Below, piece after piece: positions 1-64,000 of a DNA stretch of 64,000 nucleotides (position 1 is its first letter; each line of letters opens with the position of its first letter). The stretch is from NCBI GenBank assembly GCA_964016885.1, contig OZ024749.1, positions 33,728,001 through 33,792,000 of the forward strand. The letters run 5' to 3'. Source of the DNA: Eledone cirrhosa (lineage: Eukaryota). Made by a program: the position numbers and the translations under genes. Below the pieces are notes generated by a model that saw only the letters and a program-made list of their open reading frames with translations, made no database searches and was not told the DNA's origin.

Positions 1-75
1 GGGGTTAAAATTAATCGCAGTTAAATAAGATACTTAGGTTACACAATACGTTAGTGTAGAATATGTATATATATA

Positions 76-215
76 GCAATTATCCCAGTGCATTACTGGT
101 ACTTTATTTTATCGACCCCGTAAGGATGAAAGGCAAAGTTAACGTCGGTGGGATTTAAACTCAGAATGGCAAGGGCCGTAACTCTAAGCGTCAAAGCATG
201 GCGTCCGACCCTCTG
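76..215 (-). mobile_element. tRNA-derived SINE family 1 (MetaSINE-like core), partial
   Basis: Matches the other family 1 copies (gcaattatcccagtgcattactggtactttattttatcgaccccgtaaggatgaaaggc). A head fragment is repeated at 394-433. Confidence 0.85.
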
Positions 216-321
216 CATACCTACATACATGCATATATATATATATATACACACACATACATACATACATACATACATACATACATGCATATATATATAT
301 ATATATACACACATACATACA

Positions 322-357
<36 letters not shown>

Positions 358-360
358 TAT

Positions 361-392
<32 letters not shown>

Positions 393-431
393 GCGTCAAA
401 GCATGGCGTCCGACCCTCTACCGATACTGCC

Positions 432-471
<40 letters not shown>

Positions 472-488
472 ACACACACATACATACA

Positions 489-530
<42 letters not shown>

Positions 531-531
<1 letters not shown>

Positions 532-719
532 CGAAGGAAATGTGGTAAGGAACCAGGTGGACCATAACGCACCAAAGTACTCAATACTTAGGGTAGTAGA
601 GTGGGTAATAGGAACGAGTAGGACCCCGACGGCTGACCTCAAGCCGTTTCGACGGCTAATTCTGGACATGAATTAGCCGTCGAGACGGCTTGAGCTCAGC
701 CGTCGGGGTCCTACTCGTT

Positions 720-722
<3 letters not shown>
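531..722 (-). mobile_element. (TA)n-embedded fold-back element, family F, copy 1
   Basis: acgaaggaaatgtgg...ctaattctggac followed by an inverted arm gaattagccgtc...ctcgttccta, with (TA)n on both sides. About 10 copies in the window. Confidence 0.85.
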
Positions 723-792
<70 letters not shown>

Positions 793-793
<1 letters not shown>

Positions 794-1388
794 TGGTGAC
801 TGCCAACTCGTTTTCGAGTATGGCCACTACTTTATATCCATGTAGGAGAACCCCTACCGATGCGCTGAACGAGTGTGACTTTTTAGTCCAGCCAGCGACT
901 TTAAAACTCTGGTACTAACACTACACTTGTGACAATTATTGACACATAGTGCTGGGCCCATGGTACCATGTGATGACAAGTGTTGAGGGATTTCCAGATA
1001 TAAAGCAATGCCTGTGCCGTGAAGCTTTTGTAGTGAGCAAAGGCACTGCACAAAGTCAGTCCCACTCGCTTAACCAGTTGGTGCTACTGGTAACATGTAT
1101 CTCAGTACAACCTGTCTCATGGTCGGGTCGTTGGCGACTAAACTGGCAACCCCATCAAGGTTTCTTGGCGAGGAGGGTGACTTTGGACATTCTGCAGGAC
1201 TAAAAACAAAACCTGTTAAAGCGCAAAGGAGCTCTTAAGAGTCAATGGCCATCCAAAATCACCGGGAGAGATGACCCCTTGGCCTTTGTTAAGGCAGAAT
1301 TCTAAGAGAAGGAAAACTCTGATATAACACCTGCAACTCTGATGGTATCCAATGATGTTGACTTGTTCTTCTTTTTGGTAAATATCAT
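793..1388. mobile_element. Interspersed repeat next to (CATA)n/(TA)n, probably LINE-derived
   Basis: Highly similar to 8982-9590 and to the deleted derivative at 8596-8720. All share the boundary atggt(g/a)(g/a)ctgccaactcg. Confidence 0.7.
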
Positions 1389-1398
1389 ATATATATAT

Positions 1399-1451
<53 letters not shown>

Positions 1452-1561
1452 ATATTTTATCTTGACTCTGTATTCCGTTTATCTTTCACCGAAAGTGATT
1501 TTTCATTGCATCTCTTCTTTCCATGATATCCGGACTACATTGAGTTCTTCATACGGATTGG

Positions 1562-2618
<1,057 letters not shown>

Positions 2619-2768
2619 GCTTAAATAAATTGCCAAATACATTCGTATACATATGATTATTGCATGTAATCCATTCATTCTCCTAGAATAAATAGTGTCG
2701 ATTATTTACACAGTGAAATTCAATGTGTCTTTATTAAACATTCATATGTGAATTTAGTCAATATACCC

Positions 2769-2875
<107 letters not shown>

Positions 2876-3287
2876 CTGCTCCCCAGTCTGTGTGTGTATG
2901 TTTGTATGAGTATGCATACTGCTATAGAATTATTACAAGAGAGAAGTGCATTGATATAACTATAAGAAATAATTACAAGGTATGATTACATTGATATATA
3001 ACAATAAGATATAATTATGTGTACAGGGATGCCATGTTCATGTATATCCAACTCGCCTTTGGGAGGCATACAAATGTTCAAAAATGGCTGAGACTAAGAG
3101 AAATGACTAAAAACAGAAGATTTTCCATACAACCTCAATTTAATTACATGATGTAAATCAATTTATTCAGCAATAATATTTAAATATAGACATATATCAT
3201 ATTCCAGTATTTTCTTCGCGAGAACAAGATTTACAAATATAAATTTAAGTGCACAATACTTCAAATGTAGAATCTGATATATGTATG

Positions 3288-3387
<100 letters not shown>

Positions 3388-3541
3388 ATTTGTATATATA
3401 TATATATATATTATATATATGTATATATGTATATATATATATTATATATATGTATATATGTATATATGTATATGTATGCATCTATATATATTATGTGTAA
3501 TAAATCTTATTCGTCGCACCACTGATTCTCCGTTTCTTGTG

Positions 3542-3574
<33 letters not shown>

Positions 3575-3785
3575 CAAAATATCCAAAGATCGACAATATT
3601 CATATGGCAGATATCATGTTACCTACAGAGTTTACCAAAGACCAGACACTAAATATCTATGGTAACATTATAACCAGTGAACAAGAGCAACATATTCTAC
3701 AACTACCACCAAAGTTCACTATACATAATAAGGTAAACCCAGTATGATGCTTGTCGGAAATTGAAAAGCCTTCACATATAATCCG
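3575..3785 (+). pseudogene. Decayed PLE ORF fragment (region upstream of the RT)
   Basis: Translates to ...TSEQEQHILQLPPKFTIHNKVNPV*CLSEIEK, resembling the 'E..lL.lgPKF....iE' segment N-terminal to Penelope RTs. Has an in-frame stop and follows (TA)n. Confidence 0.45.
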
Positions 3786-4233
3786 GTATCAAACTTTAAA
3801 ATGGATGTTATCTGATATCAAACTTTAAATTTGATGTAATACGGTATCAAACTTTGAGCTGGATGTAATCTGGTATCAAACTTTGAACTGGATGTAATCT
3901 GGTATCAAATTATGAACTGGATGTAATCTGGTATCAAACTATGAACTGGATGTAATCTGGTATCAAACTATGAACTGGGTGTAATCTGGTATCAAACTTT
4001 GAGTTGGATGTAATCTGGTATCAAACTTTGAGCTGGATGTAATCTGGTATCAAATTTTGAACTGGATGTAACCTGGTATCAACTTTTGAGCGAGATGTAT
4101 TCTGGTATCAAACTTTGAGCTGGATGTAATCTGGTATCAAATTTTGAACTGGATGTAATGTGGTATAAAATTTTGAGCTAGATATAATCTGGTATCAAAC
4201 TTTGAGCTGGATGTAATCTGGTATCAAACTTTG
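3783..4233. repeat. 29-bp minisatellite, about 15 units
   Basis: Unit ctggtatcaaactttgagctggatgtaat. Confidence 0.95.
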
Positions 4234-5800
4234 AAAAAATTATTTTTCGCATTTGTCTAATCCTGCTTTTTATTATTTTTTGACAGAAAAAATCTTTCAG
4301 TTGGAGAAGGATTTATTTTTATCACTGAGAATTTAATATTCAGTATTTCTTCCCTCTGGCTTAATACACCTAACATGTGAGTTCTCACTTTAATATTACA
4401 TTTTTATGCACCTGAAATAGTATTTACCCCTCGTTCTTTTCTTCACACCCATACACACACATACACACATATACACATAAAAAACATATGTACACACACA
4501 CACATATATATATATGCGTGTGTGTGGGTGTGTGCGTGTGTGTTTGTGTACACAAATACATAGATACATACATTCAGTCATATAAGCATACTTATAAACA
4601 TACATACATAAATTCGTACGTACGTACATACATACATGCCTACATACATACATACATACATACATACATACATACATACATACATACATACATACATACA
4701 TACATACGTATATACATACATATATACATACATGCATACATACATACATTCATACATATTGGATCGTGAAGTTTGAAATTTGTAGTGAGGCATATAATCA
4801 TATGTTTTTTCTACAAATTTCATATATGCATACATACGGACATGTAGTCAGGCGTAAAATAAATTAGTATTTTGCAATTTGTTTATGGCACTTTGCATAA
4901 TTTTGCATATCGATGTGCACTTAAATAACAGCCGCTCATTTGTACAATCAAATATCATTAATACTGGAAAAAAACAATAAATAAACAAGCCCAAGCTAGT
5001 TCGTTAGGTTTTATCGAATTTCTGCCTGGAACTAACTACATCAACAGAATTTTAATCTGTCAGACAAACTCTGTTTTTCTCATTTCATTCCATTTCTTCT
5101 TCTTCTTCTTCTTTTCTTTTTCTTTAATTTTCTTCTTCTTCTTCTTCTTCTTCTTCTTCTTCTTCTTCTTCTTCTTCTTCTTCTTCTTCTTGCTGTTGTT
5201 ATACAGAACTTCTCTAATCCAAAACACCTGTTACACGCCATTCCATTTAAAATTACCATTCCTCCAAGACACTAAATACATCGACCAATCACTGCCACCA
5301 ACTAGCACTGTCCAGGACACAACCAGATTACCTAACCAACACACCAACCATTCCTCTACCCAACCACTCCACCACCCAACCAGCTAACCACTCAACCACC
5401 CCCATCAGCCAACCACAACATATCCTAGCAATGTAATTGTATTTCGTCTTCAGATAACAAAAAAGAAAAAAAAAATTCTAAATATTTCTTTTTCAAATTC
5501 TATAATTTTTGAATTTATGTAAACTGGAATCGAATGTTTCTCCTCTTCTCTCTGGTCGTACTCTGTTTACTCTTTCTTGTCTTTCTAGAAGAGGAGACAC
5601 AAAGAAGATGAACAAATAGTTTTTGAAGAGGTTAGAGAATTCAACGAATCTGAGATTAATGAGTTTTGAGGTGTTGTGTAATAATTCTTTCTAAAAGACC
5701 AGCAATTTGAAGGAAGAGGTAAGTCGATTAAATCGACCCCATTTCTTAACTTTATTTTATCGACCTCGATTCTGCGCACTCTCCAGTCTCTAATAATTGT

Positions 5801-6585
5801 TAATAATTGTTTCTACTTTTGATACAAGTCCGGCAATTACCCCAGTGCATTACTGGTACTTTATTTTATCGAAACCGTAAGGATACAATGAAAAGCAAAC
5901 TTCGGCGGAATTTGAATTCAGGAGGTAAAGGGCCATACCTCTCTGCTCCAAAGCATGATGTCTGACGCTCTACCGATACTGCCAATACAGTCTCTAATAA
6001 TTGTTTCTACTTTTGATACAAGGCCGGAAATTACCCCAGTGCATTACTGGTATTTTATTTTATCGAAAGCGTAAGGATACAATGAAAAGCAAACTTCGGC
6101 GGAATTTGAATTCAAGAGGTAAAGGGCCATACCTCTCTGCTCCAAAGCATGATGTCTGACGCTCTACCGATACTGCCAATACAGTCTCTAATAATTGTTT
6201 CTACTTTTGGCACAAGGCCAGCAATTATCCCAGTGGTATTACTGGTACTTTATTATATCGACCCCGTAAGGATCAAAGGCAAAGTTAACCTCGGTGGGAT
6301 TTGAACTCAGACCATAAAGGGCCGTAACTCCTTGCTGCGAAGCATGGCGTCCGACCCTCTACCGATACTGCCAATCCACCACCCTTTCTCTAATAATGGT
6401 TTCTGATTTAGGCACGAGGCCAGCAATTTGGGGAAGGGGAAAGTCGATTAAATCGACCCAGTGTGTTACTGTTACTTTATTTTATCGATCCCGTAAGGAT
6501 GAAAGGCAAATCTAACCTCGACGGGATTTGATCTTAGAACGTAAAGGGCCGTAACTCTTTGTCGCGAAGCAGGGTGTCCGACGTT
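5801..6585 (-). mobile_element. Head-to-tail stack of four family 1 SINEs
   Basis: Units at about 5801-5985, 5995-6180, 6190-6384 and 6390-6585. The first two are near-identical and the last is a different subfamily. Confidence 0.9.
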
Positions 6586-6950
6586 AAAAAAAAGAAAGCC
6601 TGTTGTGGAGGGTGTCGGATTAATTGCTTCAAATGAAGACCATAAATGGTATTTAGCTTATCTCTCCAAGTGAGCTGAGAAATGAAATTTGAGAGCGATG
6701 AGATTTGAATATCAGATCAAAATGTGAATTTAGTCAGGTGCTCAATCATTAATGTCGCTCCACCTTTAATTAATCATACATGGATATAATCGGAATACAT
6801 GATGCGTATATTTCTGTATACACACACACACACTCAAGCACACACACACATATATACATATATATATATCATTTATATTATGTGTGTATATATATTTTAT
6901 TCATATTATATATATATACATATTATTTGTATTATATATATATATAATCC

Positions 6951-7143
6951 AGGGCGGTGGATTGGCAGTATCGGTAGAGAGTCGGACGCCATGCTTTCCA
7001 GCATAGTTACGTCACTTTACGATCTGAGTTAAAATCCCGCCTAGGTTGACTTTGTCTTTCATTCTTACGGGGTCGATAAAATAAAGTACCAGTAATGCAC
7101 TGGGTAATTTGCTGGCCTTGTGCCTAAAAGTAGAAACAATTAT
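6951..7143 (+). mobile_element. Full-length family 1 SINE
   Basis: A-box-like tggcagtatcgg, B-box-like gagttaaaatcc, core ctttcattcttacggggtcgataaaataaagtacc, tail gtagaaacaattat. Confidence 0.9.
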
Positions 7144-7222
7144 ATATATATATATACATATTATTTGTATTATATATCTCTTTTACCTGTTTCAGCCATC
7201 CGGCTGAGGCCATGCTGGGGCA

Positions 7223-7266
<44 letters not shown>

Positions 7267-7307
7267 ACATACATATCTCTCTCTCTCTCTCTGTCTCTCT
7301 CTCTCTC

Positions 7308-7338
<31 letters not shown>

Positions 7339-7585
7339 ATGTATATGTATATATATGTATATATATATATATATATGTATTTACTTATACCTTAAATTCC
7401 ATATCAAAATCATAATCACAAACGTGAGATAATGTTTCCTATACATTAGTAAAAATATGATAACGTTAACCATGGAAGTTTCACATGCTCGCATTAACAT
7501 GTCTAATGGAGTATATCTCCAACTGGTTCTAGGGAGACGGCAACCAAATATTTGATCCCAATGGGATTTAAACTTTATAAATACA

Positions 7586-8128
7586 TAACTGTTTCTACTT
7601 TTGGCACAAGGCCAGCGAATTACCCAGTGTATTACTGGTACTTTGTTTTATCGACCCCGTAAGAATGAAAGGCAAAGTTACCCTCGGAGAGAGAGACTGA
7701 AAGAGATAGAGATATGTATGTGTATATATATATATATATATAATACAAATAATATGTATATATATTATAATTGTTTCTACGTTAGGCACAAGGCCAGCAA
7801 TTTACCAGTGCATTACTGGTACTTTATTTTATCGACCCCGTAAGAATGAAAGACAAAGTTACCCTCGGAGAGAGAGAGTGAAAGAGATAGAGATATGTAT
7901 GTGTATATATATATATATATATAATACAAATAATATGTATATATATTATAATTGTTTCTACGTTAGGCACAAGGCCAGCAATTTACCCAGTGCATTACTG
8001 GTACTTTATTTTATCGACCCCGTAAGGATGAAAGGCAAAGTCAACCTCGGCGGGAATTGAACTCAGATCGTAAAGGGACGTAACTATGCTTGAAAGCATG
8101 GCGTCCGACCCTCCACCGATACTGCCAA
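7586..8128 (-). mobile_element. Family 1 SINE with tandemly duplicated 3' fragments
   Basis: Partial copies at 7586-7690 and 7767-7870 lie in a ~180-bp tandem duplication. A near-full copy is at 7947-8128. Confidence 0.85.
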
Positions 8129-8515
8129 TATAATATGAATAAAATATATATACACACTTTATAAATACATAACGTGCAATTGGCTCTCTGCTTTCTCAGT
8201 TCAAATCCCGCCGAGGTCAACTTTGCTTTTCATCGTTTCGAGGTCGATAAAAAAAAGTATTGTACTGGGGCCGATTCTTTCTCCTCTATATCTCTTTCTC
8301 ATTTCCTCTCTCTCTCACTTTCTATCTCTCTCTGGAAGAAATCTGCTGTACTCAGGACTGGAGAAGGATGGGCTCCACCATGCTTAAAATGACCAAGAAA
8401 CGCCGTATGTCAATACGGCACCCCTACGACTCTATCAGGAGTTACGGGACCATACATACATACATACATACATACATACATACATACATACATACATACA
8501 TACATACATACATAC

Positions 8516-8940
8516 AACCTTGCCACCAGGAAGGTGGCCGGTCAAAAAAATATACTCGAAATTAAGAGAAAGAGATAACATACATACATACATACATGGT
8601 AGCTGCCAACTCGTTTTCGAGTACGGCCACTACACTTGTGACAATTATTGACACAGTGCTGGGCCCATGGTACCATGTAACGACAAGGTTTCTTGGTGAG
8701 GAGGGTGTCTTTGGACATCCTACATACATACATACATACATACATACATACAACGTGGATTTGTGCACAAAGACCACAGCTCCCTAATTCATAGACTACA
8801 AATGGCTGCGATAGCTGGCACCTTCAAAATGTGCAAAACATTCTTGCGATTCAAGGGATGACAACTTCTTTTCCTTTACAACCTTGCCACCAGGAAGGTG
8901 GCCGGTAAAAAATGTACTCGAAATTAAGAAAAAGAGAAAC
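8516..8940 (+). mobile_element. 5'-truncated 3' ends of an RLE-type (R4/Dong-like) non-LTR retrotransposon in (CATA)n
   Basis: 8751-8861 reads QRGFVHKDHSSLIHRLQMAAIAGTFKMCKTFLRFKG*, like the C-terminal helix of restriction-like endonuclease LINEs. The 3' UTR with hairpin gccacc-aggaa-ggtggc occurs twice (8516-8578, 8881-8940), each flanked by (CATA)n. Confidence 0.55.
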
Positions 8941-8981
8941 ATACATACACACATACATACATACATACATACATACATACA

Positions 8982-9590
8982 TGGTGGCTGCCAACTCGTT
9001 TTCGAGTACGGCCACTACTTTATATCCATGTAGGAGAACCCTTACCGATGCGCTGAACGAGTGTGACTTTTTAGTCCAGCCAGCGACTTGAAAACTCTGG
9101 TACAAACACTACACTTGTGACAATTATTGACACATAGTGCTGGGCTCATGGTACCATGTGACGACAAGTGCAGAGAGATCTCCAGATATAAAGCAATGCT
9201 TGTGCCGTGAAGCTTTTATAGTGAGCAAAGGCACTGCACAAAGCCAATCCCACTCTCTTAACCAAGATGATATTTACCAAAAAGAAGAACAAGTCAACAT
9301 CATTGGATACCATCAGGGTTGCAGGTGTTATATCAGAGTTTTCCTTCTCCTAGAATTCTGCCTTGACAAAGGCTAAGGAGTCATCTCTCCCGGTGATTTT
9401 GGATGGCCATTGACTCTTAAGAGCTCCTTTGCCCTTTGACAGGTTTTGTTTTTAGTCCTGCAGGATGTCCAAAGTCACCCTCCTCACCAAGAAACCTTGG
9501 TGGGGTTGCCAGTTTAGTCGCCAACGACCCGACCATGAGACAGGTTGTACTGTGATACATGTTACCAGTAGCACCAACTGGTGACCTGAC
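8982..9590. mobile_element. Second copy of the 793-1388 repeat with its distal half inverted
   Basis: 8982-9263 is colinear with 793-1076. 9266-9582 is the reverse complement of about 1073-1388. Confidence 0.8.
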
Positions 9591-10659
9591 ATACATACAT
9601 ACATACATACATACATACATACATACATACATACATACATACATACATACATACATACACACATACATACACACATACATACATACATACATACATACAA
9701 TGTGCAATTAGATATATTTCGCGAAATTCATATTTTGCAACGATTTAACTCAGACCTCAAGGACCAAATACCACCCAGCCAGGGTTTTAACTGGAGGCCT
9801 TAATTTATTATTGCCGATGTTCAGCTTATCGTCTGTTTTGGTTCAGGAATCTAGTGTAATGCTTTTGGTTACTTTCCTTCTTTTCCTGCCGAAAATATTT
9901 TCAGATCGAATACTGCCAAAGATGATTTCACCCTCACCGCATTAATTCCTGGCCATGTGATAATGGTTAAATGACAGAATTTTTAGAGTGTTGGATATTG
10001 ATTTGTGGTGTTTTTTCCGATACTTTTCCTTCATTGTTCAAATCCTACCAAAGGCTACCCTTATCATTCTTTCTTTCGAGGGTCGACAAGATTAAGTATC
10101 AGTCAAGTACTGGGGGTCGATATAATCGACATTTCCTTTTCCACAAATTTCTGGCCTTGTGCTTATAAATTCTAAAGCATTTAATACGGGAAAAGTCAAT
10201 AAAATGAATTACCAGTTAAGAATTATATCGACGCAATCGACTATAATTTTACCTCAGCATGTTTGGTATAATGCCAAGTCATAAATCAATATAAGAAATT
10301 ATATTTAAACTCTTTATGTGAGATATTTGAAATATGAAACGAATATCATAAATAAAGTATTAAAATATAATACATAATAAGATGACAAAAAACAAACAGC
10401 TACTCGTGAAAAGTTAGCATATAAAAAGGGATTAAATATAGTTGTTTCTTTTTCTTTGTATATTGAAGATATTTTCAATGTGTAATTCTTAAGGAAAGGA
10501 AACGGAAGTTGGAGAATGACAAAAATAAAAAAAAATGTATTTATTGAAGTCAGCCTTCAGAGAATTCTGCCGACATTATATGAATTGAAAAAAATATTAT
10601 TATTATTATTATTATTATTAACATTTTTATTATTATCATTGTTGTTGTTGTTTGTTTGT

Positions 10660-10697
<38 letters not shown>

Positions 10698-10804
10698 GAC
10701 ATCATCATCATCATAGTGCAGCTAATCTAGACCAGTCACAAAGGCGACAAAGGCACAAACATTGAAATATAATAGTGTGCATAATAGAATCTAAAAGAAG
10801 GAAA

Positions 10805-10858
<54 letters not shown>

Positions 10859-11004
10859 AATATATATGGGTGTGTGTGCAGATTTCTATAGGCATATGTA
10901 TATGTGTGTGTATACCCAAATATCTACACACACACACGCATTAAATATGTGTATATATGTATATATATATATATATTAAATATGTGTATATATGTATATA
11001 TATG

Positions 11005-11077
<73 letters not shown>

Positions 11078-11091
11078 GTATATATATATAC

Positions 11092-11135
<44 letters not shown>

Positions 11136-11153
11136 GTATATATATATATATAC

Positions 11154-11193
<40 letters not shown>

Positions 11194-11209
11194 GTATATA
11201 TATATATAC

Positions 11210-11257
<48 letters not shown>

Positions 11258-11277
11258 GTGTATATATATATATATAC

Positions 11278-11315
<38 letters not shown>

Positions 11316-11386
11316 GTATATATATATATATATATACACACATGTATATATATATATATACATATGTATATATATATATACATATG

Positions 11387-11434
<48 letters not shown>

Positions 11435-11460
11435 CATATGTATATATATACATATGTATA

Positions 11461-11492
<32 letters not shown>

Positions 11493-11538
11493 CATATGTA
11501 TATATATATATACATATGTATATATATATATACATATG

Positions 11539-11569
<31 letters not shown>

Positions 11570-11894
11570 AAAGATAAATTGTTATATACGTACACAACAA
11601 TATGAATATACACTATATAATATATCTTATTAATAAAACGTGCAAAAATGTAAATAAATAATACAAATACGTCTTCATAACAACAATGACAATCACCTGA
11701 AGAATAACGACGACGTCACGACATGGTGATGACGGTGGCGGCGGCGGTGGTGATGACGGTGGCGGCGGCGGTGGTGATGACGGTGACAGCGGCGGCGGCG
11801 ACGTATTTAGAATTGAAAATTTTAATTATGACAATATTACTAAATGTATAAAGAATTTTAACTTTACTGCAACAGCAATATCATATATAACAAC

Positions 11895-12083
11895 AATAAT
11901 TGTTTCTACTTTTGGCACAAGGCCAGCAATTAACCCCCAGTGTAATACTGGTACTTTATTTTATCGACGATCCCCCGGTAAGGATGAAAGGCAAAGTTAA
12001 CCTCAGCGGGATTTGAACTCAGACCGTAAAGGGACGTAACTCTATGCTGGAGAACATGCCGTCCGAACATCTACCGATGCTGC
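11895..12083 (-). mobile_element. Family 1 SINE
   Basis: Sequence match to the other copies. Confidence 0.88.
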
Positions 12084-12563
12084 TATGACGTCTACTTTTT
12101 CTTCTTATACCACCACCACCACCACCACCACCACCACCACCACCACCACCAGCACCACCACCACCACCAGCACCACAACCACCATCACCACCACCACCAC
12201 CACCACCAGCACCACCACCAGCAGCAGCACCAGCACCACCACCACCACCAGCACCAGCACCACCACCACCACCAGACCCCCCCCCCCCCCCACCACCACC
12301 ACCACCACCACCACCAGCACCACCCCCACTACTACCCACTACCCCCCACCCCCACCCCACCCCACCACCACCACCACCACCAATATACGTGTATTATGTG
12401 TCTAAAGCTGGATTACATCTTGAAATTATTGAACTAAAAATCTAATACATTTATTGAGAAGTGTTAAAACGAAAAATCATTTCTTATTTATGGCTGCAAT
12501 TGCTGTTGGTAATATTGATGTTGGTGGTGGTGGTGGTTGTGGTGGTGGTGGTGGTGGTAGTGG

Positions 12564-12594
<31 letters not shown>

Positions 12595-12630
12595 GTTGGT
12601 GGTGATGGTGGGGCTGGTGGTGGTGGTGGT

Positions 12631-15600
12631 GGCGTTGTTGGAAGTGTTGTTGGTGTTGGTGGTGGTGTTGGTGTTGGAGTTGCTGGTGGAGTTGGTGGCG
12701 TTGGTGGCGTTGTTGGAAGTGTTGTTGGTGTTGGAGGTGGTGTTGGAGTTGGAGTTGCTGGTGGAGTTTGTGTTATTGTTGGAGGTGGTGATGTTGGTGT
12801 TGTTGTTGTTGTTGGAGTTGGTGGCGTTGGTGGCGTTGTTGGAAGTGTTGTTGGTGTTGGTGGTGGTGTTGGTGTTGGAGTTGCTGGTGGAGTTGGTGGC
12901 GTTGGTGGCGTTGTTGGAAGTGTTGTTGGTGTTGGAGGTGGTGTTGGAGTTGGAGTTGCTGGTGGAGTTTGTGTTATTGTTGGAGGTGGTGATGTTGGTG
13001 TTGTTGTTGTTGTTGGAGTTGGTGGCGTTGGTGGCGTTGTTGGAAGTGTTGTTGGTGTTGGTGGTGGTGTTGGTGTTGGAGTTGCTGGTGGAGTTTGTGT
13101 TATTGTTGGAGGTGGTGATGTTGGTGTTGTTGTTGTTGTTGGAGTTGGTGGCGTTGGTGGCGTTGTTGGTGTTGGAGGTGGTGTTGGAGTTGGAGTTGCT
13201 GGTGGAGTTTGTGTTATTGTTGGAGGTGGTGATGTTGGTGTTGTTGTTGTTGTTGGAGTTGGTGGCGTTGGTGGCGTTGTTGGTGTTGGAGGTGGTGTTG
13301 GTGTTGGAGTTGCTGGTAGAGTTTGTGTTATTGTTGGAGGTGGTGATGTTGGTGTTGTTGTTGTTGTTGGAGTTGGTGGCGTTGGTGGCGTTGTTGGTGT
13401 TGGAGGTGGTGTTGGAGTTGGAGTTGCTGGTGGAGTTTGTGTTATTGTTGGAGGTGGTGATGTTGGTGTTGTTGTTGTTGTTGGAGTTGGTGGCGTTGGT
13501 GGCGTTGTTGGAAGTGTTGTTGGTGTTGGAGGTGGTGTTGGTGTTGGAGTTGCTGGTGGAGTTTGTGTTATTGTTGGAGGTGGTGATGTTGGTGTTGTTG
13601 TTGTTGTTGGAGTTGGTGGCGTTGGTGGCGTTGTTGGAAGTGTTGTTGGTGTTGGTGGTGGTGTTGGTGTTGGAGTTGCTGGTGGAGTTTGTGTTATTGT
13701 TGGAGGTGGTGATGTTGGTGTTGTTGTTGTTGTTGGAGTTGGTGGCGTTGGTGGCGTTGTTGGAAGTGTTGTTGGTGTTGGAGGTGGTGTTGGTGTTGGA
13801 GTTGCTGGTAGAGTTTGTGTTATTGTTGGAGGTGGTGATGTTGGTGTTGTTGTTGTTGTTGGAGTTGGTGGCGTTGGTGGCGTTGTTGGTGTTGGAGGTG
13901 GTGTTGGAGTTGGAGTTGCTGGTGGAGTTTGTGTTATTGTTGGAGGTGGTGGTGTTGGTGTTGTTGTTGTTGTTGGAGTTGGTGGCGTTGGTGGCGTTGT
14001 TGGAAGTGTTGTTGGTGTTGGAGGTGGTGTTGGAGTTGGAGTTGCTGGTGGAGTTTGTGTTATTGTTGGAGGTGGTGGTGTTGGTGTTGTTGTTGTTGTT
14101 GTTGGAGTTGGTGGCGTTGGTGGCGTTGTTGGAAGTGTCGTTGGTGTTGGAGGTGGTGTTGGAGTTGGAGTTGCTGGTGGAGTTTGTGTTATTGTTGGAG
14201 GTGGTGATGTTGGTGTTGTTGTTGTTGTTGGAGTTGGTGGCGTTGATGGCGTTGTTGGAAGTGTTGTTGGTGTTGGAGGTGGTGTTGGAGTTGGAGTTGC
14301 TGGTGGAGTTTGTGTTATTGTTGGAGGTGGTGATGTTGGTGTTGTTGTTGTTGTTGGAGTTGGTGGCGTTGATGGCGTTGTTGGAAGTGTTGTTGGTGTT
14401 GGAGGTGGTGTTGGAGTTGGAGTTGCTGGTGGAGTTTGTGTTATTGTTGGAGGTGGTGATGTTGGTGTTGTTGTTGTTGTTGTTGTTGTTGGAGTTGGTG
14501 GCGTTGGTGGCGTTGGTGGCGTTGTTGGAAGTGTTGTTGGTGTTGGAGGTGGTGTTGGAGTTTGTGTTATTGTTTGAGGTGGTGATGTTGGTGTTGTTGT
14601 TGTTGTTGGAGTTGGTGGCGTTGGTGGCGTTGTTGGAAGTGTTGTTGGTGTTGGAGGTGGTGTTGGAGTTGGAGTTGCTGGTGGAGTTTGTGTTATTGTT
14701 GGAGGTGGTGATGTTGGTGTTGTTGTTGTTGTTGGAGTTGGTGGCGTTGGTGGCGTTGTTGGAAGTGTTGTTGGTGTTGGAGGTGGTGTTGGAGTTGGAG
14801 TTGCTGGTGGAGTTTGTGTTATTGTTGGAGGTGGTGATGTTGGTGTTGTTGTTGTTGTTGTTGGAGTTGGTGGCGTTGGTGGCGTTGTTGGAAGTGTTGT
14901 TGGTGTTGGAGGTGGTGTTGGAGTTGGAGTTGCTGGTGGAGTTTGTGTTATTGTTGGAGGTGGTGATGTTGGTGTTGTTGTTGTTGTTGTTGGAGTTGGT
15001 GGCGTTGGTGGCGTTGTTGGGAGTGTTGTTGGTGTTGGAGGTGGTGTTGGAGTTGGAGTTGCTGGTGGAGTTTGTGTTATTGTTGGAGGTGGTGGTGTTG
15101 GTGTTGTTGTTGTTGTTGTTGGAGTTGGTGGCGTTGGTGGCGTTGTTGGAAGTGTCGTTGGTGTTGGAGGTGGTGTTGGAGTTGGAGTTGCTGGTGGAGT
15201 TTGTGTTATTGTTGGAGGTGGTGATGTTGGTGTTGTTGTTGTTGTTGGAGTTGGTGGCGTTGATGGCGTTGTTGGAAGTGTTGTTGGTGTTGGAGGTGGT
15301 GTTGGAGTTGGAGTTGCTGGTGGAGTTTGTGTTATTGTTGGAGGTGGTGATGTTGGTGTTGTTGTTGTTGTTGGAGTTGGTGGCGTTGGTGGCGTTGTTG
15401 GAAGTGTTGTTGGTGTTGGAGGTGGTGTTGGAGTTGGAGTTGCTGGTGGAGTTTGTGTTATTGTTGGAGGTGGTGATGTTGGTGTTGTTGTTGTTGTTGG
15501 AGTTGGTGGCGTTGGTGGCGTTGTTGGAAGTGTTGTTGGTGTTGGAGGTGGTGTTGGAGTTGGAGTTGCTGGTGGAGTTTGTGTTATTGTTGGAGGTGGT

Positions 15601-16250
15601 GATGTTGGTGTTGTTGTTGTTGTTGGAGTTGGTGGCGTTGATGGCGTTGTTGGAAGTGTTGTTGGTGTTGGAGGTGGTGTTGGAGTTGGAGTTGCTGGTG
15701 GAGTTTGTGTTATTGTTGGAGGTGGTGATGTTGGTGTTGTTGTTGTTGTTGGAGTTGGTGGCGTTGATGGCGTTGTTGGAAGTGTTGTTGGTGTTGGAGG
15801 TGGTGTTGGTGTTGGAGTTGCTGGTGGAGTTTGTGTTATTGTTGGAGGTGGTGATGTTGGTGTTGTTGTTGTTGTTGGAGTTGGTGGCGTTGATGGCGTT
15901 GTTGGAAGTGTTGTTGGTGTTGGAGGTGGTGTTGGAGTTGGAGTTGCTGGTGGAGTTTGTGTTATTGTTGGAGGTGGTGATGTTGGTGTTGTTGTTGTTG
16001 TTGTTGTTGTTGGAGTTGGTGGCGTTGGTGGCGTTGGTGGCGTTGTTGGAAGTGTTGTTGGTGTTGGAGGTGGTGTTGGAGTTGGAGTTGCTGGTGGAGT
16101 TTGTGTTATTGTTGGAGGTGGTGATGTTGGTGTTGTTGTTGTTGTTGTTGTTGTTGGAGTTGGTGGCGTTGGTGGCGTTGGTGGCGTTGTTGGAAGTGTT
16201 GTTGGTGTTGGAGGTGGTGTTGTTGGTGTTGTTGTTGTTGTTGGTGTTGT
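12631..16250. repeat. 126-bp triplet-phased GT-rich minisatellite, about 28 units
   Basis: Period 126 (e.g. 13501 to 13627). Length variants are multiples of 3. Flanked by (GGT)n/(ACC)n and (GAT)n microsatellites. Confidence 0.95.
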
Positions 16251-16713
16251 TTTCAATGCCGCCAATCCTTTCTACTTCTGTATTCTGACTTCCGGTTCAA
16301 TGTCATTGTTTTGGAACATTTTTGAATAATAAATATGCCAGAATGGTTTATATCAACAACAACATCAACTATAACAACAACAACATTGATAATAATGCTG
16401 GTGATAATGGTGATGATGATGACGACGATGATGGCGATGGTGATGATGATGATGTCGACGACCTTGATGGCGATGATGATGTTGGTGGTGGTGGTGGTGG
16501 TCGTCGCCATGATGGTGATGACGATGATGATGATAATGATGATGATGATGATGATGGTGGCAGTGGCGGCGGTGGTGGTGGTGGTGGTGGTCATGATGAT
16601 GATGGTGATGACGTTGATGATAATGATGATGATGATGATGATGATAATTATGATGATGATGATGGTTGTGGTGGTGATGATGATGATGTTGATGATGATA
16701 ATGGTTGAGGTGT

Positions 16714-16744
<31 letters not shown>

Positions 16745-16759
16745 GTTGAGGATAACAAC

Positions 16760-16792
<33 letters not shown>

Positions 16793-17067
16793 ACATTTCC
16801 TGACTCTATAGAAAGTGTATTTACTTGGCAGAACAAGAAACATAGGAAAAGGTGCGATATATACCTAAGGCAACTGGAGATATTTTGACATTTAACCCTC
16901 TAAATTACAACCGAAGAATAACGAAAAACCAACGAAATGAAAGAGAGAAAGTAATTGCAATAATACTAATAGTAAATATTTATGCACAAGTTAAATTTAA
17001 TAGAGTTATAACTTCGGATTTATAAAAAAATATTGTACACCTCGTTTTGAAAAGAAACAGCTGTAAA

Positions 17068-17342
17068 CTGCTGGATTTACCACTGTGCTTAGGTGTGCTT
17101 AAGCGCAGGGCCCCGTTGGCCATAAGGCCCCATCTTCCTGCCAACAATTATTTTTACGATGAATTGTTCAAATATTTGGGGTCTCAAAACTTAACTAGCA
17201 CAGGTGTGCTTAAACGCAGGGCCTCGTTGGCCAGAAGGCCCCATCTTCCTGCCAACAATTTATTTTACGATGAATTGTTCAAATGTTTGGGGTCTCAAAA
17301 CTTAACTAGCACAGGGCCTCATTTGTCGTAAATCCGGCACTG
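17068..17342. mobile_element. hAT-like MITE
   Basis: Right TIR taaatccggcactg, degraded left TIR ctgctggattta, 8-bp TSD gctgtaaa/cctgtaaa, internal ~121-bp tandem duplication. Confidence 0.7.
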
Positions 17343-17872
17343 CCTGTAAACGTAGTTACATTCGTAACTCCTGTAGCTCTTCTATGTATAGCAGTGTCTT
17401 ACAACACAAGTGGTTTGTATAAAACCTAAGGAGGGACTAGTAAAGGAACGAAATAGTTACTTAACGCAATACCGAAAAAAGACTCGCTTGAAAAAGTAAT
17501 GAAAATACATTTAGCATATTCTACTCGTCGAACATATGTTATATTATATTAAATTATTACGTCCGATCCATTTGTCATCACGATATATAAAGGTTGTCAA
17601 AGGTTATTTATCCCTTTCATGTTATGCAAGTATCACTACTGCCTCACAGCCACCAGAAGAGAGTATAAGAATTTTGATGAGTGATGGGCCTTTTCGAAAC
17701 TGGAAATATATCGATTAGTAAGTTCGATCTCTTTACATAGTTGATTGTGTCCCTGAGATTTAACCAAGGTGTCTTTTTTTTTTTTCAAGGCGAGGCAAAG
17801 CATATTTATTAAACATATGATTGCATTATAGTTAACAATTTTAATCTCATAGACCCCATGCCAGTACTACAG

Positions 17873-17926
<54 letters not shown>

Positions 17927-17944
17927 CATTTATGTATATATATA

Positions 17945-18115
17945 TAGGAGGAGAAGGTTCAGTAATTTCGTAGAAAACTGGTAAGGGAAGCAAAGTCAGC
18001 ACTCAATGCTAGAGCAGAGTGTATATAATAAGAACAAAGGGGAGGTGTTACATCAAAGAATTTATTGATCATTTGAATTCTTGATGTAACAACTCCTCTT
18101 TGTTCTTATTACATA
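17945..18115. mobile_element. (TA)n-embedded fold-back insertion
   Basis: About 18022-18062 is inverted at about 18075-18115. Similar to 56480-56560. Confidence 0.65.
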
Positions 18116-18117
18116 TA

Positions 18118-18187
<70 letters not shown>

Positions 18188-18188
<1 letters not shown>

Positions 18189-18276
18189 CGAAGGAAATGT
18201 GGTAGTAGAGTGGGTAATAGGAACGAGTAGGACCCCGACGGGTGAGCTCAAGCCGTTTCGACGGCTAATTCTGGAC
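18188..18276 (-). mobile_element. Family F copy, internally deleted, no inverted arm
   Basis: Deletion between two ggta motifs. Ends at the same ctggac boundary as the other copies. Confidence 0.85.
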
Positions 18277-18314
18277 TAAATAAAAATTATATATATTATA
18301 TATATATATATAAT

Positions 18315-18364
<50 letters not shown>

Positions 18365-18682
18365 GAAAAGTATAGAAATTATTGTAGCAAGAAGCCAACA
18401 GTATTCCATAATATATAAGTGACTATAGCATCAAAATGGAAAAATAGTTAACGTAAGATGTGGGAAAATAATTCAAACTCAATTAAAAAAGAATCAGGAT
18501 ATAGATTCATCCACATAATTTGGTGAAATCCAGGGAAAAAATCAATAGAGCCTTAACTCAGAATAAAATAAAGTTTAAAATACTCATCCTTCAATTTGGA
18601 AAAACTACAAATGCTCTGTATAGTCTAAAAGACTATTTCACGAAACTTTCAGTGGGGATGGTCACGGTTGGAATCGATCATC

Positions 18683-18714
<32 letters not shown>

Positions 18715-19904
18715 TGTGTGGGGGGGGGCGTATGTGTGCGTGTGCGCGTATGTGTGTGTGTGTGTGTGTGTATTAAAATATCGATTAATACGGGATGTAA
18801 TTAATCATATTGTCTAACAAAAGTATATGGTAATCAAAGTGATAGATATAGTTACTATTAGAACCTAAAGTCAGCTCTACCAATATAACATCTTTTCTCT
18901 CACATCTTATACCATTGTTCCTGTATAATTCGTACAAACACGCATAATTGTTCCTACTTTTGGCACAAGGCCAGCAATTATTCCAGTGTATTACTGCTAC
19001 TTTATTTTATCGACCCCGTAAAGATGAAAGGCAAAGTTTACCTCGGCGGGATTTGAACACGCATAATGTGGTTACGCCGGACTCGGCAATACCTTGCCTT
19101 TACATTTATGTATATATATATATATATATATATAGTTAATTATGCTATATATATATATATATAGTTAATTATGCTAATTCGGAGAGGAAATAGTATATAT
19201 TTTATCTTGTGATTCTATAGACATGTTTTATGATATATATATATATATGTATATATGCACTCACACACACACACACACACATATATTTATATATATAAAA
19301 TGTTCTCTTGTGTTCTAGTCCTGTAAAATTACTACTACTATTTATACAGCTTCTGCTGCTTTTGTTACTCTGTATTTATATGTGATTGTATGTAAGCCTG
19401 TGTCAGAGTGTTTGTTAATAGATTAAAAGCTATAATATCGGATTTCAAATTTATATTCTTAAATGAATAAATTTCAATAATAAATCCATCACATTATGTA
19501 CGCGGAATTGAATGCTAATCTAAAATAATTTTAAAGAATGTATTTATGCATGCAATACTGTTGCGATTATGCGTGAGAAGCAAACCAATATTTACAGTTT
19601 TTAATAGGAAAGGAATTATGTTTACATTTTTCAAATAATTTTCTGGTGACTGACTTCTTTTTGTGATTATATTTTTGTTTCAGTGTGGTCGATTGGCAGA
19701 ATTGGTAGAGTGCCGTTCATATATTTAGCAATATTTATTTCAGCCATGTACGTTCTATATTCAATGGTAAAGTCATTAGAAATTCGGATAGACTGCTTTA
19801 TAGTATTCGTTCCGGATCTCTGCTCTCTGAGTTCAAATCCCACCGAGGAGAATATCAATCTAATAATGGGGTTGCCTTGATTTGATTAAACAACTGGTAT
19901 ATTG

Positions 19905-20175
19905 TGAAGGCGTGTGGCCTAATGACAAGGGCGTTGGACTTACGATTATAATGTCGTGGGTTCGATTCCTGGGCTGGGTTGCCTGTTGTGTTCTTGAGAA
20001 AAATAATTCATTTCACATTGCTCCAGTATACTCAGCGGAAAAGTAGTACCTGCAATAGATGGAGGTTTAACCCTGCGAGGGACTAGTGTCCTGTCCAGTG
20101 GGGGTTGTACTCTCAGTTGCTTCACGCCATGAAACCGGGATAAGCACTGGGTTAACCAGCCTCCTGGCTGGAGAC
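19905..20175 (+). mobile_element. tRNA-derived SINE family 2
   Basis: Head tgaaggcgtgtggcctaatg...ggttcgattcc (A/B boxes) and body accctgcgagggactag...gaaaccgggataagc. The head is also at 41415-41536 (-). Confidence 0.75.
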
Positions 20176-20857
20176 AAACATAGATCTTAGACTCGTGTAT
20201 CCACAGAACAAAAAAACAAGAAAATGTGCCCCAAATCCATTGTCATCACGTGATTGTATTCGCGTGGAGGCTCACGATTGGCAGAGTTGTTAAATGCGTC
20301 GGGATAAATATCGTGATGTATTTATTTTATTCGGCTCTTTACGTTCTGCTTTCAAATCATATCGAGATCCACCTTGTCTTTCATCCTACGGGGTCTATAA
20401 GATAATATACCAGTCAAGTACTGGGGTTGATTTAATAAAAATTGACATTGCCCCCCCTCCCCCCCCAAAAAAAAACTACCTTCGTGTCTGAACAGGAAAT
20501 GAAAATAAAGTCCCAGACATATCCTGGGGCCTTTATAATCAACTTTGACCTGTCACTGAATTGCTGATCATGTAGATGTGTGTTCTGTATGAAAGAAATT
20601 GTGAAAGAATGCGTCATTCTTCAATGAAATTTTGCAATGTGGGAAAAATTGGAATTAGTTCGATAAGGACAGATGTAGTATCGATTTAGGATTTGTTCAA
20701 ACTCCTCAATATAATGTCAAATATATCAAATATGACATCAAATTTCGTAATTTTTTTTTAGATTTGGAAATATCCAACAAGCATAGAAATTATGTCGATA
20801 TATACGCATATATATATATATATACAAACATATATACATAATAATGTATACATATTC

Positions 20858-20946
<89 letters not shown>

Positions 20947-20992
20947 ATAATGCGGCATACAGTATAAGGCGGCATACAGTATAATGCACATT

Positions 20993-21042
<50 letters not shown>

Positions 21043-21045
<3 letters not shown>

Positions 21046-21289
21046 TAAATCATGTCTTTAGAATTATTAGATAAAATATATACCGTTTCTTCTTCCAATT
21101 AGCATAATTAACCATATAAAAAATCAATTAGACCAAGCTATAAGAAGAAAGGCTCTTATATATTTTATCTAATAATTCTAAAGACATGATTATGATATAT
21201 TGCTCTGATTATTTAATTTATTAATTCTTCATAGAGCTTAAAAGTGACCGGTTGCAACATATATATCTATAACTTTATGTATATGTAAA

Positions 21290-21295
<6 letters not shown>
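21043..21295. mobile_element. (TA)n-embedded fold-back insertion
   Basis: tcataaatcatgtctttagaattattagataaaatatata is inverted at about 21157-21196. Confidence 0.65.
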
Positions 21296-21331
<36 letters not shown>

Positions 21332-21556
21332 TGTGCATTATACTGTATGCCGCCTAGCCTAGTTCAATTATCACTACTGCCACTACTGCTATCGCCACTA
21401 GCACCACTACCCCCTCATATTTAACTGTATTGACTATACAGCCTTGACAATTGTTTTTTTCTGTAGACAAATCCATCTCCCACTACTGCCGTATTGTAAG
21501 GTTGCCCATCATGTAACCCCCTACTGCTAAAGCACCTTCAAATGACCAAGATTTTT

Positions 21557-21842
21557 GTTTGGTTTGGATTGGTTTTCGCTTCTGTATATTTTATATCCCT
21601 GTAGTTACTTTAGCTATAGTTATTTATATCTATATTTTTAACCGTTGGTCAATCAATGATAATCATTGATTGCCAGTTAAATTAACTACAGGGATATAAC
21701 ATATACAGAAGTGAAAAGCAATCCAAACCAAACAGTGAGTGTGCTTTATTATTATTTCTGGCAATATTATTACAATATTACCCTCCCCAAATATAACAAT
21801 ATTTGTTTCAACACACAATTTCATATCGAAAACCTTGCAAAA
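21557..21842 (+). mobile_element. PLE 3' end with inverted 5' arm
   Basis: 21557-21610 is inverted at 21683-21734, with apex caatcaatgataatcattgattg. The 3' part is homologous to 33990-34083 and to 32562-32660 (-). Confidence 0.75.
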
Positions 21843-21843
21843 C

Positions 21844-21874
<31 letters not shown>

Positions 21875-21887
21875 CATATATATATAT

Positions 21888-21975
<88 letters not shown>

Positions 21976-22002
21976 ATGTATATATATATACATATATATA
22001 TT

Positions 22003-22034
<32 letters not shown>

Positions 22035-22082
22035 CATATATATATTTATATATATATATATATGTATATATATATACATACA

Positions 22083-22162
<80 letters not shown>

Positions 22163-22164
<2 letters not shown>

Positions 22165-22357
22165 AACGAGTAGGACCCCGATGGCTGAGCTCAAGCCGTT
22201 TCGACGGCTAATTCTGGACTTGTCCAGAATTAGCCGTCGAAACGGCTTGAGCTCAGCCGTCGGGGTCCTACTCGTTCCTATTACCCACTCTACTACCCTA
22301 ACTATTGAGTACTTTGGTGCGTTATGGTCCACCTGGTTCCTTACCACATTTCCTCCG

Positions 22358-22359
<2 letters not shown>
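22163..22359 (+). mobile_element. Family F copy with near-perfect hairpin
   Basis: About 57-bp arms around a 'tt' apex, with (TA)n on both sides. Confidence 0.9.
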
Positions 22360-22417
<58 letters not shown>

Positions 22418-22651
22418 ATAGCTAATAAGCTTGACACTAGTACAGCGTTCCTTTGTCAGTGTTGAACAAACGAGCAACGATGGTTGATAGACACTACGGC
22501 TTAATACGGGATGTTTGTTTACAAACACACCGAGTATTATAATAAATGTTCGGTGAATCCATTCGTACATATATATATATATCTGCATGTATGTATATAT
22601 ATATACATACTACTGTACGTCTGTATACATATATGTATGTACATATACATA

Positions 22652-22743
<92 letters not shown>

Positions 22744-22748
<5 letters not shown>

Positions 22749-23930
22749 ATACATTGGGAGGGTCATGTTGCCAATAAGAAACACATGCACCAGTTGCTTT
22801 CACTTCAATTTATTATAATAAATTTATAAATTTAGGAATTTATAAATTTCTGGTTGGTTGGTTGGTTCCACAACCAGATGGTTGTTTATATATTGTCAAA
22901 GTTCTTTCGTCACACATTCTGTGACCTCTTCAATGACTGGGGATTCTTTTCTTTGTTTTTTGTGCCTCTCCTTTGTTCTGTCCTACGCCATCTTGTTTTT
23001 GTGTGTGTGTTGCGTGCTTAGTTTGCGCATATGTTACATCCGGGTGTCTGTGTGTGTTTATATTCGTTTATTTATTTGTTTATTTACATGTTACTGGTTG
23101 GTTGTTTGTTCTATATGCGTGTGTGTTTTCATTTTGTCCTTAATTGTAAGTTGTGATGTTGCTGTTCCACTCATGTTTTCTATTTAATTTTGGTTGTAAT
23201 TCATTTATGTTTATTGCCTCTGTGATTTGTCTAAACATTGCGCCTTTTCTGTGTGTAGATTCTATTTTTATTTCTATGTTCTCTAATTTACCCTTATGTT
23301 CTATTTTAGCATGTTGGTAGAGTACAGGTGATTCTTTACTATCTTGAAGGTCTCGCCAGTGTTCATTTATCCGTTCCCCTATACTACGAGCTGTCTCACC
23401 TATGTACACTATATTTTGTCCTTCAGTACATCTTATGCTATATACAACATTTCTAGTTTTACAGTTAATATGGGGGCTTAATTATTATACATTTCTTATC
23501 TATACAGGGAGGTCTTTGAAAAGGGTATGTATTGCTAATAAGTGTTTTTACTATCTTAATATTGAGTTCATGTTTATCTTGGGCCCTTCTAAATTTGTAA
23601 GCTAATTCACCTCTAGGGGTTGTATCGATGAACATTACACTCTGGTATTTATTGCTATCATACCATGAGTTTATTCTATTAGCCTTATTCCTAGTTCTTT
23701 CTATTCTATTCTAAAATTTGCTCCTATACAAGGGGCAGGTCCCATTTGTGTCATTATTTACCATTTTTTTCCCCATTTGGTTCTGGCTCCTCTATACACT
23801 CTGATTTTATCTCTCTGATTGTAACCAGGGAACTGCATACGGTGGATGAAGTGTTGTATGTGTCTCTCTAGTTCTTCGGGGTTGCACATGCGGGACACGT
23901 TTCTCATCACCCGTACCAAATCCACAACAT
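22744..23930 (-). pseudogene. 5'-truncated Penelope-like retroelement (RT thumb, GIY-YIG endonuclease, 3' pLTR)
   Basis: LVRVMRNVS...[11 protein letters not shown] (thumb), then NCKTRNVVYSIRC...YIGETARSIGERINEH...RQITEA...LNRKHEW. Frameshifted. Ends in (TA)n. Confidence 0.88.
22895..22937 (-). ncRNA. Minimal type I hammerhead-like motif in PLE pLTR
   Basis: gtca-TTGAAGA-ggtcacagaatgtgtgac-GAAA-gaac-TT-tgac. The homolog at 36245-36287 has core CTGAGGA. Confidence 0.7.
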
Positions 23931-24053
23931 TGTTTCCTCGGTCCGATTTGACGAAAGTCGATAGATCCTTTCCTATATATATATATCTATATATATGTAT
24001 ATACATATATATATACGTATATATTCACACACACATACATATATGTGTATATA

Positions 24054-24119
<66 letters not shown>

Positions 24120-24210
24120 CACATATATATATGTGTGTGTATGTATATATATAAATATATATACACACATACATAATTACTGCCTGTAAATATATATATA
24201 TATATGTGTA

Positions 24211-24250
<40 letters not shown>

Positions 24251-24315
24251 CACATATATATATGTGTGTGTATATATATATATATATACACACATACATA
24301 CATAATTACTGCCTG

Positions 24316-24348
<33 letters not shown>

Positions 24349-24581
24349 ATGAACGTAAAGTGTTGAATTTTCTAAACTGACATTGCTAATGATGCGAAGA
24401 TAACACTTTAGAAATCTTGTTTACTAATTTCACGAAAAGCCGTTAATGTCAACCAACTGGCAGACATGAGTCATTTTAATATCTATGTAGCATCCTTGTT
24501 TCAGCATTTGTTCTTAGTCTTTCTTAAAATCTCTACGCGTGTCTCTGAATAATAGTTGCATACTTGCGTGTTTTAAGTATA

Positions 24582-24979
24582 ATAATTGTTTCTACTTTTT
24601 GGCACAAGGCCAGCAATAACCCAGTACATTACTGGTACTTGATTTTACCGACTCCGTAAGGATGAAGGGCAAAGTTAACCTAGGAGGGATTTGAACTCAG
24701 AATGGCAAGGGCCGTAACTCTATGCGTCAAAGCATGGCGTTCGACCCTCTACCGACACTGCCAATCCACCGCCCCCTTGCCAATCCACCGCCCCTTAGTA
24801 ATAATTGATTCTACTTTAGGCACAAGGCCAGCAAAATACCCAGTGCATTACTGGTACATTATTTTATCGACCCCGTAAGGATGAAAGGCAAAGTCAACCT
24901 CGGCGGGATTTGAACTCAGATCGTAAAGGGACGTAACTATGCTGGAAAGCATGGCGTCCGACCCTCTACCGATACTGCC
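24582..24979 (-). mobile_element. Two tandem family 1 SINEs
   Basis: Copies at about 24582-24776 and 24800-24979. Confidence 0.9.
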
Positions 24980-25459
24980 TAGTAATAATGCATGTACGTA
25001 TTATGTGCACACACAAGCACACATTCACATACACACTCACATACACACACGCACACACACACACACATACATATATATGTGTGTGTGTGTGTATGTATGT
25101 ATGTAAGTATGTATGTTTGTGTGTATATATATATATATATATAAAGGAATTACCTGCTCCTCTGTTATTATGGCCGCCGGGCTTAAACCCAATGGCTTGG
25201 TTTAACTTGTTCTAATTTCTCTTCGGTTACTCACATACATGTTTCATTGTCCTGTGTTCTCCCTTCTATCGGTAGGTTTACTTCGTTTTTTTTTTCCTTT
25301 TTTTCTTCTTCGCTTTTTTTTTTATTTCTTTCTCTCTCTTCGATATCACTTCTTTCCCTCATGACTTTGTAATAGATAAAAGTTTATGGGCGTGCTATGG
25401 ATCGATGTTTTGTTTATAATGCGCCTAAACATCTATGATCCGTATATATATATATATCC

Positions 25460-25556
<97 letters not shown>

Positions 25557-25859
25557 TATATATATATATATATATCCGTATATATATATATATATATAAG
25601 CAAGTATTGACTATTTTAGCGAGTTTCCCCTTGCTCTCCTCTAGGTTAAATATTTCTCTTTTCTATCTGCAGGGACCAAATGGTGGCTTACACGTCTGGG
25701 AGGTAGAGTAGTCAAACGTGAGGTGGGGGCGATGATACCGGGGTGAGGGTTGAAGTGTTGTCATGGTAACCTTTCATTGAATGTTTCGTAATGTTAACGT
25801 TTGCCAAAAGTAAACAGATACAATATACAAGAGACTACGAAGATAAATTTTTCACGCAG

Positions 25860-25942
<83 letters not shown>

Positions 25943-26073
25943 CCGTTTTACGTGTGTTGTGTTGAGGCAAATAACTATGTGTATACTCTGGTAATGTATC
26001 TTACATTGCCCATTGAGTGCGCTGAGATATAACCGGTACTGGCATTGATAAATATGCTGGGTCTGTCAACCCT

Positions 26074-26125
<52 letters not shown>

Positions 26126-26705
26126 GTATGTATATATATATATATGAATGTATACATACATACATACATATATATATATATACATATATATATAAACTTG
26201 CAATTTTATATATATATATATATTTATTTATATTTGTGTATTAGAGAGAGAGAGACAGAGTGTGTGTGTGTGTGTGTGTGTGTGCGTGTGCGTGTGTGTG
26301 TGCTTGCGTGTGTGTGTGTGTGTGTGAATGCCTGTGGGTGTTTGCTTAATGCATTTTTTACAATTACATCTGGCGAAACTTTATCTTTATCAGTTACAAC
26401 TTTACGTAATGTAACAAAGCTATAACAACAACGCTAATATTCATACAGAAATATTTTCAAATGAAATACTATTCTTCAGTACAGTGCCAGCTTGAAGCTA
26501 TCATTTACTCATTAGCCAGAGTCGAATATACATAAATAATTGTTTCTACGTTAGGCACAAGGCCAGCAATTATCCAGTGTATTACTGGTATTTTATTTTA
26601 TGGACCCGTAAGGATGAAAAGCAAAGTTAACCTCGTCGGGATTTGAACTCGAAAATACATAAATAATGTGGAAAAATCGTGTTTTGTTTAACGTTTATAG
26701 AGATA

Positions 26706-28077
26706 CTAGCAGTAAAGCCCGGCGTTGCTCGGGGTCGCTCAGTAGCTGTGTTAAAGTTACAATGTTAAGTTTCTTTTTTGGCTTAAAAACTGTAGTGTCT
26801 ACTGTGCAGACTTGCATGTGGTGTTTTTGATTAATATTCCCTCAACCAACAATATGCCTTATGAAGTTAAGAAAACATAACGATAACCCGAATTTTATAA
26901 CAAAAGAGGATGCTGGGGATAAAAACTGCACTGGTTATTTATTAACAAAGATCGAAAATGTAAACACTGCAACGCAGATAAAAACATTAGCGTAACCAAA
27001 TTATCAGTTATGTCTGTCTGCAGGCCTATATCACCTCTCTGCACGACTGTCTGTCTGCACGCCTATATCACCTCTCTGCACGACTGTCTGTCTGCACGCG
27101 TATATCACCTCTCTGCACGACTGTCTGTCTGCACGCCTAACGACGAAATATTTGCTTGTTTTACGTAGTCTTTAAATAGACTTGTTTTCAAGTAAAAATA
27201 TTGTTTTAAAATGCTTTTAAATGGAAATGAAGCAAAACGGAAGCTTAGTGTTCGAACTGATGAATTTTGCAGGTATGCCTTATGAAGTTAAGAAAACATA
27301 ACGATAACCCGAATGTTATAACAAAAGAGGATGCTGGGGATAGAAACTGCACTGGTTATTTATTAACAAAGATCGAAAATGTAAACACTGCAACGCAGAG
27401 AAAAACATTAGCGTAACCAAATTATCAGTTATGTCTGTCTGCACGCCTATATCACCTCTCTGCACGACTGTCTGTCTGCACGCCTATATCACCTCTCTGC
27501 ACGACTGTCTGTCTGCACGCCTATATCACCTCTCTGCTCGACTGTCTGTCTGCACGCCTATATCACCTCTCTGCACGACTGTCTGTCTGCACGCGTATAT
27601 CACCTCTCTGCACGACTGTCTGTCTGCCCGACTGTCTGTCTGCACGCCTAACGACGAAATATTTGCTTGTTTTACGTAGTCTTTAAATAGACTTGTTTTC
27701 AAGTAAAAATATTGTTTTAAAATGCTTTTAAATGGAAATGAAGCAAAACGGAAGCTTAGTGTTCGAACTGATGAATTTTGCAGGTCAATATTTTGCTGGC
27801 TCGACAACTGTTAAAGCCAGCGTAATTTTTTACGTAAGACGCTCAATGTAAACAGAACAAAGGGAAATAACTGATCACTTACGCTCAAAAATCGATACAT
27901 TATATTCGATTTCGTCACATAGGGTGGGTCAATTTGAAATTTTTTTTTTCCGATGTCTTCGCTAGGGCTCAATGTACAAGTATAGCAATTTCGGTGCAAT
28001 TCTGTGAGAGATTCTAAGAGGAGATGTGTGCCAAAAATCGATAGACAGACAGACAACCACAGTTTTATATATATAGA
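26706..28077 (-). mobile_element. Non-autonomous Helitron
   Basis: Minus strand starts TCtatatatataaaa and ends cccgagcaacgccggg (hairpin) ctttactg CTAG, inserted between A and T. It has (GTCT)n near the 5' end, an internal ~420/510-bp tandem duplication and 37-bp subrepeats. Confidence 0.85.
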
Positions 28078-28079
28078 TG

Positions 28080-29770
28080 AAATTTGATTTATGTTGATAA
28101 TGTAAGCGGCAATATATAGTTGTGTATATCTGTAGTACTATTTAAATTAATGACGTCACTGGCATTATTATCTGTACATCTGTAGATCTGTTTAAATTGA
28201 TGACGTCAGCGGCATTATTTCATTATGTGCAACGATAGTTCTATTTATATTGATGATGTCAGTGGCATTATTTAGTTCTGTAGATCTGTAGATCTCTTTA
28301 TGTTGGTGATGTCAGTGGCAACAATTACACGTCTACATCTGTAGATCTGTTTATGTTGATGATGTCAGTGGCAATAATTACTCGTCTACATCTGTAGATC
28401 TGTTTAAATTAATGCGGTCACTGGCATTTTATAGTTCTGTACAACTGTAGATTTGTTTAGATTGATGACGTCAGTGGCATTATTTACTTCTGTACTTCTG
28501 TAGATCTGTTTATGTTGATGATGTCAGCGGCAATATTTATATACATTTATAGGTCCATTCGTGTTGATGTCAGCGGTAATATTTGTGTACATCTATAGGT
28601 CTATTTATGTTGATGTCAGCGGCAATATTTGCGTACATCTATAGGTCTATTTATGTTGATGTCAGCGGCAATATTTGCGTACATCTATAGGTCTATTTAT
28701 GTTGATGTCAGCGGCAATATTTGTGTATATCTATAGGTCTATTTATGTTGATGTCAGCGGCAATATTTGTGTACATCTATAGGTCTATTTATGTTGATGT
28801 CAGCGGCAATATTTGTGTACATCTATAGGTCTATTTATGTTGATGTCAACGGCAATATTTGTGTACATCTATAGGTCTATTTATGTTGATGTCAGCGGCA
28901 ATATTTGTGTATATCTATAGGTCTATTTATGTTGATGTCAGCGGCAATATTTGTGTACATCTATAGGTCTATTTATGTTGATGTCAGCGGCAATATTTGT
29001 GTATATCTATAGGTCTATTTATGTTGATGTCAACGGCAATATTTGTGTACATCTATAGGTCTATTTATGTTGATGTCAGCGGCAATATTTGTGTATCTAT
29101 AGGTCTATTTATGTTGATGTCAACGGCAATATTTGTGTACATCTATAGGTCTATTTATGTTGATGTCAGCGGCAATATTTGTGTATATCTATAGGTCTAT
29201 TTATGTTGATGTCAGCGGCAATTTTTGCGTACATCTATAGGTCTATTTATGTTGATGTCAGCGGCAATATTTGCGTACATCTATAGGTCTATTTATGTTG
29301 ATGTCAGCGGCAATATTTGTGTATATCTATAGGTCTATTTATGTTGATGTCAGCGGCAATTTTTGCGTACATCTATAGGTCTATTTATGTTGATGTCAGC
29401 GGCAATATTTGCGTACATCTATAGGTCTATTTATGTTGATGTCAGCGGCAATATTTGTATACATCTATAGGTCTATTTATGTTGATGTCAGCGGTAATAT
29501 TTGTGTATATATAGGTCTATTTACGTTGATGTCAGCGGCAATATTTGTGTACATCTATAGGTCTATTTATGTTGATGTCAGCGGTAATATTTGTGTATAT
29601 ATAGGTCTATTTATGTTGATGTCAGCGGTAATATTTGTGTACATCTATAGGTCTATTTACGTTGATGTCAGCGGCAATATTTGTGTATATCTATAGGTTT
29701 ATTTATGTTGATGTCCATGGCAATATTTTCTTGAACATCTGTGGATCTGTTATGTTGATGACGTCAGAGG
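28080..29770. repeat. 46-bp minisatellite with diverged flanks
   Basis: Unit gttgatgtcagcggcaatatttgtgtacatctataggtctatttat, about 25 homogeneous units at 28563-29720. Longer diverged units lie upstream. Confidence 0.95.
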
Positions 29771-30006
29771 CAGTTGGTGATTTCGTGTTGGGAGTGTTGG
29801 TGTTGCCGGTGTTGTTGGTGGTTTTGGTGTTGTTAATGTTGGAGGTGTTTGTTTGGTGTTGTTGTTGGTGTTGGAGGTGTTTGTTTGGTATTGTTGTTGT
29901 TGTTGTTGGTGTTGTTGGTGTTTGTGTCACTCTATATATATTGAGAGAATTATGCAAAAGCACCAGATCTGAAATTAGCTCATTTAACTTTTTACAATTG
30001 TTTCTG

Positions 30007-30116
<110 letters not shown>

Positions 30117-30132
30117 TGTGTGAGTGTGTGTG

Positions 30133-30179
<47 letters not shown>

Positions 30180-30240
30180 CTACATAAATATATGCATACA
30201 TGCATGCATGCTTATACACACACACACATATATATCATAT

Positions 30241-30280
<40 letters not shown>

Positions 30281-30295
30281 GTTTGTGTGTGTGTG

Positions 30296-30345
<50 letters not shown>

Positions 30346-30468
30346 TGTGTGCGTACATAAATATATGCATACATGCATGCTTATACACACACACACACAT
30401 ATATATCATATATATATATGTGTGTGTGTGTGTTTGTGTGTTTGTGTGTGTATGTGTGTGTTTGTGTG

Positions 30469-30505
<37 letters not shown>

Positions 30506-30928
30506 ATGCACATAGAAACATACATACATGCATACATACATACATACAATTCAAAGGAAGATGTAGCGAAGACTTAGATATAGGATATCCCGAGACATTT
30601 TTGTTTTGGGTTTAACCTTGGCCCAGTGACAACAGTATTTTAATCAGACAGCCAGCTCTTTATTATTGTTCTGTGAAGGGCGGTACGACATATGACATAT
30701 GTTTGTTAATACACTCACACACACACATGTACACACATACAAATATATACACATGCATATACATTCACATATTAACACATACACACACAAACATACGCAC
30801 AAACATACACACACATACATAGAAACACGCACGCATACAAAAACACACACATACAAACACAAACACACACATGCAAGCATATATATATAAAATATATATG
30901 TATGTATATATATATGTGTGTGTATCTG

Positions 30929-31001
<73 letters not shown>

Positions 31002-31044
31002 ATATATGTATATATATATATGTATATATATGTATATATATATG

Positions 31045-31114
<70 letters not shown>

Positions 31115-31213
31115 CCCCCCCCGTTCTTCTTGCTTTCTTCGTATTCCCACTGCATTTTAAGTTACCTTAAATAGCAACTACACAGCCATTTCTATTCTCC
31201 ATATATTTATACA

Positions 31214-31309
<96 letters not shown>

Positions 31310-31321
31310 TATATATATGTA

Positions 31322-32480
31322 TCAGATTATGATAACACCAATGACATCACGGTGCACTCGGATAAAACTGGTAACCTCTACTTCGTCAACCCCGACAGAT
31401 ACCACACACTGATCAGGAGCAGCCTAAACTCCACCTATAAAAAGGCTAACCACTCATGCATCGAGGACATAAATCGAGATGGACAACAAATTACCTCCAG
31501 CCTCGGGGTCGCCGACCGCACGGAACCCCTAGACCCACGGACTCCCTACTTCACACTGAAGGACCACAAATCCGATTTCGACTGTAAACCATCTATCAGG
31601 CTTATAAACCCAACGAAGTCCGACATAGGGAGAATCAGTAAAAAAAATCCTAGACCGCGTTATACCAAAAGTTAAGCAAAACTCCAGACTTAGCCTCTGG
31701 GTCAACACCCAGGAAGTAACCTCATGGTTCAGCAATATGGAGGACAAACGAGACACAAAATTCATCCAGTTTGACATAAAGAGTTACTATTCTTCAATTA
31801 CCTTACCGCTCCGTACGGCCGCCTTGGATTTTGCCAAGACACTTGCGCCCATCACCGACCAGGAAAGAAATATCATCCTCCACGCCAGGAAGACAGTCCT
31901 ACTTTTCGACAACTCCAAATGGATAAAGAGAGCTCCCTACTCCCCCTTCAACGTCAGTATGGGCGCGACGGATTCGGCCGAGGTCACAGATCTCATAGGA
32001 TTATTCCTACTAGTTAAACTCACCGATATGTTTCCTGCATTCGGCGGTGGATTGTACAGTGATGATGGGCTCCTTATCCTTAAAAGGTACAACCCCAGTA
32101 GTACAGACCGAGTCCGTAAACAATTAATCAGCTTCTTCCGCGACTGGGGATTTAAAATAACCCTACAAACGTCCCTAACCCGAGTCAACTTCCTGGACGT
32201 TACCCTTGACCTCGATAATGATCTGTACTACCCATACAGGAAACCAAACGATAACCTGCACTACATCCACCGCCGGTCAAACCATCCTAGAAACATCACC
32301 AATAACCTGGTTAAAAACATCTCCCTCCGCATATCTCGTTTGTCCGCTAATGAGCAGATATTCGAGGAACATGCGCCTTATTACAACCAGGCCCTCAGGC
32401 GGAGTGGCTTCCGGGAGGAAATATCCTACTGTCCAGCTTCCATTAGCGGAACCAGCAGGCGACACCGCCGCTCACGCAAC
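31322..32480 (+). pseudogene. Penelope-like reverse transcriptase fragment (probably Naiad-type), frameshifted
   Basis: SDKT..TLKDHK..RLINPTKSDIGRISK, frameshift at the A run near 31640, then FIQFDIKSYYSSI, VSMGATDSAEVTDLIG, GLYSDDGL (YRDD expected), VNFLDVTLDL, YRKPND, SNHP. (TA)n on both sides. Confidence 0.9.
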
Positions 32481-32562
<82 letters not shown>

Positions 32563-33103
32563 CGAGGTTTTTTATATGAAATCGTGTGTCGAAACAGATA
32601 TTGTTATATTTGCGTAATATTACCAGAATTAATAACAGAACACACTCACTGTTTGGTTGGTTTTCGCTTCTCGCTGTCTTTTATATCTGCGATCTAACTT
32701 ACTCGGTCCTCAATGTTGCCATTGACTGACCGACGGTCAAAAATAATACAGATACAATATAGACACAAACACATATATATAGTTTACATAATTTACATAA
32801 ATCTTTCGTTGCACATCTGCAACATCGTCAGTGGTGTTATATTCTTTGTTCCTCCTGTTGTGTTGTATGTCTACGCCATTTTTTTTATTCAGTCTGTCTA
32901 TATATTTATTTATTTATTTGCTTGTTTGTTTATCTTATTTTATTTTGTCTTCTTTGCGCATGCGTTTGCGTGTGTGCATAGTGTTATGTGTGCTGTGTGA
33001 CTAGTGTGTATAGTGTTGTGTCTGCTGGGTGACTAGTGTGTGTTTATGTGCTTGTTGTTATTGTGCTTGTGTATGTATTTATTTATCTTATTTTAATTTA
33101 TTT

Positions 33104-33551
33104 TAAATCCCTGATCAGCAAAACCTACCCTTTTAAGAAAACCCACTGTACCAATAGGAAATGTATTATATGTAAGGTGAACCCCCGGATAAACTGTAAA
33201 ACTAGAAACGTAGTCTATAGCATAAGATGTACAGAGGGTACTTGCAGAAACATGACAACAACATACATAGGTGAGACAGCTCGTAGTATAGGTGAAAGGA
33301 TAGACCAACACTGGGGGGAACTAAAAGGACGAAAAAACGGGTCAGTACTATACGAACATGCTAGACAACAACATGACGGTAACATAGACAACATAGAAAT
33401 TAGAATAATATCTAAACATAGGAATGACCCAGCAGATAGGCAAATCAGAGAGGCCAGTGAAATAGAAATTAGAAGACCAAAGCTAAACAGAAAGAATGAC
33501 AACAACAACACCCAAACAACAACAACACCCAAACAAACAACACTGACCTAA
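33104..33551 (+). pseudogene. GIY-YIG endonuclease domain of a PLE (5'-truncated open frame)
   Basis: CTNRKCIIC...CKTRNVVYSIRC...YIGETARSIGERIDQH...RQIREA...LNRK. Confidence 0.88.
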
Positions 33552-33832
33552 GAGAAGTATAAATAAGTAAATAAAATAAAATAAGATAAATAAATACATA
33601 CACAAGCACAATAACAACAAGCACATAAACACACACTAGTCACCCAGCAGACACAACACTATACACACTAGTCACACAGCACACATAACACGATGCACAC
33701 ACGCAAACGCATGCGCAAAGAAGACAAAATAAAATAAGATAAACAAACAAGCAAATAAATAAATATATAGACAGACTGAATAAAAAAATGGCGTAGACAT
33801 ACAACACAACAGGAGGAACAAAGAATATAACA

Positions 33833-33872
33833 CCACTGACGATGTTGCAGATGTGCAACGAAAGATTTATGT
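33833..33872 (+). ncRNA. Hammerhead-like motif (mirror copy at 32795-32834, -)
   Basis: CTGACGA-t-gttgca-gatg-tgcaac-GAAA-gatt-TA. Stem I is weak. Confidence 0.55.
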
Positions 33873-34077
33873 AAATTATGTAAACTATATATATGTGTTT
33901 GTGTCTATATTGTATCTGTATTATTTTTGACCGTCGGTCAGTCAATGGCAACATTGAGGACCGAGTAAGTTAGATCGCAGATATAAAAGACAGCGAGAAG
34001 CGAAAACCAACCAAACAGTGAGTGTGTTCTGTTATTAATTCTGGCAATATTACGCAAATATGACCCTCCCCAAGTAT

Positions 34078-34123
<46 letters not shown>

Positions 34124-34746
34124 GCATATATATATATATATATATAAGCATAATAGAAATCCAAACCTCAACACGAATGTGCACTGAATGTTTGCTTGTA
34201 TTTGTGTTGCTTTGTTTCTTAAGGTTCGGTTCGCCATGTTATTATTTCTTAAATCTAAAACGCAAAGATGTTTACATATATAACGGACGTTTGTTTACAG
34301 TTATCAGCAGCAATGGCGACTCGCTACAAAACTGTCTTCCATTTTAACTGCACTCCTATTATGACGCCAGTTAATGAAAGTATATCTGTTGAGAGATGCT
34401 TGTTTATTATATATTAAATTATGTTTATTTCGTATTTTTTCTCCTGTCAATGAAGGAAGGTAGCGTGTCTTTATGAGAAAGGAAAGCGAAAGAGAAAGAG
34501 AAGCAGAATAGTCTTCTTCGTGCGCAAACACATGCGCACACACATGCACACAGATGTACACATACGTACATACAGACGCTGCACATATTCACAGACATAT
34601 AAATATAAGTGTGTGTATACATATATACATAGATACATACATACATACATACATACATATATTTATATACATATATATATGCATATATTACACACAAGCA
34701 CATACACAGACACATATTTATGTGTGTGTATGTGTGTATGTATGTA

Positions 34747-34830
<84 letters not shown>

Positions 34831-34888
34831 TATTTATCTCCATCTATATCTATATATATATACATATATCACTATACATATATATATG

Positions 34889-34919
<31 letters not shown>

Positions 34920-35010
34920 ACATACAAGCACATGCACAGGCACATATTTATGTGTGTGTATGTATATATGTATATATATATATATATATCATCATCATCA
35001 TTATCATCAT

Positions 35011-35125
<115 letters not shown>

Positions 35126-35561
35126 TCTATATCTATATCTTTATATATATATACATATATCAATATACATATATATATGTGTGTGTATGTATGTGTGTGT
35201 GTGTGTGTATACTCCACATGAATCACGAGCATGCATACATACACACATACATACATACATACATAGACATACTCGTACGTATATAAACACATAAACGTTA
35301 ATAATACCAAACGACTATATTTTGAAATAATTCAGACAATAAAAATTGTAATGCCGCCAACTTGAATTGGTATCTGGTTATATAATCTGTTAGATGTATA
35401 TAATTAGATAACTCAGTAAGTTCGATACAGTATATAACTGGATTTCTAGGGCTACATACACAATCTCAGTTACACTAGATTAAACATACGCTGCCTACTA
35501 CGCACGCACAAGAGCGATAGAGCGATACATTTATATCTGTATATATATATATATATGTGCA

Positions 35562-35677
<116 letters not shown>

Positions 35678-35747
35678 CATGTGTGTATATATATATATAT
35701 ATATATATTTATGTGTATATATATATATATACACGAATATGTGTATA

Positions 35748-35783
<36 letters not shown>

Positions 35784-35815
35784 GTATATATATATTTATA
35801 TATATATATACAAAC

Positions 35816-35895
<80 letters not shown>

Positions 35896-35958
35896 GTGTG
35901 TATGTGTATGTATAAGTACAAGTAGATAATATACATATGTAATTACATTTGTACACAT

Positions 35959-36325
<367 letters not shown>

Positions 36326-36364
36326 ATATATGCAAAGAGATGTTTGTGTAGGTGAGTGTATATG

Positions 36365-36465
<101 letters not shown>

Positions 36466-37217
36466 ATATGTATATGTTTCTCAGTATCTGTGTTTACACA
36501 GTTCAACAGCATACAAAAATAACCATTCTTCTTGTTCTTCTTCTTCCTCTTCTTCTTTTTGCTGCTATTGTAGCTGCTGCTGCTGTTGTTGTTGTTCACA
36601 TGTGAGGGGAATTAGAATTTAAGTGATTGATTAAAATGGATGGATTTATGCAAATAATATTGCCGAAAGCAATTAAAATGTTATAAACATTCAACTACAC
36701 AGAAAAATACAAACAAGGACGCATGCGCACACATACACGTACACACGCACAAACACACACACATGCATACACATGTACACACATGTACAGACATGTACAG
36801 AGGCACATATACACACACACACGTATGTACACATGTACACAAACTCATGCTTGTACACACGTACGTACACACATAAATATGTACACACACACATGTACAC
36901 ACACATGTACGCATACATGTACACACACACACGTACACATATATTAGTTCACACGTTAGGCTACACAATATCACGCATTCAAATTTTTAGGAGAAAATAT
37001 AGTTGATTGCATTTAATTAAGTGAAAAGAGTCTAATTAGAAAATAGCTAATTTAGATTTCTGCTACATCTTGTCAGTGTTGTGTAATGGTAAATCTATAT
37101 TTATCTAATTACACACACACATACACATAACACATACACACATACTCACGGGCGCACACACACACACACATGCCTCCACACACACACATATATATATATA
37201 TATATTACAAAAGCAGA

Positions 37218-37301
37218 GGTCCGATGAGCTTTTGATTCCAGAGTCGGGCCAGTCGATATAGATCGAAACTTGAGCTGATCAATAGCGAAACGCGCGTCAC
37301 C
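37218..37301 (+). ncRNA. Hammerhead-like motif with C4 core and expanded stem II
   Basis: ggt-CCGATGA-gcttttgat...atcaatagc-GAAA-cgcgcg-TC-acc, followed by aataaa. Confidence 0.55.
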
Positions 37302-37452
37302 AATCAATAAACATAATGAAGGCATAACAAATCGTCCTTGTATTATTATATTTACACTCTATTTAGCTCTACACCTCGCTACAGACGTGAAACTAAACAT
37401 CGAGTGCTCACCTGGGTGAACCTCCAGAGACTTCGCGTTACAGCCCCTGGAT

Positions 37453-37512
37453 GTGCCCCAGCATGGCCTCAGCCGGATGACTGAAACAGGTAAAAGAGTA
37501 AAAGAGTAATAT
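37453..37512 (+). mobile_element. 60-bp LINE/SINE 3' end with 12-bp TSD
   Basis: cagcccctggat at 37441 and 37513 flanks gtgccccagcatggcc...gtaaaagagtaaaagag. The same tail is at 7180-7225 (-). Confidence 0.75.
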
Positions 37513-37520
37513 CAGCCCCT

Positions 37521-37559
<39 letters not shown>

Positions 37560-37799
37560 AGTTAACTCGAAAATAGAGTTTTGAGACGCGAGTGTATTAG
37601 GATTCTGAGGGAAATGGGAAAACTCGGCGTATGGAAACTGTTAGGACAGCAAAATGCCGCTGAAGCGGCGTTGGGTAAAATATTACCTCGAAGGACAGGG
37701 ATCAGCGGCTAGATGTGAGTTGACTCGACTGAGAGGAAGGAAGAGAAGATATGAAGAAGGAAAAAGAATGTATGAGAGTGGACAGGTCACAAACATTAA

Positions 37800-37990
37800 A
37801 TAATTGTTTCTACTTTAGGCACAAGGCCAGCAAATTACCCAGTGCATTACTGGTACTTTATTTTATCGACCCCGTAAGGATGAAAGGCAAAGTCAACCTC
37901 GGCGGGATTTGAACTCAGATCATAAAGGGACGTAACTATGCTGGAAAGCATGGCGTCCGACCCTCTACCGATACTGCCAATCCACCACCC
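37800..37990 (-). mobile_element. Full-length family 1 SINE with TSD
   Basis: attaaataat is duplicated on both sides. Confidence 0.92.
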
Positions 37991-38735
37991 ATTAAATAAT
38001 GCTCTTCAGACTTCGACCTCTTGCAGTTTCGACGAATTAATGAGATTACTGCGGGGAATAGGAGACTCGTAACGGAGAAACAAATATCTTCGTTCATATA
38101 ATGTTTGTGTTGGGACAGAAGAGAGAGAAAAATGAAGTGCGTCCGATCGACCCCAAGTCGTCGCGAGAAAGGAAGAATATTGGCGACAGTAGAACTGACC
38201 TCTGGAAAGGACAGAGGGGAAGAAGGTAACGACGAAGTGTCATTTTAAAATGTATTTTTTATTGCATATCAACCGTTACATATATTTCACTGATTATCGG
38301 CTCGAGATTTTTATCGGTATGATAGGCCTGACTGTAATATTGATTTACTCAACAGTCGTGTGAATATTCAAATCAAAACATTTCCATTTTTATTTGAAGC
38401 CCCATGACCTATCTTTAACAATGCACCCTTCATCATCTATGATGGTTGGGTGTAATTTCATTGAGATTTGGTTAGTATTACTATCAAATCATATGCTTGG
38501 CCATTGGATAAAACTTCAATTTTTACCTGTTACTCCTTTCAACGACGCCATCTTACAAGTTATGGTAATAGATATTTCTAAGTCAGTGATAGTAATACTA
38601 TTTTTGATTGTCTAACGATCCTAAGCAGAAGGAATTTTTTTCTCTTAAACCGGAGTTTAGCATGTATCACATAATACTCTACTGAAACCCCTTAAAATAT
38701 ATTTTGCGTTGTATGTATTTTAACGCATATATCTA

Positions 38736-38947
38736 CAGGGTGGGCCAGAATTCATGACTCTCTTGTTAGTTATATTTCTTAACATGCTTATTTTATTGTT
38801 ATTGTTTTAATTTATTATTTTATTTCTTAATATGCTTAGCAGGTTTCTTAATTTATATTTTTATTTCTGAATAAAAACCTTACAGGTTTTTTTATTTATA
38901 AATAATCTATAAATAATCAAGTGAGTCATGAGCTTTGGCCCACCCTG
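38736..38947. mobile_element. Tc1/mariner-type MITE
   Basis: 25-bp TIR cagggtgggcca(g/a)a(a/g)(t/c)tcatgactc with TA on both sides. Confidence 0.85.
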
Positions 38948-39401
38948 TATATAAATGGAGGTGAATTGGCGTAGTCGTAGTTTGTACATCGTAGAGAATG
39001 TTTTGCAGTGTTTATATCAGTATTCAGAGTTTAAATCCCTCCGAGCTCAACTTTGCCTTTCATCATTTTATCGTCGATAAATATTAACGTGACAGTCCAG
39101 TACTCACTCTTTCTGGAAACAATCAGCTATGTTCAGATCTGGAGAGTGATGGACGCAGATGGCATATCACGATGCACCCTCACCACACCACTACCACTAT
39201 ATGTTTGTGTGAGTGTGTGTGTGTGTGTGTGTGAGTGTGTGTGTTTGTGCGTCTGTGTTTGTGTATATGTGTGTACCTTTACATTTGTGTGTTTATGTGT
39301 GTATTTGTGCGTGTCTGTGTTTGTGTGCATGTATGTACTTTTATATTCGTGTGTGTTTGTGTGTGTTTGTGTGTGTTTGTGTGCATGTGTGTACCTTTAT
39401 A

Positions 39402-39440
<39 letters not shown>

Positions 39441-39451
39441 CTTTATATTTG

Positions 39452-39486
<35 letters not shown>

Positions 39487-40133
39487 ACCTTTACGTTTGT
39501 GTGTGTGTATCTTTACGTTTGTGTGTGCACTGTTGTGGGTTGTACCTGATAAATGGATTTTTTTCGGTTGACATTTCTCATTTCAATACTTTGTTATTTA
39601 AACCACTTTGTATGTATATGGCAGCGAGTTATTAATTGAGAGATTACCTGGTCTTTTTTAAAGTTAACCTGTGAATGTCTAAGGTTTCTGAGCTGAGCAA
39701 AGGAAGAGATTTATGATTCTTTCTTTCGATGTCAAGAGATCCGTGTTTACAACAGTCATTGAGAAAAAAACAAACCTTTCTCTTCTTTGTCTACATCACA
39801 CGTAAGGAAATGATCCGATTATCAGATAATACGAAGGAGGCGATACAGCCATAATATATAATCATGTATTGGTGACATATATTGTAACTCACAATACTTA
39901 GAGCTGTTGAACATTAGAAAGGAAAATAGCTCATTGTCACATCGACAAAGGAAGCATTGCTTTCCTTTCGTCTTCCCATTGTTGATACAAATTACCGATC
40001 ACAACTCCTGACAGGAAGAAGGTTTGAACTCAGAACGCATGTAGCCTGATCAGATATCACACGCAAGTATGTTGCCAAATCTCTTTAACCATTTCACCAA
40101 ATCACTTCTCATCAACTATTATTTTATTTATTT

Positions 40134-40323
40134 GGTGGTGGATTGGCAGTATCGGTACAGGGTCGGACGCCATGCTTTCCAGCATAGTTACGTCCCTTTA
40201 CGATCTGAGTTCAAATCCCGCCGAGGTTGACTGTGCCTTTCATCCTTGCGGGGTCGATAACATAAAGTACCAGTAATGCACTGGGGTAATTGCTGACCTT
40301 GTGCCTAACGTAGAAACAATTAT
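40134..40323 (+). mobile_element. Full-length family 1 SINE with TSD
   Basis: attattttatttatttg is duplicated on both sides. Confidence 0.92.
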
Positions 40324-41237
40324 TTTATTTATTTGCCTCGAGAAAATGTAGGGCAAAGTTGTTCTCGATGGATTTTGAACTCAGAGAGAAGAGAGCCAGA
40401 ACGAATACCAAAAAAGCATTCTATCCGACCTTCTTAACGATTCTGCCAAGTTACCACCCTGCATCAGACTTTACTTCATACAAACCCCCTTAAAAGGTGG
40501 TATGTTTCCCCTCATTTAACATGAATGTCTATATGTTATGTGAGGGTGTATGTGTGTGTGTATATCATGAGTGCATGTGTGTCTATAATCTAGGTGAGTG
40601 TGTGTATTTCTTTTATATGTCTATGTATTGTGAGTGTGAGCCTTTTGCATGTCTATATGTTGAGTGAGTGTTTCTGTGGTTGTGTATATGTATGTGTGTG
40701 AGTCTTGCATGTCTATATCGTGTGAGTGTTTGTATGGGTGCGTATATGTGGGTGTGTATGTGTGTGAGTCTTTTGCATGTGTATATGTTGTGTGATTATT
40801 TGTATGGGTGTGTATGTGTGTGTATATATGAGCCTTTTACATGGCTATATGTTGTGTGAGTGTTTGTATGGCTGTGTATATGTGTGTGTATGTGTGTGAG
40901 TTTTTTGCATGTCTATATGTTGTGTGCGTGCTTGCATGGGTGTGTATGTGTGTGTGTATGTGTGTGTGTATGTGTGTATGTGTGTATGTGTGAGCCTTTT
41001 ACATGTCTATATGTGCGTGTGTGTATGTGTGTGTGTCTTTTGCATGTCTATATGTTGTGTGCGTTTTTGTATGTGTGTGTATGTGTGTGTGTGTATATGT
41101 GTGTTTTGCATGTATATATGTTGTGTGAATATGTACCGTTTGCATATCTATGTATGGTCTGTGTGTGTGTGTCAGTGTGTTTAGTTTTTACATGTTTATA
41201 TGTTGTGTGAGTGTTTGTATGTGTGAGAGTCTTATAC

Positions 41238-41290
<53 letters not shown>

Positions 41291-41534
41291 TATATACATA
41301 TACATATATATATATATATACATATATGACAGTCGTCAAATCGGACCGAGAGAACAATGTTTCCATTGGTCTTTCCAATTGCTAATACTATCTATCGGTC
41401 GCAACTCCAGGTAGAAGGAGCAATGTGAAATAAAGTGTCTTGCTCAAGGACATAACGCATCGCCCGGTCCAGGAATCGAACTCACAACCTCACGATTGAG
41501 AGTTCAATTCTCTTACCACTCAGCCACGCGCCTT

Positions 41535-41685
<151 letters not shown>

Positions 41686-41731
41686 TAAAATAACAGGAGG
41701 CTGTACTGGTGTAATTCCTTAAAGGTTTATT

Positions 41732-41774
41732 ATACTATGAACATTTCAATGAATCTGGTGACATCATCAGGTAT
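41732..41774 (-). ncRNA. Minimal hammerhead-like motif in a (TA)n island (41683-41875)
   Basis: atac-CTGATGA-tgtcaccagattcatt-GAAA-tgttca-TA-gtat. Stem II is weak. Confidence 0.6.
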
Positions 41775-41871
41775 TCGAAATCTAACAAAGGAATATAATC
41801 CATGGGGCTGAAAAGGCAGAGAGACAAGAAGGCGGCCACACATTTAGCAGTTTCTAGTTCGGTCGGCCGCC

Positions 41872-41947
<76 letters not shown>

Positions 41948-41948
<1 letters not shown>

Positions 41949-42755
41949 GAAAGACGTAAAATAAGAAAATTTTAAAAATTAAAAATTAACTTACTTACTA
42001 AAATTTTCACTCCAACTAATTTGTTTCTGTAATGGGATAAAGATAGTTACGCAATGTAACCATCGAGAATTCGTTACGTCATCAGGTAGTCTATTCTCAG
42101 CTAAGTCTCCAGGCAATGCGCGGACACTAGGGACTCATAAAAAAATAATTCGGTGGATGGAACAGCTAGCGGGGACTGAATTCCATAGCACTGAAAACGT
42201 TCACTGCCTCTGGTCAAGTGGCAGATTCTAAAGAATCAATCACGTGACACTGAGGCTAGTCAGTAGGCGTGGGATGGTATTACTACAATGAGTTAGCAGT
42301 GGATTTGGCAAGTTTGCTCAACAAATAAATAATTTGGAGATAAATATAGAGAATTAGTATATTTACCAACATATGCGTACAGATGTACACTAATGCTAGC
42401 AAATACATAAGTTATGTCATAGTACCTAGGTGGTTCAATGCAGGGGGTGCAGAACAATTATATGAAAGACGTAAAATAAGAAAATTTTAAAAATTAAAGA
42501 TTAACTTACTTACTAACATTTTCACTCCAACTAATTAGTTTCTGTAATGGGATAAAGATAGTTACGCAATGTAACCATCGAGAATTTTAGTAAGTAAGTT
42601 AATTTTTAATTTTTAAAATTTTCTTATTTTACGTCTTTCATATGTTCTGCATCCCCCTGCATTGAACCACCTAGGTACTATGACATAACTTATGTATTTG
42701 CTAGCATTAGTGTACATCTGTACGCATATGTTGGTAAATATACTAATTCTCTCTC
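41948..42755 (-). mobile_element. Non-coding 515-bp monomer in partial tandem plus inverted arm, with hammerhead-like motif
   Basis: 41949-42071 is repeated at 42464-42586. 42583-42750 is inverted relative to about 42346-42520. CTGATGA...GAAA lies at 42012-42090 (-). Confidence 0.7.
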
Positions 42756-43013
42756 TCTATATATATATATATATATTTATATATATAGTAATAATAATAA
42801 ATTTGAAGACCAAAATCCAAAGAGGGCTCGATAAGGATAAATATATATCAAATATATAAGAACCGTAGAGCAACGTTTTTTGAAATATTTACTTCTGCGT
42901 TCACAGATTGATTTTTTTTAGTTTCAGAAGATCCCGTTAAGGGTGAAAGCAGCGATTCTTTGCTTGAACTTTAATCTGTTATTTTAATAAATATATATAT
43001 ATATATATATATA

Positions 43014-43470
43014 AGACATGAGAAGAATGAATACTGCGTGGTTGCACATGGGTTACATATGATAAAAATAGTCCTTCATCAGTGATTTTCCAACCTTCAT
43101 TGGTATTTCATCGCTTTAAAAATCATATACCTCCAGTTGGTGCGAGCAATAGCTAAATAAAGCTATTGGGACAAATAAATCGCGTAAAGCGAGCGAGACA
43201 AGTAAACAAACATAGAAGGATAGCAACGCAAGGATAGGAAAAAAACAAGCACATGGGAGTCCGATCAGCTTAAGCTGTGTGGATTTCATGAGCGAGAGAC
43301 AACAGACCGTCCGACGCGAGTGAGGTGTGAGCAGGAAAGGACCCCACTACAGGCCAAACGGGAGGAAGTGAGAAGGGGAGATGCAGAGAGTGAGTGAGTG
43401 GAAGTGCGAGGAAGAGGCCAGTCGAGAGAAAGTGTAACTGACAGAGGGGGCGAAAGAAGGTGAGTGAAAC

Positions 43471-43550
<80 letters not shown>

Positions 43551-43770
43551 TCATCACTTTCTGTTGCTTAAACCATTTTGTTTGTTTACCCTAGCGTCCC
43601 CTTTATTTACGTGTCCCAACGACTTTTTTTAGCCGTTGCTCGCACCAACCTGAGGTATATGGTCTTTAAAGCGATGAAATGCCTATGACGGTTGGAAGAC
43701 CGCTGATGAAGGACAAACTTTTTCATATGTAACCCATTTGCAACGCCGCAGCTCCATTATTATCATATAA
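43014..43770. mobile_element. Two diverged members of one (TA)n-embedded family in opposite orientation
   Basis: 43014-43230 (-) is homologous to 43560-43770 (+). Fragments are also at 46356-46380 and 49961-50032. Confidence 0.7.
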
Positions 43771-43772
43771 TA

Positions 43773-43984
43773 ATGTGAGAAAAACCACAGACCCTCCATC
43801 TCAACTCACCTTTTGAAAAGCAGAAGAACTGCGAAACCGGTAAAGGAACCAAATAAAAATATATATATTTTTAAAAAAAATAAGACTTCAGTTGCATTTT
43901 CGATTTCATCCCTTTTTCTTTATACTTCCACTCGTGTAGGACACCTCGGTTATTTTTCATTTTTTAAAAAAACCTCACTTTCTA

Positions 43985-43985
<1 letters not shown>
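43773..43985 (+). mobile_element. ~210-bp (TA)n-embedded element with hammerhead at 43809-43846
   Basis: cctt-TTGAAAA-gcag-aagaa-ctgc-GAAA-ccgg-TA-aagg. Second copy at 59511-59722 (-). Confidence 0.8.
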
Positions 43986-44025
<40 letters not shown>

Positions 44026-44398
44026 CTGTTTCAATGTGAGTGTCAGTAAATGTCAATGTATGTCGTGAGTTGTACCTAATAAATGGCTTTTCTGTTCAGT
44101 TGTCGTCTCACACAAGGAATATCATTATATTCCTTCAGACAATATACAGAACAGCTGTTGGTAGAGACTACCAGCCCAGTAACTAACCCACGAACTAACA
44201 AAATAACTAATTACAATTTAAATCAAAACAGACGAGATAAGAACAAAGGAATACACACACACAAACACACATACACATGCACACATACAGATATTATATA
44301 TATAGATACTAACCATATACTTATATAAATAGACACACACATAAAACACACACACATATATATATATATGTGTGTGTATGTATATATAAATATATATG

Positions 44399-44485
<87 letters not shown>

Positions 44486-44529
44486 ATATATGTTAATATG
44501 TGTATATATATATTAATATATATATATAT

Positions 44530-44573
<44 letters not shown>

Positions 44574-44606
44574 ATATATGTTAGTATGTATATATATATA
44601 TATATT

Positions 44607-44676
<70 letters not shown>

Positions 44677-44691
44677 CATATATATATATAT

Positions 44692-44754
<63 letters not shown>

Positions 44755-45314
44755 TGTGTGTGCGTGAGAGTGTGTAGGTGAGTGTGTGTGTGTGTGAATG
44801 TGTATGTGGGTGAGTGTGTGTGTGTGAGGGAGAGAGAGAGGGTGTGTATGAGTGCGTGTGAGTGTGTATGTGAGTGAGCATATACGGTTTATTGCCAGGA
44901 ATGTACGACCGACCACAAATAATCCAGAACGTAGTATTCGGTTGTAGTTCGGTAGAGCTGGTAACAGAAAGTACCGAAAAAGTACAAAAACAAAAACGCG
45001 AAAAAAACAAAAAAAAACAAAGAAAAAAACAAACAAAAATAGTAAATAACAACAACAACCCTACCATACATCAAAATTTGGTGAGTAATTTATTAGAGTT
45101 GTGACATAAACGACAGAAATGGCAATTCTAATTAATTACTGTGTCGCGATAATAGAACAGAGCCCTGTTTTGTCTTGGCTTTTTTTAATCTTTTGTTTTT
45201 TTCCGCCATCTTACTTAGATGACCTGACCTGAAGAAAGACATCTTTAATACCGCATCTCTCACTTCCCCCTCTTCTCCTACAACTGATTCTTATTTTTTT
45301 TCTTCTTTTAAATG

Positions 45315-45658
45315 ATTCTTCTTCTTCTTCTTCTTCTTCTTCCATCTTTCTTCTTCTTCTTCTTCTTCTTCTTCTTCTTCTTCTTCTTCTTCTTCTTCTT
45401 CTTCTTCTTCTTCTTCTTCTTCTTCTTCTTCTTCCATCTTCATTTTTCCTCTTATTATTATTATTATTATTATTCTTGCTCTTCTTCTTCTTCTTCTTCT
45501 CCTCCTTCTTCTCCTCATTCTTCTTCTTCTTCTTCTTCTTCCTCCTCTTCTTCTCCTCCTTCTTCTCCTCATTCTTCTTCTTCTTCTTCTTCTTCTTCTT
45601 CTTCTTCTTCTTCTTCTTCTTCTTCTTCTTCTTCTTCTCATCCACTCTTCCATCTTCC

Positions 45659-45721
<63 letters not shown>

Positions 45722-45732
45722 CATCTTCCTTC

Positions 45733-45764
<32 letters not shown>

Positions 45765-45900
45765 CTTCTTCTTCTTCCATCTTCCTTCTACTTCTTCTTC
45801 TTCTTCTTCTTCTTCTTCCATCTTCTTCTCCTTCTTCTCCTTCTTCTTCTTGCTCTTCTTCTGCTTCTTCTCCTCCTCCTTCTTCTTCTACTTCTTATTC
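45315..45900. repeat. (CTT)n compound microsatellite
   Basis: Directly visible. Confidence 0.95.
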
Positions 45901-46082
45901 TTCTCCTCCCCCTTCTCCTCATTACCCCCTCCCCCTCCTCCCCCTTCCTTCACTGCTATATGCTCCAATGATGTACTAAACATGTCGTTTCGTATTCCCC
46001 TAATTACCTTTGGCTCGTTCTCATCACCAGATGACATTTGCCAAGTAATCCATACACACTTTGTTTTTGTAACAGCAACAGC

Positions 46083-46131
<49 letters not shown>

Positions 46132-46218
46132 TGAAAGCAATATCAACAACAATATCAACAATAACAAGATAATACAGCACAGCAACAGGAACAGCAGCAA
46201 TGACAAGCTCTGTGTGTG

Positions 46219-46291
<73 letters not shown>

Positions 46292-46612
46292 CATGTATGT
46301 ACATATATATATATGTATATATATATATGTGTATATATATATATAGATATATGAATAAAGTTAGTCCTTCATCAGTGATGTTATATATATTCACATATAT
46401 ATACATACACATATATATACATAAATACATGGCTATATTCATACATACATACATACATACATATATACATACACACACACACACACATATATATATATGT
46501 ATATATATATATGTGTGTGTGTATATATATTTATTAATACCGTATATATATACATATGTATGTATATATATATATATGTATGTATCTATATATACACACA
46601 CGCACACACACG

Positions 46613-46688
<76 letters not shown>

Positions 46689-47719
46689 CATAGTAAATAA
46701 GAGTTAAACAAACAAAAGTCTAAATAGAAAAAAACACTAATCATTTATTTTATTTCAGGAGTTGGTAATTGTTTGTGAAGAGAGAAGTTAATGAATAAAC
46801 GACAAGGAATACTAGCAATATAATATGTATGTTGTGTGGTGTGTTGTGTGTGGTGTGGTGTGTTGTGGTGTGTTGTGTGTGGTGTGTGTGGTGTGTGTGG
46901 TGTGTTGTGTGTGGTGTGGTGTGGTGTAGTGTGTGTGGTGTGTGTGTTGTCTGTGGTGTGTTGTGTGTGGTGTGTGTGTTGTCTGTGGTGTGTTGTGTGT
47001 GGTGTGTGTGGTGTGTTGTGTGTGGTGTGTGTGTTGTGTGTGGTGTGGTTTGCGTGGTGTGTTGTGTGTGGTGTGTTGTGGTGTGGTTTGCGTGGTGTGT
47101 TGTCTGTGGTGTGGTGTGGTTTGCGTGGTGTGTTGTGTGTGGTGTGTGCGTTGTGTGTGGTGTGTTCTGAGTGGTGTGTGGTGTGTGTTGTGTGTGTGGT
47201 GTGCATGTTGTGTGTGGTGTGTGGTGTGTGGTGTGTGGTGTGTTGTGTGGTGTGGTGTGTTGTGTGTGGTGTGTGTGGTGTGTGGTCTGTTGTGTGTGGT
47301 GTGTGTTGTGTGTAAGTTTGTGTTGTGTGTGGTGTATGTGTTGTGTGTTTGTGTGTGTTGTGTGTGTGTTGTGTGTGTATGTGTTTGTGTGTGTTGTGTG
47401 TGTGTTTGTGTGTGTTGTGTGTGTGTGTTGAGTGTGTTGTGTGTGTGTGTGCTATGTGCTTGTGAGTCGTGTGCGTGTTGTATGTGTGTTGTGTGTGTTG
47501 TGTGTGTCTGTGTTGTGCGTGTGTTGTGTGTTGCGTGTGTGTTGTGTTCTGTGTGTGTGTTTGTGTTTGTGTATGCGTGTTTGTGTATGTATGTGAATTT
47601 GCATGTGTTTATATATGCGTGTTTGTGTATGTGTGTGTTTGTATATACATGTATGTGTTTGTATAAACATGTATGTATATGTATGTATCTGTTTGTATAA
47701 GCATATATGTATTTATATA

Positions 47720-48340
47720 TTTATGTATTTGTATATGTATGTGTTTATATAAGCATGTGTGTATATAATCATGTATGTTTTTGTATATGTATGTGTTTAT
47801 ATAAGCATGTATGTGTATATAAGCATGTATGTATTTGTATATGTATGTGTTTATATAAGCATGTATGTGTATATAAGCATGTATGTATTTGTATATGTAT
47901 GTGTTTATATAAGCATGTTTGTGTATATAAGCATGTATCTATTTGTATATGTATGTGTTTATATAAGCATGTATGTGTATATAAGCATGTATGTGCATAT
48001 AAGCATGTACGTACTTGTATATGTATGTGTTTATATAATCATGTATGTGTATATAAGCATGTATGTATTTGTATATGTATGTGTTTATATAAGCATGTAT
48101 GTGTATATAAGCATGTATGTATTTGTATATTTATGTGTTTGTATAAGCATGTATGTGTATATAAGCATGTATGTTTTTGTATATTTATGTGTTTGTATAA
48201 GCATGTATGTGTATATAAGCATGTATGTATTTGTATATTTATGTGTTTGTATAAGCATGTATGTGTATATAAGCATGTATGTATTTGTATATTTATGTGT
48301 TTGTATAAGCATGTATGTGTATATAAGCATGTATGTGTTT
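47720..48340. repeat. 54-bp minisatellite, about 11 units
   Basis: Unit tttgtatatgtatgtgtttatataagcatgtatgtgtatataagcatgtatgta. Confidence 0.9.
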
Positions 48341-48827
48341 GTATATATGTGTTTGAGTGTGTTTTGTAAGTGTATGGAACAAAAAAACAAAAAAAAATCA
48401 ATCAATATAATAATAATTTCTTTTTATTGATCTCTTTCTATTTCCAAGTACATCGCATCCTTTAGATGTGTATCAATACATCATTTTGCCTTGTCAGCTG
48501 AGTTTTTATTTAAGCTTGTTGACCAAACTATGCCAGCGTTGCTACTTATATATCATAGTGTCATTGTGTATATATAGAAGAGCTTACAGTCGCTCTTATC
48601 AATTTTTCATGAGTAAAATATAGAATCAGCAAAAGCAGGCTTAACAAAACCTACTAAGGACCAAAGAATTGGGTCTCTTTCATTCTGCTGCCCGTTTCTG
48701 TCCTTATCTTTATACTTCTTCATTGGATGGCCTTTTTTTTTTTTTTTTTTTACTCACTAAATTTCTCACGAATACACATGCATACATATATATTGCCATA
48801 TATATAAACATGTATGTACGTGTGCTC

Positions 48828-49243
<416 letters not shown>

Positions 49244-49560
49244 ATATATATATATATATAAATATAATTCAGCGAGAATCACATTTCGGCTGGTAGAAAA
49301 AGCGAAACGAAACGCAAAATCGTAGAAACGCTGGCAAGCGCTCAATAGTTAAAAGAACCCAGAGCTAAACAATGTTAAAACGCCATACAAACTGAAAAAG
49401 TGGTTAAGAAGGTATTAACCACCTAAGCCAAAAAACAAATCAAGCTAAACAGGTCAAACAAAATAAATGAATGATAAAAACCAAATGGAACTGGTGGTAA
49501 AATCCAAATGCAGGGTTTCTATGACACCTAAATCAATATGTATATATAGATATATATTAT

Positions 49561-49689
<129 letters not shown>

Positions 49690-49838
49690 AAATAGGTAAA
49701 GATTTTTTTCTTATCTTGTTTACTTTTCACAAATATATTGATTGTTACTATGCTCTGATAATTTGATTTTTTTAAATTCCTTCGTTGAGCAAAACAGGTA
49801 TCGGTTGGACTTCTTCATAAGTATGTTTATACTTGTAC

Positions 49839-49957
<119 letters not shown>

Positions 49958-50027
49958 CATATGACGAAGGTCTATTTTTATCATATGTAACCCATGTGCA
50001 ACCACGCAGTATTCTTCTTTCTTCTCG

Positions 50028-50167
<140 letters not shown>

Positions 50168-50289
50168 AAAGTCTGTGGTGCCGTGACCGGAGAAATACAA
50201 ATCAGGGTAGTACTCTATGCGTGGAAAGTACCAAAGTGACTAAAAATAAGGTACAAACCCGACCCCGCCGCGTAACGATTTCGGCTTTT

Positions 50290-50399
<110 letters not shown>

Positions 50400-50599
50400 A
50401 AGAGAAATAACCACAGATATATACATATATGTGTTCAAATCATAAGGGACCTAAACCGCTCGGGTGAATAAGATACTAACTATGAACAAACGGTTTGCCT
50501 TTATTATATTAAATTATATTATAAGGCTCGGAAAATGTTTTCCTTGAGCTATTTTAATTGTAAAGAACTATTCTGAGTTTCTAACTGAGTATAAACTTT

Positions 50600-50665
<66 letters not shown>

Positions 50666-50754
50666 CGTCCGAAACGTTAAAACTCTTTTCCTACTATATC
50701 AAGCGTAAAGCAAATATATTGTTTGCCTAATTATTTTTGTTTGCTTTTTGCATA

Positions 50755-50791
<37 letters not shown>

Positions 50792-51179
50792 GAGTGGATG
50801 TGTGCGCGCGTGTTACCTATTGTACGAAAAATAAAAAGGAAGTCAATCAATATAATAATAATTCTTTTGTATTGATCTCTTTATATTTCCAAGTACAACA
50901 ATCCTTTAGATGTGTATCAATACATCATTTTGCCTTGTCAGCCGAATTTTTATTTAAGCTTGTTGGCAAAACTTCGCCAGGGTTATTATTTCATGTCTCA
51001 ATGTCACTGTATATATGCAAGAAGAGCTTACAGTCGTCCTTGTGAAATTTTCTATGAACAAAAACCAAAGATTGAATTTGGAAATCCCTACAGAGACAGC
51101 AGGCTTAGCAAAATGAACTGTGATCAAAAGAATCAGGAACCTGTGTTTTCTCTGTTACTTTCTCCCAGTATTACTCAGA

Positions 51180-51345
51180 AGGTCGGACGCCATGCTTTGC
51201 AGCATAGAGTTACGGCGCTTTATGATCTGAGTTCAAATCGCGCCTAGATTAACTTTGCCTTTCATCCTAACGGGTTCCATAAAATAAAGTACCAGTTATG
51301 CACGGAGGGTAATTGTTGGCCTTGTGCCAAAAGTAGAAACATTTA
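51180..51345 (+). mobile_element. Family 1 SINE, 5'-truncated
   Basis: Sequence match to the other copies. Confidence 0.8.
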
Positions 51346-51844
51346 TGACTGTCTTTTTTTTTATTCGCCGTATCACGCATACATATCAAAATATTTCTTA
51401 ATACCGTACATACATTCACAGACTCATAACTTTCTCCCACTCTGTCTCTTTCTCAATATACTTATATGTATATATACAAGAAGGTTCAGCAAAATGTACA
51501 GCAAAATCGAAGCTCTGGTTGCGGGCAAGCTAACGAATACTGTCGGGAAGTGCAGCCAAAAGCACTCAATAAGGAATGTTGCCTTAGAGTTATAACATTA
51601 CGTTTAGACAGCTATGCAAATTGAAGCCAGCGACCGAAAAGCGAGCCGCTAGGACCAGAACAACGAAAAAACCGACTCAGGGAAAAGTTTGACTGTTACC
51701 TGGACCATCGTGGACATATTACATAGTATTATATAACAACTCCACTAGGTTTCTGTAAATCCGAAATCAACAAATCCATTTGCAGGGGCCTGCAAGTTGA
51801 TTGGGCTGTGGAAGATAGAACAGTGGAATTTACTTCGTCAACAA

Positions 51845-51901
<57 letters not shown>

Positions 51902-51969
51902 GGTTTCTACAGGACTAGAACTGTTTCATCCGGGAAGCTGTGGTTCCCCCCTATTGAACCCGGGATAAA

Positions 51970-52028
<59 letters not shown>

Positions 52029-52101
52029 GTGTGTGTGTAGAAGGGACATCCAATTGATTATATATAAATGTTTGTATTGCATGCTTGTACACACATATAT
52101 A

Positions 52102-52201
52102 CAAGGTGTCACCGAAAAATGTATATACGCTTCAACAGCATTCTAAAAATATTGCCTGTACAGGTAATCAAAGTGTGTACACATTTTGGGGGGACACCCT
52201 G
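52102..52201. mobile_element. 100-bp Tc1/mariner-type MITE
   Basis: Imperfect TIR caaggtgtcaccgaaaaatgtatatac / gtgtacacattttggggggacaccctg with TA flanks. A partial relative is at 54171-54244. Confidence 0.7.
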
Positions 52202-52208
52202 TATATAT

Positions 52209-52240
<32 letters not shown>

Positions 52241-52324
52241 CAGAGAGATGAAAGAGAAGGAGAAAGAAATTGGTGTAAAACGTGTATGTATTTAGCAATA
52301 TGTAGCAATATGTAGCCAATATGC

Positions 52325-52483
52325 AGATTTCTGTTTACCAGTCTACTAAATTATATTTACAAATCATTGGTCAACCTAAGGATATAGTTTTAAATATTTT
52401 CCCAAGGCTCGATGCAGTGGCACTGAAACAAAAAGCACGAGGTTGCGGACCAAACTCGTTTACCACACAGCCATGCCTGCGCC
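52325..52483 (-). mobile_element. Old tRNA-derived SINE family 3 (Octopus-like head ggcgcaggcatggctgtgtggtaa)
   Basis: Recognisable head and CORE-like ccttgggaaa. Diverged relatives at about 53385-53830. Confidence 0.6.
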
Positions 52484-52874
52484 AATGCTAGTGTAACATT
52501 TATATAATATTCACAATTTCAATTTTATCCAGCTCAGTTCAACAATGGCATGTTCATAATGATTCTTATTAAATTCAATAAAATACTCTATTAAAAAAAG
52601 TTTCTAAGTCTTATAATAGATGTCACATTTGATGGCTTTTTTAAAAATGAAAATTTCAATTTTGAAGAATGGAGAATGCCTCAGTTTTAATCAATTATTT
52701 GCATGTGTGATTGCATGTAACCGCGAATATATACATATATTTGTTATATATATGTATGTAAATGTAAGTATATATATATATATATGTAAATGTATGTATA
52801 TATATATATATATATACATATATACATACATATATATATATATATGTGTGTGTATATGTATATGTATATATACA

Positions 52875-52957
<83 letters not shown>

Positions 52958-52963
52958 ATTTAC

Positions 52964-52996
<33 letters not shown>

Positions 52997-54070
52997 CATG
53001 TGTGTGTGTGTGTATATTCATATATTTGTATATATACACACGCATATATTTGTGTATGGGTAGTTGATACATTTGTGGATGATTTATTATATTAAGTGAA
53101 ATATATCAACAAAATGAAAGAATGCAAACATGAAATGTAGAATATTTAGTTATTCATATCATGTAGACGGTGGACGGACGTATGTGGTTATGTATAAAAG
53201 GGGGAAATATAGCAAAGGTGAAATATGAAGGAAGCCTGTCACATCCATTGCTGCTTCCATTATTCATATCCATACACATCTGAAGTATGTGAAGCGGTAT
53301 AACGTCAGACATCTTGTTTTTGTTTCTGATTTTTTTTCCTCTCCAAAACTTTATTTATTTATGTTATAAATTCCAAATAACGTTGGCATGCCAGTGAAGT
53401 TAAAGTTGTTGGCGTCAAAATCACGGGGTATCGGGTTTAGTCTTAGTTCACAGTACTTTGGTCAAGTGTCTTCTAGTCGAGCCTCGGGATGACTAATATC
53501 TTTTGTGTGAAATTTGGTGGAATGAAATTGTATGTGTACAAAACCATATGGTTTCGAGATTGAACACTTATTTGGTCAAGCGTCTTCTAGACTAACCTAA
53601 GGATGTGAAATTAAAGTGAAATTTGTGTGTGAAATTAGGTGAACGGAAATTGCATGTAAGCTTTTCCTATACATATATATTTATATGTGAGGTTCTGTGC
53701 ACAAATTAACGGTTCGTCAAAAGAGATAGATGGAAAGTAAGTATTAGACTTAAAAACATAAAAACTAAGAGCGATGTGATCGATTATTCCCCTTTAGTGC
53801 GGTACCCCAGCATGGCCGCAGTACTAAAGAGTTTGAAATTAACAATAGTATTCCAATAGTAGTAAATATCTAAAGAGTTATATATATATTTAACAAGTAA
53901 CTTGAGAGTGAAACACTATATGGTGTATGTAATACAATTACATTATTGAAGAATCAGTTTCTCCATTTAGGAATTATTTAAAAACACTTTTATAACAGTG
54001 TTTTATACCACTTATATTAAAGTATTATAACACTGTTATAATATGAAAGTGCTATAACCTGTGATTGCAT

Positions 54071-54177
<107 letters not shown>

Positions 54178-54251
54178 GTATGTTCGTACAAACTTTGATT
54201 AAAATGCTGTTGAAGTGTGTATACATTCTGGGGTGGACACCCTGTATATAT

Positions 54252-54320
<69 letters not shown>

Positions 54321-54323
<3 letters not shown>

Positions 54324-54465
54324 AACGAGTAGGACCCCGACGGCTGAGCTGAAGCCGCTTCGACGGCTAATTCTGGACCTCGTTCCTATTACCCACTCTA
54401 CTACCCTAAGTATTGAGTACTTTGGTGCGTTATGGTCCACCTGGTTCCTTACCACATTTCCTTCG

Positions 54466-54467
<2 letters not shown>
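54321..54467 (+). mobile_element. Family F copy with part of one arm deleted
   Basis: The inverted arm is joined directly to ctcgttcctattaccc. Confidence 0.88.
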
Positions 54468-54509
<42 letters not shown>

Positions 54510-54989
54510 GTGTGTGTGGGGGGGAGGGGGTCTGTCTTGGTGTCTGTGTGCCTGTGTATGTATATATCTGTCTGCAACACTTTAAATTCTATACACAACA
54601 AAATACACAATGCATTTCCTATCTTAGTCATATCGCAACATCAAGAAATTCGATTACGATTAACAAGGTCCTGGGTTCTAAGCCAACATTTCTCCATACA
54701 AACCGTTATATCTCCAAAGTTATACATTTAATTCTGTATGACATTTGTAAATCTATGCTGAATATTTATGTAATTATATCCTAGTAATATATCATTAAAA
54801 TAACATTCTAATCTTTAATCACTTCGACGTATCTGTAATCAACAGAATATATATGTGTTCTCTTATGCTAACGATTTATTTACCAATAGGCAAATTTTCC
54901 AGTTTGTATCAGTGTTCATATATCCAGTAATACTGGACACCAAAAACCTCAATACTTTCAACGCTATTCCCGATATTATTGGTAAACAG

Positions 54990-55178
54990 GGCGATGGATT
55001 GGCAGTATCGGTGGAGGGTCGGACGCCATGCTTTCCAGTATAGTTACGTCCCTTTACGATCTGAGTTCAAATCCTGCCGAGGTTGACTTTGCCTTTCATC
55101 CTTACGGGGTCGATAAAATAAAGTACCAGTAATACACTGGGTAATTGCTGGCCTTGTGCCTAAAGTAGAAACAATTAT
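54990..55178 (+). mobile_element. Full-length family 1 SINE with TSD
   Basis: attattggtaaacagggc is duplicated on both sides. Confidence 0.92.
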
Positions 55179-55699
55179 TGGTAAACAGGGCTACTAATAC
55201 ATAGAGAACTGTAATGAATTTGTATTAAAACGTATTCATGTTCTACTACCATGGAACAAAAGGAGTTAACAATCTCATTTTTTGGTATTGCTTTATGTAA
55301 ACTGAGGAAAAGGATACACAAAATCAGAGTCGAATTATAGTTTAAAATAAAAGATTGGGTGATATTTTCAACAAGTGTATTGTGGCTGTGGCTCTGTAGT
55401 TCTACTGGGAATTGGAGAATGTTAACACACACACACAACCACACATCCACACACATCCACACACACAGACGTATATATATATATATATATATATAATTTA
55501 AAATTTACATGGTCATCATTAGATTGCACATGTTTTACGTCTCTAAGCAATTTATATGAAAATACTAGAATTTTAAATAAATAAATCCTGGAAGAAAATG
55601 TTGTTTTAAATGGTTTAAACTGTAATACAATATCCACAAGTTGTGACTGTACGATGAATATAATTGGTACGGCCTCGTCTCCACGGGATACGTTTAAAT

Positions 55700-55935
55700 T
55701 TTTATAAAGACTTTATACTTAAGCTTATATGATTAATAATGTCACGTCTCCACCACATTTTTATTATAAAGACATTATACTCAAGGTTATATGAGAAATA
55801 ATGTCACGTCTCCACCACAAATTTTTATAAAGACATCATACTCAAGGTTATATGAGAAATAATGTCACGTCTCCACCACAAATCTTTATAAAGACTTTAT
55901 ATTCAAGGTTATGTAATCAATAATGTCACGTCTCA
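55700..55935. repeat. ~61-bp tandem repeat, about 4 units
   Basis: gtcacgtctc at 55741, 55803, 55864 and 55925. Confidence 0.9.
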
Positions 55936-56906
55936 ATTATGTTAATTTCCTTCATTCCTCTACCGATTATTTCAGTCATTAAACTTGAGTCGAGGAAGTT
56001 GAGCTAAGGCCTGTTTTCTTTTCTTTTCTTTTTCTTTTTTTTTAAGCCTGGTACTTATTTTATTGATCTCTTTTTGTCGAAGCGACAGGGTTAAGAAATA
56101 TAAACACAAAGGCAGACATGTACGTAAACACATACACAGATATGCACACACTCTAACACGCACTCACACTCTCACATACACACACACACATGTGTGTGTG
56201 TATATATATATGTATATATATACATACATACATAGAGAATACTTATTCACATTTATACATAATCATAAACACATGTATGAGTGGTGTCCATCTTCAACTG
56301 GTTGTTGCACGATGAATGAATTGAACAAATAATCAATTGATATATATAGAGAGAGAATAAGAAAATGCGAAGTAGTTTCAGGTGTTAAAGTCACTTATTG
56401 ACAAGGCTGTGATATATATTTCAATATATATAAATTGATGTTGGATGCTTAAAGCGTCCGTATGCGGTAAGCTGTTTGAGCACTCCATGCCCTCATAGAG
56501 CAGAGTATGATATCACAGTAAAAAGAGAATCAGTGTTGCGACGAAAGGAATTTATTGATCATATTACAATTGTTTCTCGGGCGACAAGCTCGAAGCACGA
56601 TCGATATGGTGATCAAACCTGACTCTGAAATCTCACGGGCCTCGGATACGTCTCGATTCTACGAAACAGAGTGACCGTGCTGATCAGAGCAAACAGCACG
56701 GACACTCTATCTCAAAATTATTTTTGAAAAGCATATAGAAATGCGCAACCAGTAAAAACTTAAAAACTTAAAACCACAACTGAATCACTAATACAATCAC
56801 TAATACTCTTTTATTCCTAATTAAACCATTTTTCAACTGTGAACAATTTGTCAGCATTTTCTATTCCGTTTACCAATATATAATAACTTGTGTGTTACAC
56901 CTCTAT

Positions 56907-56991
<85 letters not shown>

Positions 56992-57296
56992 CATATATGG
57001 AGAGAGAGCGGGAGAGTGGGAGTGAGTGAGAGAGACAACAATGTCAAAATACTGAGAGATCAAGGGAGTAAAGTTTATACCAAGCGAATTTCAGATCTTA
57101 GTATATGTTTTTATTCCTCTATATTATAATGCAACGAAATTCTTCCAATTACCCTATTTCCCATTTCCTTTTATTGAAACAGGTGTATAACTAAATTCCT
57201 TCATAAGTCTTGTGTGCGTATATATTATTCATACACATACACTCGTATATATAAATATATATATATATACACATATACATATATAAATATATATAT

Positions 57297-57361
<65 letters not shown>

Positions 57362-57364
<3 letters not shown>

Positions 57365-57556
57365 GTAGGTCCCGGGTTGAGTCGGGGATAACCACAGTAA
57401 GTAAGGTACTCAATACATGGCAGAGTAAACATTTTTTTATTTTATAGAAGGAGCTTCTACAGGACTAGTACTGTATCATTCAGATGAAATCTTCAGGAAG
57501 CTTCCTGAAGATTTCATCTGAATGAAACAGTACTAGTCCTGTAGAAGCTCCTTCTA
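57362..57556 (-). mobile_element. (TA)n-embedded fold-back element with hammerhead core in each arm
   Basis: ~110-bp near-perfect palindrome at 57444-57557 containing CTGAAGA-tttcatctgaat-GAAA-cagtactag-TC. A relative is at 51901-51970. Confidence 0.75.
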
Positions 57557-57568
57557 TATAATTAAAAA

Positions 57569-57602
<34 letters not shown>

Positions 57603-57770
57603 GTATGCATGTATAAATCCGCGATCAAGTGGCTGTGACGCTAACCCGTGTCTATATATATATAAATAATTGTATGTGTGTGTGTGTGTGTCCATAGGTA
57701 TATCCATATAATAGTAAGTGAACTACCCTTTTTTCTAATAAGGTTTCATGAGTTCATCATTTTATAATTT

Positions 57771-57811
57771 AATCAACGTTTCGGGACCCTCATGATCACG
57801 TCATCAGGAAT
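57771..57811 (-). ncRNA. Minimal hammerhead-like motif
   Basis: attc-CTGATGA-cgtgatcatgagggtccc-GAAA-cg-TT-gatt. Confidence 0.5.
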
Positions 57812-58204
57812 ATAGTTGGTATATTTTTACTATCTCTTCTACTATAGGAATATGTACTTTACGAAGTTCTTAACTTCCCGTCATTCTGTTAATTTTTACA
57901 TCCATCCATCCATCCATCCATCCATACATACATTGCATTCATCCATCCATCCATACATACATACATACATACATACATACATTGCATTCATACATACATA
58001 TATACATATATATGTTTATATGTGTATTCTATAATAGGACATGCCATTATATAATAAAATATAATAGATATGTAGATAAGTTACATGCATACATACATAC
58101 ATACATACATACATACATACATACATACATACATACATACATACATACATACATACATAGTGAAGTTAGTGAAATTATAAAACCAGAAGAACATACATAC
58201 ATAC

Positions 58205-58282
<78 letters not shown>

Positions 58283-58820
58283 GCGTGTGCGTGTGTGTGT
58301 GTGTATTTGTGTATTGTATACTAGGATATGACTATATATGATAAAACATAATAGATATGTAGATAAGTTACTCTATAAATAAATATGGTCAAAGTAGTAA
58401 AAGCTGCAAGGCGGTTTTAAGATGGCGGCAATCTGGAGACGTTTATCGTCAATGTATTAGGTTTTATGCTTTAAATATATAGCTTGCATTCAGGCCATCT
58501 GTGACACGCTAATTTCCTTTTCGTTTCATGTATATGTTATTCACGTGTAAATGATATTCTTGTATAATACAAGCTAGCACGCATGTATATATTATGTATG
58601 TATTATGTAAGTATGTATGTAAGTATGTATGTATATGAGTATGTATGTATGATGTATGTATGCATGTATGCATGTATGTATGTGTGTATGTATGTATGCA
58701 TATATGTATACAAGAAATTATACACATACACAAACAAACAGACATACACACACACATACGTATGTATGTATATATATATATATATATATACGTATGCATA
58801 TACATATATATGTATGTATG

Positions 58821-58907
<87 letters not shown>

Positions 58908-59030
58908 ATATGTATATATGTATATATATGTATATATGTATATATATGTATGTATTCATATACATATACATGTATGTATATTTATATATATATATATTTA
59001 CATCATATATATATATATACGTATATATAT

Positions 59031-59097
<67 letters not shown>

Positions 59098-59115
59098 CAC
59101 ACATACATACTTACC

Positions 59116-59146
<31 letters not shown>

Positions 59147-59393
59147 TATATGCATATTTAACCGTTCGTTTAAAATTATTTGGGGCTTATAGTTATCCAA
59201 AACTAAGAAACAGATTTTATCAAGGAATTAGTGCAGCATTAGTTATGTTTTTTCTTTGAAGTTTTTTTTCAGTTCCACATTAATCTTTCTCGTCTGCTCT
59301 TCTCCATAACTCTATATTTCTATATTTATATAAATGTTTATCTCTATATATTTGCTTATCTGTATATCTATATATCTATATCTATCTATGTAC

Positions 59394-59722
<329 letters not shown>

Positions 59723-60145
59723 TGTATATATATATATATATATTTCTTTGCATATCTGTATATTTATATATATGTATATCTGTTTTTGTGTATATATGTT
59801 TATTTGTTTATCTATATATCTATATAGTTGTACGTCTGTACATCTGTATATCTGCACTTATGTATATCTGTTTATCAGTATACCTCCATAATTGTATATC
59901 TGAGTATTTGTATATCTGTTTCAACTTTGTTGTCGTGTCTCCTTTCGCTTGCTTATTCACCCATATTCAACTCTCTGAAACTATTATATATATATCATCC
60001 TCTTTAGCCATCTTCCTCTCCTCCCGTCCTTTCTCTTCATTCTCTCTCTCTCCCCACTCTTTCTCTCTTCGCCATAACGGCACTTGAGTTTATATCTCGA
60101 CTAAAACTTAATTATGGAGATTTACCATCTTGTCTAATTAATAAC

Positions 60146-60237
60146 AAGGCTTACTGATGAAACTCGGCTTCTTAACATTAATAATTATCCATTTAATTGT
60201 GAGTTCTCAAGAGCAGAAATAGCCCTATCTAAGCCTT
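60146..60237 (+). ncRNA. Type I hammerhead-like motif with 8-bp stem I
   Basis: aaggctta-CTGATGA-...-GAAA-tag-cc-cta-TC-taagcctt. A decayed paralog is at 60877-60969. Confidence 0.6.
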
Positions 60238-60332
60238 TGCTGAAACTATACATTACTAATGTAATGTAAGCAATATTTTAATGCTCGGCTTCATTCAATG
60301 TGTGTGTGTTTTTGTTTGCAAGATATTAGTTA

Positions 60333-60517
60333 ATAATTGTTTCTACTCTTGGCACAAGGCCAGCAATTATCCAAGTGTATTACTAGTACTTTATTTTATC
60401 GACCGCGTAAGGATGAAAGGCAAAGTTAACCTCGGCGGGATTTGAACTCAGACCATAAAGGGAGGTAACTCTTTGCTGCAAAACCTGGCGTCAGATCCTC
60501 TACCGATACTGCCAATC
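60333..60517 (-). mobile_element. Family 1 SINE
   Basis: Sequence match to the other copies. Confidence 0.88.
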
Positions 60518-61238
60518 TAACAAGCTGTATCCTTTACATTATCTGTATGTGTGGCCACTGATTTTTGTATTTTAGTGCCTAACTTACATCGAGCGGTTAT
60601 GATGCAGCGAGTTGATATTTTCTATATCGATATAAATTCATCTTTATATTTTTCAACTCCCTATTTTTTAATATATCGGTAGAGTTACTTCATAGTTTGC
60701 GAGTGAACTATTTTTAGCATTAGTCCCTGCCTTTCACAGTCCATGACTGTCCCTGCCTTTCATAGTCCATGACTGTCCCAGTTGCTGTCATAGTCACCAT
60801 AACAACACGTAAGATTCTGATTCGAGACAAACCTATTTACGGACTATTAATATCTTGTCTAATCACACTAATATCACTTACTGAAGAAGCTTGGCTTCTT
60901 AACAATATCAATATCAATTATGACAATTACTGTATTCTCTCAAGACCGGGATTATCGCTCTCTAAGCCTTTGTTAGAACTATATACTGCTTATGTAATGT
61001 AAGCAATATTTTAATGTTCTACTTTATTCTATGTGTCTTATTTTGTAAGATACTAATAATGCCGTATCCATAAGATTCTTTGTATGAGTGCCCTCTCTTT
61101 TTAATATCTTAGCGCCAAATTCATATTAAACGGTTATGGTTATGGTACTGCGATTCGATATTTCCTATTGCAATGTATATATATATACATTGTTTATATA
61201 TATATATATATATACATTGTTTATATATATATATATAT

Positions 61239-61353
61239 ATGAAGGGCTTATGCCCGAAACGTCGTCCCCCACCTACCCCCCACTCCCCTGAGCGTGAATT
61301 TAATAAACATTTATTGTACTGCCTCTCTGTTCTGTCCCTGTTCAATTTTTCAT

Positions 61354-61355
<2 letters not shown>
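61239..61355 (+). mobile_element. PLE-type 3' end truncated inside its hammerhead core
   Basis: ATGA-a-gggc-ttat-gccc-GAAA-cg-TC, then aataaa, between (TA)n runs. Confidence 0.65.
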
Positions 61356-61384
<29 letters not shown>

Positions 61385-61385
61385 T

Positions 61386-61485
<100 letters not shown>

Positions 61486-61610
61486 GTGTTTATATAGATA
61501 GACAAATGAATCTATGCAGACTTTCTCTCTCTAAATATATATTATATATGAATTCATATATACCAATATCAGCTACCCTAATATATATATGTATATATAT
61601 AAAAATATAT

Positions 61611-61939
<329 letters not shown>

Positions 61940-62409
61940 GAGTTGAGTTTTATTGTAGCACAATAAAGCAATGCAAATATCGGATAAGTAGCACTTATAT
62001 ATAATTGTTTGTACTTTTGGCACAAGGCTAACAATTACCCAGTGCATTACTGGTACTTTATTTTATCGACCCCGTAAGGATGAAAGGCAAAGTTAAACTC
62101 GGCGGGATTTGAACTCAGAATGGCAAGAGCCGTAACTGTATGCTGATTTAACACTTCACTGCTCGCAAGTGTTTTTTAAGCTTCATATCATGTCTCCCTA
62201 TTTTATCTGATGAGAACGCAAATATCATCCCATGATGATATTTGTTTTTGAAATGCGCATAATAAAATACATGGAACATTTTTAACCATCTTTTGATTTT
62301 ATATATATATATATATATATATAACGAAGGAAGTGTGGTAAGGAACCAGGCGGACCATAACGCACCAAAGTACTCAATACGAGTGTGTATGATTGTGTAT
62401 AGAAGATTA

Positions 62410-62609
62410 TATTAATAAAAGGAATTCCTAATTTGTCTGATTTACTCGTTTTATTTACAATCCTTTAAAATTTATAATGGTATTAGAATGAAATAGTATG
62501 GTAGAATATTAAATGTTAAGTGTTAATTGAACAAGTACTTTCATGCTTTCGCAATCTTCAGGTTCCGAATGTGTGGTGACAGTCAAGTTTGCAATTTTCA
62601 ACTGTGAAA

Positions 62610-62671
<62 letters not shown>

Positions 62672-62931
62672 CAGTATATATATATATATATACATATATA
62701 TATTCAACAGTATATATATACATATATATATATATTCAACAGTTGAAAATTGCAAACTTGACTGTCACCACACATTATGAACCTGAAGATTGCGAAAGCA
62801 TGAAAGTACTTGTTCAATTAACACTTAACATTTAATATTCTACCATACTATTTCATTCTAATACCATTATAAATTTTAAAGGATTGTAAATAAAACGAGT
62901 AAATCAGACAGAGTTGGAATTCCTTTTATTA

Positions 62932-62932
<1 letters not shown>
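62410..62932. mobile_element. ~190-bp inverted arms around a (TA)n apex, each with a hammerhead
   Basis: 62410-62605 is the reverse complement of about 62739-62932. Confidence 0.85.
62778..62816 (+). ncRNA. Minimal type I hammerhead ribozyme (mirror copy at 62529-62565, -)
   Basis: tgaac-CTGAAGA-ttgc-gaaa-gcat-GAAA-gtac-TT-gttca, with a palindromic stem III. Confidence 0.8.
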
Positions 62933-62989
<57 letters not shown>

Positions 62990-63255
62990 TTTAGGAATAG
63001 AATCTTTCACCGTATTTGTTTTACTAAAGAAATTTTAGCCTCATGACAAAGATAAGGGTTCAACTCCCCTGTACTCTATGAAATGGAAAATAGAAATTCT
63101 CATCTTTTTCCATTTCATAGAGTGTACTATCAGGCTAAAATGCCTTTAGTATAAAAAAAATACGGCGAAAGCTTCTATTTCTAATTCCAAAACACCCACC
63201 CGCACACGCATGTAAATATATATATATATAAACACACACACACACACACACACTC

Positions 63256-63368
<113 letters not shown>

Positions 63369-63403
63369 CATATCTATATCTCTCTCTCTATATATATATA
63401 TAT

Positions 63404-63829
63404 AACAAAGGAATTGTGGTAAGGAACCAGATGGACTATAACGCACCAGAGTACTCAATACTTAGGGTAGTAGAGTGAGAAATAGGAAAAAGTATGACCC
63501 CGACGGCAGAGCTCAAGCCGTTTCGACGGCTATTTCTGGCTATTTCGACGGCTATTTTCTGAGTCCAGAAACAGCCGTCGAAACGGCTTGAGCTCTGCCG
63601 TCGGGGTCATACTTTTTCCTATATATATATATATATATATATAGGAACAAGTAAGACCCCGACGGCTGAGCTCAAGCCGTTTCGACGGCTAGTCCAGAAT
63701 TAGCCGTCGAAACGGCTTGAGCACAGCCGTCGGGGTCTTACTTGTTCCTATTACCCACTCTACTACCCTAAGTATTGAGTACTTTGGTGCGTTATAGTCC
63801 ACCTGGTTCCTTACCACATTTCCTTCGTT
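63404..63829. mobile_element. Two family F fold-back copies in opposite orientation
   Basis: 63404-63620 and 63643-63829, separated by (TA)n. A fragment is also at 62323-62380. Confidence 0.9.
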
Positions 63830-64000
63830 ATATATATATACATAACAGAGTGAGAGCGAATCAATTGGAGATTTTAAAGATAATGCGACGGAAAAAAAAC
63901 CCTTACATAAATATGCGTCTTACATTAATATCTGTATATAGAATGGGGAGACATATTTATGTAGTATTTTAGTATGTTTATACATTTCAACACATATCAA

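Follow-up and report, generated by a model that had tools for sequence, protein, structure and literature searches.

Penelope-like elements have been published with an inverted 5'-truncated copy, a tail at one side only and a bias toward (TA)n targets (PMC8557442, PMC3846280). The tails given in these sources measure 30-40 bp, and the (TA)n bias is tied there to a CX2-5CxxC motif. In PMC3846280, palindromes at the junction are taken as a sign of self-priming, and head-to-head junctions are said to require an antisense template. The account in PMC11167929 has both target strands cut and extended, with two reverse transcriptase (RT) start sites defining the tail. The formation of tandem and inverted Penelope-like structures is listed in PMC8557442 as still unexplained. 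The repeat described here, family F, has this already published inverted-copy-plus-tail layout, and the best explanation is that it is a short non-autonomous element new to the known class. A literature search found no description of family F and no arm-concordance test in the main texts returned; supplementary repeat libraries (e.g., PMC13282606) may hold the family. Among the repeats of a Penelope-rich animal genome such a family is nothing unusual. Its subfamily-diagnostic alleles in both arms, together with its high abundance, make the question of one versus two templates countable in a long-read assembly.

Anatomy of the facing pair and of family F

The window is the whole stretch of DNA that was analyzed, 64,000 nucleotides long. 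Positions 63404-63829 consist of two family F copies, face to face, with an 18-base (TA)n run between them (63623-63640) as the target that separates both. The order within each copy is (TA)n, a tail of ~80 bp, an arm of ~60 bp, a junction, the inverted arm and (TA)n, and the inverted arm ends flush in (TA)n. Copy 1 starts with its one-sided tail of ~80 bp (63403-63481, minus strand, the strand being the inferred RNA direction from junction to tail end), which departs from the window majority at 7 of 82 columns. The tail-bearing inner arm follows (63482-63539, minus strand) with subfamily alleles at 63489, 63490, 63495, 63508 and 63533, then a copy-specific junction of short re-copies of the arm end (63540-63562), and then the tail-less inverted outer arm, flush in (TA)n (63563-63622, plus strand), with a private one-armed change at 63572. 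In copy 2 the tail-less inverted outer arm (63641-63691, minus strand) is 9 bases shorter at its junction end, the tail-bearing inner arm (63692-63751, plus strand) has mirrored alleles at 63738 and 63743 and a private one-armed change at 63723, and the one-sided tail lies at 63752-63830 on the plus strand. The two tails differ at 6 of 82 columns. Within the inner arm of copy 2, positions 63709-63731 resemble half a hammerhead, namely the 3' half of type I (GAAA, stem III, GTC). A reading of 63404-63829 as a single symmetric element with two inserts was rejected, since tail plus arm is the unit in all 8 copies.

A BLAST search of the family F parts against the window gave 8 body copies and one tail-only fragment (48952-48994). 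All 8 body copies have a one-sided tail, 7 of them have an inverted second arm, and the outer ends are fixed. In addition to the facing pair, the copies are at 529-724 (tail left), 18186-18278 (also labeled 18183; internal tail deletion, without inverted arm), 22160-22360 (tail right), 49034-49245 (also labeled 49031; no arm substitutions in 51 columns and a unique junction), 54319-54468 (tail-bearing arm of only 11 bases, tail-less arm full length) and 61611-61815 (three one-armed and no mirrored changes). Family F has no open reading frame and is ~200 bp long. Its inverted repeat starts ~80 bp inside, one element end being the tail, and the two termini do not mirror each other as inverted repeats. 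The host DNA is AT-rich and microsatellite-rich and is perhaps that of an octopus; TA runs contain or adjoin all seven copies that were checked, and the (TA)n flanks make any target-site duplication unreadable.

Other identities were considered and rejected. The window contains no direct tandem of family F units and family F has no CUGANGA core, and for these reasons a retrozyme was dismissed. Helentrons and HINEs have a TT target, fixed subterminal repeats and a fixed 3' stem-loop; family F targets (TA)n and has a loop that varies per copy. A miRNA hairpin was rejected as well. The whole-window Rfam search gave mostly microsatellite-driven miRNA matches below the gathering score among the best 150 of 473 matches, and the family F unit folds no better than its shuffles (z 0.0-0.5), as do both hammerhead-pattern stretches. 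Exact-pattern scans gave 0 matches in metagenome contigs, prokaryote genomes and viral contigs.

Coding and sister elements in the window

A coding Penelope-like 3' fragment with a layout like that of family F lies at 32562-34090 (plus strand), set in (TA)n. Its inverted arms of 501 bp are 98.2% alike, and a tail of ~35 bp is found on the short arm only. The GIY-YIG frame between the arms (33102-33548) contains CX4CXXC, CCHH and YIG-type motifs, as these motifs are named in PMC8557442. Two of 89 candidate homologs match it (E values 4e-21 and 6e-21), and one of them has an upstream RT YVDD motif. A 16-bp deletion sets the tailed arm apart from the other, and both here and in copy 54319 the longer arm is the tail-less one and each arm has sequence absent from its partner. 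Pfam searches left the GIY-YIG and RT fragments unnamed, and PDB sequence searches did the same for the coding fragments. The family F tail is absent from the window's coding fragments, and an autonomous element with the 3' end of family F was not found in the window.

Two sister elements share tail sequence with family F. The element at 62322-62936 has the first 61 bases of the family F tail, 90-97% alike, and 198-bp inverted arms that are 97.5% alike, both with a minimal type I hammerhead pattern (62561 and 62783). The element at 57362-57570 has a tail of ~70 bp, inverted arms 95.6% alike and a hammerhead pattern at 57505; a partial relative of it is seen at 51875-51929. An 11-base tail motif is common to these two families and family F, and it is a possible recognition site of the protein. 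The tightened hammerhead pattern scan gave 3 hits, compared with 0.01 per shuffled window, and a looser first scan had given a fourth hit at 62199, outside the sister elements. In family F itself the hammerhead content is only the half composed of GAAA, a 5-pair stem and GTC, found in 2 of 5000 shuffles with a pattern that was chosen post hoc. Targeted Rfam scans gave no hammerhead hit for family F or the two sister elements.

Several other features of the window were recorded. An open frame of 285 codons at 31629-32483 (plus strand) has RT-like motifs and no Pfam hit, and presumably resembles the RT of Naiad-type Penelope-like elements. A frameshifted remnant at 23158-23928 (minus strand) is a second Penelope-like copy with RT-thumb and GIY-YIG. 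Further long inverted-repeat elements adjoin TA runs at 42323-42778, 20894-21355 and 62990-63200. A dispersed SINE-like repeat of ~140 bp has 22 matches, at 62000-62140 and 21 other places, and a Pro/Thr-rich, mucin-like frame of 1264 codons runs over a 126-bp tandem repeat at 12480-16271 (minus strand).

Mirrored and one-armed changes

The arms were compared with the majority of the 14 window arms as reference, over 51 shared columns and in the six full two-armed copies; copies 18183 and 54319, which have no full second arm, were left out of the change counts. The six copies have 6 mirrored and 8 one-armed changes. The preliminary description had reported substitutions mirrored in both arms of the two facing copies, and these are real: all 6 mirrored changes of the 51-column total are there, and the six strings that it quoted are present at 63485-63499, 63505-63512, 63592-63599, 63605-63619, 63648-63658 and 63734-63744. 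Within the 51 columns, 4 changes are mirrored in copy 63404, to which column 52 adds another (63533/63571), and its one-armed change is limited to 63572; copy 63641-63830 shows 2 mirrored changes, with 63723 as its single one-armed one. No mirrored change occurs in the remaining 4 copies, which account for the other 6 one-armed ones. Contrary to the generalization that arms within a copy resemble each other more than arms of different copies, no pairing is visible in these 4, the arms differing from each other by 0-3 and the arms of other copies being equally close. Nor do the other copies uniformly have cgagtaggacc, as had been stated, since one arm of copy 61611 reads caag and its partner tgag.

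The probability of independent same-letter changes at the same 4 of 51 sites is ~5e-8. When arms are re-paired across the 6 copies, P is 24/720, a value limited by there being only 2 informative copies. Left and right arms as two clades, the outcome that the preliminary description had set against its own reading, is not what the 14-arm tree gives: inner arms are rejected as a single clade (p-AU 0.0009), and the grouping is by locus rather than by side. The arm pair of 63404 is the only supported clade (100/97, in a tree whose bootstrap had not settled), and the arm pair labeled 63833 is not resolved as one. Arms do pair by subfamily, which had been proposed as the check on per-insertion synthesis; the copying of a symmetric master would give the same pairing.

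Public reads show what kind of change is mirrored. Four of 23 listed public runs were matched to 63404-64000 at 80% likeness, with 15 small-share rows unused. Run X1 is probably the window's own sample, and run X21 consists of raw RAD reads from another sample with the same species label. The 27,627 X1 contigs and 26,304 X21 reads matched to 63404-64000, compared with one contig for the unique flank, indicate that family F is very abundant, although summed contig depth was not taken as copy number. The X21 allele shares given here come from a single RAD library biased to AATT cut sites, in which reads go to the better-fitting copy and the arms of one copy are unlinked, and they are shares among the rows listed, which do not include rows for 63490, 63495 and 63508. 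The copy 1 letter was found in 1710 of 10757 reads at 63738 (77 starts) and in 1988 of 10372 at 63725 (69 starts), the majority C at 63489 in only 533 of 3303, and at 63738 and 63743 the other letters among the rows listed leave up to ~41% for the letter of copy 2. The mirrored substitutions are thus not private, contrary to what had been claimed, their alleles being frequent in family reads from another sample (16-19%, up to ~41%). At the one-armed sites 63572 and 63723, by contrast, 341 of 352 and 10271 of 10361 reads (97-99%) differ from the window letter. Wherever mirrored alleles were readable they are shared subfamily alleles, and the truly private letters are one-armed, which argues against later arm-to-arm conversion.

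Other observations come from the same runs. The letter at 63437 and 63796 is common to both facing tails, yet is found in only 6-8% of the X21 reads matched there, which suggests either that the two copies had a common donor lineage or that a short conversion took place locally between them. Thousands of X21 reads have their loose ends in (TA)n. An indel-bearing arm subfamily is seen in reads and contigs, and loose ends occur at 63539, 63562 and 63745. Loose ends in three runs indicate a longer form of family F that continues past the junction end of the arm, and one contig of run X5 has a 93-letter overhang past this end. Run X5 is from a second organism, in which family F is also found (48 contigs matched).

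The junctions behave differently from the arms. All seven two-armed junctions differ, including that of copy 49031 with its 0 arm substitutions, and they consist of short re-copies of the arm end with short palindromes, leaving the arms 0-25 bases apart. Read depth in the junction bin 63544-63563 is 1.3% (X1) and 1.6% (X21) of that in the arm bin 63504-63523. In copy 1 the 63533 allele predates the junction, both extra re-copies carrying it. The same hexamer ends 6 of 8 inner arms, and junction end points are clustered more tightly than random 5' truncation would suggest, which counts against the explanation that we prefer.

Origin of the inverted arm and comparison with known systems

We think it likely that family F belongs to the non-autonomous Penelope-like elements and that its second arm, inverted and 5'-truncated, arises during insertion. 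Both arms are probably reverse-transcribed from donor RNA at each insertion. An RT-endonuclease of the Neptune/Nematis or Naiad type would nick both strands in (TA)n; one cDNA would start at the tail end and a second at an inner start site, giving one tailed and one flush arm. Synthesis of both cDNAs would end at about the same point of a longer RNA, and the 3' ends of the two would be joined head to head with the use of short templated re-copies. The subfamily alleles of the donor would thus be present in both arms and later mutations would be one-armed. The earlier suggestion that both arms were templated at insertion survives in outline, given the shared subfamily alleles and copy-specific junctions. 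Its phrase "one molecule" goes further than the data, because a pair of RNAs produced by one active donor would give the same picture. Both informative copies are concordant, and a single dominant donor would also give concordance. Counted against synthesis at insertion, besides the clustered junction end points, are the length of the family F tail, the hammerhead pattern of at most one half, the Rfam and folding results, the fragments left unnamed by Pfam, the missing autonomous partner in the window, the small number of copies (2) that inform on mirroring and the limits of the read shares.

A one-template variant, in which a single cDNA folds back and primes itself on a short palindrome, takes a minority share of the confidence that we place in synthesis at insertion and is counted within it. 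The concordance of both informative copies and the short palindromes and arm-end re-copies at the junctions agree with it, and PMC3846280 infers self-priming from such palindromes, although by the same source head-to-head junctions need an antisense template. In copy 54319 and in the element at 32562-34090, each arm holds sequence missing from its partner; two primings fit these arrangements, whereas fold-back of one cDNA needs an extra deletion. That family F was instead copied whole from hairpin-shaped, symmetric subfamily masters, either as a MITE-like DNA element or through a read-through RNA of the full hairpin, with the tip later remodeled by nuclease and end joining, is in our judgment unlikely. 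Such masters correctly predict that mirrored alleles are subfamily alleles and are consistent with the fixed tail-less end, yet the termini are not mutually inverted, the tail is missing from none of the 8 window copies, and the layout is the same as that of the GIY-YIG-coding element in the window. One near-palindromic junction type does reach a contig depth of 112 in X1, compared with 4.93 for the unique flank, and palindrome tips are unstable, a point that we counted for the masters; against this, 7 of 7 junctions differ even where the arms have no substitutions, and how each master became symmetric for new alleles is left without an account. Synthesis at each insertion is favored over a symmetric master because the tail is one-sided and the junctions are unique. 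Less probable still is that the likeness of the arms arose only after insertion, either through gene conversion from arm to arm, which the preliminary description had offered as its alternative, or through hairpin repair with template switching. The arms are close enough to pair at 0-25 bases, and local conversion could explain the tail letter at 63437 and 63796 seen in 6-8% of reads, but one-armed changes make up 8 of the 14 seen in the six full copies, the two private changes are among those in one arm only while the readable mirrored ones are family-wide, and the facing tails still have 6 differences in 82 columns.

More tentatively, family F and its tail-sharing sisters may form a MITE-like class of miniature inverted-repeat Penelope dependants, produced by twin priming at two RT start sites and head-to-head joining of the two cDNAs. 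If so, their many subfamily-marked copies would record the number of templates, one or two RNAs, from genome sequence alone.

Hairpins of this kind are easily mislabeled as MITEs, and the likeness of their arms tells of the time elapsed since insertion, not of conversion. MITEs, including the palindromic Angel of zebrafish, are short, abundant, hairpin-forming and TA-flanked, as is family F. They differ from family F in that only one end of the latter is formed by the inverted repeat and the center changes from copy to copy; neither terminal inverted repeats at both ends nor a uniform internal sequence was found. The closer likeness is to Neptune, Nematis, Naiad and Penelope/Poseidon, described in PMC8557442 and PMC3846280 as a 5'-truncated copy with an adjacent inverted copy. 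Like family F, these endonuclease-bearing Penelope-like elements have a tail at one end, junction palindromes and (TA)n targets that hide target duplications. Unlike them, family F is without an open reading frame, is ~200 bp long with a tail of ~80 bp instead of 30-40 bp, and has a half hammerhead-like motif and tightly clustered truncation points. The Chlamys dependants of PMC8557442, such as MRC1, are short and non-coding and share their 3' ends with other families, as does family F; however, they are described as head-to-tail multicopy insertions in algae, and the hairpin of family F is joined head to head and lies in a genome that is animal-like. Non-LTR retrozymes (PMC7229834; bioRxiv 10.64898/2026.07.22.740005) are described as small non-autonomous elements related to Penelope-like elements with type I hammerheads, but they are direct tandems of 150-450 bp units with complete ribozymes, whereas family F consists of an inverted pair that contains no more than half a ribozyme. 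The Poseidon of Anolis, PAc (PMC11167929), is autonomous and was tested in vitro, unlike family F, but as reported there its tailed and flush ends arise from two RT start sites, both target strands are cut and extended, and its targets are AT-rich, features that match those seen or proposed for family F.
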